A stretch of DNA of 64,000 nucleotides from Candidatus Culexmicrobium cathedralense. Its GTDB lineage: Archaea; Thermoproteota; Methanomethylicia; Culexarchaeales; Culexmicrobiaceae. The notes under the pieces are model-generated. The model ran no database searches, was not told the origin of the DNA, and saw only the letters and a program-made list of their open reading frames with translations. The translations under genes and the position numbers were made by a program. Location of the stretch: positions 768,001 through 832,000 of the forward strand of contig JANZKC010000001.1 in assembly GCA_025061115.1 (NCBI GenBank). Direction: 5' to 3'. Shown one piece after another: positions 1 to 64,000 of this stretch. Numbering within the stretch: the stretch's first letter is position 1; each line of letters starts with the position of its first letter.

Positions 1-1
1 T

Positions 2-427
2 AAGTTGACTGCGGAAGTGCCAAGCATAGCTGAAGTTGGATTAGCCGTGGAAAAAGCGGGGGCAGATGGCGTGACCGCAATAAATACGCTGAGAGCAATG
101 GTGATAGATATAGAATTAGGATTGCCAGTATTGGCAAATGCCTTTGGAGGGCTTAGTGGGCGAGCCATTAAGCCAATTGCAGTCAGATGCGTATACGAGC
201 TCTACGAGAAGCTGAGCATTCCAATAATTGGAGTAGGAGGAGTATTAACATCTGAAGATGTCATTGAATTTTTAATGGCCGGAGCAAGCGCAGTGCAGGT
301 TGGATCAGCCATCGCAATAAAAGACCTATCAATATTTAAGGAGCTTACGGAGGGGCTTAAGAGCTTCATGATGAGAAAGGGGTATGAAAGGATTAGTGAA
401 ATCGCTGGATTGGCCCATAGGAGGTGA
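2..427 (+). CDS. pyrD: Dihydroorotate dehydrogenase B catalytic subunit (3' part; truncated by window edge)
   Basis: INTLRAM, GGLSGRAIKP, IIGVGG, AGASAVQVGSA motifs; directly upstream of pyrK. Confidence 0.95.
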   Translation, partial: KLTAEVPSIAEVGLAVEKAGADGVTAINTLRAMVIDIELGLPVLANAFGGLSGRAIKPIAVRCVYELYEKLSIPIIGVGGVLTSEDVIEFLMAGASAVQVGSAIAIKDLSIFKELTEGLKSFMMRKGYERISEIAGLAHRR

Positions 428-1245
428 CTTTCATGATTAACAGACCTATTCCATGCAAAGTGATTCAAGTAGTTGATGAAGCAGCGAATAGGCGAACCAT
501 ATCAGTAAAGTGCCCGCAAATAGCCGAAGAAGCCCGTCCAGGGCAATTCTTAATGGTTTGGATACCGCGAGTTGACGAAATACCCATGGGAATTTCAGGA
601 ATAGGAAAGGAAGCCATCTCATTCACAGTTCATAAAGTCGGAGAAGCCACGGAAGCTCTATACAACATTAAGGTAGGCGACTGCATAGGGCTTCGCGGAC
701 CCTATGGTAATGGCTTCAAGATAATTAGGGGGAAAGCTCTAGTTGTTGGCGGCGGAACTGGAATGGCACCGCTAATTCCACTAATTGAAAAACTAATTGA
801 AGTGGGCTCAAAAGTCACGGTAGTGAATGGCGCTAAAAGAAAGTGCGAACTCGTCTTCTTAAATAAATTGAGGACATTGCAAAGCATGAATAAAATAAAA
901 TTGATAATAGCCACTGATGACGGCTCTCTAGGGATGAAAGCTACTGCCGCAGAAATGGCTGAAAAACTCCTTAGCCAAGAAAGCTACGACGAACTATACG
1001 TTTGCGGGCCAGAACTGATGATACTTAAAATTTTAGAGATCGCAAAGAGAAGGGGGGTTCATATGCAGGCATCACTGGAGAGATATATGAAGTGTGCAAT
1101 TGGAATATGCGGTTCATGCGTTATGGACCCCTTAGGACTTAGAGTATGCAAAGACGGCCCCGTCTTCCCCATTGAAATACTGGAAAAGATACGTGAATTG
1201 GGAAGGTACAGAAGAAATGCTGCAGGGATAAAAGAGCAAATCTAG
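424..1245 (+). CDS. pyrK: Dihydroorotate dehydrogenase electron transfer subunit
   Basis: PGQFLMVW, RGPYGNGF, GGGTGMAP, C-terminal MKCAIGICGSC...VCKDGPVF 2Fe-2S motif; start may be ATG 433. Confidence 0.93.
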   Translation: MTFMINRPIPCKVIQVVDEAANRRTISVKCPQIAEEARPGQFLMVWIPRVDEIPMGISGIGKEAISFTVHKVGEATEALYNIKVGDCIGLRGPYGNGFKIIRGKALVVGGGTGMAPLIPLIEKLIEVGSKVTVVNGAKRKCELVFLNKLRTLQSMNKIKLIIATDDGSLGMKATAAEMAEKLLSQESYDELYVCGPELMILKILEIAKRRGVHMQASLERYMKCAIGICGSCVMDPLGLRVCKDGPVFPIEILEKIRELGRYRRNAAGIKEQI

Positions 1246-1304
1246 GTTAGAGCCATTAAGTTTAAGTATCCGGATGATAAGTATGGTAAATCAGGTGAAA
1301 AAAT

Positions 1305-1469
1305 ATGCCCAGCCACGGATCACTTACAAAAGCAGGTAAAGTAAGAGCAGCCACTCCAAAGATTCCTCGCAAGCCGAGGACTAATCCATTCCCAAGAAAG
1401 CGAAGTAGGCGTAACTATTTCAGAAGAGTGATCATGGGAGGACTGCCCTGGCAGAGAAGGAGAAGGTAG
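1305..1469 (+). CDS. rps30e: 30S ribosomal protein S30e (eS30); absent from ORF track
   Basis: Manual translation MPSHGSLTKAGKVRAATPKIPRKPRTNPFPRKRSRRNYFRRV..., 54 aa; SD-like AGGTGA at 1293-1298. Confidence 0.95.
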   Translation: MPSHGSLTKAGKVRAATPKIPRKPRTNPFPRKRSRRNYFRRVIMGGLPWQRRRR

Positions 1470-1491
1470 TTTAGCAGATTGTAGACATCTT

Positions 1492-2655
1492 TTAACTCAT
1501 AGACATAATTCTTGATGTCGTTATAGTTTCATGAATGTAGATGCCCCTATCAGCAAGCTCTTTTACGAACAATTCAAAGCGCTCAGGTGAAAGAGCTAGT
1601 TCTGGAGGAATAACTCCAGGGCCCTCAACTTCGCCCTTAACCACCATTCTAAGCATAATTGCGCAGGTGAATCCGGAGGTTCTGCCCATGGAAGTTACCT
1701 TTTCAACCTCGTCATAGTAGTCGATCATCTTATAGTTGCAGTGAACGCGCATGTTGCCTTTTAGCCCAACCACGTCGACGAGAAGTACAGTTATGTCCTT
1801 TTCTCCCTCTTCCATTCTAAGCTTCTCGCTCATCAACTTAGCTGATAATAGCTTTGGCGAAATCCTAATTCCTTCAACTTCAACTGGGTCGGTGTCGAAA
1901 AACCCTAAGTCCCTTAAAACCCTTACTTTCTCAGCATGGCCAGGCCACCTTATGGTTTTCTCGCACATGTTCTTTACATGCTTCATGGTGTGGATTAACG
2001 TTGATAGCCCATCCGTGTAAAAGCACTCCAACTCGCCGAGCTCAGGAAGAGTAAACTTTTCTAAGCCAGATAATGCAGGCACACAAATTACTTTGCCATT
2101 TTTAACTATTCTCGCAGGACTACAGTACTCGGCAATTAAGCTTTCAACCGAAAATACGATTTTGTAGTCGAGCGGGGGCGTGGGGCTGTACGGAATTCCT
2201 CCAACCCTTATGCATACCTCCTCAACCACATCCAAGTTACTAGCACCATACGCGACAAGCATGTTACTTAACCCTGGAGCTACTCCGCAGCCAGGAATTA
2301 AGGTCACTCCGGCTTTCCTAGCCAAGGCATCTAGCTCGAGTTGCTCCGGCTCAAATGCCAGATCCACCATGCTTACTCCCGCTTCAATGGCAGTTTTGTT
2401 AGCTTGAACCGTAAGCCTATGAGGGAGGGCTCCCGCAACACAATCAAAGTTCTTCATGATCTTTAAGAGGTCAGGTTTATTAGTTACATCCATTTGAATA
2501 ATCGTAACTTTATCGCTCTTTATAGAAGTTCTTAGATTTTCTAGACGTTTGCTACTTATGTCAACTACAGCCACTTCGCCAATATTGTCGTCTCTCACCA
2601 AGTCTTTGACTATTGCATATCCCATTGGGCCGCAGCCTAAAACTAGCATGCGCAT
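1492..2655 (-). CDS. Saccharopine dehydrogenase / lysine 6-dehydrogenase family NAD(P)-dependent oxidoreductase
   Basis: N-terminal Rossmann VLGCGPMG, GCGVAPGLSN, VGGIP, FYTDGLSTL, EKTIRWPGH. Confidence 0.85.
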   Translation of the reverse strand: MRMLVLGCGPMGYAIVKDLVRDDNIGEVAVVDISSKRLENLRTSIKSDKVTIIQMDVTNKPDLLKIMKNFDCVAGALPHRLTVQANKTAIEAGVSMVDLAFEPEQLELDALARKAGVTLIPGCGVAPGLSNMLVAYGASNLDVVEEVCIRVGGIPYSPTPPLDYKIVFSVESLIAEYCSPARIVKNGKVICVPALSGLEKFTLPELGELECFYTDGLSTLIHTMKHVKNMCEKTIRWPGHAEKVRVLRDLGFFDTDPVEVEGIRISPKLLSAKLMSEKLRMEEGEKDITVLLVDVVGLKGNMRVHCNYKMIDYYDEVEKVTSMGRTSGFTCAIMLRMVVKGEVEGPGVIPPELALSPERFELFVKELADRGIYIHETITTSRIMSMS

Positions 2656-2734
2656 TTAATTCACCTACTGTGGCTATCATGATTTGAGCACATATATCTT
2701 GTGGGCATGAGGCAATGCTCAGCGAAGCTTAAAC

Positions 2735-3757
2735 TTAAAGTCTCTTGCTCTGAAAGGTTTCAAGCCAGCTTATTAGGGAAAGCGCGAGGTGATCCACGCC
2801 CTTAGAGGCTATGCTGTTAAATAGCTTGACAAGCATGTCCCTAATACGCTTGCTCCACGAAACAATCGCTATATCAACAATAAAGTTAGGGTAAAGGTAT
2901 TTTGGCGTAGCAATTACAAACCTGTTGGAGCCAACTCTAGCTATAATACCAGCAATCTCTCCGAGCTGCGTTGAAGGAGACTTAAGCGCAGAGGCAGCTC
3001 TTTGAAACTCGCGATCTATGGGGGATATTGTTGATTGGGTTCTTAAAATGTAATCGAGAACATCAGAATATTTAGCTTTAAGTCTCCCTATAATTTCATC
3101 CTTCAAGAAGCCTTTAAGAGATAATGATACCACGTCTTCCTCTATGTAGCCCATCACTAGAGTTAATATGTCAAGCTTAGCATGCCTATTTCCAAAAGCT
3201 TCTAGCTCCCCCACTAGAAGCCTAGTAAAGTCCCTAGCAGTCTTGCCAATTAATGATTTGAAGAAATTTAACAGAAGAAATCTTTGCTCATCATCGTACT
3301 TCTCAATCGTTATTGAAAGGTCGAGATATGCGGGGGAAAGTCTATCGCCATACAACTTAAACGTAAGCAGTGGACCAGCGTGATCAGTAGCTAAAAACAA
3401 TTCTCCTTCACCCTTTAAGCGAGAAAAAAGTTCATCTAGCTCTTTTAAGGGAGCCTTGCACGTCTTAGAGGCGGCTGCATCTGCCGCTTCCTTCAAAGCA
3501 AGATTTAATATTTGAAGTGGAAGAGTTCCTCGAAGCGGCTTTAGCTCCCTCAATATTTCATTGCTAGCAAAACCTTGCTTGAAGAGGTCAGAAGCCGCCT
3601 TAAGGAATAGGTTACGCCTAACTTCTAGAATTAATTCGTAAAGTTGATCATCACTTAGCGACGAGACTTCATCGAAAGGTGCTTTACGTGCTAACCTAAG
3701 TACTTCACTATCAGGTTTGCCGTACAGAATCAAACACTTAACTAGCTGTTTTAGCAC
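2735..3757 (-). CDS. Hypothetical protein
   Basis: Long ORF; likely GTG start at 3757 behind GGTGG SD-like motif (track start 3817); no recognised motif. Confidence 0.7.
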   Translation of the reverse strand: MLKQLVKCLILYGKPDSEVLRLARKAPFDEVSSLSDDQLYELILEVRRNLFLKAASDLFKQGFASNEILRELKPLRGTLPLQILNLALKEAADAAASKTCKAPLKELDELFSRLKGEGELFLATDHAGPLLTFKLYGDRLSPAYLDLSITIEKYDDEQRFLLLNFFKSLIGKTARDFTRLLVGELEAFGNRHAKLDILTLVMGYIEEDVVSLSLKGFLKDEIIGRLKAKYSDVLDYILRTQSTISPIDREFQRAASALKSPSTQLGEIAGIIARVGSNRFVIATPKYLYPNFIVDIAIVSWSKRIRDMLVKLFNSIASKGVDHLALSLISWLETFQSKRL

Positions 3758-3862
3758 ATTACCACCAACACTAATCCAATAAAAATTAAAGTAAACAAGT
3801 AGATAAAGTGCTTGCACTTACCGTTAAAGATTTAGTTCAAACCCGAGTAAGAGAATACTCGA

Positions 3863-3947
3863 GCGGGGGTGGCCGAGCCAGGTCAAAGGCGCGAGGTTCA
3901 GGACCTCGTGCCGAAGGGCTGCGTGGGTTCAAATCCCACCCCCCGCA
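3863..3947 (+). tRNA. tRNA-Leu(CAG)
   Basis: GCGGGGG acceptor, CGAGG-TTCAGGA-CCTCG anticodon arm, long variable arm, GGTTCAAATCC T-arm. Confidence 0.95.
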
Positions 3948-4279
3948 CTACAATTACAAATTCCTTTTCGAATATTGAAGCAGTATTAGCAGGAATTGAA
4001 GGTAAAGCTAACATGCCAGCCAAGATTAAAGGTTATGAATGGCTATAAAATGGAGTAGTAGACGTGATGAGTAATTGACACCATAACATGTGAAGCGCAT
4101 AGGGCAATTAGCAACTCCTAAAAAGTGACCAAATAAGTGGATTTAATGAAGATTACATTCGCAGGTGAGATGCGTAATTACCTAGCAGTTATTCGAGCTA
4201 AACATGTAACCATGCAAATTTAGCTTTGACAATACAAATGCTTCTAACGTGTTGAGTTAAGTGGCTTCAGTAAAATAAC

Positions 4280-4354
4280 TGGTGGGCCCGGTGGGATTCG
4301 AACCCACGACCCCCCGGTTATGAGCCGGGTGCTCTACCGCTAAGCTACGGGCCC
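4280..4354 (-). tRNA. tRNA-Ile2(CAT) (CAU anticodon with Ile-type GGGCCCG acceptor; presumably agmatidine-modified)
   Basis: Reverse complement GGGCCCGTAGCTTAGCGGTAGAGCACCCGGCTCATAACCGGG...CGGGCCCACCA. Confidence 0.88.
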
Positions 4355-4407
4355 GCTGTAAATTAGGTAGCTAATTGAGGATTATAGGTTTTTCTCTACC
4401 AATTAAT

Positions 4408-4484
4408 TGGCGCCGGGGGCCGGACTCGAACCGGCGACCAACGGGTTAACAGCCCGTCGCTCTACCATGCTGAGCTACCCCGGC
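4408..4484 (-). tRNA. tRNA-Asn(GTT)
   Basis: Reverse complement GCCGGGGTAGCTCAGCATGGTAGAGCGACGGGCTGTTAACCCGT...CCCCGGCGCCA. Confidence 0.96.
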
Positions 4485-4548
4485 TCTATCTTAAATTGAA
4501 ATACGATACGATTTAAGCTTGTTGGAAAATAGTAGTGAAATGAGTATT

Positions 4549-4803
4549 CTAATCCTTTATTGTCTCTAATATCGAGGTTATGTTCCACAGTTGAACTCGT
4601 GTGTGAGTCGGCATGTTTGGGTCCTGAGAAACCTCTTCCAAAATTCCAATGGCATTTGAGGCCCTTACACCAGGAGTGTACTTTGAGGTTTGCAGCGCTT
4701 TTATTGCTTCACTCGCAGCTCTCCTGATATTTCTTGGTACACTCGTATCTTCAACAATTCGTTGCAAGAGAGCTATTGCTTGTTGAATTTTATCCTCGAC
4801 CAT
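4549..4803 (-). CDS. UPF0147 family protein
   Basis: [35 protein letters not shown] signature. Confidence 0.92.
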
Positions 4804-4880
4804 CGTGAATCAGCCTCCGCTTATTTACAATTCTCGGGGGCAAATTTAACTTTCACCTTTTATAATTTTTCTACAGCTTA

Positions 4881-5234
4881 ATGGTAGAGGGAAAGCATAT
4901 GGAGGAAGATAGAGCCAAGCTGAAGGAAATGGCCAACCTGCTTAGGTCAGGAGCAACAATGCTATCTCAAATATGCCCAGAGTGTAGTGCTCCATTATTT
5001 AAATTAAAGACTGGAGAAATAATCTGCCCACTATGTAAACGAAGAATCATCTTTGCAAAGAAGGGCGAAGAAGTGGGGGAGCTGCCAACGATGGCTGCAG
5101 AAAGGCTTAAGGAAGTTCTCTCCATCAAACTCTTGAAAGTTGCCGAGGAAATTGAAAAAACTGAAGATATCGAAGAAATATATCGCTTAACCGAATTGGC
5201 TAAGGCAATAGTGGATGTAATCAGCAAAATTTAG
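4881..5234 (+). CDS. UPF0148 / SSSCA1-like Zn-ribbon protein
   Basis: MANLLRSGATMLSQICPECSAPLF...CPLC; divergent from UPF0147; start may be 4899. Confidence 0.88.
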   Translation: MVEGKHMEEDRAKLKEMANLLRSGATMLSQICPECSAPLFKLKTGEIICPLCKRRIIFAKKGEEVGELPTMAAERLKEVLSIKLLKVAEEIEKTEDIEEIYRLTELAKAIVDVISKI

Positions 5235-5258
5235 AGAATAGAGCAAAAGGCGAGTTAT

Positions 5259-5807
5259 ATGAAGAGAGATTTTCTTTTAGGAAAATGCGTCAGCTTCCCT
5301 AAATACAGCCATTACACAGCGCATTATAGTACAGTGCAAGACATCAAATACATAAAGAGAGCAATAGTTAAGGCTTTAAAGTCAATTGATGGGAAAAGGG
5401 ATCGCATCATATTGTCCATTGCGGGCAGAATGGGAGAAGTTAATGGTGAAAGAATTTTTCAAGTGAAGGTTGCAGATGGAAATAAATTTAAAAAAATAAA
5501 TAGCAATATTCTAAGAATTTTAATCAACTCAGTTGTCGATAACATATTAAATTTTATTGATTTTGAAGTTAAGATAAGGTATAGATATCTAGATGAAAAC
5601 GGGAGAAGGAGATCTTCTTGGTCGGATAGGTACCTCGTGCGAGTTTATTTTACTGAATTAACATTTAAAATTCAGATATCCCACATTGGCGGTTTAAGGA
5701 GGTTTACTCCCAGAGAGCTGGGGAAAATGATTTACCTAGCTCTTGTTCAAAATTTGAGGAAAATGGGTATTCGGCCGTCAATTAGGAAAATTTACGAATT
5801 GTCCTAG
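5259..5807 (+). CDS. Hypothetical basic protein
   Basis: 182-aa Lys/Arg-rich ORF in operon-like spacing between UPF0148 and PUA-PAPS reductase genes. Confidence 0.7.
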   Translation: MKRDFLLGKCVSFPKYSHYTAHYSTVQDIKYIKRAIVKALKSIDGKRDRIILSIAGRMGEVNGERIFQVKVADGNKFKKINSNILRILINSVVDNILNFIDFEVKIRYRYLDENGRRRSSWSDRYLVRVYFTELTFKIQISHIGGLRRFTPRELGKMIYLALVQNLRKMGIRPSIRKIYELS

Positions 5808-5824
5808 CTATGGAGGATTAGAAA

Positions 5825-7315
5825 GTGAGAAGGACGAAGGACTTTCTATTTAGAGTTGGTAAGGAAAAATTTTGGTGGTGCGATAACTGCAACATCCCTA
5901 CTTTAAGTTCAACGTGTCTCCGCTGCGGAGGTAAATCTAGAGGCCTTAAAGCATCATTACCGGGCGACTTGAGGCCTGCCTGGAATTTCGACTTAAAGCT
6001 CATTAGAAAAGTAGTTAATGAAGACTTTGGCAATGGAATCGGCGAAAAGCTACTTCCAAGTAATAAGCTTGTTCTGCTAAATAAAATACCTGGCATAGAC
6101 TGGACTGATGAAGTCATCATAGATGGATTAGCAGTTGGATTAATGATGTTTGATGTCAGGGAGAAGCGTTGGAGATTTATGCCTAAAATTGAGGGAGCGC
6201 GACGCATATACCATTACGGAGGAAGAAAATGGGTTCGCGTGGATGAGGGCGCTACTAGACAGATAATTAATAAGAGAAACGTCATGGCTGCCGGCATTCT
6301 AGACGTTGATGATTCAATAAGGAAGGGAGACTACGTGTACATTCTATCCCACGACTACCAAGTAATTGCTGTTGGAAGAGCCAGAATGAATGGTAAAGAT
6401 ATGAAAGCCGGAGGACTCGGAGTAGCAGTTAAAACGAAAATGGCAGATAAACCTGGAGATATCTGCGAATTGAAATCCGAATCAACTTGGAGCAAGGCAG
6501 TTGAAGCAAATAGGGAATATGTGGAGGAGATTGCGAAGAAAGCCACTAAATTCATAATAGAAACTACTGAGAAACAACGCAAACCCATAGTGGTTGCATT
6601 TAGCGGCGGAAAGGATAGCGCATGCGTTTTGAATTTAGCAATGGATGCTCTTGGAGACAGCTTCAAGATAGCCTTCTTAGATACTGGCCTCGAATTCCCG
6701 GAAACCATTAACTACACTAAGGAGGCATTGAAGGAGCTCGACGTTGAAAACTTGCTGCTCTACGAAACTGCAGGGGATGCATTTTGGAAATGCGTAAACA
6801 AGCTGGGGCCGCCAAGTCGCGATCATAGGTGGTGCTGCAAAGTATGTAAGCTGAGATTAATGTCAAAGATAGTTAAGGAATTAGGTGGCGAGTGCTTAAC
6901 ATTTGTTGGGCAGAGAAAGTATGAATCCATGTCTAGAGCCGCTGAGCCACGCATTACCAGAACAATTCACGTCCCAGGACAGGTGAGAGCCAGCCCCATA
7001 AAGAATTGGAATTTACTGCACGTATGGCTATACTTAGGCTATAAGAAAATGAAAGTAAACTCCCTGTACTTTAAAGGACACGTAAGAATAGGCTGCTTCA
7101 TGTGCCCAGCAAGCGACTTGGCTGAACTCGAACTTGTAAGAGAAAGTCATGCAGAGCTGTGGAGTAAATGGGAACACGCTTTAAAGCTGTGGGCTGAAAC
7201 CCATAATTTAGATTCATCTTGGATCAAGTATGGTTTATGGAGATGGCGTAGACTTCCGCGCTATTGGAAGGACATTCTAGGTGAAGAACGTTTCTGGTCG
7301 CTGAAAAATTTGTGA
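5825..7315 (+). CDS. PAPS-reductase-family protein with N-terminal Zn ribbon and PUA domain
   Basis: WCDNCNIP, PUA-like VRVDEGA...VMAAGI, PP-loop AFSGGKDS, RWCCKVCK, RIGCFMCP. Confidence 0.88.
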   Translation: MRRTKDFLFRVGKEKFWWCDNCNIPTLSSTCLRCGGKSRGLKASLPGDLRPAWNFDLKLIRKVVNEDFGNGIGEKLLPSNKLVLLNKIPGIDWTDEVIIDGLAVGLMMFDVREKRWRFMPKIEGARRIYHYGGRKWVRVDEGATRQIINKRNVMAAGILDVDDSIRKGDYVYILSHDYQVIAVGRARMNGKDMKAGGLGVAVKTKMADKPGDICELKSESTWSKAVEANREYVEEIAKKATKFIIETTEKQRKPIVVAFSGGKDSACVLNLAMDALGDSFKIAFLDTGLEFPETINYTKEALKELDVENLLLYETAGDAFWKCVNKLGPPSRDHRWCCKVCKLRLMSKIVKELGGECLTFVGQRKYESMSRAAEPRITRTIHVPGQVRASPIKNWNLLHVWLYLGYKKMKVNSLYFKGHVRIGCFMCPASDLAELELVRESHAELWSKWEHALKLWAETHNLDSSWIKYGLWRWRRLPRYWKDILGEERFWSLKNL

Positions 7316-7396
7316 TGACCTTTCATACGCCTCACGATTAATACTTAGTCTAGGGGCAGCATACATAATTACCATCATGAACCCGAGGACAAAATC

Positions 7397-7549
7397 ATGG
7401 AGTTAGGTCGATTGGTAAGAATTAATCCTAGGGGAATATGGAGAGATGAAGGGGAATTTAATAGATGGCTTGTAGGTAACATAGATATTCTCGCTGAAGC
7501 AAGAACAAAGCGCAATAGCACTTACCTAGCACCATCAGAGGGGTTATAG
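7397..7549 (+). pseudogene. N-terminal fragment of a DUF4268-type (nuclease-like) protein
   Basis: MELGRLVRINPRGIWRDEGEFNRWLVGNIDILAEA resembles the LG.L..V.LR..W..E..F..WL..N.D.L.EA start of that family, then runs into unrelated sequence and stops. Confidence 0.5.
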
Positions 7550-7832
7550 GTCCGTAGGCAAGATAATAGAGGAACGTGGAGGCAGAACCTAAGGCATCTA
7601 TAGCCATGAGACCTTTATGCATGTCAGCTTTAGTGAAGGCCCTACCTAGCAACAGAGTGAGGGGTATTCCGAGAAGTTGAGCAGCAGTGAATATCACGCC
7701 TACTTCAAGGACCGTATAGCCAGTAATTAGTAAGTAGAATGGGAGAGCGTACCATAAGATGAGAGGAGGACACGCAAGTGTGTGGTAGAGTATGTACCTA
7801 CGTGCTTCAGAAAGGAGGCCCCTGAACCGCAT
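7458..7832 (-). pseudogene. Truncated MFS transporter (N-terminal helices only)
   Basis: About three hydrophobic helices (ARRYILYH...LPFYLLITGYTVLEVGVIFT...); only 124 aa, ends inside the opposite-strand fragment. Confidence 0.6.
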
Positions 7833-8060
7833 CGGCAGGCACCACTCACTCGCAGCGCCCCACTAAGTTGCTCGAAGCATCTCAAAACCCTATTAATCTT
7901 TATCGCCATTAGTTGCCTCAGTAAGGGTAGCAGGAAGAGAGCTTTAAGTTTTATTCAATCTCAGAAAGATATATGCGACTAAGAACTTCGGAAGACTATT
8001 ATCACGGAATTTATACGTCTTGTTAATAGGATGTAGTATTGTTAAATCAGTTTAATAGGC

Positions 8061-8539
8061 TTAATAAATGTAGGGGATGAACCTCTTAGTCTTCTTCATA
8101 TATTCCAAACAGTCTTCCCCGAATTTCTTATGAGCATTCTCTTCTCGATCTTTATTCTATACAGGATGCATGTGATAAGTAGCAGCATTGTGAGGAAGCT
8201 ATATAAACTGGAAAAGAACAGGGGATTCCTAGGCTATACAGAATCATGGCTAGATAGCATGGATGCCTAATATGCCTATAAATATCATGCTTTACAAGCT
8301 TATGACCTGGGAGAACCTTGAGAGCATAAGTGTAGTACTTGCCAAGGGTCTTACTAGCAACCCAGCGGACATAGGCGCCCGCTATGAGCAGAATTAGGCC
8401 AATAACATTTACTGATGTAAACTTATAGTTCATTTCTCGTAGTATTACGAAATCCCACATAGTCGCAAGCAGAGCTATAGATCACACTAGCGTGGCTAAA
8501 ACTATGACGTACATGTCATCTCTCCATCTTGCACTTCAT
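8061..8539 (-). pseudogene. Frameshifted isoprenylcysteine carboxyl methyltransferase (ICMT/Ste14) family membrane protein
   Basis: HKLVKHDIYRHIRHPCY motif in 8152-8460; C-terminal YRIKIEKRMLI and KFGEDCLEYMKKTKRFIPYIY* lie in other frames ending at 8061; 5' part disrupted. Confidence 0.75.
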
Positions 8540-8656
8540 ACACCTTCACTCAGCCTTATCACTGGTTTACCGCACAAGTAAGTTTACTCACTATCAATAA
8601 CTCTTAACACTACTTAGAGAGTACTTGATTGGGGAGGCTCTATGGGAAGGGCTCTC

Positions 8657-9268
8657 TCAAGAGGGTGCGGAGGTTTCTGTCCGCCCTAAGAAAGACTCAA
8701 CAACCATTTTTATGTCACTGAACACCTCACCGACACTTCGCTCACCATCAACAACGACCCAATTAAATTCCTTGGAAAGTTTGAGGTAACAATTCCTTAC
8801 TTTCTCGAGAAAAGCATAGTTCCGCTCATATATGTCCTGCTCTTTCTTCATACGTTTAAATGACGTATCAACGGTTATGTCTATGACTACCACTAAGTCC
8901 GCCTTTGGAAGACCTTCTTCAAGGCATAACAGCCACTTGAGTGGAAGGTCATTGGCTAAGCCATAGGCAATCCCTGAGGGGGTATATCGGTCTGCTATGA
9001 CTATTCTTCCATCATCGATCCACTTTTCAATGTCGCGCTTTCTCTCCCACCTATTTGCTACGTATAGAAGCTGGCGAACTTCGGCTGAAAAGTTGCGCTT
9101 GCCATCGAGAAAAGCTTTAATTTCCTTTCCAATTGGCGTTGAGTAGTCTGGAAACTCTATTGTCTCAACTTTAAGGCCCAAATTTTCAAGCCAAGCTTTA
9201 AGCAACCTTGCCTGAGTTCCCTTACCAGACTTATCTATTCCCTCTAAGGCGACTAGGCGCCCAGCCAA
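8657..9268 (-). CDS. tmk: Thymidylate kinase
   Basis: LEGIDKSGKGTQ P-loop, IADRYTPS. Confidence 0.93.
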   Translation of the reverse strand: MAGRLVALEGIDKSGKGTQARLLKAWLENLGLKVETIEFPDYSTPIGKEIKAFLDGKRNFSAEVRQLLYVANRWERKRDIEKWIDDGRIVIADRYTPSGIAYGLANDLPLKWLLCLEEGLPKADLVVVIDITVDTSFKRMKKEQDIYERNYAFLEKVRNCYLKLSKEFNWVVVDGERSVGEVFSDIKMVVESFLGRTETSAPS

Positions 9269-9371
9269 TTAGGCACCTCCAAGCCATGAGCCTGTTTAAG
9301 CACGAAATATATAGCCCTTGTCTTTATAACAACATAGCGACTTAAAGCATTAAAACGCGGAGAAAGTCAAC

Positions 9372-10670
9372 ATGTGGAAGAGCTATTCGGAGATTAGAGA
9401 TCCAATTTATGGATATATCTTCATAAGTGAAGTAGAGCGAAAAATTATAGATACTGAGGTATTTCAGCGGTTAAGGAGGATCAAACAACTTGGAGGAGCA
9501 TACTTAACCTATCCAGGAGCTGAACACACGAGGTTTGGGCACTCCATAGGGACAATGCATCTTGCAGGCAAGCTCGGCGAGCACTTGTTAAAGCTTGGAT
9601 TAATCGAAGAAGAGGATATAGAGCGCATTCGCATCGCAGCCCTCCTCCACGACGTGGGTCATGGCCCATTCTCTCACGTATACGAAGACGTATCTACGAA
9701 ATACATTGGCAAAAATCATGAGGATTTGACGCACTGGCTAGTGTTGGAGAGCGAAATAAAGGACATTCTTGACGACCAAGGATTAAATCCAATTGACATT
9801 GCGAATTTAGCCGTAGGAAGGAAGGCTACGAGCGGAAAGCAGTTTTTGGACCAAGTAATTTCAAGTCAGTTTGACGTGGATAAGATGGACTTTCTAGTTA
9901 GGGACTCGCACTTCACAGGAGTACAGTACGGGTTAATTGACGTTTTTAGAATAATATATTCGATCGACGCGATAAATGGAAACTTGGCAGTAGAAATACC
10001 TGGGGCACTTTATGCTCTTGAAGCTTTTTTGATAGCTAGATATGAAATGTTTAAGGCAGTATATTACCATCGAACGGTTAGAAGTGCGAATGTTATGCTT
10101 TCCAAAGCAATGGAGCTAGCCAAGGATTACTTAGGGCTCGTGGACTTCAAAACCCCAGAGGAGTACCTGAAGTTGGATGATGCATTTGTCATCACTAAAA
10201 TTAAAGAACTGAAGAGCAGCAACGATGAGGAATTGAAGCAAGCATTCAAGCTAGTAGACATGCTAAGTAAACGAAGGCTACTCAAGTGCGCATATGAAGT
10301 TACAGTTCACATTAAAGACAAGTTCATGGCCAGCATGCTCACCCGAGAAAGAGTTAGGGAAGAGCTGGAGCAGGAAATCGCTAAAAGAGCAGGAGTAAGT
10401 GAGGAGGAAGTATTTATTGACGTGCCAACACTCCCATCCATTCCATACAATCCGAGGCAGCTTGACCCTATGGAAATAGTAGTCTTTGAGGAGGAGAAAG
10501 GCAGAAAGATTCTGCACCGTCTAAGTGAAATCTCCGACATAGTTAATGTGCTTAAGGGATACCTCGACGTTGTAAGAGCATATACGTTCCCAGAGTACAG
10601 GGAGAAGGTAAGGGAAGCTGCGCGGAGCATTTTAGGGGAAGGCCCTACTTCAACTAAAATTTCACTTTAG
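9372..10670 (+). CDS. HD-domain phosphohydrolase (SAMHD1/dNTPase-like)
   Basis: IRDPIYG, FQRLRRIKQLG, HTRFGHSIG, LLHDVGHGPFSH, DVDKMDFLVRD, VYYHRT. Confidence 0.92.
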   Translation: MWKSYSEIRDPIYGYIFISEVERKIIDTEVFQRLRRIKQLGGAYLTYPGAEHTRFGHSIGTMHLAGKLGEHLLKLGLIEEEDIERIRIAALLHDVGHGPFSHVYEDVSTKYIGKNHEDLTHWLVLESEIKDILDDQGLNPIDIANLAVGRKATSGKQFLDQVISSQFDVDKMDFLVRDSHFTGVQYGLIDVFRIIYSIDAINGNLAVEIPGALYALEAFLIARYEMFKAVYYHRTVRSANVMLSKAMELAKDYLGLVDFKTPEEYLKLDDAFVITKIKELKSSNDEELKQAFKLVDMLSKRRLLKCAYEVTVHIKDKFMASMLTRERVREELEQEIAKRAGVSEEEVFIDVPTLPSIPYNPRQLDPMEIVVFEEEKGRKILHRLSEISDIVNVLKGYLDVVRAYTFPEYREKVREAARSILGEGPTSTKISL

Positions 10671-10685
10671 CGGTAAAGCAATCCA

Positions 10686-11105
10686 TTAAGCCCTAACCAC
10701 CTTAACTCTTCCAGCAGCGCCATCAACGTAGACGTAATCGCCATCGCGAATTACTTCGAGGGGGTTAATCAATAAGTGGTCGACTAATGGGATATTTGAA
10801 ATTATGCATCCAACAATCACGACATGATCAGCTTCAATATTTATTATCGCTGCAGGAGCTGTTCCAAGTTTCGACATCCAATACAAGGTGTAGGCGCCTA
10901 CTGTGCTGCCCTTGCCATGAGGAAAGACCAGCACCTTACCTGAAATGGATCTCCCATTAAGAGGATGCCCCGATTCAATTATTAAGCCAGTGGGGGGGTC
11001 TACGCCACCAAAGAAGGATATCGGCTCACTGGAAACTAGAGCAGGTCCTTCTCCAGCACTTCCTGATAATCCACGCCCCTTAAGGAGCAGTTCCCTTCCC
11101 TTCAA
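10686..11105 (-). CDS. Aconitase X swivel subunit (DUF126); phosphomevalonate dehydratase small subunit
   Basis: ISFFGGVDP, GKVLVFPHGKGSTVG. Confidence 0.9.
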   Translation of the reverse strand: MKGRELLLKGRGLSGSAGEGPALVSSEPISFFGGVDPPTGLIIESGHPLNGRSISGKVLVFPHGKGSTVGAYTLYWMSKLGTAPAAIINIEADHVVIVGCIISNIPLVDHLLINPLEVIRDGDYVYVDGAAGRVKVVRA

Positions 11106-11107
11106 GG

Positions 11108-12289
11108 CTAACTTGCCTCCGCAAAGCTTTGAATGCAGGTTTTCATATCCATGAGAGTTACCGTAACTTTCTGTAGAGAGGTTAAGTAATGCGCCGCTTT
11201 ACATGAATTTGTAGCGACAATAGCATCCTTAAGTACATTTCTCGGCATTACTACCGGGCAAGTGTCACAGAAAATTTGTCCTCCAGCAGCTTCTATGGCC
11301 GTTACATATCCGCACCTCTCTGCTTCCTTAAAAACGGTTTGAGAAGTAAATATCCATAGCTTAACGCCCTTCTTAATGCGTTTGCCCCTTAGTAGATGTG
11401 AGAGATTCCTGATTTCATTCAAGCTGCAGTGCGGACAGCCAAAGATTATGAACTGTGACTTCAAAGTGGAAGAGAATTCATCGATAAGTCTGGAAATGTC
11501 GCTTTTGTCGATTTGAATTTTCTCTACAGCAGTTGAAGAGCATTCATCATCTAGGTGAAACATAGAGATGCCTCCAGAAGTAGCCAACCCCGCGGAAAGT
11601 GCTTTTAAAAGCTCTAGTTGCTTACGCCTAAATCCGCAAATAGCAGGCACGCCAATTCCCAAAGTTTTGCCTATGAGGTATCCAAGTGCGCTGGCCTCAA
11701 GAATAGAGGAAATTTTAGTTGATACCAAAACTTTGCATGTTGCACCTCGCATACTTTCAAGGTGGTACCCACAATATGGCGTCAGCCCCGTAATTGCAGA
11801 GGCAAGCGCTGATGGGCCGCTTTCTCTATTGGTCTTAGCGCCAACAACTGAATTTACATATACAACTGCTGAAGACTCAGCCCACGCAACATCACTGCCA
11901 CGCTTAGGTAGATTCCCGGAGAGATATGGAGTACAAGTACATATGGGCTTGGCACCCATCCGCTTGAAAGCTTCAATTATGCGTTTCTGCTTTACGTAAA
12001 ACTCTTCAGATACGCCCATTTCCCTCCATTTTATAAGATCAATTCCAGCGGGGTTTAGGGTTGTGAGAACTTTAACTCGAGCGCCCAGCAACGAAAAATC
12101 TTCGATAAAGGATAATCCCGCATCGCCGATGTTAGCGTAGCTAATACCCGAAATGTGGGCGCTTGAAATTGGAATCAGCTTTTCAGCTCCTAATGCATCT
12201 CCTAGAGCTACGAGCAACTCCATGGCTTTCTGAACTGCTAAGCCCCGCTCGCCTTTAAGCATTAATTCCTGCTCTTTAGTGAGGTGCAA
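11108..12289 (-). CDS. Aconitase X catalytic subunit (DUF521); phosphomevalonate dehydratase large subunit
   Basis: TCTPYL, AWAESSAVVYVNSVVGAKTNRE, FGCPHCS, DTCPVV; likely TTG start 12289. Confidence 0.9.
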   Translation of the reverse strand: MHLTKEQELMLKGERGLAVQKAMELLVALGDALGAEKLIPISSAHISGISYANIGDAGLSFIEDFSLLGARVKVLTTLNPAGIDLIKWREMGVSEEFYVKQKRIIEAFKRMGAKPICTCTPYLSGNLPKRGSDVAWAESSAVVYVNSVVGAKTNRESGPSALASAITGLTPYCGYHLESMRGATCKVLVSTKISSILEASALGYLIGKTLGIGVPAICGFRRKQLELLKALSAGLATSGGISMFHLDDECSSTAVEKIQIDKSDISRLIDEFSSTLKSQFIIFGCPHCSLNEIRNLSHLLRGKRIKKGVKLWIFTSQTVFKEAERCGYVTAIEAAGGQIFCDTCPVVMPRNVLKDAIVATNSCKAAHYLTSLQKVTVTLMDMKTCIQSFAEAS

Positions 12290-13631
12290 TGCGAAGGGCC
12301 TCCAAGATCTTCTTAACTTCACTCAACCGGGGAATTGCGGCCTTTTGAAAGTGATGAGCAGGCTTATTTAAGGGCTTTGTAGCATCAATTCCCATCTTCG
12401 CAGTTATTAGTTGCTCTTGGTCCGCTGATGGATCAATACTTGAGCCCCTCACATGCCTTATGATCAAAAGGTCTTCATCTGCTTGAAAGCGCGTTGCAAT
12501 GGCCCACTCAACCTCGTTAATGTCGTCTATGTTGATGTCTTCATCAACAACGATTACATGCTTTAAACTTGGATGAGCTGCAAAGGCTGCTAGAATTGCA
12601 TTTTTCGCATCACCTTCGCATGCCTTTTTTATTGATATAATTGCATGAAGCCAGCCGCACCCTCCAAATGAAAGCTTGACATCCTTAACCTCTGGAACTA
12701 CTTGGCTGACGTATTTGCGAATTAGAGCCTCCCTGTGAAATCCCATTAGAAGTCGGTGTTCAGAGCTTGCTGGGAGAATGGCTTGATAAATCGCATCTTC
12801 TCTCATGAAAATCTTACTAACTTTTATCACAGGCTGCTTTCGAATCACATCATATGTTCCAGTTATGTCGACAAATGGACCTTCGTCTGAGAGCGTATTA
12901 GGGTAGAGAAAGCCTTCAATGAGGATCTCTGCATCTGCAGGAATTAAAATATCAGCATGGGTACAGCGCGTGACTTTGAGCTTATTTCCCACTAATGAGT
13001 TTGCCACGTGAAGCTCATCAACCCCTAAAGGTGGAGATGAAGATGCAGCTAGGAGAACTGCGGGGTGAAGCCCAATGACAATTGCTATTGGAAGGGGTTC
13101 TCCCATACGCTCTGCCCTCTTCATCATGTGGTATAAATGTCTGGGAACTACACGGATTACCAATGTTCTCTCATCTAGAACGAGCATTCTATGAATCGAA
13201 GCGTTTTGGTAGTGTTCCTTTAAATCTTTAGCAATAACTACTCCAGCAGTAATGTAAGGCCCAGCATCTCGCTCATAATGAGTGAGGGCCGGCAGCCTAT
13301 ACAAGCTGGTTTCTTCTAAGTCTTTAACTGGAGCATCCTCAACTTCAGTTGGAGGAGTAGGCTTCTCAATTGCCTCTAGAAGCAGGTCATGCAATTTGTA
13401 GCTCGACACACCTAGAGCCAAACTAAGCTTATTCCGAGAATTGCAAACACCGCCTACAACTTTAATGCTAAATCCCTTCACACTCTTAAAAAGTGCTGCT
13501 GGGCCGCGATCCAACACTTTCAGTGCCGCAGCTATCTCGTACTTAGGTGAAAGCGAATGCTCAACGTGAACCAGCTCTCCTGCCTGCTCAAGCACCTTTA
13601 AAGCACGCCTCAAATCTACATCAGCCAACAT
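12276..13631 (-). CDS. UbiD-family decarboxylase (likely anhydromevalonate phosphate decarboxylase)
   Basis: DAGPYITAG, EGPFVDITGTYD, KHVIVVDEDI, KMGIDATKP; operon with AcnX genes. Confidence 0.9.
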   Translation of the reverse strand: MLADVDLRRALKVLEQAGELVHVEHSLSPKYEIAAALKVLDRGPAALFKSVKGFSIKVVGGVCNSRNKLSLALGVSSYKLHDLLLEAIEKPTPPTEVEDAPVKDLEETSLYRLPALTHYERDAGPYITAGVVIAKDLKEHYQNASIHRMLVLDERTLVIRVVPRHLYHMMKRAERMGEPLPIAIVIGLHPAVLLAASSSPPLGVDELHVANSLVGNKLKVTRCTHADILIPADAEILIEGFLYPNTLSDEGPFVDITGTYDVIRKQPVIKVSKIFMREDAIYQAILPASSEHRLLMGFHREALIRKYVSQVVPEVKDVKLSFGGCGWLHAIISIKKACEGDAKNAILAAFAAHPSLKHVIVVDEDINIDDINEVEWAIATRFQADEDLLIIRHVRGSSIDPSADQEQLITAKMGIDATKPLNKPAHHFQKAAIPRLSEVKKILEALRIAPH

Positions 13632-13768
13632 TCACACCAAGAAAAAGGGGCATCGCCGCACAATTAAACATTTTCGAATACAAAAGGTAGAGGTTCGCAT
13701 CTTGAATTAAGAGGTAAAAAATAAATAATCCGCCACATTTTGCAGTAACGGTATAGGAGGAGATCACC

Positions 13769-15397
13769 ATGACGGCTGTAACTGGTCAACCTGTGCTTCT
13801 TTTAAAGGAAGGAGCAAGTAGAACCATAGGGCGGGAAGCATTAAGGTCTAACATACTAGCCGCTAGAATATTGGCTGAAACAATAAGAAGTTCACTCGGT
13901 CCTCGCGGTATGGATAAAATGCTAGTAGACAGCTTCGGAGACATCGTGATAACTAATGATGGTGCGACGATCCTAAAGGAAATGGATGTTCAGCACCCAG
14001 CTGCAAAAATGATGGTTGAAGTAGCAAAGGCACAGGACGACGAAGTTGGAGATGGAACAACAACGTCAGTAATTCTAGCTGGAGAACTGCTAAAACAAGC
14101 TGAAGACCTCTTGCTACAGGATGTCCACCCAACAATCATAATAGAAGGTTACAAGAAAGCCATGGACAAAGCTCTAGAGATAATTGATGAAATCGCAGTC
14201 CCAATAGACCCAACCGATAAGGAGACGCTGAAGAAAGCAGGAATAACATCATTGTCAAGCAAAGCAATGATAGTTGGCGCAATTGAAAGGCTAACCGAAA
14301 TGGCCGTAGATGCAGTTCTACAAGTTGCTGAGAAGAAGGATGACAAATGGCACGTAGACATAGATAATGTGAAGGTAGAGAAGAAGGAAGGCGGATCTCT
14401 AGATGACACCAAGCTGGTTTACGGCATAGTTCTGGATAAGGAAGTTGTTCACCCAGGCATGCCAAAGCGCGTGGAAAATGCAAAGATTGCACTGCTAAAT
14501 TGCCCAATTGAAGTCGAAAAAACCGAAATCAGTGCAAAGATACACATTACAAGCCCAGAACAGATGCGCGCATTCCTAGAGCGAGAAACTGAAATGCTTA
14601 AGAAAATGGTTGAAAAAATAGCCGAAGTTGGAGCAAACGTGGTCATATGCCAGAAGGGCATTGACGACGTAGCCCAGCACTACCTAGCCAAAAAGAAAAT
14701 CCTGGCAGTGAGGAGAGTCAAGGAGTCAGACATGGCAAAAATAGCGAAAGCTACAGGTGGAAAAATCATTACCAGCATTGACGACTTATCATCAAAGGAC
14801 TTAGGAGAAGCTGAGCTTGTTGAAGAAAGAAAAGTCGGCGAGGACAAGATGGTATTCATCGAGGGTTGCAAGAACCCTAAGGCAGTAACTATTCTGGTAC
14901 GCGGAGGAACAAAGCACCTCATTGATGAGGCAGAGAGATCACTGCACGATGCACTGTGCGTTGTAAGAAACCTAGTTAGAGAGCCTAAGATTGTGGCTGG
15001 AGGAGGAGCTCCAGAAGCAGAAGTAGCGCATAGAATTCGAGAGTGGGCCAGAACACTAAGAGGAAAAGAGCAACTTGCGGCATTGAAGTTTGCAGATGCC
15101 TTAGAGGTCATACCATTAACACTAGCTGAAAACGCAGGACTAGACCCAGTAGACATCATGGTCGATTTGAGAGCCAGACACGAGAAGGGCGAGAAATGGA
15201 CAGGAATCGACATTGTAAATGGAAAAGTGACAAACATGTGGGAGAAGGGAGTACTAGAGCCAGCTTGTGTGAAGAAGCAAGCAATCAAATCTGGAACGGA
15301 AGCTGCAATAATGATTCTGAGAATAGATGACATAATTGCAGCTGCACCACCAAGCAAGGAAGAGAAAGGAAAGAGTGGAGGAGAAGAATTTAGTTAA
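13769..15397 (+). CDS. thsA: Thermosome (group II chaperonin) subunit, alpha-like
   Basis: [31 protein letters not shown]; alpha/beta label tentative. Confidence 0.95.
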
Positions 15398-15410
15398 ATA
15401 GATAATTAGT

Positions 15411-15453
15411 TAAATAGATAAAAAAATAATTATATTATTTTTTTATCTATTTA
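15411..15453. terminator. Perfect 20-bp A/T-rich inverted repeat between convergent thermosome genes; candidate bidirectional terminator
   Basis: TAAATAGATAAAAAAATAAT-tat-ATTATTTTTTTATCTATTTA; T7 tract on each strand. Confidence 0.6.
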
Positions 15454-15474
15454 CATGTTTAAAATATTGTGTTT

Positions 15475-17151
15475 TTAGAATTTAGTCTCGCTTTCTTCTT
15501 CCTCTTCTTTCTTCTCCTTTTCCTTCTCCTTTTCTTCTTCAAACCTTGATGCAGCGATTATATCGTCTATCCTCAAAATCATTGCCGCTGCTTCAACTGC
15601 CGACTTGATGGCATTGAATTTAACTATTAATGGTTCGACTACGTCCAATTTTAGCATGTCCGCTGGCTTTCCGCCGAATACGTCAACTCCATACCATTTT
15701 CCTTCTGGTTTCTCGTGTGATGCTCGTAGCTCTGCAAGAATGTCTATTGGATCTAGCCCTGCGTTCTCAGCTAACGTTCTGGGGACAACTTCTATCGCAT
15801 TTGCAAACGCTTCTATTGCAAGCTGCTCTCTTCCACCTACGCTTACTGCATATTCTCTTAATGCCTTGGCAATTTCAAGCTCTGGAGCTCCTCCTCCAGC
15901 CACAATCTTAGGCTCTCTTATTACATCCGCTACCACGTAGAGTGCATCCTTTATTGCTCGCTCCGCTTCATCTACGAAGCGCTCAAGACCGCCTCTGATT
16001 AGGATGCTCACTGATCTTGGATTCTTGCAGCCCTCAACAAACACCACTTTTTCGTCTGCAACTTTTCTCTCTTCAACAAGCTCAGCTTCTCCCAAGTCAC
16101 TGGCTGTTAGGTCGTCTATATTAGTGACTATTCTCCCACCAGTAGCTCTGGACAGCTTCTCCATGTCTGACTTCTTTACTCTCCTTACAGCGAGTATTCC
16201 ATTTTTGGCTAGGTAGTGCTGAGCAATGTCATCGATGCCCTTCTGGCAGAAGAGGACGTTCGCTCCAATGGATTTGATTTTCTCTACCATTGACTTAAGT
16301 AGGCGCTCTTCTTCTTCTAGGAATGCGCGCATTTGCTCTGGGTCTGTTATTCTAATTTCAGCATCGATCTCGGTTTTTTCAACTTCCAGTGGACAGTCTA
16401 ATAGTGCAATTTTCGCGTTTTCCACGCGCTTTGGCATGCCTGGGTGAACAACTTCCTTATCAACTATGATGCCGTAGATCAGCGTTGTGTCCAGCAGTCC
16501 ACCGCCCTTCTTTTTGATAATTTGAATTTGGTCGATATCAGCAAATAGCTTGCCATCCCTTTCTTCTGCTATTTGCTTTACTGCTTTAACTGCTATTTCA
16601 GCCAAGTGCTCTTTGGCCACGGCAACTACCTTTCCACTCATGGAGGTCATTGCAATTTTCTTTAGGGTTTCTTCGTCATCGATGTTTACGGGTATGGCTA
16701 TTTTTTCTAGAACTTCCTTGGCTTTATCCACAGCTTTCTTAAAGCCATTAATTATTAAGGTTGGATGAATGTTCTTCTCTAGCAGGGATTCCGCCTCTTT
16801 CAGTAGCTCACCTGCAAGAACTACAGCTGTTGTTGTCCCATCACCAACTTCCTTGTCTTGAGACTTTGCTACTTCAACCATCATTTTTGCAGCTGGGTGC
16901 TGAACATCCATTTCTTCTAGGATTGTTGCACCGTCATTAGTTATGGTAATATCGCCTAAGCTGTCTACTAGCATTTTATCCATACCGCGAGGGCCAAGCG
17001 AGCTCCTAACGATTTCAGCAACAGCTCTTGCTGCCATGACATTTACTCTTTGAGCTTCCTTTCCAAAAGTCCTACTTGTTCCCTCCTTCAGGATTAGTAC
17101 TGGAACACCACCAATTTGCCCAATAGTAGCTACCTTAGGTCTAGCCGTCAT
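15475..17151 (-). CDS. thsB: Thermosome (group II chaperonin) subunit, beta-like
   Basis: [23 protein letters not shown], charged C-tail; ATG at 17151 preferred over track start 17175. Confidence 0.95.
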
Positions 17152-17257
17152 CTCTATCGCCCCAACAATAAACACTAGTGCGACTATATATTCATTTCTT
17201 CATAAGGGATGAGCCTGTTAAGGTAAGTGTTGAAAATAATGGATCTAATGGCGCGGG

Positions 17258-18553
17258 CTAAAATGACCACGGATCGAGTTTTTTAATCTCTCTTCCAGTA
17301 TCGCTTATCTTCACATTGCCTAGCACTATTAACCCTACTTCTTCATTAACTGGAGTTAATGTCTCAATAGACCGCTTTGAAAAGTTTACTTCTTTAATAA
17401 TCCCTATTCCTAGGAAGAGGCCTTCAGAGCTGAAGAGGCCGGCCAAAAGTCCTTTTTCGAAGCCTTGCGGCAGCAGTATTATCTCTTCCTTACCAGTTTC
17501 CTGTTTGATTAATTCTTTAGCCTGCTCTTTCAGCTCATTTGAAATGTCGCCCTTTGAAATTAATAGGAGAGCGTCAGAGCAGTGTTCACCATATAGGAAC
17601 TGGAGGCCAGTTAATGATTCAAGGTTTTTAAGCTCTTCGCGGGGGAGCGGGAAGCCTGAGCCCATAAATGAGAACATTAGCCCAACCCTATCCATTGAGA
17701 AAACTCTAGTTTTAGCTCCTGAAAGATATTTGTTGTATGAGGCTTCCCTAATGAGTCTTCGTTCTTCTTTACTCCTTGACCTAATCACTCTTGGAGTGGG
17801 TATGCGAATGATCTCCAAGTTGGTGAGCCCTTGGAAGGGCTTTAATAGATGCTCTAGCTCACTGCCGCGCTGAATTGCAACTACTGTTTTTGGGTTAAGA
17901 AGCAACATTAAAGATAACTTTAAGGTTCGCGCTCCTCTACCAGAAATCCACCCACTTGTATTAACTACGATTACTTCTGCTCCTTCCTTAAGCGCAGCAT
18001 CCAAGAGCGTTCTCGCACCGACGATAACTCTATCGATCAACCCTTTAGGTGAAGTTGAGCCGACGAAAAAGGCATTAAAGAGGGGAACGACGGATAATGA
18101 GGCTACGGGCTTCTCTAGGAAGCCCAATCCTATGGTTGTCGGAGGTCCTATGTCAGATTGACCCAAGTCGTTATCTATAATTGCCGTTTTGAATCCCCTA
18201 ATGTAAGATTGGTTGGCTAGGAACGTGCAGAACGTGCTTTTTCCGCTGTCAACATCCCCAAGCACTATAATGGTCATGGGCTTCTCCATATTGAGAATTC
18301 TATCCACCGCATTTTTCCATTCAGGGGGGATGGTAATGTCCTCCAGCTCCTCCAATCCACCACCCTCTCCAATTCTCACTTCTATGATGGAATCTTCTAA
18401 GGCTTCGAACACCATAACTTTGGACTTTGGAACTACAGTGGATTCTCTAGGTAGCATCCTCTTTCCGAGAACTGTCAAAGAGCCTTCAATTACCTGAATA
18501 AATGCTGGTCCTTCAACTTTGATCACTCTAGATTTTGCTAACTCCACCTTCAT
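17258..18553 (-). CDS. Clp1/Nol9-family polynucleotide 5'-hydroxyl kinase
   Basis: GDVDSGKST, DLGQSDIGPPTTIG, VNTSGW, lid RSKEERRLIR; N-terminal beta domain and C-terminal domain. Confidence 0.9.
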   Translation of the reverse strand: MKVELAKSRVIKVEGPAFIQVIEGSLTVLGKRMLPRESTVVPKSKVMVFEALEDSIIEVRIGEGGGLEELEDITIPPEWKNAVDRILNMEKPMTIIVLGDVDSGKSTFCTFLANQSYIRGFKTAIIDNDLGQSDIGPPTTIGLGFLEKPVASLSVVPLFNAFFVGSTSPKGLIDRVIVGARTLLDAALKEGAEVIVVNTSGWISGRGARTLKLSLMLLLNPKTVVAIQRGSELEHLLKPFQGLTNLEIIRIPTPRVIRSRSKEERRLIREASYNKYLSGAKTRVFSMDRVGLMFSFMGSGFPLPREELKNLESLTGLQFLYGEHCSDALLLISKGDISNELKEQAKELIKQETGKEEIILLPQGFEKGLLAGLFSSEGLFLGIGIIKEVNFSKRSIETLTPVNEEVGLIVLGNVKISDTGREIKKLDPWSF

Positions 18554-19178
18554 GTCCAGACACCTCGAGCCTATTTATGGGAGCTCCTCTACTCAAAGCG
18601 ATGTTACATGCCGCCTTAACGTCAGATGGGAGAGGATATTGCTTAATATAGGGGGACATGGGCAGGGATTCGCTAACTAACTCCAAATGCGTCTTAGGAG
18701 GTAAAATGATTTCACGCAATCTAGCGAGGATGGTATGTAGATATTTATCTCCACCGCTTCCAATTCGTATAATTCTCCTTCTAGCTGGGCACATGGAAAG
18801 CAATTTAGTTAGAAATTCAACTAGTTTATCCGTGCTGTAAAATACCTTTAGCGCTATGGGCGTTCCGTCAGCAAGAGCTGCAAAGCCCAATTTGGCACCA
18901 GGATCTATTCCTATTATCAAGTTATCGAACATGGTTTTGCCCTTGAGCGCACAAATAACCTTGAAAATGGACTCTTCAGCATTCTCCTCAGTGACAGTTA
19001 TTACAGTTTTCCGATCATCGCATTTTGCTTCACCGCGTGAAGTGAGCACAACCTTGATGTCATTTGGTACGGCAAGTCCAGGAGTAATGCTTACGAAATC
19101 AATGCTGTGCTCCTTAAGCAGCCTGGATATGATGTAGTAAATTCTCGGGTCCCTTGTCATTATTGCAACCTTTGCCAA
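18528..19178 (-). CDS. Hypothetical protein with RNase H-like (YqgF/RuvC-type) domain
   Basis: IIGIDPGAKLGFAALADG, IRIGSG, SDVKAACNIA. Confidence 0.65.
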   Translation of the reverse strand: MAKVAIMTRDPRIYYIISRLLKEHSIDFVSITPGLAVPNDIKVVLTSRGEAKCDDRKTVITVTEENAEESIFKVICALKGKTMFDNLIIGIDPGAKLGFAALADGTPIALKVFYSTDKLVEFLTKLLSMCPARRRIIRIGSGGDKYLHTILARLREIILPPKTHLELVSESLPMSPYIKQYPLPSDVKAACNIALSRGAPINRLEVSGHEGGVSKI

Positions 19179-19258
19179 CGCTCCATCACCAAATGTAGCT
19201 CATCATAACTAGAGAAAAGTCGAGAGTTATATACCCTTTGCGCCAATGTGATTTTGAA

Positions 19259-19945
19259 ATGAAACCCAACGCAATAGCGACAGGACACAGGAAGCTTGAT
19301 AGAGCTTTGAATGGAGGAATCAACATAGGGAAAGTAACGCTGATTTATGGAGAAGCAGGAACAGGTAAAACAGCCATCTCATTAAGCTGCTCTGCAACCT
19401 GCGCACTTTTAGGCTTGAAAGCAATCTATCTAACCTCTGAAAAGCCTTTTCCAGCAGAAAGGCTAGCTACTATTGTTGGCAGAAACCTTGAAAAAGCAGC
19501 TAAAAGGATAGTGGTCATTGAACTGGAAGACTTCGAGCAGCAACTGGAAACGATAGAGAAGCTCGAATTTTTCATTACGCCCACGGTGGGATTAGTTGTA
19601 GTCGACACGATTACGGCTAGGTATAGGGAGGCAATTTCTAGAGGTGTGGACTCAATTAGCGCGAATAAATCGCTAAGTAGGCAACTCGCGATGTTACGGT
19701 ACATTGCAGAGAGAAGGGGTGTAGCAGTAATTGTAACAGGACAAGTTAGGGAGGTCATAGGTGAAGACAGGGAAGAGGTTGTCGCTTCAAAAGTCATGCA
19801 ATTTTGGCCAAACACCATAATTAGGCTAGAGAAAATCGAGAATAGAAGAATCGCATTTATAGAGAAAAGCGAAAATAAAGATGCATTAGGATTCAGGGTG
19901 CTGTTCAAGATAACTAGCCGAGGAATAGAAGATGGAGAATATTGA
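19259..19945 (+). CDS. radB: RadB-like RecA-superfamily ATPase
   Basis: TGHRKLDRALNGG, YGEAGTGKT, LVVVDT, VTGQV; no N-terminal HhH domain. Confidence 0.8.
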   Translation: MKPNAIATGHRKLDRALNGGINIGKVTLIYGEAGTGKTAISLSCSATCALLGLKAIYLTSEKPFPAERLATIVGRNLEKAAKRIVVIELEDFEQQLETIEKLEFFITPTVGLVVVDTITARYREAISRGVDSISANKSLSRQLAMLRYIAERRGVAVIVTGQVREVIGEDREEVVASKVMQFWPNTIIRLEKIENRRIAFIEKSENKDALGFRVLFKITSRGIEDGEY

Positions 19946-20414
19946 ATGGGTTTTGCAATTAATTTGGAGAATATTGCCAGCATACATTGCAAATGCGGCG
20001 CCAGTCGCTTTCGTGAGGAAGGGGCATCCGATCGACTTCGGCAAAAAAATGAGGGACGGAAATCCGATATTTGGGCGAGGAAAGACCTTTGAGGGGTTTA
20101 TTGTTGGCGTAACTGCAGGCACGTTGATTGGTTTGATTCAAAGTAGAGTCGCTGCATCGTTCATGCTGGCCCTTGGAGCTATGATTGGAGATCTCACGGG
20201 ATCCTTTTTAAAGAGAAGATTAGGTATCCGGAGCAGTGAGCCCGCACCTTTGCTGGATCAGGTGTCCTTCCTTATAGGTGCAATAGCTCTTTCAAGCATA
20301 TTGGAGGCATACTCGCTGGAGGAAGTCGTAGTCTTAATTTTAATTACCATACCATTACATCTAATAACAAACATTTTCGCGTACTTCATGAAGCTTAAAA
20401 AAGTGCCGTGGTGA
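19932..20414 (+). CDS. carS: CDP-archaeol synthase
   Basis: LPAYIANAAP, PIDFG, GKTFEG, GDLTGSFLKRRLG, LLDQ, KKVPW. Confidence 0.93.
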   Translation: MENIEWVLQLIWRILPAYIANAAPVAFVRKGHPIDFGKKMRDGNPIFGRGKTFEGFIVGVTAGTLIGLIQSRVAASFMLALGAMIGDLTGSFLKRRLGIRSSEPAPLLDQVSFLIGAIALSSILEAYSLEEVVVLILITIPLHLITNIFAYFMKLKKVPW

Positions 20415-20424
20415 TGATTTGAAG

Positions 20425-20838
20425 CTAAATCCATCCAACCTTTTTAGCGAATAGGTATTGAAGTGAAAGTAGAGATACTATCAGCAGTATTGAGCCAAAA
20501 GCTAATAGCATATTTGTATATTTGGGGTCATGCGTTATTTTACTGCTCATTTGAATAAGTAAAAGACCTAAAAACCCACATAAGATTAACATGGAAACAA
20601 CTACTGCCTCAACAACTGTTTGAAAATCAAGGTATGGAGCAAGGAAAGATATTCTCCCTCCAATTGGAATGAACCATATTGGTGGCTCTACCAACACATA
20701 TACAGCTCCACTCATCAAGAAAATACATGTAAATACGGAAATTAGAGGTATAAGTTTATAGAATAAAGCTCGCATAGAAGTTGCAATTTTCACTACACTT
20801 GAGAGGCTTCTTGGCAGTCTGCGCAAACGCAACACCAA
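20425..20838 (-). CDS. OST3/OST6/OSTC(DC2)-like oligosaccharyltransferase accessory membrane protein
   Basis: Three TM helices; SGAVYVLVEPP...FLAPYLDFQTVVEA parallels DC2/OST3 GG..YD.I..PP...F......QY..EG. Confidence 0.65.
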   Translation of the reverse strand: MVLRLRRLPRSLSSVVKIATSMRALFYKLIPLISVFTCIFLMSGAVYVLVEPPIWFIPIGGRISFLAPYLDFQTVVEAVVVSMLILCGFLGLLLIQMSSKITHDPKYTNMLLAFGSILLIVSLLSLQYLFAKKVGWI

Positions 20839-20934
20839 AAAGCAATGGGAATTAGGATAGAATTAAGCTTTACCATAGCTAGGTGTAGGAAAAAATAAAT
20901 TTCCGATATCCAATTTGTGGGCGGAGGCCACCAG

Positions 20935-21675
20935 ATGCGAGCAGTGGAGTTAGCTTGCTCAATGTACTTTTATAAAAGCAACTTAGGACTTCTCTTTCCA
21001 TCGATAGAGGCAAACGCAGAAACATCTAAAGTAATAGCTGAAATTGCAAAATACTCTGAAATGGTTAATAAGAAGATAGCTGATCTAGGGGCGAAAAGAA
21101 ACCTAGAGGTTGCGCCAGCAATAGGATATTCGGAGTTTATGGGTAGAGAATTAGAGATTGCATATCTCTCAATAGGTGACGATTTTCCGGATGTAGGATA
21201 CGTTTTAAGACCAATATTCATAGAATTGGGGGACATCGGGTTAGAAAGACCAAGCGTGAGCGTCTTTGCATTTTACCATCCGCCAGTTAAGGTCATAATA
21301 GATAATGTGCCCGGATGGGTAACCCCTCAAGGCATGACGTTAAGGGACGTAAGGGCGCTGGGAGCCCCAAAGCAGATTCAAATTAACATATATAATGTAG
21401 ACTTTAACTTGACGAAGATGCTTACTAAAGCCATTATAAGGTGTGCCTTATGGGAGAGGGCTTTTTCGGTTCCTTCAGAAAAAGCCGTTGAAGCATATAC
21501 TGAAAAAATCATGAGGAAACTTAACAGCCGAGAAAAAACGCAGATAGTTATGGGAATAAAGGAAATTGCAGAAGGTGTTTTAAAGAGAATAGAGAATCTA
21601 AGCAACGAACTTGAAGCATGTATGGGAGATGAACTTAGCAAAGTAGATCTACTAATAAGATCGATTATCAAATAA
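20935..21675 (+). CDS. Hypothetical protein
   Basis: Long ORF with GGAGG SD before ATG 20935; no motif recognised. Confidence 0.7.
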   Translation: MRAVELACSMYFYKSNLGLLFPSIEANAETSKVIAEIAKYSEMVNKKIADLGAKRNLEVAPAIGYSEFMGRELEIAYLSIGDDFPDVGYVLRPIFIELGDIGLERPSVSVFAFYHPPVKVIIDNVPGWVTPQGMTLRDVRALGAPKQIQINIYNVDFNLTKMLTKAIIRCALWERAFSVPSEKAVEAYTEKIMRKLNSREKTQIVMGIKEIAEGVLKRIENLSNELEACMGDELSKVDLLIRSIIK

Positions 21676-22069
21676 AGCGCTTCTTAAATGTCTTAGCATA
21701 TACTGCCACCACAACTAGTGGACTGTTACACTTTGGACAGCTTCCAACTTCCTTAAAGATGTAATCTCCCCGCCTAAACTCTCGCTCCTCCTTAAAGTTA
21801 CAACTTTCATTTGTGCACTTAATTGTTACTACGCTTAAGAATCTAGGTCGAAGTCTATATTGCAGCTGCCTCTTATGCTGAAAAGCAAATATGAACGATA
21901 ATGCTAGGCATATTATACCGGAAAGGATATAGTCGAGAGACAGGCTTTCACCGGCTTCACCCTTAAGATCCGCTAAGCCTAAGAAGAAAAGTACAAAGGC
22001 AGCAAACGAGAATATCACTGACATTATCATTAATATTTGCGACTTTCCACTCTTTGCCATGCAACTCAC
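21668..22069 (-). CDS. Two-TM membrane protein with C-terminal Zn ribbon
   Basis: KCTNESC...REFRRGDYIFK...CPKC; downstream of DUF1512. Confidence 0.8.
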   Translation of the reverse strand: MSCMAKSGKSQILMIMSVIFSFAAFVLFFLGLADLKGEAGESLSLDYILSGIICLALSFIFAFQHKRQLQYRLRPRFLSVVTIKCTNESCNFKEEREFRRGDYIFKEVGSCPKCNSPLVVVAVYAKTFKKRFI

Positions 22070-22072
22070 CCA

Positions 22073-23182
22073 TTACTGACCGATGCCAATGGTATTTCCA
22101 ATTCCTGCAATAATCACTGTCTCCCCCTCCTTAACCCGCTCCCTGATTATGTCCAGCACTTTCTGAACCGCCTTTTCAGCAGCTTCTAAAACTTCCCTAC
22201 GCATAACTGTTATGGCTTCTTCTAATGAAATCTTTATTGCAATAGCATCTATTGGAATGTTGTATTTAACTGCAATTTCCTCTATTTTATATTTTTCAGG
22301 GCCAGGGTCACCAATAGCAGCTCCTACACCCTCTGCTATCCTGCCTGTCTTTTCCCCTTCGAGTTTGGCCGCAGCATCAACCATAATTATTCTGGCAATA
22401 GACCCCCCGTTTTGAGCTACAATTCTGGCGATAGCCTCTCCCGGCTTTCCAACTTCTGCCCCCGGACCTTTAGCCTTAATTACTATGACCTTCCGACCTT
22501 CAAAGTCAAACTCTGAGGCAACGACATTTTTAGCTATCTCTTTATATGGCTTTCCACGCATAAGCTTTGCTGCAACAAGCGCTCCAACGCCATCTCCGAT
22601 TGGCTTGCCATTCGAAAAAGCGTCTACTGCGCCGAAGAAAGCTTCAGCATAACGCAGTATTATTGGAAGATACATCTGAAGTTGCATTATGAAGACAACG
22701 CTTTTCGTTTTCTTACTAAGAAGAAGCAAATGCCGTATTTCTCTATATAGAGTGTTGAGTACAATGGTTGCCTCCAATAATCCCTCTATATTTGAAATAA
22801 AAGTAGGATCAGCGTTGGGAGCAATTTTCCTGGCGAAAGCTTCAATTCTCCTATCACGCGTATTCAGTACATGTTCAAGTCTTCTAATAACTCCAGCAGG
22901 ATCAAGAGAAACCGGCGCTATGTAAAAGAAGTCCAGAAAGTCTTCAATTAAAGGAGTGGGGTCAAAGTTCGGGTTGCCTAATTCCTTGACAGTTTTTATG
23001 GTGATGCTCTTTGCGCTAGATGCAAGATAATGCAATCGCCGAAGTGCTCCCTCCGCCTCCCTAATCCACATCCAAACCTGAATACGCTGATTAAACAGCG
23101 TTATAAATAGAGCAAAACCCAAGAAGAATATTATGTCAAGTACATATTTATTAAGGGAATCCTCAATTGGCAAGAAAGACAT
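22073..23182 (-). CDS. DUF1512 family protein
   Basis: PVSLDPAG, GKPIGDGVG, IMVDAAAKLEGEKTG, GDPGPEKY, GIGNTIGIGQ; likely start 23182. Confidence 0.88.
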   Translation of the reverse strand: MSFLPIEDSLNKYVLDIIFFLGFALFITLFNQRIQVWMWIREAEGALRRLHYLASSAKSITIKTVKELGNPNFDPTPLIEDFLDFFYIAPVSLDPAGVIRRLEHVLNTRDRRIEAFARKIAPNADPTFISNIEGLLEATIVLNTLYREIRHLLLLSKKTKSVVFIMQLQMYLPIILRYAEAFFGAVDAFSNGKPIGDGVGALVAAKLMRGKPYKEIAKNVVASEFDFEGRKVIVIKAKGPGAEVGKPGEAIARIVAQNGGSIARIIMVDAAAKLEGEKTGRIAEGVGAAIGDPGPEKYKIEEIAVKYNIPIDAIAIKISLEEAITVMRREVLEAAEKAVQKVLDIIRERVKEGETVIIAGIGNTIGIGQ

Positions 23183-23305
23183 GATAATTAACTTCAAGCC
23201 GCCTCTAAACCTCCCAATTCGGTTAGAAACATGATGAAAACTATAAATAAATTTATTCATCCCATTAAGGCTTAATAAAATCAAAAATGAAATTGCAAAT
23301 TAATG

Positions 23306-23436
23306 AGTGCACCGCCAGCACGCCCCTTTCCCGGTGCCTCTCGGACACCAGTACTCAGGCGCGCGGCAGTGGGCTTGACTTCCGGGTTCGGAATGAGTCC
23401 GGGTATTTCCCCACTGCCTATGGCCGGCGGTGCACT
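23306..23436 (-). rRNA. rrf: 5S rRNA (stand-alone)
   Basis: Reverse complement GGCCATAGGCAGTGGGGAAATACCCGGACTCATTCCGAACCCGGAAGTCAAGCCC...AGTACTGG...GGGAAAG; complementary termini; exact ends approximate. Confidence 0.95.
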
Positions 23437-23550
23437 CAAAATATGGGAGTTACTTGCACACTAATAAACCTTCCTTCATCAACTGAACTTAACTATCAAA
23501 AGACAATCGATAAGTTAAGCTTATAAAACATGGATACAAGCTTTTCTTGG

Positions 23551-23662
23551 GCCGGGGTCGCCTAGCCTGGTTAGGGCGCCGGACTCATAATCTAAGCGAT
23601 ATAGGGGACCAGACATAGGTGGAATCCGGTTTTCGCGGGTTCGAAGCCCGCCCCCGGCACCA
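23551..23662 (+). tRNA. tRNA-Met(CAT) elongator with 34-nt intron (~23591-23624, BHB best at 38/39)
   Basis: GCCGGGG acceptor, CCGGA-CTCATAA-[intron]-TCCGG, encoded CCA. Confidence 0.92.
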
Positions 23663-23754
23663 AACACTGGTACCCTTCTAAACCAGCAATACTCGCCATG
23701 GGCATAATAGAAGAATCTAAGGTCTTATTCCTTAAACACTCATTTTCAAAATAA

Positions 23755-23826
23755 AGCCGGGGAGGGGATTTGAACCCCTGTAAAGCGGATCTGCAGTCCG
23801 CCGCCTAACCACTTGGCTACCCCGGC
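23755..23826 (-). tRNA. tRNA-Cys(GCA)
   Basis: Reverse complement GCCGGGGTAGCCAAGTGGTTAGGCGGCGGACTGCAGATCCGC...CCCCGGCT (U73). Confidence 0.95.
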
Positions 23827-23903
23827 TCTATATTAAGCTACTTGCAAGGTGGATTATATAAGTTTGACTTGAAGAAACTTAGTGGATAGCTATAGTAAAG
23901 TGC

Positions 23904-24425
23904 TTACTTAGCTTGCAGAGGCTCTTGGAGAGCTTCTATTACTATTCTTGTAGGTACAGATATCTTTGAGCCAGCAACTTTAAGCGCTCTTTTAGCTTGC
24001 TCTATGTGTTCAGGTTTTGTGCGTATGAGGATTATTGTTTGTCCTGGCCTTACTCTTGCAGCAGTTCCAATTGGTTTTCCAAATGCTAGGCGCATGCCAT
24101 CTTGAAGACGGTCTGCGCCGGCGAAAGCCATCATTTTATTTTCTCTTAGGACGTGGTGTGGGTAAACTTTGATTTTTAGGTGATAATTTGAGCGCCCGAT
24201 TTTCTCCATAATTTTATTAGCGGATACGCGTGCAGCTTCTAACGCGTTGTGCCTAATTTGACCAATTTCTTTGGAAACGAGCCTCACTTCTATTGGAAAA
24301 TCACCTTTAGGGTTACCCATATCGAATCTTGCAATTTTTGGGGGCGGAACTCCACTTATATACTCTCGTCTGGTATATGGTGGTCCGCTTATGTGTCTGT
24401 AGCATCTCCCTGGTCTTAGAGGCAT
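23904..24425 (-). CDS. rpl10e: 50S ribosomal protein L10e (uL16)
   Basis: [37 protein letters not shown]. Confidence 0.97.
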
Positions 24426-24488
24426 GACTTATCCACTCGGCTAGTGATTACGCAAAACCATAATTTAAGGATTGCTGAGGATGTATGG

Positions 24489-25553
24489 CTAGATTTTTTC
24501 TAGCATAATTATGAATGGGTGTAGATTTCCGTGAAATACGCGCCTATACCCTTTAACTGTGTAATTTAGGTCATTGGCAAGTCGTTTTATTAAGCGTAGC
24601 TCGGTTGATAGGAGGGTTATTAAACCATTGTCTTTCAAGGTTTCTCTGGCAGAAGAGAGAAATTCTCGATATAATGATTTAATTATTGACCGCCTGCCAG
24701 TTCTTATGCCATATGGTAGATTTGAAATTATCCTGTCAATGTCAAAGTTTAATTCCTCATTTATTCGTCTTGCATCACCAACCTTAAAACATACTTTATC
24801 ATGCACGCCAGCTGCCAGTGCGTTTAGCTTTGCACCTTTCACATGCTTTGGGGAAATGTCCATCCCATAAATTTCGCATGATGAATTGATAAAGCAGCAC
24901 TCTATGGGGATGGTGCCACCGCCGCACATTGGGTCTACCACTATACAACCTTTGAATAATTGCGACATCATGGACATTGCATAGGCAATTGTGGGCTTAA
25001 GAGCAGCTGGGTGATCGTAGACTCTATAGCCACGCCTATGTAATGATTGGTCACCAGTAGTGCATATACTCACAAAGCAGACTTCACCGACAACGTCTAC
25101 TCGAACAATTACTGCAGGATTATCGAGATTTACCGGAGGGGACTGACTCCCACTTGAAAATAAGTCTTTGACTGCTTTTCCAGCTATTCTGGCAATATCC
25201 ATAGAGGTATATTCGTGCGAGCCTAGCCGCTCTGCTCGAACGGCGAAGCTGATATGCGGATTTAGGTACTCTTCAATACCAGATTTCAATATGCAGTCAT
25301 ATATGTCATTCAATCCAGCAGTTCTCCTTGAAATCTTGCTGGTAGAGAGAAGTATGGAAACTCGATGAAGTAGCCTAGACTTCGAATTCAGTAGGGATGA
25401 TGCGTAATCTCCATTTTCAGTACACTCTACGATGAGCCTTCCTTGAACTCCCAAGGGCTTAATTCTTGCTTCCGAGATGGTGAGCAAGTTGCTGACTTCT
25501 TCAAGAGCAATGTCTTCTATTCCAGGGCATGTTGTTAGTAGGAGGCGAGTCAT
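24489..25553 (-). CDS. trm14: THUMP-domain tRNA m2G methyltransferase (Trm14-like)
   Basis: THUMP region, LHRRGYRVYDHPAALKP, DPMCGGGTI, SNLPYG. Confidence 0.85.
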   Translation of the reverse strand: MTRLLLTTCPGIEDIALEEVSNLLTISEARIKPLGVQGRLIVECTENGDYASSLLNSKSRLLHRVSILLSTSKISRRTAGLNDIYDCILKSGIEEYLNPHISFAVRAERLGSHEYTSMDIARIAGKAVKDLFSSGSQSPPVNLDNPAVIVRVDVVGEVCFVSICTTGDQSLHRRGYRVYDHPAALKPTIAYAMSMMSQLFKGCIVVDPMCGGGTIPIECCFINSSCEIYGMDISPKHVKGAKLNALAAGVHDKVCFKVGDARRINEELNFDIDRIISNLPYGIRTGRRSIIKSLYREFLSSARETLKDNGLITLLSTELRLIKRLANDLNYTVKGYRRVFHGNLHPFIIMLEKI

Positions 25554-25566
25554 TTTCTACTCCATC

Positions 25567-26634
25567 CTACTCAACTCTTGCAATGTAGATGTTGTGTTTA
25601 GTTCGTAGTATGCGCGCATAAACTTTAACTCCAATTGGAATGTCATCGGCATCGACGAGGGTAATTACTCTTCCCTTGGCAGTCGCTATTTTTTCGCCCT
25701 TGAGCCACCCTGGACCTACGACGGTGACCTTAACTTTTTCAAAGCGCTTGAATGGACGCGGCAACATAGGCAATTTAATTATATTGAAGTCCTCGGGTTT
25801 AAGTATGAGCTTTACATTTAACTCCTTCTCCCAAACCCTTAGAGTTTTATAGAACTTGTACCACGAAATGGGTTTAACTCCAGGAGGTTTCCTTCCAAAT
25901 TTATGATACTCATATTTCTGTATTCCTAATGGTGGCCACTTCTTTCCTGCGCCAATTTTCTTCGCGAACTCTACGATCTTTGGAATTTCGCTATTGTTGA
26001 TTCCAGGAATCCAAACTGGAGCTATGAGTAAGTCTATCTTAGACTGCGAAATATATTCAGCAATGCTGGTGATGTGGTTGATGTCGTAGAAATCGGCTCC
26101 AGCAATTTTCCTTGCAAGATCCTCATTTAAGGCATCAATCGACAGGTTTATTCTAGATAGACCTGCATCAGCCAGCTCATCAATCATGCGCTCATTAAGT
26201 AGGGTTCCATGTGTCTGCATGGATATAACTTCAATTCCAGGAATGTCTGCCAGTTTACATACTAAGTCTATGAGGTGAGGGTAAGTTGTCGGGTCGCCAA
26301 CGGTGTCGATATGAGCTTCTATGTGTCTTCCACCTTTAAAAGCTACAAGCTCTCTAACCACGTGGATTAGGTAGTCCAATTCAACAAAATACTCTGTTTG
26401 GCGCCATTTTGACTTTGGACCTGCATCAGTTGAGCAAAATATGCAAGAAAGAGGGCAGGTCGAACTGGGGCGAATTTGCAGTATGTTAGTTCCCCTATCT
26501 ATAACTCCAAAAGCAATGCATCCTACTAGGGGGATGTCATCGCTCCAATTAATTTTGAACAATTTCCGCGTATTGCTGCATTGACAATTTGGCATTTCAA
26601 GCACCAGCATTAACCCGCATATTATTGCATGCAA
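25567..26634 (-). CDS. Radical SAM protein with C-terminal TRAM-like domain
   Basis: IPLVGCIAFGVIDRGTN, CPLSCIFC; true start probably 30-70 nt downstream of track start. Confidence 0.88.
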   Translation of the reverse strand: MHAIICGLMLVLEMPNCQCSNTRKLFKINWSDDIPLVGCIAFGVIDRGTNILQIRPSSTCPLSCIFCSTDAGPKSKWRQTEYFVELDYLIHVVRELVAFKGGRHIEAHIDTVGDPTTYPHLIDLVCKLADIPGIEVISMQTHGTLLNERMIDELADAGLSRINLSIDALNEDLARKIAGADFYDINHITSIAEYISQSKIDLLIAPVWIPGINNSEIPKIVEFAKKIGAGKKWPPLGIQKYEYHKFGRKPPGVKPISWYKFYKTLRVWEKELNVKLILKPEDFNIIKLPMLPRPFKRFEKVKVTVVGPGWLKGEKIATAKGRVITLVDADDIPIGVKVYARILRTKHNIYIARVE

Positions 26635-26676
26635 AACACATAGATAGCTTTAATTCTTCGCTCGATAAAATTGTAA

Positions 26677-26890
26677 GGGGGCTCTGCCGCATACCACGCT
26701 AGACGGACCTAGGGGAGAAGGAGAATCCATCGATGACCCTTAGGGGTACCCAGGCGTGGGACAGGTAGAGCCCATTCATGGGGTGGGGAGCTAAGTCCCG
26801 CCGTCGAGAGTGCCCAAAGAGAGAGGCTTGCCCCCTCCCAATGAAATTGGGTGATCGCGTGCGGGGGACAGCTCCGCCACCCCATGCGCC
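26677..26890 (+). ncRNA. Putative two-hairpin H/ACA-like pseudouridylation guide RNA
   Basis: GC-rich intergenic island; two units of lower stem, internal pocket, upper stem, K-turn-like GA/AUGA cap, each followed by GACA (ACA at 26761-26763 and 26868-26870); TTTAAT ~25 nt upstream. Confidence 0.65.
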
Positions 26891-26987
26891 CAATAATTCA
26901 GAAGAAAACAGCTTAGAACCTAAGAAGTTATTTATGTGAAAGCATAAACTGCTTTGAAAGAGCCTAAAATGGCGAAGATGCCAATAA

Positions 26988-27455
26988 TTACTTAGCAATA
27001 AAGCTTTTCCATAAGCGTTCTTGACGCCTAATCTTAGCTGCAGATAAAGGACGCAGATCATTATCTTTTACAAGAGAGACAACGACGATTTCTAGTGGTG
27101 AAAGACCCCGGCTTTCTCTAATGCGGTTTATTTCTAAGGCTCGAGGCAAAGTTTCTTCACTAACCACAATGGCGGAGATGTCTTCGCTATTTATCGTTGG
27201 TCCATAAGGATCGTTAAGAATTACAATTTGCGCTCTTTCACTAACGCCTATGCTTTCTAAAAACCGCTTCAAAAGTTTCACTCTTTCATTGAGTGGGGGC
27301 ACGTAATGCGCTTTAAATCTTGCCAGCTTATCGCTTGTAATGCCTATTATCACTTTATTTCCCACTTCAAAGCATTTTTTTAGTAAGAGCTTATGTCCCT
27401 CGTGAAGAGAGTCGAAAGTGCCTCCAACTGCAACGCATTCATGCTTTTGTTTCAT
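26988..27455 (-). CDS. coaD: Phosphopantetheine adenylyltransferase
   Basis: VGGTFDSLHEGH, DPYGP, IVVSEET, INRIR; likely start 27455. Confidence 0.9.
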   Translation of the reverse strand: MKQKHECVAVGGTFDSLHEGHKLLLKKCFEVGNKVIIGITSDKLARFKAHYVPPLNERVKLLKRFLESIGVSERAQIVILNDPYGPTINSEDISAIVVSEETLPRALEINRIRESRGLSPLEIVVVSLVKDNDLRPLSAAKIRRQERLWKSFIAK

Positions 27456-27682
27456 AAGTTCACCACGCAGGAGCAGTACTGGTACTATTGTTAGATGAAG
27501 CGTTTTTAAATAGTTCTTTGTCAAAAAATTGCGTTAACTTCAACTGATAACTCAAGTTAACTTGAATTTTGAGGCGTTGCACTTATCCCGCCATATTCAC
27601 AGGCAAATTACGATTTAAAGGCTAGGTGAAGAAAAGCTTATCACCTGCTAGGGAAATTTTGGTACATGGGGCTGGCTGGGCT

Positions 27683-27836
27683 GGGACCCCCTTTAGGGGG
27701 CAGCATGCCGTAGCTCAGCAAGGTAGAGCGGCGGGCTCCAGAGCGCATAGGTAGAATTTGACCGGAAGGGATGATGTAGCTCTGGAGCGCGGGAGCAACC
27801 CGTTGGTCGTGGGTTCAAGTCCCACCGGCCCCACCA
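27683..27836 (+). tRNA. tRNA-Trp(CCA) with two introns: 3/4 (27686-27706) and 37/38 (27742-27797)
   Basis: GGG|intron|GCCG rebuilds GGGGCCG pairing with CGGCCCC-A-CCA; GCGGG-CTCCAG|intron|A-CCCGT; both junctions form BHB motifs. Confidence 0.9.
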
Positions 27837-27956
27837 ATAATCACATCTAACTTCTAGCTTAACAGCAGGCGTCTAGTTCAATGTAAGTAATATAAAATTC
27901 GAATATGCCAAATAGGCTATTAGCTGTTTAGAAGCATATTACATCGAGGTGGAAAA

Positions 27957-28667
27957 TTGAGTACTGATAAGGCTAAGCTCATGGCTGCTAAGGCAGCTTT
28001 AAAGCACATATCATCCGGGCTAGTCGTAGGGCTTGGCTCCGGCTCTACCGTCGAAATTTTCATTGAGGAACTTGCCAAGGAAGTAAAGCGCAGGAAGCTG
28101 GAGATCCAAGTAATTCCTTCATCATATCAAGTATTATTCCTGGCGCATAAGCATGGGCTGGAAGTTAAATTGCCGAGCGACGTAGAAAGAGTCGATATAG
28201 CCATCGATGGTGCTGACGAAATAGATCCAAAGTTGAATCTGCTTAAGGGTGGCGGCGCAGCTCTAGTGCGAGAAAAAATTGTTGCTTATATGGCTGAGAA
28301 GTATGTGATAATCGCAGATTACACGAAATTAGTTGAAAGGCTTGGGGAGAAAAAACCCATTCCAGTAGAGATACTTCCTTTTGCTTGGAAATGGACCCTT
28401 AATCACCTCAAGAAATATGGTGATGTAAAAATAAGGATGGCAAAAGGCGGAAAAGTTGGGCCAATAGTGACAGATAACGGCAATTTCATAGCGGATCTGT
28501 ACGTAAAGACAGTTGACGCCCCCGAAATACTCGAAAGGGAAATCAAGAGAATACCAGGGGTTATAGAGGTCGGGATTTTCACTGGGTTAACTGATGTCGC
28601 GTACATTGGCCATGTTGATAGTGTTGAGGTTCTCACTTCAAAGCAGCGGGTAAGTACTATCAATTAA
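27957..28667 (+). CDS. rpiA: Ribose-5-phosphate isomerase A
   Basis: GLGSGST, DGADEID, KGGGAALVREK, TDNGN, PGVIEVG. Confidence 0.97.
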   Translation: MSTDKAKLMAAKAALKHISSGLVVGLGSGSTVEIFIEELAKEVKRRKLEIQVIPSSYQVLFLAHKHGLEVKLPSDVERVDIAIDGADEIDPKLNLLKGGGAALVREKIVAYMAEKYVIIADYTKLVERLGEKKPIPVEILPFAWKWTLNHLKKYGDVKIRMAKGGKVGPIVTDNGNFIADLYVKTVDAPEILEREIKRIPGVIEVGIFTGLTDVAYIGHVDSVEVLTSKQRVSTIN

Positions 28668-28709
28668 CTTTGGTGTTAAGAACTATGCTGTGGGCATCAT
28701 AGGGAGTAT

Positions 28710-28802
28710 TGGAGCCCCGGGCGGGATTTGAACCCGCGACCAACGGCTTACGAGGCTCGGCGCCAAAGGCTCCGCCGCTCTGCCGGACTGAGCTACCGGG
28801 GC
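28710..28802 (-). tRNA. tRNA-Thr(CGT) with 16-nt intron at 30/31 (28756-28771)
   Basis: Spliced arm GCGGC-CTCGTAA-GCCGT; BHB GAG-CGGC-GGA-GCC ttt GGC-GCCG-AGC-CTC. Confidence 0.9.
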
Positions 28803-28964
28803 ATTTATATCCATATGCCCCATGACTGAAATAAAACTTAAAATTTTTGTATATGTCCTGATAGGCTAAACTTAATGCCCCCTAGAACTTAGAAAGACTT
28901 AGATAAGATAAGCACCTTAGGATTGAGTGAATTAAAATGAGGAGCAATACATGGAGGAAGTTAA

Positions 28965-30119
28965 ATGGGCGGTGTAGCTGTGACTGCAAAATATAATATT
29001 CGCGTTCACTTTGAAGTAGAGGGTATTGTTGAAAAGCCAGATGTTATCGGGGCAATATTTGGTCAAACAGAAGGATTGTTAGGAGACGAGCTTGATCTAA
29101 GGGAGCTGCAGAGAACTGGAAGAATCGGCAGAATACAAGTCCACTTAGAGACGAAGGGAGGAAAAACTTCGGGAGCCGTCATTATACCGTCAAGCTTGGG
29201 CAGAGTGGAAACAGCACTAATCGCAGCAGCCATTGAAACAATAGACAAAGTGGGACCATGCACTGCGAAATTCACACTTAAGGATATAGAGGATCTAAGA
29301 GAAGAGAAGAGAAGGTGGGTAATTGAGCGCGCAAAAGAAATATTGCTTAAATGGGAACAGGAAAAAATTCCTGAAACTAAAGAGCTCATTGAAAACCTAC
29401 TTCGTGAAATTAGAGTTGCAGAAATCATAAAGTTTGGAGATGAAGGATTGCCTGCAGGGCCGGATGTCCCCCACGAGGACACAATAATTATCGTAGAGGG
29501 TAGAGCTGATGTGTTAAATCTATTGAAACACGGCTATAGAAACGCCATAGCAATTGAAGGAACATCGATACCAAAAACAATTATTGAACTTAGCAAGAAA
29601 AAGAAAACCATAGCCTTCGTAGATGGAGATAGGGCAGGAGAACTAATTTTAAAGGAGCTACTTCAGGTAGCAGATATCGATTACATTGCTCGCGCTCCAC
29701 CTGGGAAAGAAGTAGAAGAATTAACTGCTAAGGAGATAGTCAAGTGCTTATCAAGCTTAACTCCTGCAGGCCAGTTTCTATCTCAGTTAGAAAAAGCCAA
29801 ACAAAAAGCTAGAGTAACATATGTACCGCAAATTCCTGATCATGCCATTAGAAAGGCCAAGGAAATCATAGGAACACTAAAGGCAGTAATATATGATAAA
29901 AGGTGGAAAGCAATTAAGGAAATTTCAGTTAGGGATCTAGCAGAACAACTACAGAAAATTGAAAACGTCTATGCAATAGTATTTGACGGAATAATAACAC
30001 AACGACTAGTTGACATCGCAGGGGAAAAAGGAGTAAACTTAATTGTTGGAGCAAGAATTGGAAGCATAACTAAACGGCCAGCAACACTCACACTACTAAC
30101 ATTCGAAAACATAATTTAA
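28965..30119 (+). CDS. dnaG: Archaeal DnaG-like protein (TOPRIM; exosome-associated)
   Basis: VEKPDVIGAIFGQTEG, IVEGRADV, FVDGDRAG, VFDGIITQRL. Confidence 0.95.
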   Translation: MGGVAVTAKYNIRVHFEVEGIVEKPDVIGAIFGQTEGLLGDELDLRELQRTGRIGRIQVHLETKGGKTSGAVIIPSSLGRVETALIAAAIETIDKVGPCTAKFTLKDIEDLREEKRRWVIERAKEILLKWEQEKIPETKELIENLLREIRVAEIIKFGDEGLPAGPDVPHEDTIIIVEGRADVLNLLKHGYRNAIAIEGTSIPKTIIELSKKKKTIAFVDGDRAGELILKELLQVADIDYIARAPPGKEVEELTAKEIVKCLSSLTPAGQFLSQLEKAKQKARVTYVPQIPDHAIRKAKEIIGTLKAVIYDKRWKAIKEISVRDLAEQLQKIENVYAIVFDGIITQRLVDIAGEKGVNLIVGARIGSITKRPATLTLLTFENII

Positions 30120-30179
30120 TTTATTACCGCCCAAACCAATAATATTTTGATTTGAAAAGAGCTGCCGAAGGCGAGAATA

Positions 30180-31430
30180 TTGGAAAATGAGAGAGTTAAA
30201 AAGTTATTTGATGATTTTAAGTGTGCAGCTGAAACCCTCAAAGAGAAAGCTGTTGAGAAAGTGCATATAATTTATCATGATGACGCAGATGGAGTGACAG
30301 CAGCAGCCATATTAAAAGCATCACTTGAAAGAAGGCAAATTCAAGTTAAAATGATATGCATTGAAAAGCTCTACCCAGAAATCATCGAAAAACTACATAG
30401 CGAGAAAGGCAAAGTCTACATTTATGCAGATATCGGAGCACCTCATGCAGATAGGATATCCAGCGTAAACAAGGGAAGAAATCTAACTATAATACTAGAT
30501 CACCACGACACCTTACTCTCATCAGATCCAGCAGTGATCAACTTGGATCCAGAGCTTTATGGAATTAGCGGAGAGGAGGAAGCTAGCGGCGCAACTGTTT
30601 GCTACCTCTTCTCTAAAATTCTCTCTGAAAGAAATGTTGACTTAGCGCATTTAGCAGTAATTGGCTCATCAGAGATACCAGGCCCAGTTAGAGGCTTAAA
30701 CTTGATAGCTTTAGAAGATGCTTTAAAGGTCGGAACTATCCAAGTGAAGCAAGTAAATGAAGAAAAGAAGTATTTAGTTACAGCTTATGGGAGGCCTGAG
30801 CCTAGAGAGAAGATAGCATCTAAATTGACAGCCATGGCAGCAATTGGATACTACATAGGCGGCCCTAAAAGGGCAGTAAATGCTTGTCTATCAGGTTTTT
30901 CGGAGAGAGACTTGCAATTTATTAAGGAGCTCGATCAACAGCGCAGGAAAGTAAATCGACAACTCATAGCAAAACTCAAACATTCAGGCATTCGACAAGC
31001 TAGATTTGTCCAGTGGTTTCACGCCTACGACGCCTACAAGGGCATGGGAGTAAAAACCATAGGTACCTTCTGTAGCTACTTATCATTTCAAAAGTGGATT
31101 AACCAAGGGAAGTATTTGATCGGCTTCATGTACATGTCCAGAGTCATACCTGAATTAGGAGAATTAAGTAGGGATTACGTTAAATTTTCGGCAAGAGTCC
31201 CTAAACAATTAGCTCTAGCAATAAGGGATGGACGAATGCCACCTATATCAACAGCACTATCAGAAGCTGCCAAGGTATTTGGAGGATTCGCGGATGGGCA
31301 TGACGTTGCAGCATCGGGGGTAATACCTAGGGGTTTCGAAAAAGAGTTCATCAAGAAATTAGATGAAATCATTTCAAGATGTGCCGCAAGTTCATCGCCG
31401 TTTAAACCAAAAGTCCAGCGTTACAGTTGA
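30180..31430 (+). CDS. DHH-family phosphoesterase (RecJ/GAN-like)
   Basis: YHDDADG, ADIG, ILDHH, DGHDVAASG. Confidence 0.85.
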   Translation: MENERVKKLFDDFKCAAETLKEKAVEKVHIIYHDDADGVTAAAILKASLERRQIQVKMICIEKLYPEIIEKLHSEKGKVYIYADIGAPHADRISSVNKGRNLTIILDHHDTLLSSDPAVINLDPELYGISGEEEASGATVCYLFSKILSERNVDLAHLAVIGSSEIPGPVRGLNLIALEDALKVGTIQVKQVNEEKKYLVTAYGRPEPREKIASKLTAMAAIGYYIGGPKRAVNACLSGFSERDLQFIKELDQQRRKVNRQLIAKLKHSGIRQARFVQWFHAYDAYKGMGVKTIGTFCSYLSFQKWINQGKYLIGFMYMSRVIPELGELSRDYVKFSARVPKQLALAIRDGRMPPISTALSEAAKVFGGFADGHDVAASGVIPRGFEKEFIKKLDEIISRCAASSSPFKPKVQRYS

Positions 31431-33779
31431 AGGAGGCTTAAGTATAGAATCTTCTGTGAAGCCGAAGACTGACAATACGCGTAAAGCTGATGGCAAGATC
31501 TGCTTGGAGACATAGTAATCTAAGTCTAAGTCATCATAATCGGCCATAAAGTAAGGCTTGGCTCTATCGGAAAGCCTCTTCGATGTTCCTTTAATTATCA
31601 CGAAGCCAACCTTATCTCCAACTTCAAGGGAATACCCTGCGCTTAGTAGCATTCTTGCAACTCTTACGTGGGGAGCGTCAACTTCATACTCGTTAAGGGA
31701 TTTTGCCAGTGTTTTCCAGATTATTAGCTTCTCAAAGGGAACTCGCTTAGACCTCAAATCATCAACTACTTTTCTAACATATTCTGCAGCTGCGCTTGGG
31801 GATCTTCGCTTTAAAATTATTTCAATTACTTTGAGCTGCACTTCTTGTGCAAGTTCGCACCAGTCTCCACGTACAGCCTCGAAACCGATAACCTCAACAC
31901 GCCCATCTTGAAGGAGACCGGCGTACCGCTTAGCAGCTTCAGTGAATATGCATGCTTCGTAAATTTTATCAATTTTAATTTCCAGCCCAATTTCTCTCTC
32001 AACTTCTGCTATGAAGGCATCTACTTTTTCAGGAACATATTTGACAAATAAGGAATCAGTATCCCCATAAATTATTCGGAGTGAAATTCTTCTTGCAATG
32101 TCTATGGCCTCTTTAATTGTTTCTCTACCGAAAGCTGCAGTAGCTTCTGCACAGGGTTTAACATACCATCTAGCTCCAAGCCATCCAGTGTATCCATAGC
32201 ATGCATTAGCAATGACTTTGATCGCCTTTTGACGGTTATCGAGGATCAGGTATTCTGGAGAGGCGATATCCAAAAGCTTCATTTGCTCCTTGATCTGCTT
32301 TCTCAAGGCAAGCAACTTTTCTAAAACGCGCTTAAAGAACCCTGGCGGGCTTTTCCTAAATCTATGCCCAACCTCGGGAGCGATGAAACATTCATCAGGA
32401 GATAGCGATTCATCCGGAGGAATATAGGTGTCGGGACTTATGTTGTACTTTATCATCAAGCTTGGATACATAGCTGAGAAATCTATCACCGCGATATTCT
32501 CATGCAAGCCTTTTATCGGCTTTAAAACTAATGCGCCGCGATATGGAACGTATGGTCTTTCAACTCTATTTGGAATTAGCTCATTTTCTTTGAAAGCTTG
32601 GCGAATTAAGAACCACTCCACACGAAAGCCAACTGGAGCTGCCAAGACTTGGTCAAGAGGAATGCCAGTGACACTTGAAAGCTGAATTGCGAAAGGCAGT
32701 GCCTTCTCTGCAATTTTTAACGTCAACTCAGCAGCTTCCATCGAATGCTTAAGTAGGTCTGGACGCCTACTTTGGTCGCCCCAATATTGATATACCCAGG
32801 GCGGTTTAAGCAGGAATTGCTCTTCTTTAGGCTTTACATTCAGGTAGTCAGCCACATTTCCTAGAGTCTTTATTTTAATAGCATAGAGATCCTCTGCATA
32901 ATCAAGCATGTCAACATTAGCTCGCCCTGCAATAGATATGTGGCCATATATGCTTGTTTGTGGTTCTGAGAATTCCCTGCTGAGCGGAATGCGGGCATTC
33001 AGGCTTTTTGCCCTAGCTAGAATGTATGGCCAAACAAACCTATTAGAGTTGTAACCAACAATGACGTCAGGATTCACTTCAACAATATAACTTGCAAAAT
33101 TCTCTAGAAGAGTCCTCTCATCAAGCTCTTCGAGAGTGAATTGCGCTTTTTCACCGGTATTCGTAACTACCGTAATAACTACGATGGGATCGCTGTGCGC
33201 CTTTGGAGAGCCTTTGGGACTAAAATACTCAACATCGAAGGAAAGAATTTTTAAATCAGGCATATCTCGACGTTCAATTGGTTTGGGTTCACTTTTCATT
33301 TCATAAATTGCATCTACACGTATGTTTTCTTTATTATCGAGAGGAGCCACTTCGGCAGAGTGCCAAGCACAGGGGTAAACGCCTTTATCAACCATATATC
33401 TCATATAAAATCGTATATCAGCTTCAAGGACATCCTTTACACCGGAAATTTTTGATATTTTTTCCTTTAAAAGGGACAGTGCAGTAGGCAACAAGCATTC
33501 CACTTTAAGTGCGGTTACTGGCTTGCCGAAAAAGAATTTGTTAACTTGCTGAATGCTTAATACGGGGGCAGTGGGACTGCTCAATTTTTTGATGTTGTTA
33601 GTGATGGACTCAAGAAAGCTGTTGTCTTTCGGTAAGACATAGAAATACGGTCTAAAAGTCCGGTCTAATATCAAAACGCGCTTACCATCATCTGTTATGC
33701 TCCAAAAACAAATGATAGGCACATTATCTTGAATGGCATACGTTACATCTAATGGCCAAAAGGTGAGGATCTTCCTCAC
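31392..33779 (-). CDS. polB: Family B DNA polymerase (PolB3-type) with degenerate 3'-5' exonuclease motifs
   Basis: DFSAMYPS, KVIANACYGY, YGDTDSLF, VRGDW, C-terminal PIP-like TLDFWF. Confidence 0.93.
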   Translation of the reverse strand: MRKILTFWPLDVTYAIQDNVPIICFWSITDDGKRVLILDRTFRPYFYVLPKDNSFLESITNNIKKLSSPTAPVLSIQQVNKFFFGKPVTALKVECLLPTALSLLKEKISKISGVKDVLEADIRFYMRYMVDKGVYPCAWHSAEVAPLDNKENIRVDAIYEMKSEPKPIERRDMPDLKILSFDVEYFSPKGSPKAHSDPIVVITVVTNTGEKAQFTLEELDERTLLENFASYIVEVNPDVIVGYNSNRFVWPYILARAKSLNARIPLSREFSEPQTSIYGHISIAGRANVDMLDYAEDLYAIKIKTLGNVADYLNVKPKEEQFLLKPPWVYQYWGDQSRRPDLLKHSMEAAELTLKIAEKALPFAIQLSSVTGIPLDQVLAAPVGFRVEWFLIRQAFKENELIPNRVERPYVPYRGALVLKPIKGLHENIAVIDFSAMYPSLMIKYNISPDTYIPPDESLSPDECFIAPEVGHRFRKSPPGFFKRVLEKLLALRKQIKEQMKLLDIASPEYLILDNRQKAIKVIANACYGYTGWLGARWYVKPCAEATAAFGRETIKEAIDIARRISLRIIYGDTDSLFVKYVPEKVDAFIAEVEREIGLEIKIDKIYEACIFTEAAKRYAGLLQDGRVEVIGFEAVRGDWCELAQEVQLKVIEIILKRRSPSAAAEYVRKVVDDLRSKRVPFEKLIIWKTLAKSLNEYEVDAPHVRVARMLLSAGYSLEVGDKVGFVIIKGTSKRLSDRAKPYFMADYDDLDLDYYVSKQILPSALRVLSVFGFTEDSILKPPSTVTLDFWFKRR

Positions 33780-34294
33780 AAATCAACGCCCCAATAAGTA
33801 TTCTCACAAACAAACTTATTCTTCTCGGTTAATATTTTAAACATGATAATTGCACTTTCATTATCCCTATAGTACTGGGGGATCTGATAAGCTTCTTTAA
33901 ATCCAAGTTTCAGGTATAATTTTATGGCAGCTAAATTGCTGACTCTAACTTCGAGCCTCAGAATTTTCACGCCCAACGTTCTGGCTCTTTCTTCAACTGA
34001 AGCAAGAAGGGCAGTTGCTATTCCCTTACGCCGATGGTGTGGGGAAACCGCCAATGACAATATGTGACCTAAATATTTTCGCCTAACTAATAAAATTACG
34101 TACCCAACAACTTTACCATTTAACTCTGCAACAAGAAACGTTTCTCTTGCCATTTGCAAAAGCATTTTGAGAAGGGATCTTGGATATGGATCTTTAAATG
34201 AGCGAACTTCAATCTCAAATATTTCACATATATCCTCCTCTCTCGCCGGCCGAATAGATAATTTTCTGCAAGAGCTCGAGCTGATCATCTGCAC
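33776..34294 (-). CDS. RimI/Ard1-like GNAT N-acetyltransferase
   Basis: GHILSLAVSPHHRRKGIA, LEVRVSN, LYLKLGF, YYRDNESA. Confidence 0.9.
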   Translation of the reverse strand: MQMISSSSCRKLSIRPAREEDICEIFEIEVRSFKDPYPRSLLKMLLQMARETFLVAELNGKVVGYVILLVRRKYLGHILSLAVSPHHRRKGIATALLASVEERARTLGVKILRLEVRVSNLAAIKLYLKLGFKEAYQIPQYYRDNESAIIMFKILTEKNKFVCENTYWGVDL

Positions 34295-34374
34295 CTACTC
34301 ATTAAGAATCTTTATTAAAAGCACAATTAAATTTAGGTATAAGACGTCACTTAATACTCTAATGTGGTGAGAAT

Positions 34375-35043
34375 ATGAGAGTGAGATGGCTTGGGCATGC
34401 TGGTTTTGATATAGAGATCTTAGGGAGACGAATATTAATAGATCCATGGCTCACAGGAAACCCTATGGCCAAGAATAAACCCGAAGAATTTAAGAAAGTG
34501 GACGTTATTCTCGTTACCCACGACCATGGCGACCACTTAGGTGATGCCATAGAGATTGCCAAAAACACAGGCGCAACCTTTGTTGGCATTTACGAGTTAA
34601 GCCAATATGCACTATCACAGGGAGTTAAGGAAGCCGTGGGAATGAACATTGGAGGTTCAACAGTAGTAAAAGACTTGGAAGTAATAATGGTCCCTGCATT
34701 TCACTCATGCGAAAAAGGCGCTCCTGTAGGCTTTGTAGTTCAGCATGGAGCTGAAAGCGTTTATCACGCAGGAGATACCTCAGTTTTTAGTGACATGAAA
34801 CTCATAGGGGAACTATACAAACCTAAGCTGGCTCTGCTTCCTATAGGAAGCCACTTCACAATGGGACCAAAAGAGGCAGCTAAAGCTGTAGAGCTAATAA
34901 AGCCAAAGGTGGTGATTCCAATGCATTATAATACATTTCCAGTGATAAGACAAGATCCTCATGAATTCGAAGGACTAGTTAAGGAAGTTGCTCCCGAAGT
35001 AAGGGTAATTATAGCGGAAGTTGGGAAGTGGATTGAAATTTAG
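34375..35043 (+). CDS. UPF0173 metallo-beta-lactamase-fold hydrolase
   Basis: WLGHAGF, THDHGDH, YHAGDT, IPMHYNTF. Confidence 0.92.
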   Translation: MRVRWLGHAGFDIEILGRRILIDPWLTGNPMAKNKPEEFKKVDVILVTHDHGDHLGDAIEIAKNTGATFVGIYELSQYALSQGVKEAVGMNIGGSTVVKDLEVIMVPAFHSCEKGAPVGFVVQHGAESVYHAGDTSVFSDMKLIGELYKPKLALLPIGSHFTMGPKEAAKAVELIKPKVVIPMHYNTFPVIRQDPHEFEGLVKEVAPEVRVIIAEVGKWIEI

Positions 35044-35092
35044 GGGAAACAGAAAGCCCTTGAGATGTAAACGTTATTAGAGAAGAGGAATC

Positions 35093-36610
35093 ATGAGAAT
35101 AATCAACAATCTCGGCGACATCGAAGTAATGATTCTTGAAAAACTGAAGGAAGCGGGAGGTAAACGTAAACTAGAAGTTCTAGCAAGGGAACTCGCAAAA
35201 ACTACATCGACAATAGCTTCGATCATTGAGAACTTAGCTAAGAAAGGAGCTGTAGCAGTTGTTAAAAAAAAGCTGATATCGGTTTCACTGACTAATGAAG
35301 GTTTAAAGTATGCTAGGGATGGTTTACCGGAAAGAAAAGTATTGCAGAAATTAATCGAAATGGGAGGAAGAGCCCCAATAAGGAGATTAGCATCAAATAG
35401 AAAGATTGGCGAGGAGATAAAAGTTGCAATTGGCTGGGCTAAGAAAAAAGGGTGGATAAAAATAGAGAAGAAAGGAGCAGAGCAGATAGTACAAGTGCTA
35501 ATTGAAAATCCACCAGAGGGATATGACGAGAAAATACTTAAGGAGCTTAGCCAGTCAAGTGGAAGCATTTTCATTAATAAATTAGACTATGAGCTTTATA
35601 GTGCGCTTCAAGATCTAAAAACTAGGAAACTTGTAGTGATCAAAGAGAAAACTGATGCAATAATTTTCCTTACAAGTGAGGGGAAAGAAGTGTTAGCTCA
35701 CGCAGGTGAAAAGCAGGTTATAAACGTACTTGCGCGCGAACACATAATAAAGGGCACATGGAGAAAATGCTATTTCAAACAATACAATGTAACTGCCCAG
35801 CCACCAAGAATCTATCCCGGCAAACAGCACTTCCTTAACGAAATAATAGACAGGGTAAGGCAAACATTGTTATTCATGGGGTTTGAGGAATGTTTTGGGA
35901 AATTTATAGAGTTGGAGTTTTGGAGTTTTGACATGCTATTTTACGCTCAGGATCATCCTTCAAGAAGCTTAAGCGAAGTTTATTGGATTAAAAAACCAGA
36001 AGAAGGCAACATATTAGATAAAGAGCTAATTGATAAAGTGAAAGCCGTCCATGAACATGGATGGATTACAGGTTCAAGAGGGTGGGGAGGTAAATGGAGC
36101 TTACAGCGTTCTAAAAAGCTTATCTTAAGCATAGAACCATTACCCCCCATAATCAGGTATCTATTCGCCCGCAAGAAAACACCCATAAAGGCATTTTGTA
36201 TCTTAAGGACATTTAAACGAGAAATGGCTGATGCCGATGTTCCCATGGAAAGCATAAAGCTAGGCGGCATGTATTGTGATGAAGACGCAAATATGAGCAA
36301 GCTAATTGGAATAATTAAGAAAATACTGCTAGAGCTAGAAATAAGTGAAGTAAAAGTGAGGCCAACGTACTTGTCGTATGCGGAGCCCAGCATTGAAGTT
36401 AGGATAAAGCAAGACAAGGAAAATTGGCTTTCATGTGCGGTTGGAGGTTTTCTCAGACCTGAAATTGGGAAAGTACTTGATCTGGAGATGCCAGCTGTAA
36501 TTTGGAGCATGAATTTAAATGATATTGCTATTGCTTGCTTAAATTTGAGCGGGTATCGAGAAATTTACGCTAGTGACCTTAATGTTTTAAGAAGGTTAGG
36601 CGCGAAGTGA
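35093..36610 (+). CDS. Phenylalanyl-tRNA synthetase alpha-like protein, catalytically degenerate paralog
   Basis: Archaeal PheS architecture (GLPERK, QDHPSR, VKAVHEHG..TGSRGWG, EPS, LRPE), but motif 2 reads FKREMADADVPMESIKLGG and motif 3 reads WSMNLNDIAI. Confidence 0.85.
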   Translation: MRIINNLGDIEVMILEKLKEAGGKRKLEVLARELAKTTSTIASIIENLAKKGAVAVVKKKLISVSLTNEGLKYARDGLPERKVLQKLIEMGGRAPIRRLASNRKIGEEIKVAIGWAKKKGWIKIEKKGAEQIVQVLIENPPEGYDEKILKELSQSSGSIFINKLDYELYSALQDLKTRKLVVIKEKTDAIIFLTSEGKEVLAHAGEKQVINVLAREHIIKGTWRKCYFKQYNVTAQPPRIYPGKQHFLNEIIDRVRQTLLFMGFEECFGKFIELEFWSFDMLFYAQDHPSRSLSEVYWIKKPEEGNILDKELIDKVKAVHEHGWITGSRGWGGKWSLQRSKKLILSIEPLPPIIRYLFARKKTPIKAFCILRTFKREMADADVPMESIKLGGMYCDEDANMSKLIGIIKKILLELEISEVKVRPTYLSYAEPSIEVRIKQDKENWLSCAVGGFLRPEIGKVLDLEMPAVIWSMNLNDIAIACLNLSGYREIYASDLNVLRRLGAK

Positions 36611-36616
36611 TTTTTC

Positions 36617-38293
36617 ATGATACCAATAACAGTAAGTCTGAAAGATCTGCAGTCGTTAATTGGTGAAGAACTAGGCGTAAATGAGATCTTAAAATTATTG
36701 GCGATGACTAAGTGTGAAATAAAGCATGTCAAAGGAGATTTGATAGAGCTTATGGTTCCACTTGATAGACCGGATCTTTTTTCAGTGGAGGGAGTCAGCA
36801 GAGCTCTAAGATGCATCATGGGAACTTATAGGAAGCCCATAATTGACAAGAATGAGAAATGCATATGTCAAGTTTACGTAGATAGTGAAGTTCTCGACAT
36901 AAGACCTTACATTGCTTCTGCAGTGATTAGAGAAGTAAAACTGAGTTGCAAAGCACTAAGACAGATGACACAGCTCAGGAGGAAATTGCATGAAACATAC
37001 TGCAGAGGAAAGCTTCTTGCTTCGATAGAAATTCACGACTACAACTTAACTACGCCACCTCTTACATACTCAGTTAAAGGAGAAGAAGACATAACATTAA
37101 AACCACGCGGAGAAGGAAGAAAATTAAGGTTAACTGAAATTCTGAGGAGAGAACCTTGGAAAAAGCATGCTTATCTACTATTCGGCTACAATCGGCTTCC
37201 AGTAATGGTTGATTCTAAAGGGGAAGTACTATCCGTTCCACCAATTATTGAAAGTGATGAAACAAAAATCACTGCGAATTCATCGGACATACTTCTCATA
37301 GTCACTGGAATAAATGAAAGAGTTGTTGAAGAAGCTTTGGAGATAGTTGCGGCAAACCTCTTGGAGAGGGGAGGAATTTTAAAGCGGGTTGAAATACGGT
37401 ATCCTGACACTTTGTTGATTACTCCTAAAATGGAACCTAGAGAAATCATCATCGAGCCGCAACAGGTGGAGAAAGTCCTTGGAGTTAAAATTGACTTAAA
37501 CAAGTTAATGGCTCTTTTAGTTAAAAGCGGATTTGAAGTAAAAAGCGAAAATGGAAAAGTGAAGGTCGGCGTCCCACCCTACCGCGCTGATGTGATTCAT
37601 GAAATCGACGTAATAGAGGATATAGGAATAGTTTATGGCTTCGATAACATAAAAGGAGGGCCGCTCAGCGTTCTCGCGCCAGGAAAGGCATACCCCATGA
37701 ACAAATTGGCAATGAGAGCAAGAAGGATCATGACCGCCTTGGGATTCCAAGAAATAATAACATGCGTCTTATCCGACAGGAAGGATTTATTAAATAAAAT
37801 GCTTTTAAAAGAAGAGAAAATAATTGAAGTAATAAATCCCATAATTCGAAAATATTCTGCTATAAGGAACTGGCTAATGCCAAAACTTTTAGAATTCCTA
37901 AGCAATAACAAGCATGCACCATATCCTCAAAAGATCTTTGAAATTGGAGAAGTAGCATTAATTTGTGAGGGGGATGAGGAAACAGGAGTAAAGTGCACCT
38001 TAAAGCTAGCAGCGGCAATAACAGATTATAAGGCAGGGTATGGAGACATCCAGGCGACACTATTTGCACTCCTTGAAAATCTGCAAATTCCATTTAAGCT
38101 CGAGCCAACATACCATCCAAGCTTCATCCGTGGTAGGACAGCCCAAATAAGAATTCATAATAGCGTAGTCGGAATAATTGGTGAAATCTATCCAGAAGTT
38201 TTAGAAAACTTCAAGTTGGAAAATCCGGTGGCAGCATTTGAAATGGATTTAGGGAAAATTGCTGCATGCTATCCACAGGAAAGCCGGAAATGA
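36617..38293 (+). CDS. Phenylalanyl-tRNA synthetase beta-like protein (divergent)
   Basis: DRPDLFSVEGVSRAL, IRPYIASAVI, PPYRADVIHEIDVIED, YPQKIFEIG, SFIRGRTA. Confidence 0.88.
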   Translation: MIPITVSLKDLQSLIGEELGVNEILKLLAMTKCEIKHVKGDLIELMVPLDRPDLFSVEGVSRALRCIMGTYRKPIIDKNEKCICQVYVDSEVLDIRPYIASAVIREVKLSCKALRQMTQLRRKLHETYCRGKLLASIEIHDYNLTTPPLTYSVKGEEDITLKPRGEGRKLRLTEILRREPWKKHAYLLFGYNRLPVMVDSKGEVLSVPPIIESDETKITANSSDILLIVTGINERVVEEALEIVAANLLERGGILKRVEIRYPDTLLITPKMEPREIIIEPQQVEKVLGVKIDLNKLMALLVKSGFEVKSENGKVKVGVPPYRADVIHEIDVIEDIGIVYGFDNIKGGPLSVLAPGKAYPMNKLAMRARRIMTALGFQEIITCVLSDRKDLLNKMLLKEEKIIEVINPIIRKYSAIRNWLMPKLLEFLSNNKHAPYPQKIFEIGEVALICEGDEETGVKCTLKLAAAITDYKAGYGDIQATLFALLENLQIPFKLEPTYHPSFIRGRTAQIRIHNSVVGIIGEIYPEVLENFKLENPVAAFEMDLGKIAACYPQESRK

Positions 38294-38306
38294 GCAAACT
38301 CTTAGG

Positions 38307-38400
38307 TGGTGGGGCCGCGGAGATTTGAACTCCGGTCACGGGGACCCATTGGGGGAACAGCGTTCTAACCCCGCAGCCTTCCAGGCTAGCCTACGGCCCC
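38307..38400 (-). tRNA. tRNA-Pro(TGG) with 18-nt intron at 33/34 (38349-38366)
   Basis: Spliced CGGGG-TT-TGG-GT-CCCCG; BHB GGGG-TTA-GAAC gct GTTC-CCCC-AAT; GGGGCCG/CGGCCCC-A-CCA. Confidence 0.88.
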
Positions 38401-38530
38401 ACAATGATTAGCCGGCACAGACTTCTAGAAAGAAAATGCATAGTCCCAGCTTAAATATTTGCTGACAAGCCATCAAACACATTTATTATTCATAGTATTA
38501 AAATAAAGTTAATTCGTGGAGAGGAAGTGA

Positions 38531-39241
38531 ATGTCAATTGAAGAAGAATTAGCTAGGAAAATTGCTGGAGAAATAGTCCTCTCAGATAGACCTTGGATAA
38601 CTATGAAAAAGTGGAGAGAATTATTTAATATTACGCAAGTCGAATTGGCTGGCGAAATGAATATCTCTCCATCGGTAATCAGCGATTATGAAGGGGGTAG
38701 GCGACGCTCTCCAGGAGCTAAGTTCGTTAAGCGATTCGTAGAAGCAATAATAAGTATAGACAAAAATCGCGGAAGCCCAGTGTTAAGAGAATTTTCCAGA
38801 ATTATGAGCATGCCTACTGAAGCAATTTTAGATATGAAAGAATTCTCTGAGGCAGTATCTATCAAAAGGCTCTGCCAAGTAATTAATGCAGAAATCATCG
38901 CTTGTTCACATTTAGGTGAAAGAAAGATTTTCGGATATACGGTCGTTGACAGCATAAGGTGCATTGAAACTCTTTCAGGGGCAGATTTCATGAAGCTCAT
39001 GGGCACTACTTCCATGAGAGCATTAATATTCACAAAGGTTTCAAGAGGAAGGTCGCCAATGGTGGCTGTTAGAGTGAATCCAATAAAGCCAGCAGCAGTA
39101 ATTATTCACGGAACAGATAAGGTCGACTCTTTAGCCATAAAGCTAGCTAGAATAGAGCAAATTCCACTAGCAGTTTCTCGCATGCCCACTATTGAAAAAC
39201 TCCTTCAAGCCTTGAAAAGCTTTAGCTTGAGCATAGAATAA
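38531..39241 (+). CDS. XRE-HTH transcriptional regulator (COG1709-type)
   Basis: KIAGEIVLS, MKKWRELFNITQ, SPSVISDYEGGRRRSPG, RALIFTKVSRGRSPMVAVR. Confidence 0.9.
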   Translation: MSIEEELARKIAGEIVLSDRPWITMKKWRELFNITQVELAGEMNISPSVISDYEGGRRRSPGAKFVKRFVEAIISIDKNRGSPVLREFSRIMSMPTEAILDMKEFSEAVSIKRLCQVINAEIIACSHLGERKIFGYTVVDSIRCIETLSGADFMKLMGTTSMRALIFTKVSRGRSPMVAVRVNPIKPAAVIIHGTDKVDSLAIKLARIEQIPLAVSRMPTIEKLLQALKSFSLSIE

Positions 39242-39293
39242 AACAAAATGGTAAAAATAGATATATAGCAATAATTGTAGTAGGGGGTAGTTT

Positions 39294-41540
39294 ACGCACT
39301 GTTCAAGGTTTTCCACTGAAAAAATATTAGGAGCCCTGTCCAACAGCACCAGAATCGAAATCCTCAAGAAGTTAAGTAGAAGCGATGAGCTGAGCTTCAC
39401 CGAGTTAATGCAAGAACTCAACATGTCTCCTCGCAGCGACGCGGGAAAATTTGGCTATCATCTGAAGACGCTCGTCGAATCCGGGCTCGTGTCGACCGTT
39501 CCTGCTTCAGGGAAATATGCGCTTACAGATATTGGAAAAATCATGGCCGAGCTCATTTGGGAAATTGAAGAAATTAGCAGGAAGAAATCTAAGCGCATGC
39601 TTGTTAGAACCTCAAGTTTAACCATGGAGCCATTTGAGAGAAGAAAAATCGTTGAAGCATTAATACGTGAAGCAAATGCTCCTAGAAGAATAGCGGAAGC
39701 CATAGCCAAAGAAGCTGAGGAGAGGCTTTTAAAGCTCGAAATAAGCTATTTGACTGCACCCCTAATCAGAGAGTTTGTGAATGCAATATTGCTGGAGCAA
39801 GGGTTAGAGGATTATCGGCACTCAATGACAAGACTGGGTTTGCCGGTCTATGATGTAGAGAAGCTACTTGAAGAAGAACATTACATCCCAACTTTTCCAG
39901 ACAAAGTGCATGCAGCAACGGGAGACGCAGTAATGAGCGAATATGCTTTAATCAAGCAGCTTCCAAGGAGAGTGTCTGATGCACATTTAGCCGGTATGAT
40001 ACATATATGCAATACCAATTATTGGATGCTTCGTCCAGCTACAATTCATCATGATCTGTCATTTTTCTTGAAGAAAGGTTTTGAAGTGAGAGACGCAGGT
40101 CTAACGCTTGCATTTAGCGGTCCACCTAAAAGCCTTCGAGCTGCACTTCTCTTTGCAATTAGGCTTGCCCATCTAATGCAGAGCAATTTGGCGGTAGGTC
40201 AGTTAATAGATAACGTAAACTACATATTAGCTCCATACGCGTCAAACTTGAAGATAGAGGAAATGAAAAAGGCAGTTCGTGAAGCACTATTATATTTAAA
40301 TCAAACTCTGACTTCAAGAGGAAGTGTAGTTCCACTTGCATTTGGCTTAACGGTATCTCCACCAAAGTACATTGAAGAAAATTATAATGACTACATAGAT
40401 GAAGCCATATCCTTATTCAAGGCGATTTTACAGGCAATGTACGAAGGAGACTTCGCAAAAAAACCGTTCATCAGCCCACTCCCCATAATTAAGATTTGCG
40501 GAAGAATGTTAAGCGGAAAAGAAGATTATGAAGAAATTTTGGAGGAAGTTTGTAAGCTAACTTCAAAGTGGGCTACACCTTACTTCATAAACTTGAATGC
40601 TGAATGGCAAACCAGAGAAGTAAGTTATGGGTGGGATTTATCAAGGTTAGAGGCAAAGAAGAGTGAAGATGCAAAGTATCTATTGACGCAGACTGGGTGC
40701 TTAGATACTGTTATCATAAATTTGCCGAGAATTGCTTTAGAGGCAAATGGTGATGATGAAGAATTCTTCTCAAAACTTAAAGGTTCGATCTCTCTTGCTG
40801 TGGAAACACTGAATGCTAAACGCGAGTCAATTGATAAACAACTGGAGAAGGGGCATCTATCGCTCCTGAACATACAGTCGGGAGGAGTACCATACTACCA
40901 TCTGGAAAATACTACCTGCAATATCGGCTATATAGGGATGCCCGAGGCTGTAAAAATTCACGTTGGAACATGGGTACATGAAGATGTTAATGCGCTATCA
41001 TTTGCTGAAAAAATCGTGGATTTCATGTTAAGAGAAATAAGAAAGAGGAGAGGACGCTGGACAATAACTTGCATATCTCTTGAAAACGCGAGTGAAAGGC
41101 TCTTAAGAACAGACATTGCGAGATTTGGTCTTAAAAGAGTTCAGGAGGAGGTTGGTGGAGAGCTTCATTACACCCACAATATGCACGTACCAATGCACGC
41201 GCAAGTGCCGCTTAGTAGGAGAATAGCCATTGAAAGCAGATTTCAAAAGAAACTTAATGGGGGACATGGCTTAAACATATATCTTCGAGAGCCCATGCCA
41301 GATGCAGATTACCTCATAAAATGCCTGAGAAGCATTGCAACACGTACAGATTTAGGAGCCTTTACACTCACTAGGGACTGGACGTACTGTAAATGGTGTG
41401 GGAAATTATTCGGCGGCTTTCAAGAGAAATGCCTAAATTGTGGAAGATCTTTGAAGAATATAATACATTACACCAAGATGGTAAATGTATATGAAGTTTT
41501 GATTGAAAGACGCATTAGAAGAGTGAAATATGCAATCTAA
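39294..41540 (+). CDS. ArsR-HTH + ATP-cone + class III ribonucleotide reductase (NrdD)-fold fusion lacking radical/catalytic residues
   Basis: Frame open from 39291 (ALSNSTRIEILKKL...LSFTELM...AGKFGYHL); ATP cone VRTSS...FERRKI...LTAPLIREFVN; NrdD fold with INLPRIA and CKWC/CLNC; no R-x-x-G-Y loop; first ATG at 39408. Confidence 0.85.
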   Translation, partial: THCSRFSTEKILGALSNSTRIEILKKLSRSDELSFTELMQELNMSPRSDAGKFGYHLKTLVESGLVSTVPASGKYALTDIGKIMAELIWEIEEISRKKSKRMLVRTSSLTMEPFERRKIVEALIREANAPRRIAEAIAKEAEERLLKLEISYLTAPLIREFVNAILLEQGLEDYRHSMTRLGLPVYDVEKLLEEEHYIPTFPDKVHAATGDAVMSEYALIKQLPRRVSDAHLAGMIHICNTNYWMLRPATIHHDLSFFLKKGFEVRDAGLTLAFSGPPKSLRAALLFAIRLAHLMQSNLAVGQLIDNVNYILAPYASNLKIEEMKKAVREALLYLNQTLTSRGSVVPLAFGLTVSPPKYIEENYNDYIDEAISLFKAILQAMYEGDFAKKPFISPLPIIKICGRMLSGKEDYEEILEEVCKLTSKWATPYFINLNAEWQTREVSYGWDLSRLEAKKSEDAKYLLTQTGCLDTVIINLPRIALEANGDDEEFFSKLKGSISLAVETLNAKRESIDKQLEKGHLSLLNIQSGGVPYYHLENTTCNIGYIGMPEAVKIHVGTWVHEDVNALSFAEKIVDFMLREIRKRRGRWTITCISLENASERLLRTDIARFGLKRVQEEVGGELHYTHNMHVPMHAQVPLSRRIAIESRFQKKLNGGHGLNIYLREPMPDADYLIKCLRSIATRTDLGAFTLTRDWTYCKWCGKLFGGFQEKCLNCGRSLKNIIHYTKMVNVYEVLIERRIRRVKYAI

Positions 41541-41542
41541 AT

Positions 41543-42541
<999 letters not shown>

Positions 42542-42570
42542 TCAAGTTGAAAGTTTTAGTGGGCGGCAAA

Positions 42571-43038
42571 GTGAAGAAAGAGGAGTTACGCATACAGAAA
42601 ATCAAGTGTGGCACTGTAATTGATCACATAGCTGCTGGCCATGCACTTAGTGTGTTAAAAATACTCAACATAACAGGGCGCGAAGGTTACATAGTCAGCA
42701 TAGCCATGAATGTGCCCAGCAAAAAGTTTGGGAAGAAAGACATAGTGAAAGTTGAAGGTCGAGAATTAAAGGAGGAGGAAGTTAACAAGATAGCGTTAAT
42801 CGCACCTACAGCTACGATAAACATAATTGAAAACTATAAGGTCATAAAAAAGAACAGAATAAGGCTGCCAAATAAAATTGAGGGCATAATTAAGTGCAGA
42901 AATCCAATGTGCATAACAAACAGCGCAAGAGAGCCTGTCACGCCGAAATTCATAGTTATTGACAGAAAGCCTTTAAGGTTGCGCTGTGAATATTGCGGAA
43001 CGATCCTAGAAACAGAAGATATTGTGAAGCAGTTTTAA
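42571..43038 (+). CDS. pyrI: Aspartate carbamoyltransferase regulatory subunit
   Basis: GTVIDHI, GKKDIVKVE, CRNPMCIT, RCEYC. Confidence 0.97.
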   Translation: MKKEELRIQKIKCGTVIDHIAAGHALSVLKILNITGREGYIVSIAMNVPSKKFGKKDIVKVEGRELKEEEVNKIALIAPTATINIIENYKVIKKNRIRLPNKIEGIIKCRNPMCITNSAREPVTPKFIVIDRKPLRLRCEYCGTILETEDIVKQF

Positions 43039-43098
43039 TTGTAAAATATTTAAAGGTGCCTCAAGACAAAATTCAAAGACCTTAGGAGTGAACTGTAA

Positions 43099-43428
43099 AT
43101 GGGCGCACTAGCCGAAAAACTGAAAGAAATACTAGAGGCGGAGATGAAAGCCGAAGAAATGATCAGGCAAGCTAAAAGAAGAGCTGAAGAAATAGAGAGA
43201 AATGCAAAAGCCAAAGTAGAGGAGCTTCTGAAAAATGTTGACTCAATTGCTGAGAGAAAACTTGAAGAGCTAAAGAAAGAGAAAATCGAAAGCATAGAGT
43301 CAAGCGTAAAGGAGATAATTAATCAAGCTAAAAAGGAAGCTGAAGAAATTAAGCGGAAAGCAGAATTGAAAACCAAAGAAGCTGTAGAGGCGTTGCTAAA
43401 GGAAATTTTAGAGGTTGAGGGAGGATGA
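43099..43428 (+). CDS. A/V-type ATP synthase subunit H(G)
   Basis: Charged coiled coil at head of ATPase operon. Confidence 0.8.
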   Translation: MGALAEKLKEILEAEMKAEEMIRQAKRRAEEIERNAKAKVEELLKNVDSIAERKLEELKKEKIESIESSVKEIINQAKKEAEEIKRKAELKTKEAVEALLKEILEVEGG

Positions 43429-44063
43429 CAGAGAAGATAATTGGTATGGAAAGGTTTGATGATATAGTAGCTGGAATTCTGAAAGAAGCCAAGCAGAAGG
43501 TCGAGGAAATAATTAGTAAGGCCAAAGAGCAAGCCGACGCAATGATAGCGGAAGCCGAAAGGAAAGTTGAAGAGCAAGTTAAGCAGAGACTAGCCAAGCT
43601 GCTTGCGTCAGTTGAAGAAGAGGGGAGAAGGAGAATTTCCGAGGCAAAGCTTGAAGCTAGACGAATAATTCTTCAAGCAAAGGAAGAAGCGATAATGAGA
43701 GTTTTCGACGAAGTGACTACCAAGTTGAAAGAAATCGTTGAAAAACCAGAGTACGCCAAAATACTTGAAAAGCTCATTTGCGAAGCAGGAGAAGCTCTCG
43801 GCGGAGGGGAGCTGGTAGCCACTTTAAATGAAAGGGATGCAAACATAAAAATAGATTGGGAAGGTATTGCCAAGAAGATAGAAAGCAAAGTTGGACGAGA
43901 AACTAAAATACAGGGAACTTATGGCAAGGTGAGCGATATCGGAGGGGTAATTGTCAGCACTGCCGATGGGAAATTCACTTTTGATAACACGTTCGAGGGA
44001 AGAATGAAGAGAATGGAAAAGAAACTAAGGCTAATAGCATCAAACGTGCTATTGAGGGGATAG
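43425..44063 (+). CDS. atpE: A/V-type ATP synthase subunit E
   Basis: N-terminal coiled coil, IGGVIV...FDNTFEGR. Confidence 0.92.
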   Translation: MTEKIIGMERFDDIVAGILKEAKQKVEEIISKAKEQADAMIAEAERKVEEQVKQRLAKLLASVEEEGRRRISEAKLEARRIILQAKEEAIMRVFDEVTTKLKEIVEKPEYAKILEKLICEAGEALGGGELVATLNERDANIKIDWEGIAKKIESKVGRETKIQGTYGKVSDIGGVIVSTADGKFTFDNTFEGRMKRMEKKLRLIASNVLLRG

Positions 44064-44065
44064 GA

Positions 44066-44380
44066 GTGCGAATAGCATTAGTTGGAGACTACGATACGGT
44101 AATTGGATTCAAGCTAGCTGGCATAAGTAGAGCCTACGTCGTAAGTGAAGCAAGTGAAGCTGAAAGTGTAATTAGAAAATTATCTAGAGATCCAAACATA
44201 GCGATAATCATTTTGACAGAATCTCTTGCAAGCCAAATTAGAGGTTTTTTAAGGCAACTTTACGAAAAAACGCGACCAGTAATTGTAGAGATTCCTGATA
44301 AGAGGGGGCCTATACCTACTATGGAGTTTGTTAAAGATTTAATTAGAAGAACAGTTGGAGTAGAAGTTAAGTTAGAGTAG
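44066..44380 (+). CDS. atpF: A/V-type ATP synthase subunit F
   Basis: IALVGDYDTVIGFKLAGI, PVIVEIP, IRRTVGV. Confidence 0.95.
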   Translation: MRIALVGDYDTVIGFKLAGISRAYVVSEASEAESVIRKLSRDPNIAIIILTESLASQIRGFLRQLYEKTRPVIVEIPDKRGPIPTMEFVKDLIRRTVGVEVKLE

Positions 44381-44389
44381 GTGTGAGTC

Positions 44390-46174
44390 ATGGAGAGGAT
44401 TGGCAAGATAATTAGAGTTGCTGGCCCAGTAGTTGCTGCTGAAGGACTTAGAGGAGCAAAAATGTATGAAGTCGCTGGCGTTGGGAAGGAGAGATTGATA
44501 GGGGAAATTATTCGACTACAGGGTGATGTTGCCATAATTCAAGTTTATGAAGAAACTGCAGGATTAAAACCCGGAGACCCGGTATATGCTACTGGTAAGC
44601 CACTTTCAGTTGAATTAGGCCCCGGCCTTATTGGTCAGATTTATGACGGAATTCAAAGACCATTACCTGAAATTCGAAGAAGAATTGGAGATTTCGTGAA
44701 AAGAGGAGTAACAGCACCAGCATTACCACGTAATAAGAAGTGGCATTTTACACCAAAAGTAAAGGTTGGAGATAAAGTTCAAGGAGGAGACATTCTCGGG
44801 GTTGTTCCAGAAACGCCATTAATTGAGCACAGAATACTTGTCCCACCCGACATCTCCGGAAAAATCGTTGAAGTAGCTGATGAAGGGGAATACACCGTTG
44901 AAGAGGTAGTAGCTAAAGTCGAAACTCGCGAAGGAATAGTGCCCATTAAAATGCTCCAAATTTGGCCCGTTAGAAAGCCTAGGCCATTTAAGATAAAGCT
45001 CTCACCAAATGAACCTCTAATAACTGGGCAGAGAGTTATTGATGCCCTGTTCCCAATAGCTAAAGGAGGAACAGCAGCAATCCCTGGCGGGTTCGGAACA
45101 GGAAAAACCGTTACTCAGCATCAACTTGCAAAGTGGAGCCACGCAGATGTAATCGTCTATGTAGGGTGTGGTGAAAGAGGCAACGAAATGACTGAAGTAT
45201 TAGAGAGATTTCCGGAACTCAAAGATCCGAAAAGCGGACGCCCACTAATGGAAAGAACGATACTTATAGCTAACGTTAGTAACATGCCTGTGGCAGCCAG
45301 GGAAGCAAGCATATACACGGGAATAACCATTGCCGAGTACTTCAGGGATATGGGATATGACGTAGCCTTAATGGCCGACTCAACTTCACGCTGGGCCGAA
45401 GCACTAAGGGAAATTAGCGGCAGACTTGAGGAAATGCCAGGTGAGGAAGGATTCCCCCCATATCTTGGAGCAAGACTCGCTGAATTCTATGAGAGAGCAG
45501 GTAAAGTGATAACCGTAGGAAGCGAAGAGAGAGTTGGATCAGTAAGCGTTATAGGTGCAGTTTCTCCGCCTGGCGGCGACTTCTCAGAGCCGGTAGTACA
45601 GTGCACATTAAGAGTAGTCAAAGTTTTCTGGGCATTAGACAAATCGCTGGCAGAAAGGAGGCACTTTCCCGCCATAAACTGGCTAATAAGCTATTCACTT
45701 TACACCGACACAATGCAGGAGTGGTATTCCGAAAACTTAGCTCCAGACTGGCCTAAGATTAGGGCAGAGGCTATGGCGATTTTGCAAAAAGAGGATGAAT
45801 TAAAAGAAATTGTAAGATTAGTAGGACCAGACGCCCTCCCAGAGTCGGACAGGGAAATACTTGAAGTTGCTAGGATGATCAGGGAAGACTTTCTCATGCA
45901 ACACGCGTACCATCCAGTTGATTCATATTGCCCTATCGAGAAGACATACCTCCTCCTGAAGACAATACTTCACTTCCATCATCGAGCTAGAGGTGCTATG
46001 CGAGAGGGAGTTCCCCTCTCAAGGATTTTAGCATTACCAGTAAAAGATGAGATTGCAAGGCTAAAAATTGTGCCAGTAGAGAGATTTAAGGAGGCTTATG
46101 AGTATATGATTAAGGCAATTAATGATCAAATTAATCGGCTAATAGAGGAGATAAAAACTGAGGAGGAAAGATAA
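44390..46174 (+). CDS. atpA: A/V-type ATP synthase subunit A
   Basis: [31 protein letters not shown]. Confidence 0.98.
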
Positions 46175-47598
46175 TGGCAAGCACTTATGACGAAAAAAGA
46201 CTTAAGGCAATAGAATACCGAACAGTTGCAGAGGTATCAGGACCATTGCTGATAGTGAAAGATGTACAGGGAGTAGCTTATGGAGAGCTAGTGAAAATAG
46301 AAACGCCTACTGGAGAAATAAGGACAGGGACAGTGCTAGAAACAGGGCTGGGATATGCGATTATACAAGTATTTGAGGGAACCAGAGACTTGGATACAAG
46401 CAAAACAACCGTTAGGTTTACAGGAGAAACAATGAAGCTCCCAGTTTCAATCGACATGCTTGGCAGAATATTCGATGGAAGGGGGGAGCCCATCGATGGA
46501 GGGCCGCCAATAATACCGGAAGACGAGCTAGATATTCATGGAGCTCCAATAAACCCAGCAGCAAGAGAATACCCCAAGGAATTCATCCAGACAGGGATTT
46601 CTGCAATAGACGGAATGAACACGCTAAGCAGAGGACAAAAGCTCCCGTTGTTTACTGAATCTGGATTGCCACACAACGTTTTGACGGCGCAAATAGTGAG
46701 GCAAGCAACGATACCCGGCAAAGAAGAAGAATTCGCAATCGTATTTGCAGCAATGGGAATAACCACTGAGGAGGCAATTTACTTTAAGCAAGAATTCGAA
46801 AGAACAGGAGCACTAGAACGAGTCGTAATGTTCATCAATTTAGCAGAGGACCCGGCAATTGAGAGAGTTATAACTCCAAGATTAGCATTAACAACAGCAG
46901 AATATCTGGCCTTCCAGCACGATATGCATATACTTGTAATATTAACAGACATGCTGAATTACGGGGAAGCTCTAAGGGAGATAAGCGCAGCAAGAGAAGA
47001 AGTTCCGGGAAGAAGAGGGTTCCCAGGATACCTCTACACAGACCTTGCAACAAATTATGAAAGATGCGGTAGAATAAGAGGAAAGAAAGGAAGCATAACG
47101 CTAATTCCAATAGTAACCATGCCTGGTGGAGATGTGACCCACCCAGTAGTAGACTTAACAGGGTACATTACTGAAGGACAAATATACTTGGATAGAGCAT
47201 TGCATAGAAAAGGCATTTACCCGCCAATTAACGTTTTGCCATCGCTCTCCAGATTAATGAAGGAAGCAACACGATACACACGTAAAGATCATCAGTCCCT
47301 AAGCGACCAACTTTACTACTGCTATGCCGAAGGAGTTGAGCTAAGAGGATTAGTAGCAGTAGTTGGAGAAGAAGCGTTAACTGAACGCGACCGCAAGTAC
47401 TTAGAATTTGCAGATGCATTCGAAAGGAGATTTATCGCGCAGGGAATTTATGAAAACAGAGATCTTGAAACAACTTTACGAATAGGCTGGGACCTACTAT
47501 GTGAATTCATACCTGAATCAGAGTGGAAACGACTAGACCCAGACATAATCCGTCAATATTGCCCAAGATACGCAAGTATTGCTGCAGAGAGCTCCTAG
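46174..47598 (+). CDS. atpB: A/V-type ATP synthase subunit B
   Basis: [43 protein letters not shown]. Confidence 0.98.
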
Positions 47599-47703
47599 CT
47601 TATATTTTTGCTACCTTTTCGACCATCCAATTTGATTTCGGCGCTATTACTAACATAAGCAGTTGTAGTTAGAAATATATCGTTAATGAACAGTAGCATA
47701 AAT

Positions 47704-47779
47704 GGGGCCGTAGTCTAGCCTGGTCTAGGACGTCGCCCTCGGGCGGCGAAGATCGTGGGTTCAAATCCCACCGGCCCCA
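47704..47779 (+). tRNA. tRNA-Pro(CGG)
   Basis: GGGGCCG acceptor, TCGCC-CTCGGGC-GGCGA, GGTTCAAATCC. Confidence 0.9.
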
Positions 47780-47918
47780 CTTTTATCTACAGATTATAGA
47801 TAAAAATACGTGGTAATCAAGGTTCCATATGGATACATTTTATTTTCAATCTTACATATATGATGCAGATAATATTTAAACAGAAAAAATATATTTTTCT
47901 GTTGTTTATTTAATAATT

Positions 47919-48640
47919 ATGAAAAATGTAAATTTTAGAAATATGGCATTAATTATTTCTATAGTCTCGGTGACCATTTTAATTGTTGTCGGCTAAATAC
48001 TTTCAACATTCAATGTACAAGAAGCTCCTGAGAAGCTTTTTACAACCTATTGGCTTAAAGAAAAACAATTAAATTTAAATGAAACAATGGAATTTTTAAA
48101 TAAAAGAGTGCTTAAAATTCAATTGCCGACAAACATTCCTGAGGAATATAAACTGAAAATCATTTTCGCATTTGGCACGCAATTATATTTTCTATTCTCT
48201 GATAGTGAGATTGGAATTAGGGATCTAGGTAAAAACGAAGTTGAAGTATGTATATACATACCAAGTCTAAATGGACCGAAACTGATGATATATATTAATT
48301 TTGATGGTCCCCGATAGAAACCCATATTCCCTCGGCTTAAATGTCAAGAATATAACTAGTTTGGAGGAATTTAAGCAGGCCGTTGAAAATACATAGAAGA
48401 TCGAATAAGTACAGAGAAATTAAAACTTGTCACCGAGGGATTTAAAGACGTTGTTATTGAAAAACGATATATTAACGGTTGGCTAGTATGCTGTAGACAA
48501 TATACTAATGCTACAAATTCTCAAGGTTGCTAATTCGTTCAACCTAGCTGGGTTCTAATCACTACTCCAAAGGAACCATACTACTAGAGGGATGATTAAT
48601 CCCTCTAGACCAGCTATGCGAAATAGCTGAGTATCATGAT
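47919..48640 (+). pseudogene. Degraded secreted/membrane-anchored protein gene
   Basis: MKNVNFRNMALIISIVSVTILIVVG* continues in frame into ORF 48087-48317; more stops downstream; AT-rich; 3' end approximate. Confidence 0.5.
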
Positions 48641-48769
48641 GATTTTATGGTAAAATTACTTTTGCAATTCATTTCTGCATCCAAAATTATAATCAATGTA
48701 AAAATGTTTTGAACTCAATTAACAAATATCAGGATTTTAAGTATTTTTATAGAAGAATGCTTCAATGAA

Positions 48770-49060
48770 CTATCGTGGTAGCGCCCAGAATACTAAGAAG
48801 GCTATAATGAACGCAAATAGTTTTGTACCATTTGTTAAATACATTTCAACTCTATACTTTCCACTTTTATCTCGACCTTTAAGTTCCACTTTCGCTAACT
48901 CATTGAGTGATATTACATCGACATCAAGGTAGGAAAGAGGTGACTTTGATATAAGGGAGCCAGCGAAGGGAGCTTCCGGGATGTATATAAACTCAATTTT
49001 ATCACGGTCACGTTTACCTTTATAAATTGCGTCATACGTCTTAGGGTTTATCAGTGTCAT
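48770..49060 (-). pseudogene. Probable C-terminal gene fragment ending in a hydrophobic helix
   Basis: 96-aa ORF in the AT-rich decayed zone; upstream frame interrupted. Confidence 0.35.
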
Positions 49061-49222
49061 TTTTGTTCATGCTCTCTTATGATTACTATTTTCTGGGTCT
49101 CTAATTATTTCTCCAGGAATTTCAACTTTTAACTTATATTTCTGCAATATTTTTGGAAGGGTCTCCCTCTGAGGAGGCTGATCATTGCATTGTAAAACCG
49201 TTCAGCTTCTCTTTCATGTAGT

Positions 49223-50596
49223 TTAAAATTTTCCTTCCTTTTTGAGTATGCTTCTCGCTACAATGATTCCTGTTGCAGCAGCTATAACTATTCCTCTTGA
49301 TAGCCCTGCGCCGTCACCAGCTACGTATAGATTAGGTATCGGTGTTTCCAATTCGTTGTTTGTCTGCACTCTATTTGCTGAGAACTTTACTTCTGGAGCA
49401 TATAGAAGCGTTGAAGAGCTTGCTACGCCGGGTATTATCTTATCTAGGGTTTCTAGCCCTTCAAGTATGTCTGTAAGTATTCTATGCGGTAGGACCATTG
49501 CTATGTCTCCGGGAGTTGCAGATTTTAATGTTGGTTTCACGTGGCTGTGAGAAATTCTATTCCAAGTTGACCTTCTTCCCATTCTCAGGTCTCCTAGCCT
49601 TTGTATTATTGGTTTTCCTCCTCCAAGGATTGTGGCTAGCTTTGCTATTGAGCGCCCATAAGCAGTAGTATCTTCTATTGGCTCTGTCAAGGTTATCTTT
49701 ACAAGAAATGCAAAATTGGTATTTTGAGATTGCTCGCCAACCATTGAGTGCCCGTTCACTCCCACGAAATCGTCGTAAAGTTCTTGGACAACGAAGCCTC
49801 TGTGATTAACGCAGAAGGTTCTCACGAAATCGTCGTACGTTTTTGTGTATATGTGGAACTTCGGATCTCTACATACTTGAATTACGGGCTCCATAACTAC
49901 TGCTGGAACTTCAACTCTAACACCGATATCTATAGGCTCATGCCTCGTCGGTATTCCCAATTTCTTGGCTTCTTGAGCTAGCCAGTTGGCGCCTACTCTT
50001 CCTGGCGCTGCAATTATATATTTAGCTTGAATCGACGTGCCGTCTTCTAAGATCACTTCCCCCGGATTTATTTTAATAACTCTCTTTCTTAACAGGAATT
50101 TTACTCCACGTTTCTCTAGATCTTGCTTGAAATTTTTGATTACTTGTGGTGCTAAATCTGAGCCCATGTGTCGTTGGGGTATTGGAATAAATTTAGCGCC
50201 TACTGCTGCCGCTCTTCTCTCTAATTCCTCAATAGCAACACTGTCTCCTAGATGCGTTTTCTTAGGTGCACCATATTTCAAAAAGATTGAATCCACGTAA
50301 TTTACAAGTTCCTGAGCTTTTTCATGAGACTCAACTAAACTTACTAGATCCCCGCCGATGTCAGGTCTTAAATTTAACAATCCTCCCGATAGGGTTCCTG
50401 CGCCACCCACGCCGCACATTATGTTGCATGGAGAGCATTTCCTGCAAAAAGCATATGATTTTGCCGGGCAAATTCGCTCATCTACATCTCCTCCTTGATC
50501 TATTATGATGATTGATAACTTGCTTTTGCTTGAGAGCTCATATGCTGCGAAAAGCCCCGCTGGACCGGCACCAATTATCACAACGTCTATCTGCAA
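49223..50596 (-). CDS. FAD-dependent oxidoreductase (COG2509-type)
   Basis: IIGAGPAG, GVGGAGTLSGG, VRTFC, GDGAGLSRG; Cys cluster C..C.PC. Confidence 0.88.
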   Translation of the reverse strand: MQIDVVIIGAGPAGLFAAYELSSKSKLSIIIIDQGGDVDERICPAKSYAFCRKCSPCNIMCGVGGAGTLSGGLLNLRPDIGGDLVSLVESHEKAQELVNYVDSIFLKYGAPKKTHLGDSVAIEELERRAAAVGAKFIPIPQRHMGSDLAPQVIKNFKQDLEKRGVKFLLRKRVIKINPGEVILEDGTSIQAKYIIAAPGRVGANWLAQEAKKLGIPTRHEPIDIGVRVEVPAVVMEPVIQVCRDPKFHIYTKTYDDFVRTFCVNHRGFVVQELYDDFVGVNGHSMVGEQSQNTNFAFLVKITLTEPIEDTTAYGRSIAKLATILGGGKPIIQRLGDLRMGRRSTWNRISHSHVKPTLKSATPGDIAMVLPHRILTDILEGLETLDKIIPGVASSSTLLYAPEVKFSANRVQTNNELETPIPNLYVAGDGAGLSRGIVIAAATGIIVARSILKKEGKF

Positions 50597-50653
50597 AGTA
50601 GCCACCGGTGGCTTAAAATTGCAGAACACTAATAAAAGGATAGTGCTTCTGCA

Positions 50654-51526
50654 TTATTCTGAGCTTATTGATAGTCTTTGCAGGGTGGTGATCTCGCCTA
50701 GAAATGTTCCGTCCAATAAGTACACTTCTGAAGCGCGTATGTGCATAATTTCAGCTTCTAAGAGTGGTCCTAGAAGAGACATGTTTTTAAACTTATTTAT
50801 TGCAGCACCGCGCAGGTAGGCGTTGAAGGCAGGCATTATTATTATGCTTTTAGTTCTAGGGAAAAATCCAAAAGCCTTCTTAAATGTTTCAATCGAATTT
50901 TCAGCAATTCTAATTTTTCTGTATTTTAGATAATCGCTAATTAATTTCTCAGTAGAAACTTCAACTTTAACCCACACTGGTTCTACCAATTTGAAGCCCA
51001 TATGATCTCTTAGCTCGATGACCGGGTGAACGTGGCCCATTATGATGGTATCGGCTTGAAATATCGGGGGAGAAGGCCACGCATGACCGTGAATTAATCC
51101 TATTAGTGTATTACTAATAGTTTCAATGAGAACTCCCCTTACTGAGTGAATGCTCACAGCTCTAGGTGTTAAGGGTTCGATATTTCCATCATGATTGCCT
51201 GGAATAACCTCTACATCTATTCCCTCACGCAGCAATTCATTGAAGAATTTTGGAATATCTACCCATTCGCTTGGAGATATTTTGGCAATTTCATGCTTAA
51301 TGTCACCTAGCAAAATTAGCCTTGAAGGAGAATAATCATGAATTATTCGCTTTAAAGATTTAAGGAGCTTGCCTACTTGTGAAGGCACTCTAATACCTTG
51401 CGACGACAACTCGAGTTCGAAGCCTATGTGAAGATCTGTGACTATCAAAATTTTTTCTCCATCCTTTGCTGTCATCAGCAGTGCAGGCTCATCAGGTATG
51501 GGCTTTAACATAATTCTCAACGTCAA
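50654..51526 (-). CDS. Metallophosphoesterase (COG1407-type)
   Basis: TDLHIGFE, LGDIKH, PGNHDG, HGH, MGHVHP, MPAFN. Confidence 0.9.
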   Translation of the reverse strand: MTLRIMLKPIPDEPALLMTAKDGEKILIVTDLHIGFELELSSQGIRVPSQVGKLLKSLKRIIHDYSPSRLILLGDIKHEIAKISPSEWVDIPKFFNELLREGIDVEVIPGNHDGNIEPLTPRAVSIHSVRGVLIETISNTLIGLIHGHAWPSPPIFQADTIIMGHVHPVIELRDHMGFKLVEPVWVKVEVSTEKLISDYLKYRKIRIAENSIETFKKAFGFFPRTKSIIIMPAFNAYLRGAAINKFKNMSLLGPLLEAEIMHIRASEVYLLDGTFLGEITTLQRLSISSE

Positions 51527-51564
51527 ATTAAATAGGCACAGTTAATTATCTCTATCTGCAGGCT

Positions 51565-51963
51565 GTGAGCATGACAGTGGAATTCCTCTCACAAATATTC
51601 ATAAAATTGAAGAAGGAGAAGCGTCTTACTGATGAAGTAGCTTCAAAACTTTTGGAGAAGTATGGGGAGAAATTTCTGAGGGCGCTGGACCTGGTTAGCG
51701 CCAAGAAAGTGAGGAAGTGCGTGTTCCGTCCAAGTGGAATTGAACGATGGGTAGTTGTCGGAATGCATGGGCAATATCTCGTAATTCCAAGAAGCTTTTG
51801 TCAATGTGATGATTTTTACCTTTCAGTTGTAATACGTAAAAGCAAAGATACATGCTATCATCTGATTGCGCAGACAATTGCAGAAGCGCTGAGAAATTAC
51901 GAAGAAGAAGTATTAGATGATTCTGAATATGCAGACTTTATGAGAAAGTTTCATGAAATTTAA
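51565..51963 (+). CDS. SWIM zinc-finger protein
   Basis: FRPSG..RWVVVG, FCQCDDF...CYHLIA. Confidence 0.85.
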   Translation: MSMTVEFLSQIFIKLKKEKRLTDEVASKLLEKYGEKFLRALDLVSAKKVRKCVFRPSGIERWVVVGMHGQYLVIPRSFCQCDDFYLSVVIRKSKDTCYHLIAQTIAEALRNYEEEVLDDSEYADFMRKFHEI

Positions 51964-52682
51964 GTTTGGTTCCTTCTCTTAACTTCACCTCTAACTTCAA
52001 CTCGTTCTACTTTTCCGTCTCTTAACCAAACAATTCTGTCGCTAACTTCGATAATTTTATAGTCATGTGTTGCACAGAAAATGGTTACGCCACTTTCCTC
52101 ATTCAATTTTTTAAGAAGTTTTATTATTTCTAGTCCTGTGTTTAAATCTAAGTTTCCAGTGGGCTCGTCGGCAAGTATGATTGATGGATCGTTAGCTAAA
52201 GCTCTGGCTATGGCTACTCTTTGTTGCTGGCCTCCAGACAGCTCTGCAGGCTTATGATGAAGACGATCACCCAGTCCAACCTTCTCGAGTAGTTTCGCTG
52301 CTTTCTTTAATCTTTCATCTCTTGGCTTTCCGGCAAAGATCATGGGTAGCATAACGTTTTCAAGGGCAGTTAATACTGGTATTAAGTTGAAGGTTTGGAA
52401 GATATACCCTATTTTTCTGCACCGTAGCCAAGCCAGCTCGTACGCATCTAACTTTGAGATATCTATGTTGTCGATGAAAACTTTGCCTCGGGTTGGCTTG
52501 TCGAGTCCGCCAATCATATTAAATAGCGTGGTTTTCCCAGAGCCGGATGGCCCCATAATTGATAAATATTCTCCTCTATAAACCTTCAAGTTTACTCCAT
52601 CAAGAGCTTTAATTACATATCCTCCTAGTGTATAGTGTTTCGCTAGATCTATGGTTTCAACAGCGTACTCGTAAGCCAACAT
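51960..52682 (-). CDS. ABC transporter ATP-binding protein (LolD/MacB family)
   Basis: GPSGSGKTT, LSGGQQQRVAIARAL, ADEPTGNLD, THD. Confidence 0.95.
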   Translation of the reverse strand: MLAYEYAVETIDLAKHYTLGGYVIKALDGVNLKVYRGEYLSIMGPSGSGKTTLFNMIGGLDKPTRGKVFIDNIDISKLDAYELAWLRCRKIGYIFQTFNLIPVLTALENVMLPMIFAGKPRDERLKKAAKLLEKVGLGDRLHHKPAELSGGQQQRVAIARALANDPSIILADEPTGNLDLNTGLEIIKLLKKLNEESGVTIFCATHDYKIIEVSDRIVWLRDGKVERVEVRGEVKRRNQT

Positions 52683-53297
52683 CTACACCTCGAATCTTAG
52701 AGCTTCTACGGGATTTATTTTTGTTGCGTAATACGCTGGATATGCAGTGGCTACCAAACTTATTATTACCGAAATAACTATTGACAGCGTCATGGTTGAT
52801 AAGTAAGTTTGAATAGTTGGTAGACGCCCTATTTGAATGTACATTAAAGGCGCAGTTATGATGGCTGAGGATAGGAATCCAGCTAGGCCGCCTAAAATCC
52901 CAATAATTAATGATTCGAATATGAACAGCTGGAGAATTAGTGCATTTTTAGCCCCTAAGCACTTCATCGTCCCTATTTCCTTATACCTTTCAGCTACGGA
53001 TATGAGCATGGAATTGAATATAGTGATGACACATACAATTATCGAAATCAAAGATACCCATAATTGGTAATCACTTAAGTTAATTGGAATGAAACCAGAA
53101 ACAGCTGATGATGCCAGCGCAAAACTCATGATATTCATGGAGGACACCAAAGCAACGCTTAACAATATGGTTAATGCTGTCAAAGAAACTCGCGACTTTC
53201 TCTTCTTCATTCCCTCAAGCACAATGTGGAGCAAGTCCTTAATGCTCACCCTGGCGAAAACTTTTTGCATTGGAGTCACCACTAGTTTTTTCTGCAC
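52683..53297 (-). CDS. FtsX/MacB-like ABC permease (compact, 4 TM)
   Basis: NSMLISVAERYKEIGTMKCLGA, YPAYYATKINPVEALRFE. Confidence 0.9.
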   Translation of the reverse strand: MQKKLVVTPMQKVFARVSIKDLLHIVLEGMKKRKSRVSLTALTILLSVALVSSMNIMSFALASSAVSGFIPINLSDYQLWVSLISIIVCVITIFNSMLISVAERYKEIGTMKCLGAKNALILQLFIFESLIIGILGGLAGFLSSAIITAPLMYIQIGRLPTIQTYLSTMTLSIVISVIISLVATAYPAYYATKINPVEALRFEV

Positions 53298-53432
53298 AAA
53301 AGTTTTTAAAGAAAACGGCGGTGTGATTTATGAACTTCGATGCGCTCTTTAACGTGCTGATTGCCCTTTCCATTTTAGCTTCACTTTTGGGGGTAATTTA
53401 CGTAGTGGTCTCGGAAAAGGGAAGGCGAGAAA

Positions 53433-53690
53433 TTGGATAATGACACAATAGATATTGTTGAAAGGGCTTTTGAAGATGCAGCGCCATACCTTTCAAATTC
53501 AAGTTATTTAAGAAAGCGAATTGGAGAAATAGTTTCTAAAGTTAGAAAAATCGATGAGTTGCTCAAAGCTATTGAGGAGGCATGCTTTGAGGAAAAGGAA
53601 ACTCAAATAAGAACGGATTTTAGAATATTCCTTAATGCTTTAAGGAGAGAATTGCAAAAAATGGGGGCAGCCTATGGGTCGAAAATATAG
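53433..53690 (+). CDS. Small helical hypothetical protein
   Basis: 85-aa ORF overlapping the start of the Elf1 gene. Confidence 0.6.
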   Translation: MDNDTIDIVERAFEDAAPYLSNSSYLRKRIGEIVSKVRKIDELLKAIEEACFEEKETQIRTDFRIFLNALRRELQKMGAAYGSKI

Positions 53691-53934
53691 GAAGAAAATA
53701 CCGTTGAGACCACCTAAAAGAATACCATCGGTTTTTCAATGCCCGAGGTGTGGGAAAAAAGCCGTCAGAGTTGAAATAAATAAGGATTCCGGAAAAGCCA
53801 CAGTATCATGTGGAAGCTGCAAAATTCGCGCTGAAATAGAGTTACCGCCAATATGCGGTGCAGTTGACGCTTACGGTAAGTTTGTAGATCTATACTACAA
53901 CGGGAAACTAGAGGAGGAAAAGGAGATTGAATAG
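53674..53934 (+). CDS. elf1: Transcription elongation factor Elf1 homolog
   Basis: MGRKYRKK...FQCPRCG...CGSC...VDAYGKFVD. Confidence 0.9.
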   Translation: MGRKYRKKIPLRPPKRIPSVFQCPRCGKKAVRVEINKDSGKATVSCGSCKIRAEIELPPICGAVDAYGKFVDLYYNGKLEEEKEIE

Positions 53935-54712
53935 GTTAACTGTTGGTAAGGTAGAGAGATATATGAGAGAGAGGCTTGCAAGTGAGGGCGCAGTACACAT
54001 TACACTAATAGATCCTGACAAAAGCAGGATTGATGCAAAACGTCTTGCCAAGGAAGCTGAGGAAGGAGGGACATCTGCAATTATGGTTGGCGGATCAATA
54101 GGAATCTCTGAAAAATTACTAGATGAAACAGTACTTTCAATAAAGGAGGCGGTAAACATCCCTGTAATCTTATTCCCGGGAAATGTAACTGGGATAAGTA
54201 GACATGCTGATGCAATATGGTTTATGTCGCTGTTAAACTCAGCCAACACCTACTACTTAATTGATGCTCAAGCTTTAGGTGCAGTAATAGTTAGGCGTTA
54301 CGGGCTTGAAGCCATTCCGATGGGTTACTTAATTGTTGGCGAAGGAGGAGCTGCAGGATATATCGGCCACGCTAGGGTTATACCGTATAACCGACCTGAA
54401 ATTGCAGCAATATATGCACTTGCAGGAGAACTTCTAGGTATGCGATTCATATACTTAGAAGCAGGATCAGGTGCTAAAACGCCAATACCACCAAAAATGA
54501 TTGAATACGTTAAAAAGGCAATTTCCATACCGCTAATTGTCGGAGGAGGAATAAAAACCGAGGAGCAAGCCAAAAGAGCCGTTATAGCTGGTGCAGATGC
54601 TATCGTAACAGGGACAATAATCGAAACTGGAAACGTGAAAAAGAAAGTAAAAAGCATCGTCAAGGGAATCAAAGAGGCAGCTAAGGAAAGGCGTTTAAGC
54701 ATTGTACTATAA
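53927..54712 (+). CDS. Geranylgeranylglyceryl phosphate synthase
   Basis: TLIDPDK, IMVGGS, ILFPG, YLEAGSGA, IVGGGI. Confidence 0.93.
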   Translation: MNRLTVGKVERYMRERLASEGAVHITLIDPDKSRIDAKRLAKEAEEGGTSAIMVGGSIGISEKLLDETVLSIKEAVNIPVILFPGNVTGISRHADAIWFMSLLNSANTYYLIDAQALGAVIVRRYGLEAIPMGYLIVGEGGAAGYIGHARVIPYNRPEIAAIYALAGELLGMRFIYLEAGSGAKTPIPPKMIEYVKKAISIPLIVGGGIKTEEQAKRAVIAGADAIVTGTIIETGNVKKKVKSIVKGIKEAAKERRLSIVL

Positions 54713-55304
54713 AGCAGATAGCATAATAAAGGAAATATTAAGGAAAGTGCTGCACGCATTTAGTTTAACCATATGGCTTGTGTACATGGTATGCGGTTTT
54801 GAAATAACTTTACTTTACACTTTTGCTTGTTTAATCATTTCATTTATTCTTGAAGTAATTAGGCTTCGGAAGTACAAGTATTACCCCTTTAAGTTTATAA
54901 CAGAGAAAGTTGCTCGAACTCCTGAGAAATACAGGTTTGCAGCTCATGTTCATTTCTTCGCTGGAGCCTCATTAATATTATATTTGTTAAAAGACGATTT
55001 AGGAATTATTTCAATTCTATGTTCAGCAGCATCAGATGCGGTAGCTGCGATCATTGGTAAGCTCATAGGTAAGCACCCCAACCCATGGAATGAAAGTAAG
55101 ACTTTAGAAGGTACATTTTCGGGCATGATCACGGCCTTTCTTGTAATAACACTTTTTACGGGAAATGTTTACTATGGCATTTCGGGGGCGATTGTTTTTG
55201 GCATTATTGACTCATTGAAAGTCCATATAAATGATAATTTCATTTTGCCTCTCTCCTTTGGCTGCGCATTAAGAATTTTAGATATGATCAGCCATATAGT
55301 GTAA
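54702..55304 (+). CDS. Dolichol/phytol kinase-like membrane protein (SEC59/VTE5 family)
   Basis: EILRKVLH, SDAVAAIIGK, KTLEGT, INDNFILP. Confidence 0.8.
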   Translation: MYYKADSIIKEILRKVLHAFSLTIWLVYMVCGFEITLLYTFACLIISFILEVIRLRKYKYYPFKFITEKVARTPEKYRFAAHVHFFAGASLILYLLKDDLGIISILCSAASDAVAAIIGKLIGKHPNPWNESKTLEGTFSGMITAFLVITLFTGNVYYGISGAIVFGIIDSLKVHINDNFILPLSFGCALRILDMISHIV

Positions 55305-55326
55305 TAGGCAGACTGGCGGGAGCGTA

Positions 55327-58300
55327 ATGCTAGAAATAAGCGATGAAATGCTAAAATACTTTAGAAACTTAGAGGAAGAGGTTAAGCGAATTTATGAAAA
55401 AGCTAAAAGAGCAAGAGAAAAATCATTTGATCCTTCACCTGAGCCAGAAATATTCTTAGCGAAAGACCTTGCTGAACGAGTTGAGGGATTACTTAAATCG
55501 TATGGAATTACAGGAATTGCCGAGCGTATTAGAGAATTGAGTGCAAAATTCAAAAGAGAGATCGTGGCCCTAAAAATAGCTGAAGAAATAGTATATGGCA
55601 AGTTCGGAAAGTTTCCTGAAGAAGTTGCAGCGGAAGTTGCAATAAGGGCAGCTTTAGCAATTTTAACTGAAGGCATTACTGCTGCGCCATTACAAGGAAT
55701 TGAGAAAGTAAAAATAAAGCGCAATACTGATGGAAGCAAGTACCTATCAATATACTATGCGGGGCCCATAAGATCTGCAGGAGGAACTGAGCAAGCATTA
55801 ACCGTCTTAGTGGGAGATTATGTAAGGCAATTACTTCACTTGGAGCGATACAAGCCAACAGACGAAGAAGTAAAGCGATTCATTGAGGAAATTAGGCTTT
55901 ATGAAAGGCATGTTGGAAGATTTCAATACCATAATAGTGATGAGGAATTAGAAAGTGCTTTAAGGAGAATACCTGTTGAGATAACGGGCGTTGCAACCGC
56001 ACCACTAGAAGTGAGCATTCATAGAGATCTACCCCGCATTGAAACCAATAGAATACGCGGAGGAGCATGCCGAGTAATCAATGACGGAGTCATAGGCAAA
56101 GCAGCAAAAATTAGGAAAATAGCGGAAGAGGTAGGGCTTGTAGGATGGGACTGGCTAAGAGAATTCATGAAGGAAGAGGGTGAAGAGCAAACCATAAAGC
56201 CAAGTGAAAAATACCTTGCAGATGTTGTCGCAGGAAGACCAATATTTTCGCATCCATCAAGGGTAGGAGGATTTAGGTTAAGATATGGTAGGAGTAGGAA
56301 CACAGGGCTGGCAGCTTTAGGATTGCATCCTGCTACAATGGTTATTCTTGGCGGATTTCTAGCAATTGGAACACAAGTTAGAACCGAGCGCCCGGGAAAA
56401 AGCGGAGTTATAATGCCAGTATCATCGATTGAAGGGCCAACAGTGCGGCTTGATGATGGAACCGTTGTAAAAATTGAAGACTTACTCCAGGCCGAAGAGC
56501 TGAGAGATCGCATCGACGAAATACTATTTTTAGGAGATGTACTTATTGGATTTGGAGAATTTCTAGAGAATAATCACCCATTACTTCCATCAGGCTATGT
56601 AGAAGAGTGGTGGGCTCAGGAAGTTCAAAAGGCTATAAATAAAAAGTTTGAAGGCAATATAGAAAAAGCTGCAAAGCAAGCAGGCATTCCTATAGAAAGA
56701 CTTCGACAACTTCTATCAGCATGGTGGCAGGAAAAACCAAGGGCAAAAGAAGCATTAGCAATCTCAGAAGCTTTTGAAGTGCCTTTGCATCCTAAGTTCA
56801 CTTATCATTGGAGCGAAGTAAGCGCAGGAGACGTTCAATTATTGAAGAAATGGATTGAAAAAGCTGTTAGGACACCTCAAGGAATCATCGGTCCAGCAGA
56901 AGGAGACATAAAGAGGATTTTAGAGCACTTAGGAGTACCTCATAAACTAGAAAGTAACAGCAAGATAGTTTTAGATGAAGAACATGGGCTCATATTATTG
57001 AACTGCTTAGCAGGTGAAGATAAAAACATCATTAGTGCAGAGAACGGCCTTGAAGCAGTAAATATGATCTCTAAGGTTAGAATAAGAAACAAAGCACCAA
57101 CATACATCGGCCTGAGAATGGGTCGACCGGAAAAAGCAAAGGAAAGAAAAATGAAACCGCCAGTACACGTGCTATTTCCAGTTGGACTTGAAGGAGGAAG
57201 CAGCCGAAACGTATTGGAAGCCTCAAGTAAAAAATATGCGAAAGTCAAGATTGCGGAGAGATTATGCTTAAAGTGCAGAAAAAGAACATTTTATGTAAGA
57301 TGCCCAAATTGTTTAACCGATACAATACCTATAAGGACATGTCCAAAGTGCGGAAGAGAAACCACCACGACGAAGTGCCCAGTATGTAATCAGAAAACAA
57401 TGCCATATAAGGAGAAAAGCATAGACATTTATAATGAATTAAAACGCGCATGCATTAATTTAGGAATTCAAGCCCCGCCAAAACTAATTAAGGGAGTAAA
57501 AGGGCTAACAAACGTTGATAGAACCCCAGAGCCACTTGAAAAAGGAGTTCTTAGAGCAAGGCATGACGTCTATGTATATAAGGATGGAACAATAAGATTC
57601 GACATCACAAACGCTCCACTAACTCATTTTAAACCTAAAGAAATAGGGGTAACTATTGAAAAACTGAAAGAACTAGGATATACGAGGGATTATTTAGGCA
57701 AACCATTAGTTCATGAAGATCAAATAGTTGAACTAAAAGTCCAGGACATAATAATACCAATAGAGGCAGCAAGTTACTTAATGAGGGTGGCCAGATTTAT
57801 CGACGAATTGCTCGTTAAGTTCTACAAAGAGGAGCCTTATTATAATGTTAAAAGAAGAGAAGACCTAATAGGGCACATAGTAGTTGGAATTGCACCTCAT
57901 ACATCAGCAGGAGTAATTGGCAGGATCATAGGATTCACAAAAGCCAAGGTATGCTTTGCACATCCTTATTGGCATGCAGCTAAGCGCCGAAACTGCGATG
58001 GAGATGAAGACGCCATAATTTTAGGACTGGACGCTTTCCTCAATTTCTCAAAAAGCTATTTGCCCGAAAAGCGAGGCGGACTGATGGATACGCCGCTGGT
58101 AGTCATGGTCACTATAGATCCAAACGAAGTTGACGATGAAGTATTCAACATGGAGACCTGCAGTATGCTGCCCATCGAATTCTATGAAGAAACACAAAAT
58201 TATGCAGATCCCAAAGAAGTAGCTAAAAAAATTGAAAATGTAAGTGATAGGCTTGGCAAGAAAGAGCAGTATGAAGGATTAAAATACACTCACCCAACAA

Positions 58301-58779
58301 CAGCTATTGATCTAGGGCCGAGGATTACAGTTTACAAAAAGTTAAAGACAATGTATGAAAAAGTTGAAGCGCAAATGAAAATTGCAGAGAAAATAAGAGC
58401 TGTGGATAAAAAAGACGTTGCTGAAAGAATACTTACACACCACTTTCTACCTGACTTGATTGGCAATTTAAGAGCTTTCACAACGCAAAGTTTGCGTTGT
58501 GTAAAATGCAATGCCAAATATGAAAGGCCGCCGTTATCCGGAAAGTGTAGAAAATGTGGTGGTAAACTAATCTTAACAGTGCACAGAAAAGGAATAGAAA
58601 AGTATCTAAGTTCAACTATGATGCTTATTCGAAAATACAATTTAGGTGAATACTATAGGCAAAGAATAGAACTAATAGAAAAAGAACTTGAATTGTTATT
58701 TAGTGGAGAAAAGGATCGAAAGCAAACTAGCTTGCTTCAATTCTGGAGAAGTGAGCAGCATGCCAATTCAAAAATATGA
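55327..58779 (+). CDS. polC: DNA polymerase D large subunit DP2
   Basis: YAGPIRSAGGT, GFRLRYGRSRNTG, RMGRPEKA, catalytic RNCDGDED, Zn fingers. Confidence 0.98.
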   Translation: MLEISDEMLKYFRNLEEEVKRIYEKAKRAREKSFDPSPEPEIFLAKDLAERVEGLLKSYGITGIAERIRELSAKFKREIVALKIAEEIVYGKFGKFPEEVAAEVAIRAALAILTEGITAAPLQGIEKVKIKRNTDGSKYLSIYYAGPIRSAGGTEQALTVLVGDYVRQLLHLERYKPTDEEVKRFIEEIRLYERHVGRFQYHNSDEELESALRRIPVEITGVATAPLEVSIHRDLPRIETNRIRGGACRVINDGVIGKAAKIRKIAEEVGLVGWDWLREFMKEEGEEQTIKPSEKYLADVVAGRPIFSHPSRVGGFRLRYGRSRNTGLAALGLHPATMVILGGFLAIGTQVRTERPGKSGVIMPVSSIEGPTVRLDDGTVVKIEDLLQAEELRDRIDEILFLGDVLIGFGEFLENNHPLLPSGYVEEWWAQEVQKAINKKFEGNIEKAAKQAGIPIERLRQLLSAWWQEKPRAKEALAISEAFEVPLHPKFTYHWSEVSAGDVQLLKKWIEKAVRTPQGIIGPAEGDIKRILEHLGVPHKLESNSKIVLDEEHGLILLNCLAGEDKNIISAENGLEAVNMISKVRIRNKAPTYIGLRMGRPEKAKERKMKPPVHVLFPVGLEGGSSRNVLEASSKKYAKVKIAERLCLKCRKRTFYVRCPNCLTDTIPIRTCPKCGRETTTTKCPVCNQKTMPYKEKSIDIYNELKRACINLGIQAPPKLIKGVKGLTNVDRTPEPLEKGVLRARHDVYVYKDGTIRFDITNAPLTHFKPKEIGVTIEKLKELGYTRDYLGKPLVHEDQIVELKVQDIIIPIEAASYLMRVARFIDELLVKFYKEEPYYNVKRREDLIGHIVVGIAPHTSAGVIGRIIGFTKAKVCFAHPYWHAAKRRNCDGDEDAIILGLDAFLNFSKSYLPEKRGGLMDTPLVVMVTIDPNEVDDEVFNMETCSMLPIEFYEETQNYADPKEVAKKIENVSDRLGKKEQYEGLKYTHPTTAIDLGPRITVYKKLKTMYEKVEAQMKIAEKIRAVDKKDVAERILTHHFLPDLIGNLRAFTTQSLRCVKCNAKYERPPLSGKCRKCGGKLILTVHRKGIEKYLSSTMMLIRKYNLGEYYRQRIELIEKELELLFSGEKDRKQTSLLQFWRSEQHANSKI

Positions 58780-59041
58780 AGCACTAGCCTTCTTGAGAAG
58801 TATAAAAAATGTTAGAAAGGGACTTCTAACTAGAAGTAAGATAATAAGGCTTTTGAAAACAAGGGCAGCGACAACAAAGGAGCTAGCTGGTAATGTTAAG
58901 TTGAGCTACAGCACGGTTAGGAGACATTTAAAAATGATGGAGAAAGAAGGCATCGTCATAAAGGTTTATCGTAAATGGAAGTTAACGGGCAAAGGACAGC
59001 AAGACCTGCTTAAGTATTTAACTAAAAAACCTGCTTATTGA
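58760..59041 (+). CDS. Winged-HTH (ArsR-like) protein
   Basis: TRSKIIRLL...LSYSTVRRHLKMMEKEGIV...WKLTGKGQ; ATG 58760 overlaps polC end. Confidence 0.85.
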   Translation: MPIQKYEALAFLRSIKNVRKGLLTRSKIIRLLKTRAATTKELAGNVKLSYSTVRRHLKMMEKEGIVIKVYRKWKLTGKGQQDLLKYLTKKPAY

Positions 59042-59043
59042 AA

Positions 59044-59883
59044 TTATTTGAAGAGTATCTGTAATAGGTCTATATCCCTTATCATTCCAATTAAATTCCC
59101 CTTTGCGTCGAGAACTGGCAGTTGGTCAATATCATATCGGCGCATTTTTCTAGCACACAAACTTACTGGGGTTTGCTCTACCGCGGTGATTACCCGTTTC
59201 ACCATAACTTCTTCAACGGGTTTATCCGGAAGAGTTAGTTCGCGACTACTTATGTATAATATTGTAACTGTATCCCAGTCCCACTCCTGCCCCTCAGTAG
59301 CTGCCTTTGTGGCAGAAGTATGTTCCTTTAAAGTAATTTCGCATACTGAAATGATATCGGAATCAGAAATTATTCCAGTCAGCTTTCCCTTAGAATCAAT
59401 TACTGGAAGAGCTTGAACTTTGGCTAGCCTCATTATAGTGTAAGCCGCTGGAAGAGGCGTTTTTTCCCAGACAGCAGTAATTTTCCTTGTTACAAAATCT
59501 TTAATCGGCTTGATTACGTTCATGTTAGCAATAGCTTTATAGACGATGTCAGCGACAGTAATTACACCTACAAGCTCATTATCACCTACGACAACTGGAA
59601 GCCGCCTTATATCTCGCTCCCATAATATGCGAGCCACTTCATTTATGGGAGTTTCCGGATTAACTGTAATAGGATCTCGAGTCATGAGAAGAGCAAGCTG
59701 CTCCTCCATAGGCTTTTTCATTAAATCAGTTCGCGTCACAATTCCTACAACACGTTTTGTGCCCTTCTTAACTACAGGTAAACCCATAACCTTATGCTTA
59801 GTCATTAGTCGCAGTACTTGCTCCCTGGTTCCTGGAACCTCCGCATAAATTACATTAGTGGTCATTATGTCTTTCACTTTCAC
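59044..59883 (-). CDS. CBS-domain protein (four CBS motifs)
   Basis: VKDIMT; repeated LPVV..G.L.GI motifs. Confidence 0.92.
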   Translation of the reverse strand: MKVKDIMTTNVIYAEVPGTREQVLRLMTKHKVMGLPVVKKGTKRVVGIVTRTDLMKKPMEEQLALLMTRDPITVNPETPINEVARILWERDIRRLPVVVGDNELVGVITVADIVYKAIANMNVIKPIKDFVTRKITAVWEKTPLPAAYTIMRLAKVQALPVIDSKGKLTGIISDSDIISVCEITLKEHTSATKAATEGQEWDWDTVTILYISSRELTLPDKPVEEVMVKRVITAVEQTPVSLCARKMRRYDIDQLPVLDAKGNLIGMIRDIDLLQILFK

Positions 59884-59965
59884 GTAAAATACCCTCCGAA
59901 AAACTATGTAACCACAAAATTCAATGAATATCGTTTATGAAAGTTGTATTTATTTTTTCCCTAGC

Positions 59966-60268
59966 TTATTCTCTGTAAGGACAGGTGCAAGGAGAGTTTT
60001 TACAGCGGGGGCAAACGTTTTTGTACTTAGAGAAAGCCGCCTTTGCAAGGTCAACCCCGACGAGATTCGCTAATGAGGACAGCCAGGCCAGGACATCTGC
60101 GAATTCACTCTCCATCAACTCATGGTCTCCATCTCTGATTGCTCTGGCAAGTTCTCCAACTTCCTCTACAAGCCACATAAAGGTTTTACCGACGCCTCTA
60201 GTGCTATCGCGGGTAAAGTAGAGGCGCCGCATCATGTCCTGAAACTCTCTCAGGCTCATTGCGCACAC
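59966..60268 (-). CDS. MazG-like nucleotide pyrophosphohydrolase
   Basis: WLVEEVGELA, EFADVLAWL, CPRC..PCTC. Confidence 0.9.
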   Translation of the reverse strand: MCAMSLREFQDMMRRLYFTRDSTRGVGKTFMWLVEEVGELARAIRDGDHELMESEFADVLAWLSSLANLVGVDLAKAAFSKYKNVCPRCKNSPCTCPYRE

Positions 60269-60333
60269 CTAAAATATAGCTGGCAAATAAGTTATTAATA
60301 GGTTTTAGCAAAACAAGAAGTGGTGGCTAAAGT

Positions 60334-60516
60334 ATGTCCAGAAGAAAGCGTAGAAGAGAGGGGGTCATGCCCGTAACAGGTGCAGGGTTGATACGCTTCT
60401 TTGAAGAGGAAGTAAGAGGAATCAAAGTTAGCCCTATTCACGTAATTATAATGGCTATAGCTTTAATGGCATTTGCAATGCTAGGGAACCTAGGGTTCTT
60501 GCAATTTCTTAGATAA
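60334..60516 (+). CDS. secG: Preprotein translocase Sec61beta subunit
   Basis: PVTGAGLIRFFEEE...KVSP followed by TM helix. Confidence 0.9.
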   Translation: MSRRKRRREGVMPVTGAGLIRFFEEEVRGIKVSPIHVIIMAIALMAFAMLGNLGFLQFLR

Positions 60517-61107
60517 TTGCAGTATTATTGAGGAGCCAAACTTCAGCCTTTTCAGATCCTCATCCGATAACTTTTCAATAATAATCTCCTGCCCATCATA
60601 TGAAGGAGTTATCATACTTATGCCCAAAGGATCTTCAAGTATTAACGTAAAGGGCAGCTTGCCTTGACTTGCCAGCTTCAATTTATTGAGAACATCAATA
60701 CATTTCCGCTTCTCATGCTCACTGTCAGAGAGTACGAGAAAACTTTTAGTAGCATCTTTAATTCGTTCAAGTACCCCCTCAACATTAGTGATAAAGCCCT
60801 GTGCAATTGAGCCTGGCTCAATTGTGGCTCCGAGCTCTGGAATGCGTATGGTTCCGCTGCTTGAGCGTATAACTTTAGCGTATAAGTCCTCTGGCCCTTT
60901 AACTTTGAGTATGTATCTTAAAGGCTCTCGAAATTCAAGAGAAAAAACGTCAGTATGCCTATAGCCGCAGTTAGAACACTTCCAGGAAGCCATGATCATC
61001 TTACCAAAAAATGGAATTTCACTATGGGCTTCAATAAATTCAAGGGATAGCTTACCACATACAGGGCAATGTAATACTTTAAGCCACTCCGGTAGCGCTT
61101 CTGACAA
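60490..61107 (-). CDS. ZPR1 zinc-finger protein
   Basis: CPVCG, IPFFG, CSNCGYR, IPELG, ITNVEGVL, LEDPLG. Confidence 0.92.
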   Translation of the reverse strand: MSEALPEWLKVLHCPVCGKLSLEFIEAHSEIPFFGKMIMASWKCSNCGYRHTDVFSLEFREPLRYILKVKGPEDLYAKVIRSSSGTIRIPELGATIEPGSIAQGFITNVEGVLERIKDATKSFLVLSDSEHEKRKCIDVLNKLKLASQGKLPFTLILEDPLGISMITPSYDGQEIIIEKLSDEDLKRLKFGSSIILQLSKKLQEP

Positions 61108-61171
61108 TTTAAAGACACCAGAATATAGTTAAGGAAGCTCACTTAAAAGAAATTCTAAAGTTGGGGGAAAC

Positions 61172-62980
61172 ATGGAGGTTTCAGAGCGAATAGCAAGAAG
61201 ATACAGGTTACTTTTCAGCTTACCACCACTTCAAACCATAATTATCAGAACTGTAATTTATAGCACGTTATTTGGATTAGCAACTGAGCTAGTTAAGGTG
61301 GGCACAGTAAGTGAGCAGACACTTAGAACAGGTATAGCTATTAGTATCGCCTATTACTTGATTCCAGCATTAATTTCAACACCAATAACAGCAGCATTAG
61401 TTAAGCGAGAAGTTCTAACTACCAGACGGCTTGCCGGATTGGCATTGTACTGTATACTTTTCACAGCCCTCGTTCACATCACAGGAGTCACAATGTCAGC
61501 GTTACTCGATAATCCAAAATTAGATGAAGCCTCTATGATCTTAAGTTGTGGAGTCATGCTCTCGATAAGGTATCTTGTAATTCGATCTCTGGAGGAAGAT
61601 AAAGTTGGAGCACTACTGGGCGCGGTTACACAGCCATTAATGAGCGCCTTTGCAGCGCTATACTTCTTGAGAATCTCAGATGTTTATGGTCTACTACCTA
61701 CGCTTGCAAGGTTAGTTTATGTTGCAGGCTCACTCACCATCAGCTCATGGTGCCTATTGGCAATAATAGATTTTAAAGTAACTAAAGGCACAGGGATGAG
61801 CGGCATAGAGTTGTTTAGAGCATTTATGCAAAATTGGTTAGCAGGAAAGAAAACAGCACTAGAGCAGATATTGAGCAGAAATGCAAATGTTAAGGATGTA
61901 AAGATTACCAGCATAATTTTCTTCTCCAAGAAGGAAAAGCCCAAATACGCGATAGTCATACCATCCTTCCATTTCGGACCATTCAGAAATATAGGAAGTA
62001 GTCAGCTACCATCAAAAATAATGGAAACACTACATAACGAAGGCATAAATGCAGTAGTATTGCACGGAGCTTCAAGCCATGAAGAGGACTTAACAAGCGA
62101 AGAGGATTGCCATAAAGTCCTTGATACAATAAGGAAAATGATGAAGAAAGTTAAACCCAAAGCTCTAAGCGCATCGCCAGTTATGAAAGCAGTACATGGA
62201 AAAGCAACAGCATATTGCCAATGCTATGAGGATACAGCATTAATAATCATCACACGAGCCCCCAGGCTAACTGAAGACCCGCCAAAGTGGGTTGAAGAAA
62301 AAATAGTTCATGAAGCCCGAAAGTTAGGACTAAAGGAAGCAATAGTAATTGATGCGCATAACAGCATAAGCGACATCGAAATATTGAACAGAAATGATTA
62401 CGAAGAACTGGTAGAGGCAGCAAAGAAAGCATTGCTAAAAGCAATAAAATCAGAACAGCACCCCTTGAAGATCGGGACAGCACGCAGAAGAATAGTAGAG
62501 TATACCGAAAAACAAGGGATAGGGAGGGGAGGAGTACTAGCAACAGTTATTGAAACTGGTGGAAGGCGATTTACGACAATAGTTTTTGACGGCAACAATA
62601 TGATACCAGAATTTAGAGAAAAAGTTCTGCAAGCACTTAAGTCTACAGGTCTCGAAGAAATAGAAGTCCTAACCACAGATACGCATAGCGTAAGTGGATT
62701 AACAACAATCGCTAGAGGATATCACCCCGTAGGAGAAGCAGTAAACCAAAACAAGCTTATAGAGTACACAATTGAAGTAGCGATAGAAGCGCTGAAAAAC
62801 CTGACAGAAGTCACATACACTATAGAATCAGTAACCGTCAAAGAAGTGAAAATCCTAGGCGAAAAACTTCTACAAAAAATCTCCCAGGCAATTGAAATAT
62901 CATTAAGAACAGCTAAAAAAGTAGCAATTATCGCATATCTGATATCGATTGTGACCTCAGTCCTAATACTTTTAACTTAA
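61172..62980 (+). CDS. DUF2070 family membrane protein
   Basis: N-terminal TM bundle, HFGPFRNIGSS, VIDAHN, FDGNN, TTDTH. Confidence 0.88.
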   Translation: MEVSERIARRYRLLFSLPPLQTIIIRTVIYSTLFGLATELVKVGTVSEQTLRTGIAISIAYYLIPALISTPITAALVKREVLTTRRLAGLALYCILFTALVHITGVTMSALLDNPKLDEASMILSCGVMLSIRYLVIRSLEEDKVGALLGAVTQPLMSAFAALYFLRISDVYGLLPTLARLVYVAGSLTISSWCLLAIIDFKVTKGTGMSGIELFRAFMQNWLAGKKTALEQILSRNANVKDVKITSIIFFSKKEKPKYAIVIPSFHFGPFRNIGSSQLPSKIMETLHNEGINAVVLHGASSHEEDLTSEEDCHKVLDTIRKMMKKVKPKALSASPVMKAVHGKATAYCQCYEDTALIIITRAPRLTEDPPKWVEEKIVHEARKLGLKEAIVIDAHNSISDIEILNRNDYEELVEAAKKALLKAIKSEQHPLKIGTARRRIVEYTEKQGIGRGGVLATVIETGGRRFTTIVFDGNNMIPEFREKVLQALKSTGLEEIEVLTTDTHSVSGLTTIARGYHPVGEAVNQNKLIEYTIEVAIEALKNLTEVTYTIESVTVKEVKILGEKLLQKISQAIEISLRTAKKVAIIAYLISIVTSVLILLT

Positions 62981-63618
62981 ATAAATATTTAAACAAATCA
63001 ACAAACAAAAATAACATAATGATAACTAATTTGTTGATATTTTAACTGATATAAGAAATATTAGAAAACAAACCCCTTCTGATCCACTCTCCATCAGCTC
63101 ATGGTCTGAAAGCAAACTCGATTCCAGCAAATCAGTTCGAAGTATTGGGGGATAGCACACATAAACTCTAAAGAAAATTTGTAAGCCTTAACGCGCGGGG
63201 CCCTATCCCAATATGGGCTGGAATTGCTAGTAAAAGGTGTTGCCGTCAGAATAGGGGTACTCAAAATATTGCAGATTTCAGTTTGGTGAAGGTTGGCTAC
63301 AGACATGCTGAATGCTAAACGTAACAAATTAGAGTGCAATTGGAATAACTGAGTGCATTAAAGTTCTCATTCAGAGCGAATCACCATCAAATGATGATCC
63401 CCAAATTGGTGCAGTATTTGGGCCCTATTTATTTAATTAGGCTTAGTGAAGTCACATTCGGGCCGCCGCTTAGAATGGATATCATAAAATTATTGGAAAA
63501 ACCATTAAATTAAGGCATCTTTTAACCCTCTTTGCAGAGTCATTGACCATTAATTGATGATGGTTAAAAGCGTGATAATGTGACTATTGTGATGTGATTT
63601 GTGTCACGTATCATTGAG

Positions 63619-64000
63619 TTAATTAAGGTATTTTAGAGAAGCTGCGAATGCTTGGCCTAGGGAGATTCCTCCATCTCCTGGAGGGACTAAACGATGTCTT
63701 AGTAATTTGAGGCCGTGCTTGCATACTTCACTTTGAATAGTATGTACTAATAGGTCGTTAACTGCGGCCCCACCAGATATACCTATGAAGTTGGTGTTTA
63801 CGTGTTCGGCTACTTGTAAAGCGGCTTTTGCAAGGGCTTTTGCTAAGGATCTATGTATTTGTTTGGCAATTAGGTTTGGGGGGGTATTCGAGTTAGATTC
63901 TATTTGGTCTATTACTTGTCTTAGGAGATCATTGACATCTATAATGGTAATGTTGTCGATTATTAGTGGAACATCAAAGTGGATAGAGTCTGATTCTGGG
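63619..64000 (-). CDS. hypF: Carbamoyltransferase HypF (3' end only; absent from ORF track)
   Basis: Manual translation ...FIGISGGAAVNDLL...HRLVPPGDGGISLGQAFAASLKYLN*. Confidence 0.9.
   Translation of the reverse strand, partial: PESDSIHFDVPLIIDNITIIDVNDLLRQVIDQIESNSNTPPNLIAKQIHRSLAKALAKAALQVAEHVNTNFIGISGGAAVNDLLVHTIQSEVCKHGLKLLRHRLVPPGDGGISLGQAFAASLKYLN

Follow-up and report, generated by a model that had tools for sequence, protein, structure and literature searches.

The locus and the question it raises

Why would an archaeal genome keep, intact, a second pair of genes for phenylalanyl-tRNA synthetase (PheRS) in which the residues for catalysis and proofreading appear to be gone? The question is raised by two neighbouring reading frames in the window, the 64,000-nucleotide stretch of Candidatus Culexmicrobium cathedralense DNA analysed here, to which all positions refer unless another contig is named. 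The initial annotation had described two uninterrupted frames of 505 and 558 aa, and the ORF listing of the window returns the same coordinates and lengths, with a gap of 6 bases between the genes, here called alpha' and beta'. Every motif string quoted at that stage can be located in the two translations, and the first observation of a divergent PheS/PheT pair is confirmed.

35093..36610, + strand: alpha', an archaeal-type PheRS alpha paralogue of 505 aa with a degenerate class II active site (ORF, ATG start)
36617..38293, + strand: beta', an archaeal-type PheRS beta paralogue of 558 aa with a degenerate editing site (ORF, ATG start)

The locus is not an assembly artefact, since contigs from an independent metagenome run (X3) reproduce the stretch, covering 30/30 bins with 9 substitutions and 0 indels. 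The independent population shows 5 synonymous and 4 non-synonymous SNVs and 0 indels.

Family membership and domain architecture

Both proteins belong to the archaeal PheRS families. Alpha' reaches 396.3 bits against the archaeal pheS model NF003210 (PRK04172; cut-off 350), which places it with the archaeal/eukaryotic-type alpha subunits, and about 149-151 bits against PF01409 (148.8 in one search; cut-off 19.8), while its 204.9 bits against TIGR00468 lie under the cut-off of 237.45. Its AF2 model has a pLDDT of 81, and the top fold match in the PDB is human PheRS alpha (3L4G). Neither the SepRS nor the SrmL model of NCBIfam nears its cut-off with alpha': TIGR00470 (SepRS) gives 18.2 bits where 380.65 are required, and no SrmL match (NF051887) is listed at E <= 0.01 in the NCBIfam search. 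Beta' scores 444.9 bits against TIGR00471 (pheT_arch; cut-off 282.65) and carries the Pfam domains B1, B3_4, B5 and tRNA_synthFbeta (CLM) in the B1-B3/4-B5-CLM order of archaeal PheRS beta. Relative to the canonical subunits of its own genome, alpha' is 31% and beta' 38% identical.

The N-terminal winged domains of alpha and the TGSRGWG insert had also been annotated as kept. The insert is found at aa 326-332, and the winged-helix region, with its weak Pfam match, forms three helix/strand modules in the AF2 model (pLDDT ~80-89). This region has the top relative conservation of alpha' within the divergent clade, with a ratio to canonical copies of 0.59.

35093..35707, + strand: alpha' N-terminal winged-helix (DBD1-3) region, aa 1-205, kept (weak PheRS_DBD3 Pfam match)

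A canonical PheRS in the same genome

If the pair no longer charges tRNA, a working pheST should exist elsewhere in the genome, as had been expected. A profile search of the same genome locates it on contig 2 (G000:C2:438619-441745) with complete class II motifs. This copy scores 270 bits against PF01409, compared with 151 for the window copy, 553 against NF003210 and 526 against TIGR00471, and its alpha subunit reads LRSQTT, FTIDRNYRPD...THLPEFNQCEG, YFPFTEPS and AWGLGIDRLAM. Tetranucleotide composition correlates at 0.997 between the contig bearing the divergent pair (843 kb) and the one bearing the canonical pair (531 kb). One genome therefore encodes both the divergent pair and a canonical PheRS, as expected of a pseudo-synthetase, and the same two-copy pattern occurs in 5 further genomes.

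Loss of catalytic and editing residues

In class II synthetases of this kind, motif 2 (the fRxE arginine and its loop) binds ATP and Phe, and the motif 3 arginine contacts the ATP gamma-phosphate. The initial annotation had both arginines missing from alpha'. Aligned to the canonical alpha of its own genome and to human PheRS alpha (3L4G), alpha' indeed has Lys and Asp, respectively, at these positions.

36125..36142, + strand: LSIEPL, aa 345-350, in place of the LR[ST][QH]TT substrate-pocket segment (alignments)
36194..36268, + strand: degenerate motif 2, FCILRTFKREMADADVPMESIKLGG, aa 368-392 (alignments: Arg to Lys)
36368..36391, + strand: YLSYAEPS, aa 426-433, the partly kept Y.P[FY]TEPS segment (alignments)
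36500..36532, + strand: degenerate motif 3, IWSMNLNDIAI, aa 470-480 (alignments: Arg to Asp)

Motif 2 reads FKRE....AD..ES.K.GG, so that the canonical TH..EF.Q.EG loop has become AD..ES.K.GG and is gone apart from one Glu, E386. The window copy thus lacks the arginine and loop of motif 2 as well as the arginine of motif 3. The aromatic residues of the Phe pocket in human PheRS are described as Tyr-alpha412 and Phe-alpha438 (PMC3275996). The former corresponds to Y429 of alpha', which is kept and invariant in the clade, and at the position of the latter every divergent copy that covers it has Leu or Ile.

Beta' is altered in a similar fashion. The acidic residue of the [DE].TG segment is important in the PheRS beta editing site, and in beta' it is Ile; the nearby editing-site Asn, which corresponds to Asn217 of Pyrococcus horikoshii, is Glu. 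A role for this Asn, human Asn-beta238, in the editing site is described in PMC3275996. Both changes agree with the three altered editing segments of the initial annotation, as does the intact acidic metal loop of B5, in which R323, D325 and D331 are invariant over canonical and divergent rows. Beta' therefore has neither the editing Asn nor the acidic residue.

36971..36991, + strand: QLRRKLH, aa 119-125, in place of QE.LH (B3/B4) (beta alignment)
37238..37255, + strand: PPIIES, aa 208-213, editing-site Asn to Glu (alignment to 2CXI)
37289..37309, + strand: ILLIVTG, aa 225-231, acidic residue of [DE].TG (P. horikoshii Asp234 position) to Ile (alignment to 2CXI)
37580..37621, + strand: B5 segment YRADVIHEIDVIED, aa 322-335, kept (beta alignment)
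37835..37909, + strand: catalytic-like module signature NP...R.W..P.LL.FLS.N, kept (beta alignment)

These losses extend beyond the window copy. In an alpha alignment of 46 rows (40 canonical and 6 divergent, 5 of the latter reaching the motif 2 and 3 arginines), both arginines, and motif 2 with its loop, are kept in 40/40 canonical rows and the motif 3 arginine in 0/5 covering divergent rows. Across all divergent alpha' sequences that cover the region, the motif 3 arginine is replaced in 8/8 (by D, N, K, K, E, L, E and S), and the motif 2 arginine is kept in three of the eight (the congener P0002, G002a and probably G003b). Residual ATP chemistry may be possible in some lineages, given this retained arginine and the Lys at motif 3 in G002a and P0119. 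Mean pairwise identity in motif 2 is 0.22 in the divergent clade versus 0.90 in canonical copies, and in motif 3 it is 0.21 versus 0.86. The editing-site Asn is present in 53/53 canonical beta rows versus 1/5 divergent ones, and the same counts hold for the D/E of [DE].TG; within beta', the divergent-to-canonical conservation ratio is lowest in the editing domain (0.39). The erosion of the active site is progressive and differs between lineages, being furthest advanced in genus g3. NCBIfam scores fall under the cut-offs for 3/5 alpha' and 2/5 beta' proteins, and the orthologues G003b, G004b and G005b reach 163-208 bits against NF003210, below its cut-off of 350.

Constraint has moved off the active sites while structural invariants are kept. 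Alpha' retains H246, G263, F264 and E266 of motif 1, and beta' retains the family-wide invariants R51, D53, R323, D325, D331, R369, E379, R417 and N431.

Origin and inheritance of the pair

Orthologues in related genomes had been anticipated, and they are found in 6/6 genomes of families f1 and f2, all in the same gene neighbourhood. The divergent pair occurs in 0/6 genomes of the sister family f3, five of which have the canonical copy only and one of which, 74% complete, has no match. It was not found in the remaining class, where second PF01409 matches are SepRS; TIGR00470 is over its cut-off in 4/4 tested class genomes with such a match. Among 60 other genomes sampled from the phylum, the sole second match comes from one genome, in which a fragment is divided between contig ends.

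The gene order PolB, GNAT, MBL hydrolase, alpha', beta', HTH and NrdD-like is found in 6/6 genomes, and identity across these syntenic loci is 47-90% for the flanking proteins, 28-65% for alpha' and 30-40% for beta'. In four other genomes the alpha' and beta' genes overlap, and the two are kept together, adjacent or overlapping, in 5/5 genomes where both are visible. The divergent copies group as a single clade in both trees, with SH-aLRT support of 100 (alpha) and 99 (beta). The beta tree joins the two copies from one genus and places that of f2 outermost, as taxonomy predicts; the alpha tree likewise joins the two congeneric copies, but its deeper order is unsupported (SH-aLRT 20). The divergent copies thus have one origin, and the pair is best explained as a pheST paralogue passed down vertically.

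Directly upstream of alpha' lies a candidate operon partner, a hydrolase gene that adjoins alpha' in the same orientation in 6/6 genomes. The nearest PDB entry to its product is 6hrg. A GAGGA sequence is found 5 nt upstream of the alpha' ATG. Nothing at the locus points to a mobile or defence setting, with PADLOC giving weak wHTH matches only.

34375..35043, + strand: UPF0173 metallo-beta-lactamase-fold hydrolase (NF001911, 283 bits)

Selection and rate of evolution

The pair is under purifying selection and evolves at an accelerated rate. Divergent copies evolve ~3-4x faster than canonical ones, and in two genomes of one genus they are 31-35% identical, compared with 71-77% for the canonical copies. 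Such fast divergence indicates that constraint is weak or shifting. Nevertheless, the frames remain open throughout two families, with five full-length alpha' genes, one more cut by a contig end, and five beta' genes. Under substitution-only neutral drift simulated to 0.1 substitutions/site, 1/2000 alpha and 0/2000 beta sequences stay free of stops.

The initial annotation had taken a dN/dS near 1 as the mark of simple decay. Between the window alpha' and its congener, dN is 0.22-0.24 over 333 N-terminal codons, a span that leaves the active site outside because the congener's contig ends there. Over the same codons dS is 2.0-2.7, compared with ~0.95 for the canonical pair of the same two genomes, and omega is about 0.08-0.25 with dS near saturation. 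The pair has lost catalytic residues and is nonetheless subject to purifying selection. A sole copy, a lack of orthologues and a dN/dS of about 1, each of which would have spoken against the initial reading, are excluded by the canonical copy, the orthologues and this selection.

A modelled alpha'/beta' interface

The scaffold had been proposed to be maintained, in keeping with the full-length frames, the invariants outside the active sites and a confident interface model. For alpha' (206-505) with beta', the ipSAE is 0.85 versus 0.00 for the best control, a mark reached by 58/80 solved complexes versus 2/110 mismatched pairs; since solved PheRS complexes already exist, this result speaks for likeness and not for binding. 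Contacts agree to at least 94% among the three runs, and the partner pLDDT is at least 87. In the model, interface residues are marginally more conserved than the remainder, at 0.31 versus 0.26 elsewhere in alpha' (permutation p = 0.07) and 0.33 versus 0.31 in beta' (p = 0.28).

What the pair may do

The initial interpretation is supported, and its computationally testable parts all came out as predicted. As selection has kept the second pair intact though its ATP-binding and proofreading residues are gone, it probably has a job other than tRNA charging. We consider it likely that alpha' and beta' form a maintained, non-aminoacylating pseudo-PheRS complex that acts by binding. The pheST operon would have been duplicated and alpha'beta' passed on vertically, with alpha' losing the motif 2 loop, the motif 3 Arg and much of the Phe pocket, beta' losing its editing-site residues, and translation being served by the canonical PheRS on the other contig. 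Judged by these residues, both aminoacylation and editing would have been lost. A PheRS-shaped alpha'beta' complex appears the likeliest product, because under selection neither protein has been shortened or has lost a PheRS domain, and the interface model is consistent with such an assembly. We favour binding of tRNA-Phe, or of another RNA, through the retained alpha' N-terminal winged-helix domains and B1, B5 and CLM of beta', the retention of these domains being the one tie to tRNA, and the complex could serve as a regulator, sensor or chaperone.

An alternative, which we regard as unlikely, is that alpha' or beta' pairs mainly with canonical subunits and modulates PheRS by subunit exchange. 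For example, a PheRS of canonical alpha and beta' would lack editing, and one of alpha' and canonical beta would hold charging back in a dominant-negative manner. Both paralogues retain the universal invariants that form the interface (motif 1 in alpha', the CLM residues in beta'), which makes cross-pairing sterically plausible, and beta' is closer to its canonical counterpart than alpha' is (38% compared with 31%). However, the side-by-side or overlapping retention of both paralogues in 5/5 genomes argues against exchange, as do long branches in the same lineages for alpha' and beta', which are expected of mutual partners.

That the pair is still an enzyme, a ligase working through a remodelled active site, is improbable. 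It could be a special-condition PheRS isoform, a synthetase whose amino acid or acceptor is non-canonical, or an adenylate former that makes no transfer to tRNA. Some pocket segments are relatively conserved in the divergent clade (Y.PYAEP 0.48, GG.LRPE 0.57), within which Y426, Y429 and P432 of YLSYAEPS, as well as E386 and G452, are invariant; the Leu or Ile at the Phe-alpha438 position is a shared derived state, and three of the eight sequences have the motif 2 Arg. Precedent for partial chemistry comes from LeuRS-I, as described in PMC9437257. Against this, the motif 3 Arg is replaced in every covering sequence, neither the SrmL nor the SepRS model comes near its cut-off for alpha', and the motif 2 loop has no replacement pattern common to the orthologues, which suggests that no new active site is being maintained.

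It is similarly doubtful that alpha'beta' is a non-charging, tRNA-Phe-shaped docking platform that forms a new tRNA-directed machine with the UPF0173 hydrolase. Such a machine could be a hydrolase or quality-control activity aimed at (aminoacyl-)tRNA, or a sensor of uncharged tRNA-Phe.

A functionless relic in slow decay after the canonical copy took over is already disfavoured and very improbable: the very fast evolution, the progressive, lineage-specific active-site loss (worst in g3) and the sub-cut-off scores would fit it, but every frame seen in two families is open when neutral drift leaves at most 1/2000 stop-free, dN/dS is well under 1 and family invariants are preserved. Origin from a contaminant through misassembly or misbinning is effectively excluded despite a genome contamination estimate of 7.65%, since the pair sits inside an 843-kb contig of normal composition, among core-gene neighbours syntenic across six genomes, and is recovered in independent metagenome contigs.

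Relation to known systems

The preferred reading, a non-charging complex that acts by binding, can be set beside several known systems. Canonical (alpha-beta)2 PheRS (human 3L4G; P. horikoshii beta fragment 2CXI) has the same domain architecture and alpha-then-beta order, and shares with alpha'beta' its HMM membership, best sequence and fold matches, and motif 1, B5 and CLM invariants. Alpha'beta' differs in that replacements affect motif 2 (Arg and loop), the Arg of motif 3, the segment of LRTHTT type and both editing residues (Asn and acidic), in that it coexists with a canonical copy and in its ~3-4x faster evolution. SrmL ('PheS-related mystery ligase') and SepRS are likewise relatives of the PheRS alpha catalytic core, but alpha' reaches neither model and has PheS N-terminal domains and a PheT-like partner.

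The Sulfolobaceae LeuRS-I (Weitzel et al. 2020) is described as binding tRNA-Leu and forming leucyl-adenylate without aminoacylation, and it reportedly matters for growth although it does no charging (PMC9437257). It resembles alpha'beta' in being a duplicated archaeal synthetase that has been retained at full length, its editing domain disrupted, beside a working copy (PMC9437257). LeuRS-I belongs to class I, has a single subunit and, by that account, still activates its amino acid, whereas alpha'beta' is a class II two-subunit operon, known from sequence, that has lost its ATP-binding residues. As LeuRS-I is still active in part, damage to motifs and domains need not mean complete inactivity.

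HisZ, a HisRS paralogue, is described with other synthetase-like proteins as the regulatory subunit of ATP phosphoribosyltransferase, and is similarly a class II paralogue that does not aminoacylate and is kept for a non-translational role (PMC7373986, PMC9437257). It has a known partner, whereas alpha'beta' has none known. HisZ has lost its tRNA-binding domain, whereas alpha'beta' retains every PheRS domain. In Caenorhabditis tropicalis, duplicates of fars-3 (PheRS beta) are reported to have become toxins (PMC12680543), so PheRS subunit duplicates have left translation for new roles there too. Those are eukaryotic, beta-only, selfish toxin-antidote elements with F-box antidotes (PMC12680543), whereas in alpha'beta' both subunits were duplicated as a pair at a core-genome syntenic locus.

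A literature text search found no published description of the divergent pair, nor of a whole two-subunit PheRS operon duplicated and kept with synthetic and editing sites both degenerate; 'PheRS' and 'phenylalanyl' have 0 occurrences in the main text of the 2022 review of synthetase duplicates (PMC9437257). Time and again, new biology has come from non-catalytic synthetase paralogues, HisZ and archaeal LeuRS-I among them. The pair is a natural experiment on uses of the PheRS scaffold beyond tRNA charging, in which some eight natural variants reveal the surfaces that must stay.

Databases name the divergent proteins 'phenylalanine--tRNA ligase subunit alpha'. Since pheS and pheT commonly serve as single-copy markers, divergent pairs may push up the contamination estimated for genomes of this lineage, and the 7.65% given for the present genome may itself have been raised by duplicated marker genes.

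Identity and genomic context of the divergent pair

Judged from sequence, the best-supported reading of two adjoining PheRS-like genes in the window is that their products, here termed alpha' and beta', would form a selectively maintained PheRS-like complex that neither aminoacylates nor edits.

35093-36610, + strand: alpha' ORF, 505 aa, archaeal-type PheRS alpha
36617-38293, + strand: beta' ORF, 558 aa, archaeal PheRS beta, adjoining alpha'

In profile comparisons, alpha' scores above the NF003210 cut-off (396 bits vs 350), matches PF01409 at 149 bits and falls under the TIGR00468 cut-off (205 bits vs 237), while beta' is well above that of TIGR00471 (445 bits vs 283), with B1, B3/4, B5 and CLM domains detected. 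The initial annotation had described an intact but apparently catalytically dead PheS/PheT pair and had predicted a canonical pheST elsewhere in the genome. Such a copy is indeed present at C2:438619-441745, with every canonical motif and with family scores far above those of alpha'beta' (PF01409 270 bits, NF003210 553, TIGR00471 526). The assembly (1.98 Mb, 25 contigs) is rated 99.99% complete with 7.65% contamination. Contamination as the source of the second copy was ruled out, as the two-copy pattern is also found in five other genomes. The contig that holds the window (C1, 843 kb) and the one that holds the canonical genes (C2, 531 kb) have equal G+C, and their tetranucleotide profiles correlate at 0.997.

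Probable loss of the active sites

All of the motif strings cited in the initial annotation were found where it had placed them. Alpha' was aligned to the canonical alpha of the same genome and to human PheRS alpha (3L4G), and both alignments place Lys at the Arg position of fRxE in motif 2, AD..ES.K.GG in the motif 2 loop where TH..EF.Q.EG is expected, LSIEPL at the LR[ST][QH]TT segment and Asp at the Arg position of motif 3. Alignment of beta' to the Pyrococcus horikoshii fragment 2CXI puts Ile where [DE].TG has its acidic residue (Asp234 position), which we take to be important in beta, and Glu at the Asn217 position. A review assigns P. horikoshii Asn217, the counterpart of human Asn-beta238, to the editing site, beside the ester bond (PMC3275996).

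These losses extend across the orthologues. The motif 3 Arg is gone from all eight divergent sequences that cover the site (D, N, K, K, E, L, E, S), and the editing-site Asn and the acidic residue are each kept in only one of five beta' sequences but in 53/53 canonical rows. Because the replacements vary among orthologues, the pattern speaks for active sites that were probably lost, rather than for the gain of a new conserved site. One rival is a complex with residual or altered chemistry: 3/8 divergent alpha' sequences retain the motif 2 Arg (Lys in 2/8), and the LeuRS-I duplicate of Sulfolobaceae is a cautionary precedent, as its editing domain is disrupted and it does not charge tRNA, yet it binds tRNA and forms the adenylate (PMC9437257). 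LeuRS-I is also the closest known analogue in kind to alpha'beta', with HisZ and other synthetase-like proteins further off (PMC7373986). In a nematode, PheRS beta duplicates have turned into toxins (PMC12680543). Neither 'PheRS' nor 'phenylalanyl' occurs in the main text of PMC9437257, a 2022 review on duplicated synthetases, and a literature search over openly available main texts brought up no archaeal case of a PheRS pair that is both duplicated and degenerate.

Remaining constraint and predicted structure

Mean pairwise identity was used to compare the divergent clade with canonical copies, region by region.

Table. Mean pairwise identity within the divergent clade and among canonical copies (ratio, divergent to canonical, where given)
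alpha' motif 2: divergent 0.22, canonical 0.90
alpha' motif 3: divergent 0.21, canonical 0.86
alpha' Y.PYAEP segment: divergent 0.48, canonical 0.92
alpha' GG.LRPE segment: divergent 0.57, canonical 0.93
alpha' N-terminal winged-helix region: divergent 0.28, canonical 0.48, ratio 0.59
beta' editing domain: divergent 0.26, canonical 0.68, ratio 0.39
beta' B5: divergent 0.31, canonical 0.54, ratio 0.57
beta' CLM: divergent 0.35, canonical 0.70, ratio 0.51

Family-wide invariants are kept in both subunits, including motif 1 H246, G263, F264 and E266 and also W277, E386, P432 and G452 in alpha', and R51, D53, R323, D325, D331, R369, E379, R417 and N431 in beta'. An AF2 model of alpha' from a 19-row alignment (mean pLDDT 81) has a class II core and, at the N terminus, three modules resembling winged helices, and its closest fold in the PDB is human PheRS alpha. 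Modelled with beta', alpha'(206-505) gave an ipSAE of 0.85 against 0.00 for the best control, a score that conveys likeness and not binding because PheRS complexes have already been solved; the ipSAE mark of this test is reached by 58/80 solved complexes and 2/110 mismatched pairs. Contact agreement between runs was at least 94%, with partner pLDDT of at least 87. Conservation at the modelled interface exceeds that of the remaining residues by a small margin only (p = 0.07 and 0.28, a weak test).

Every domain has been kept over a long divergence, which argues that the whole tRNA-docking architecture may still be needed. A binding role is therefore favoured, in which alpha'beta' might bind tRNA-Phe or another RNA. 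Alternatively, alpha' or beta' subunits could exchange with those of the canonical enzyme, a rival to the separate complex.

Evidence for selection

Identity among the divergent copies is 22-37% (leaving out a congeneric pair at 65.5%), compared with 59-87% for canonical copies from these genomes. Between the window copy and its congener, a same-genus sequence, alpha' has a dN of 0.22-0.24 and a dS of 2.0-2.7 over 333 codons, relative to 0.08 and ~0.95 for canonical alpha in the same two genomes. The maintained scaffold proposed in the initial annotation is supported by alpha' orthologues in related genomes and by an omega of ~0.08-0.25 (~0.08-0.12 with its own dS, ~0.25 with the canonical dS), an estimate that stops two-thirds of the way along alpha' from its N terminus, where the congener contig breaks off. 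Reading frames are open in five alpha' genes, one further partial alpha' and five beta' genes; in a substitution-only simulation of neutral drift at 0.1 substitutions per site, 1/2000 alpha and 0/2000 beta sequences stayed free of stops. Slow decay of the pair is disfavoured by both the open frames and dN/dS. Contigs from an independent run span the whole stretch with 9 SNVs (5 synonymous, 4 non-synonymous) and no indel; these counts, though suggestive, are too small to carry weight.

Distribution and gene neighborhood

When alpha' was searched against 41 relatives, two full matches were found only in the window's genome and five others (G000-G005). Within the order (12 genomes), the divergent copy is present in 5/5 genomes of family f1 and in the single f2 genome. 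It is found in 0/6 genomes of the sister family f3, five having the canonical gene only and one, 74% complete, having no match. The second match in another relative, G015, is a 220-aa canonical-type fragment on a 1.2-kb contig and not a full copy. That contig (G015:C17) carries partial canonical PheS/PheT of a sequence type unlike the genome's main copy, and is probably a binning contaminant.

Other second PF01409 matches in the class (62 genomes; ~535 aa, ~150 bits) are SepRS; TIGR00470 exceeds its cut-off in 4/4 such genomes tested. Within the class, SepRS was seen in f4-f7 and f9, and four genomes confirm it; no SepRS-like match occurs in the window's order (f1-f3), and the window's genome has none above the cut-off. 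Sixty genomes sampled from elsewhere in the phylum contained no second full copy.

A profile built from six alpha' sequences was also run against 1.84 billion representatives, returning at least 150 matches. The scores show a gap after five proteins (771-513 bits, then 377). Of the 30 examined that rank after the window's own protein (P0116-P0145), five are divergent and 25 canonical; P0119 and P0122 are newly found, whereas the other three divergent proteins match profile inputs exactly or almost exactly. In a word-based search, one of seven matches examined, from at least 109 listed, was divergent. This search added P0002, a full-length congener alpha' (64% identity) whose cluster is annotated 'phenylalanine--tRNA ligase subunit alpha [Candidatus Methanomethylicota archaeon]', which places the lineage and illustrates how the gene is named at present. 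The data sets listed as containing the stretch are hydrothermal-vent and sediment metagenomes, with no RNA set among them.

In 6/6 genomes the pair sits in a common block, by Pfam names PolB, GNAT, UPF0173 MBL hydrolase, alpha', beta', HTH protein and NrdD-like. Across these six, identity is 47-90% for flanking proteins, 28-65% for alpha' and 30-40% for beta'. The alpha'-beta' gap is 6 nt in the window, and the genes overlap in four other genomes.

34375-35043, + strand: UPF0173 metallo-beta-lactamase-fold hydrolase (NF001911 283 bits; PDB relatives 6hrg, 3x2z)

In 6/6 genomes the hydrolase gene immediately precedes alpha', on the same strand, and, being always adjacent and co-oriented, offers a lead as a candidate partner of alpha'beta'. 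The MBL hydrolase and HTH genes are not beside pheST in five genomes of f3, f4, f5 and f7, and synteny therefore cannot tell which copy is the original. A PADLOC search for a defence or mobile context of the pair yielded weak winged-helix matches only.

Origin of the pair

Quick PMSF trees of alpha and beta, with five full-length divergent copies included, group these copies in a single clade, with SH-aLRT support of 100 in the alpha tree and 99 in the beta tree. The beta tree mirrors taxonomy, with the two same-genus copies paired and the f2 copy outermost; the alpha tree likewise pairs the same-genus copies but leaves the deeper order without support (SH-aLRT 20). The conserved block and the single clade together place a single origin before the f1/f2 split. 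In both trees the divergent copies branch outside the canonical clade of their own lineage, a placement that is unreliable because of long branches (end branches of 0.86-3.4 substitutions per site vs a median of ~0.33), and AU tests did not reject joining the two clades (beta p = 0.34, alpha p = 0.086). The pair may have arisen by lineage-specific duplication or may represent an older paralogue or transfer.

Canonical PheRS alpha of the class comes in two types, F[MY]PSDHPAR (f1, f2, f3, f6) and FQAQDHPAR (f4, f5, f7, f8), the latter grouping with different outgroup families. At that segment alpha' reads FYAQDHPSR, resembling the second type.

tRNA genes

C2:258860-259571 (outside the window): tRNA-Phe(GAA), the only one found in the genome, with a 637-nt anticodon-loop intron
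38307-38400, - strand: tRNA-Pro with an 18-nt intron and encoded CCA, convergent to beta', 14 nt past its stop
27707-27829 (C1:795707-795829), + strand: Rfam tRNA match, 39 bits, ~123 nt, no ARAGORN call
C4:48768-48863, - strand: Arg(ACG) by ARAGORN, with 22 extra nt in the anticodon arm in the Rfam alignment

A link between the pair and an odd tRNA-Phe was considered and dropped, as the carriers G002 and G004 have intronless tRNA-Phe genes. In the window's genome, a regex scan for an uninterrupted anticodon arm saw no second tRNA-Phe gene. The 637-nt intron is closed by a long inverted repeat. Within it are two LAGLIDADG-like motifs that do not share a reading frame, which gives the look of a homing-endonuclease ORF with a frameshift.

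The tRNA beside beta' was considered as a tRNA-Phe and rejected, since it reads as tRNA-Pro. Default ARAGORN leaves it unnamed and, with introns allowed, calls Pro(AGG); in our reading it would be Pro(UGG), an isoacceptor otherwise absent from this genome, if the intron were placed one position earlier. A similar tRNA abuts or overlaps the beta' 3' end in G002 and G005. By eye, 27707-27829 resembles a tRNA with a long intron, possibly Trp(CCA). The tRNA on C4 would, as we read it, become Lys(CUU), an isoacceptor otherwise uncalled in the genome, once the 22 nt are removed at a non-canonical position.

Follow-up and report, generated by a model that had tools for sequence, protein, structure and literature searches.

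A reductase that carries a helix-turn-helix (HTH) domain at its head and has lost the residues of its own chemistry raises the question of what it is for. We studied one such gene of the archaeon Candidatus Culexmicrobium cathedralense, which lies in a stretch of 64,000 nucleotides of contig JANZKC010000001.1 (the window). Its product joins a winged HTH and an ATP-cone to the whole body of a class III ribonucleotide reductase (RNR), NrdD, and we refer to it and its relatives as dead-NrdD. The analyses described below indicate that this protein is most likely no enzyme but a regulator of DNA-precursor synthesis that had not been described. Literature searches, with subscription journals and supplements outside their scope, found no paper on a family that combines an HTH, a cone and a dead NrdD.

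An intact frame that combines a winged HTH, an ATP-cone and an NrdD body

An earlier reading, made from the sequence only, had described an ArsR-type winged HTH, an ATP-cone, an NrdD barrel and a Cys4 zinc site, in this order and in one frame. The search with Pfam profiles recovered the same architecture (Table 1). In the 749-residue translation, the N-terminus matches DUF7347 (residues 11-87, 41.2 bits), HTH_5 (residues 18-68, 34.9 bits for a cut-off of 22), and HTH_20 (29.6 bits, cut-off 27). The model of this domain has helices at residues 9-15, 19-31, 36-42, and 47-63 and wing strands at 67-69 and 76-78. Its recognition helix bears the family signature D-A-G-K-F-x-Y-H-L, and G52, F54, and H57 of the HTH are invariant in an alignment of 58 family members (alignment A1).

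The body of the protein matches NRDD (PF13597) with 277 bits (cut-off 26.2) at residues 203-724. The match spans positions 9-533 of the 562 of the profile, so that the glycyl-radical end is left unmatched. The protein scores 255.5 bits with the NrdD equivalog model TIGR02487, below the cut-off of 326.35, and far below the cut-offs of all other NrdD equivalog models. Structure prediction, which the sequence-only reading had proposed as a check, returned the NrdD fold: the AF2 model has a pLDDT of 88.2, and class III RNR structures match it with E-values from 1e-26 to 5e-19 (Foldseek; target-normalised TM 0.60-0.78).

Table 1. Features of the dead-NrdD gene and of its surroundings (positions in the window).
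Feature	Position	Strand	Basis or remark
Candidate operator, promoter of the HTH_3 gene	38472..38484	+	~24 nt downstream of a TATA-like box; weak, post hoc
HTH_3 (XRE-type) protein, 236 aa	38531..39241	+	Pfam HTH_3; 49 nt ahead of the dead-NrdD frame
HTH / ATP-cone / dead-NrdD frame	39291..41540	+	749 codons + stop; in-frame stop codon 41538-41540
Start candidate 1, ACG 39294-39296	within 39283..39296	+	GGGGG run, stop of the upstream frame, one codon, ACG
Start candidate 2, ATA (ATT in relatives)	39324..39326	+	homolog P0006 called from the equivalent position
ArsR-type winged helix-turn-helix, residues 11-87	39321..39551	+	Pfam DUF7347, HTH_5, HTH_20
ATP-cone, residues 103-175	39597..39815	+	Pfam, 30.6 bits (cut-off 25.8); presumed sensor
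NrdD-type ten-stranded barrel, residues 203-724	39897..41462	+	Pfam NRDD; active-site motifs degenerate
Remnant of H-I-H-D-L segment and first barrel strand, residues 238-256	40002..40058	+	Cys position is T251 (40041-40043)
Finger-loop remnant, residues 445-453	40623..40649	+	thiyl Cys position is S451
Cys4 zinc site C700, C703, C714, C717	41388..41441	+	invariant in 58/58 aligned members (alignment A1)
Glycyl-radical loop remnant, residues 727-735	41469..41495	+	Gly position is N732 (41484-41486)
pyrB	41543..42466	-	Pfam OTCace_N, OTCace; convergent with the dead-NrdD gene; pyrI beyond

The beginning of the gene required closer scrutiny. The frame is bounded upstream by a stop at 39288-39290 and is intact over its whole length, and a scan from this stop to the ATG at 39408 found no ATG, GTG, or TTG. 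The sequence-only reading had placed the beginning at 39294, where the codon is a non-canonical ACG. This ACG lies 6 nt past a Shine-Dalgarno-like GGGGG run, and the stretch 39283..39296 is conserved among the window, L095, and L099, the latter two being metagenome contigs. Purifying selection acts on the gene: over the 749 codons, comparison with a contig of 82% protein identity shows 288 synonymous and 132 non-synonymous codon differences.

The missing start codon, together with two database entries (P0001 and P0002) that are called at 710 aa and are devoid of the HTH domain, could mean that the gene is decaying in the source genome, where the product, with the ATG lost, would be shortened to 710 aa and lack half of the HTH. 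We regard this as very improbable. In the 28 codons before the ATG (codons 12-39), the window and L095, whose proteins are 82% identical, show 15 synonymous changes and 1 non-synonymous change, and the same arrangement of the start region is found in three contigs of different sources in addition to the whole frame being intact. The differences in codons 1-11 between the same two sequences are 2 synonymous and 6 non-synonymous.

The residues of radical chemistry are missing across a large and old family

We placed the catalytic positions by aligning the protein with the working NrdD of the same genome (29% identity over 737 columns) and with a profile to the solved NrdDs of phage T4, P. copri, S. 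thermophilus, and T. maritima. The three degenerate strings quoted by the sequence-only reading are present at residues 727-735, 238-256, and 445-453. The profile alignment that it had suggested puts T251 and S451 at the positions of the two cysteines and N732 at that of the glycine. S451 aligns with the Cys of M-G-C-R in the NrdDs of T4 and S. thermophilus; for the role of the first-strand Cys (Cys171 in P. copri) we follow PMC11226230.

We then examined the catalytic residues in 120 family members. The first-strand Cys is found in none of them. The finger-loop position holds a Cys in 10, of which 9 lack the Gly of the radical position, while R452, directly after S451, is an Arg in 120/120. 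The column of the radical Gly reads G in 57 members, A in 28, N in 18, S in 12, and another residue in 5. The thiyl Cys and the Gly occur together in only 1/120, whose nearest relatives vary at that Cys position, and the three radical residues together in 0/120. Hence, as regards the conservation of the Gly and Cys loss among orthologs, which the sequence-only reading had proposed to check, no member examined retains the full catalytic set.

The losses extend beyond these three positions. There are 98 columns that are invariant in 24 working archaeal NrdDs, of which 68 are lost in the family and 30 are kept. The lost columns include the E-N-A-N flap, H-x-H-D, T-P-A-E, and the loop-2 Gln, all of them variable or deleted in the family. 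No substrate flap remains, and the column of the loop-2 Gln is a gap in 104/120 members, in which loop 2 is deleted.

Among species-representative archaeal genomes, at least 563 stretches hold a relative; they belong to Methanomethylicia, Bathyarchaeia, and Asgard lineages. A single branch parts the dead family from the working NrdDs with an SH-aLRT support of 100 (38 rows versus 24). This support and the absence of the full catalytic set from all 120 members exclude a recent pseudogene. The sequence-only reading had named a recent pseudogene with intact close orthologs as the finding that would overturn it; the loss instead runs through a large and old family.

The ATP-cone is the best-conserved module

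The cone has the highest conservation of all modules of the family, with a mean top-residue frequency of 0.75 that rises to 0.87 at residues 151-175. In the dead family, the values are 0.75 for the cone versus 0.49 for the barrel; in the working NrdDs, they are 0.59 versus 0.68. The pattern of conservation is thus inverted relative to that of the enzyme.

When searched alone against solved structures (phmmer), the cone matched no solved cone, and a profile that included the working archaeal cones matched the solved cones 9d3x (E 1.9e-5), 5olk, 8p23, and 5im3. The Lys-Arg pair of the K-R-D-G hairpin, which contacts phosphates in solved cones, is replaced by T107 and S108. The position of the ribose-sensing His/Gln is an invariant Arg, and the 2'-OH-sensing Ile is invariant. 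Given the loss of the hairpin pair and the change of His/Gln to Arg, the ligand of the cone may be other than ATP/dATP, or there may be none. The proposal that the RNR scaffold was kept for its allosteric sites therefore holds at most for the cone, the best-conserved module, and fails for loop 2, which serves the specificity site, as it does for the flap. With loop 2, the flap, and the hairpin pair lost, nucleotide binding by the family is a prediction.

Working reductases in the same genome

The sequence-only reading had suggested searching the genome for a separate active RNR and its activase. We found a complete nrdH-nrdD together with nrdG, whose product matches TIGR02495 with 140.9 bits, above the cut-off, and whose gene lies beside the working nrdD. 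The earlier remark that no NrdG activase is adjacent to the dead-NrdD gene is correct: there is none in the window, and the sole match to TIGR02495 above the cut-off is ~350 kb away. A class II RNR (nrdJ), which bears an intein and has its own cone, is encoded elsewhere in the genome. The NrdR model TIGR00244 has no match in this genome, whose completeness is 99.99%, and the control search with the same model matched 9 of 14 genomes.

Neighbouring genes and promoter elements

We surveyed the neighbourhoods of 80 related loci, with the window counted separately unless stated. A second gene of the NrdD family follows the dead-NrdD gene directly and on the same strand in 20/80 loci. Among these downstream NrdDs, 18 are full-length; all 18 have R-x-x-G-Y, and they belong to two different NrdD subtypes. 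In 13 loci, a glutaredoxin gene stands between the dead-NrdD gene and the downstream nrdD. In the genomes that have the dead form only, the dead-NrdD gene immediately precedes a gene for a PF02867 (class II-like) RNR (3/3). This adjacency is correlative, as is the sharing of a promoter motif described below, and the related genomes counted are not independent.

The neighbours described by the sequence-only reading are those that we find, with an HTH_3 gene upstream and pyrB, then pyrI, downstream. The HTH_3 gene, which is possibly co-transcribed with the dead-NrdD gene, is upstream in 16/80 related loci and in the window. The genes tmk, pyrD, and MazG, also cited as context, are indeed in the window, but they are 20-39 kb off.

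In the promoter searches, an exact 12-mer was met 21 times in the 1.195 Mb of the Bathyarchaeia loci: 13 times in the family's own promoter, 7 times in nrdH/nrdD promoters, and once elsewhere. We discarded this 12-mer as an operator of the source lineage: in the source genome, none of its 80 matches with at most one mismatch (49 of them intergenic) is at nrdH, nrdJ, or the dead-NrdD gene. The palindrome TAAGCTTA is in the nrdH and pyrB/pyrI promoters, yet it was rejected because it is common genome-wide (145 matches, 29 of them intergenic, for ~53 expected from composition). When nrdH and regulator promoters were compared within five related genomes, the best ungapped 14-mers that they have in common gave nothing consistent.

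One pattern of the source genome, ATCAA[N]CAC[N]TTT (first N optional), has 7 matches, and the only 2 that are intergenic are in the nrdH and HTH_3 promoters. In L095 and L099, an 11-mer identical to one in the nrdH promoter of the source genome is found at the place of the candidate operator of Table 1. The pattern was derived from its two sites, and we have thus kept it only as a weak lead; by a rough estimate, chance would produce it in about 1 of 10 cases, given the comparisons made.

A predicted regulator of RNR genes and its alternatives

We consider it probable that the protein is a transcription factor made from a whole dead class III RNR, which would sense nucleotides and target RNR genes in analogy with the bacterial NrdR. 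This was the core of the sequence-only reading, a dead RNR scaffold coupled to a DNA-binding domain. It is supported by the family-wide loss of catalytic residues across a large and old family, by the presence of a working NrdD with NrdG and of a class II RNR in the same genome, by the adjacency to RNR genes of two classes in other lineages, and by the promoter 12-mer common to the family and to nrdH-nrdD in Bathyarchaeia loci.

The regulator could also have a different or wider regulon or signal, e.g., pyrBI or other nucleotide genes and a ligand other than ATP/dATP. This would fit the replacement of the Lys-Arg pair in the cone hairpin, the lack of RNR genes adjoining the dead-NrdD gene in the source genome, and the frequency of pyrB, which lies within the flank of 25/80 related loci and of the window and, among the 79 rows with a focal gene (window included), comes next in 9. 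We think it unlikely, however. The convergent orientation of pyrB precludes a common promoter, and we saw nothing that would link the regulation of pyrB/pyrI to the dead-NrdD gene. Several loci have the order regulator, nrdD, pyrB, pyrI, and the adjacency to pyr genes may therefore be inherited synteny. The only shared and specific promoter element found ties the family to nrdH/nrdD, and genomes without nrdD have a class II RNR gene in the adjacent place instead.

Two further alternatives place the function in the RNR body. The protein might be a non-catalytic pseudo-subunit that forms heterodimers with the working NrdD and tunes its activity, the HTH being secondary. Three genomes with the dead form and no working NrdD, in which a class II RNR gene follows, make this improbable, as do the invariance of parts of the recognition helix of the HTH and the fact that the barrel is the least constrained part. 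In its favour, NrdD acts as a dimer, the barrel fold is retained, and most genomes of the same class have one working and one dead copy (of the 19 listed genomes from the same class or order, 17 have at least 2 PF13597 matches). That the protein is still an enzyme, with a chemistry that requires neither glycyl radical nor cysteines, seems to us barely credible. The variability of the flap, T-P-A-E, the loop-2 Gln, and H-x-H-D across the family, the relaxation of the barrel relative to working NrdDs, and a winged HTH that is unexpected on a metabolic enzyme weigh against it, even if the barrel, the zinc site, and the inner barrel residues N434, R452, N477-L478-P479, and E648 are invariant or nearly so.

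A possible origin and mode of action of the regulator

If the protein is a regulator of RNR genes, its history and mechanism might be as follows. An ancient duplicate of the archaeal NrdD would have lost the radical Gly, both radical cysteines, the flap, and loop 2. It would have retained the fold and the zinc site and, most of all, the ATP-cone, and would have acquired an ArsR-type winged helix at its N-terminus. Two subunits would be held together by the barrel, as in NrdD dimers, and their cones would read the state of the adenine nucleotides, probably ATP versus dATP. According to PMC12662201, the position of the cones in S. thermophilus NrdD differs markedly between the ATP-bound and the dATP-bound form. 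Much as in working class III RNRs, the nucleotide could reposition the cones or make them pair, which would bring the two attached winged helices onto their operators or release them. These operators would lie at the promoters of RNR genes and at that of the regulator's own gene, such that RNR transcription would track the supply of dNTPs. In the source genome, the regulator would act on the distant nrdH-nrdD or nrdJ locus, or on both, and perhaps on its own operon.

A broader version of this scenario, to which we give little credence, makes the family a general regulator of dNTP supply in TACK and Asgard archaea with two sensors: the cone would distinguish ATP from dATP, and the barrel, which keeps N434, R452, N477, P479, and E648 invariant, would still bind nucleotides at the former catalytic or specificity sites. 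If this were true, RNR transcription would answer to both the overall level of dNTPs and the balance of the pools, and a whole reductase would have become a ligand-binding domain early in archaeal evolution.

Relation to known systems

NrdR is bacterial, and the control of RNR transcription in most archaea is, to our knowledge, an open question. The dead-NrdD family is a direct candidate for an archaeal RNR regulator, with a DNA-binding head and a predicted nucleotide sensor derived from an RNR, and in Bathyarchaeia and related lineages its genes stand ahead of RNR genes of class III or class II. It is probably a functional counterpart of NrdR and not a homolog. Both pair an ATP-cone with a DNA-binding domain and have a genomic tie to more than one class of RNR genes, and self-regulation, another point of likeness, is probable for the dead-NrdD family. 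In contrast, the DNA-binding domain is a Zn-ribbon in NrdR and a winged helix in the dead-NrdD family, which has a whole dead RNR body of 550 residues after the cone. There is no homology outside the cone, and in that of the dead-NrdD family the Lys-Arg pair of the hairpin is replaced. The archaeal NrdR genes tabulated in PMC3019208 are in class I RNR operons of haloarchaea and are treated as a transfer from bacteria.

The protein resembles NrdD (8p23 of P. copri, 9d3x of S. thermophilus, and the archaeal nrdH-linked type of its own genome) in its fold and in the order of cone, barrel, Cys4 zinc site, and C-terminal hairpin. It differs from NrdD by the lack of the radical Gly, thiyl Cys, first-strand Cys, N-x-N flap, T-P-A-E, and loop-2 Gln, by its score below the cut-off of TIGR02487, by the additional N-terminal winged HTH, and by having no dedicated activase. 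The likeness to ArsR/SmtB regulators concerns the N-terminal 90 residues, where the HTH profile matches the structures of CadC (1u2w) and HlyU (3jth) as well as HTH_5 and HTH_20. Unlike these regulators, the protein scores only 35.2 bits with the metalloregulator model NF033788 (cut-off 55), and its presumed sensor is the fused cone and barrel instead of a metal site in the HTH dimer.

The use of a metabolic enzyme fold as the sensor of a DNA-binding protein has precedents in enzyme-derived regulators such as PutA, BirA, and NadR, in "trigger enzymes", and in pseudoenzyme sensors. PutA, BirA, NadR, and their like mostly remain active enzymes, whereas the enzyme body of dead-NrdD is dead and its proposed targets are the genes of its own live paralog. 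The family would also show clearly how a large radical enzyme can be put to new use as a dead scaffold for regulation. It also has a practical consequence for annotation. The sources label proteins of this family "anaerobic ribonucleoside-triphosphate reductase", and counting them in metabolic reconstructions would overstate the class III RNR capacity, e.g., in the three genomes that have the dead form only.

Domain architecture and fold

The sequence-only reading described a protein with a helix-turn-helix (HTH) domain, an ATP-cone and a class III ribonucleotide reductase (NrdD) barrel without its radical residues, and took it for a candidate regulator. The observation is confirmed at the level of the domains (listed in the table), of the residues T251, S451 and N732, and of their loss across the family. 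On the regulator, the equivalog model of NrdD (TIGR02487) reaches 255.5 bits, under its cut-off of 326.35. AlphaFold2, with 58 homologs as input, predicted a confident model (pLDDT 88.2, pTM 0.75). When this model was searched against the PDB with Foldseek, the top 35 ranks were all class III reductases (E 1e-26 to 5e-19), with matches to S. thermophilus, P. copri, T. maritima and phage T4 at target-normalised TM values of 0.60-0.78.

Features of the regulator gene and its surroundings (window positions, or residues of the regulator)
Feature	Position	Strand	Remark
Regulator open frame	39291 to stop 41538-41540	+	749-residue translation; one long frame
ArsR-type winged helix	residues 11-87 (DUF7347), 18-68 (HTH_5)	+	Pfam profile matches
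ATP-cone	residues 103-175	+	30.6 bits, cut-off 25.8
NrdD barrel	residues 203-724	+	277 bits; profile matched only up to position 533 of 562
Cysteines C700, C703, C714, C717	C-terminal part of regulator	+	invariant within family
Start candidate ACG	39294	+	conserved in three contigs; 6 nt past GGGGG run
Start candidate ATA	39324	+	ATT in relatives; one homolog called from there
tRNA-like gene, 94 nt	38307-38400	-	ARAGORN; anticodon unresolved
HTH_3 protein, 236 aa, upstream of regulator gene	38531-39241		loci L017-L030
pyrD (end)	1-370	+	
tmk	8711-9247	-	
MazG-family gene	60002-60184	-	

Loss of the radical residues across the family

We located the radical positions by alignment to the working NrdD that the genome also encodes (29% identity, 737 columns) and by aligning a family profile to solved NrdDs. 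T251 falls at the first-strand Cys, S451 at the finger-loop thiyl Cys (the Cys of M-G-C-R), and N732 at the radical Gly. The roles of these positions are described in the P. copri NrdD paper (PMC11226230). The three degenerate strings singled out from the sequence are therefore real and had been rightly interpreted as replacing Cys, Cys and Gly.

A protein search returned 954 relatives, and the residue census was made on the best 120 of these. Cys is found at the first-strand position in none of them and at the thiyl position in 10, while the column of the radical Gly holds G in 57, A in 28, N in 18, S in 12 and other residues in 5. The thiyl Cys and the Gly occur together in a single member, for which that Cys position varies among its closest relatives, and the Arg directly after the S451 position is invariant (120/120). 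The complete set of three is absent from all 120 members: the loss is kept in orthologs, a check proposed by the sequence-only reading, and this comparison argues that it is no private accident of the regulator.

The family was also compared with 24 working archaeal NrdDs at the 98 columns that are invariant (at least 95%) in the enzymes. The family keeps 30 of these and has lost 68, including the N-x-N substrate flap, H-x-H-D, T-P-A-E and the loop-2 Gln, whose column is a gap in 104 of the 120 members. The cone is the best kept part of the family (mean top-residue frequency 0.75, rising to 0.87 at residues 151-175) and the barrel the least (0.49), whereas in the working NrdDs the barrel exceeds the cone (0.68 versus 0.59); the sets are not equally diverse, so that only the contrast within each of them counts, and this contrast is inverted between family and enzymes. 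In a maximum likelihood tree, 38 family rows chosen out of the 120 (the remaining 82 were left out) are split from the 24 working NrdDs by one branch (SH-aLRT 100). L088, a sequence without HTH that came from the locus scan, is classed among the working NrdD rows.

The ATP-cone

A profile made of family cones and working archaeal cones, searched against solved structures, reaches 9d3x (E 1.9e-5), then 5olk, 8p23 and 5im3. The roles of the cone residues are taken from the S. thermophilus NrdD paper (PMC12662201), in which the helix-1 Ile clashes with the 2'-OH of ATP, the hairpin Lys-Arg lies near the phosphates, and a His/Gln bonds the ribose 3'-OH. In the family, the helix-1 Ile (I120) is invariant, the hairpin Lys-Arg is replaced by Thr-Ser (T107, S108) directly after an invariant Arg, the ribose His/Gln position is an invariant Arg (R160), and the helix-4 Tyr position lies inside a deletion. 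Working nrdH-linked archaeal NrdDs, i.e., those linked to the glutaredoxin-like gene, share part of this variant (V-R-R-S-D-G, L-I-R-E). The family cone is therefore clearly functional in some way and may bind nucleotides.

Association with the reductases of the cell

The genome encodes a working NrdD of 754 residues, on the same contig at about 350 kb from the regulator, with the R-V-T-G-Y-Y loop and cysteines intact. A small glutaredoxin-like gene with C-P-R-C (nrdH) lies directly upstream, and a convergent radical-SAM activase is the sole above-cut-off match of TIGR02495 (140.9 bits). The separate active-type reductase and nrdG that the sequence-only reading had proposed to look for are therefore present. 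A 121-aa ORF without Pfam family stands just upstream of nrdH-nrdD (L001 4134-4499, minus strand; G000:C1:458619-458984), an arrangement kept in this genome and four relatives (G079, G151, G153, G154). About 310 kb from the regulator, the same contig carries a class II-like RNR in a single frame of 2100 codons (G000:C1:491385-497684; loci L003, L005, L006), with a classical K-R-D-G ATP-cone at its N-terminus; its PF02867 match is broken into three pieces, which suggests that the frame carries inteins. The assembly, 99.99% complete, has no match to the model of NrdR, the bacterial RNR repressor (TIGR00244).

The scan of species-representative genomes gave at least 598 pattern matches, and relatives of the regulator are encoded in at least 563 of the matches listed. 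The best 80 loci were fetched and come from Methanomethylicia, Culexarchaeum, Bathyarchaeia, Hecatellales and the Asgard lineages Atabeyarchaeum, Jordarchaeia, Helarchaeota and Promethearchaeota. All but one (79/80) have an HTH-bearing family member, the exception being the working NrdD of L088. The dead form is followed on the same strand by another gene of the NrdD family at 20 of the 80 loci, and in 13 loci a glutaredoxin gene stands between them. These second genes belong to two different NrdD subtypes; 18 are full-length, all with R-x-x-G-Y, and two are truncated at contig ends.

A survey of PF13597 in 151 genomes of the phylum gave two score classes, one of full-profile matches (at least 420 bits) and one of low-scoring matches (about 180-320 bits, in frames of 740-860 residues), and among the 19 genomes listed from the class or order of the present one, 17 have at least two matches. 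Three genomes, all from one family (G002, G028 and G116), have the low-scoring kind only; in all three this gene carries the HTH signature of the family and lies directly upstream of a class II-like RNR gene, on the same strand. The protein thus tracks the reductase that the organism has in use, which argues against its being a mere NrdD subunit.

Comparative evidence supports the reading of the protein as a regulator built on an RNR scaffold, and the family is best filed as a new variant among nucleotide-sensing RNR regulators. It would work like NrdR, yet stands outside the NrdR family, and it fails the tests that define the NrdD enzyme. Full-text literature searches, with supplements and subscription journals outside their reach, found no paper on such a protein. 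Members are labelled at source as 'anaerobic ribonucleoside-triphosphate reductase' or 'helix-turn-helix domain-containing protein', and those with the former name would make class III RNRs look more numerous than they are.

Promoter elements

Bathyarchaeia loci have an 18-nt box 15-51 nt ahead of the family start codon. Allowing up to 3 mismatches, 36 copies are present in 1.195 Mb of loci, and 26 of these lie at that promoter. The exact 12-mer core of the box has 21 copies in this DNA: 13 mark the family's own promoter, 6 are reversed (5 of them 53-65 nt ahead of the glutaredoxin-nrdD operon, the sixth at a contig end, where the operon would be next), 1 precedes an nrdD gene and 1 falls within a coding region. 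Inspection by eye showed a similar T-rich box, with A-C-T-C after it, in nrdD promoters of Methanomethylicia and in one class II promoter. A search of the genome under study did not find the 12-mer at its reductase promoters.

The 8-bp palindrome TAAGCTTA was rejected as an operator, being a common word of this genome (145 occurrences, where base composition predicts about 53). Its copies often lie 20-50 nt ahead of gene starts, and it may be a lineage-specific promoter word. One element is common to the promoters of nrdH and of the HTH_3 gene, its sole 2 intergenic sites among 7 genome-wide matches, and is kept in a relative with 82% protein identity; its pattern was derived from those same two sites and, by estimate, could arise by chance about once in 10 given the comparisons made. 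Neither the 12-mer, the palindrome nor this element establishes an operator in this genome.

Start codon and neighbourhood

There is no ATG, GTG or TTG from the stop codon at 39288-39290 up to the ATG at 39408, though the HTH starts at about residue 9. The same start-less arrangement is seen in two metagenome contigs of other origin, with 82% and 89% protein identity; comparison with one of them gives 15 synonymous and 1 non-synonymous differences in codons 12-39, against 2 and 6 in codons 1-11. The HTH is therefore translated, and archaeal initiation here looks non-canonical. The stretch 39283-39408 holds the GGGGG run, the stop codon, one codon and the ACG kept in three contigs, with ATA/ATT ten codons on. 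The database entries of the regulator and its closest relative (P0001, P0002) start at the internal ATG, have 710 aa and miss the HTH.

In Methanomethylicia, HMG-CoA synthase-like, thiolase and OB-fold DUF35-type genes stand between the HTH_3 gene and the regulator gene, and the adjacency of these two in the window looks like inherited synteny. The 94-nt tRNA-like gene is possibly an intron-bearing archaeal tRNA, and its sequence is also present ahead of the HTH_3 gene at related loci. The tmk, pyrD and MazG genes seen by the sequence-only reading are indeed in the window, 20-39 kb away from the regulator gene.
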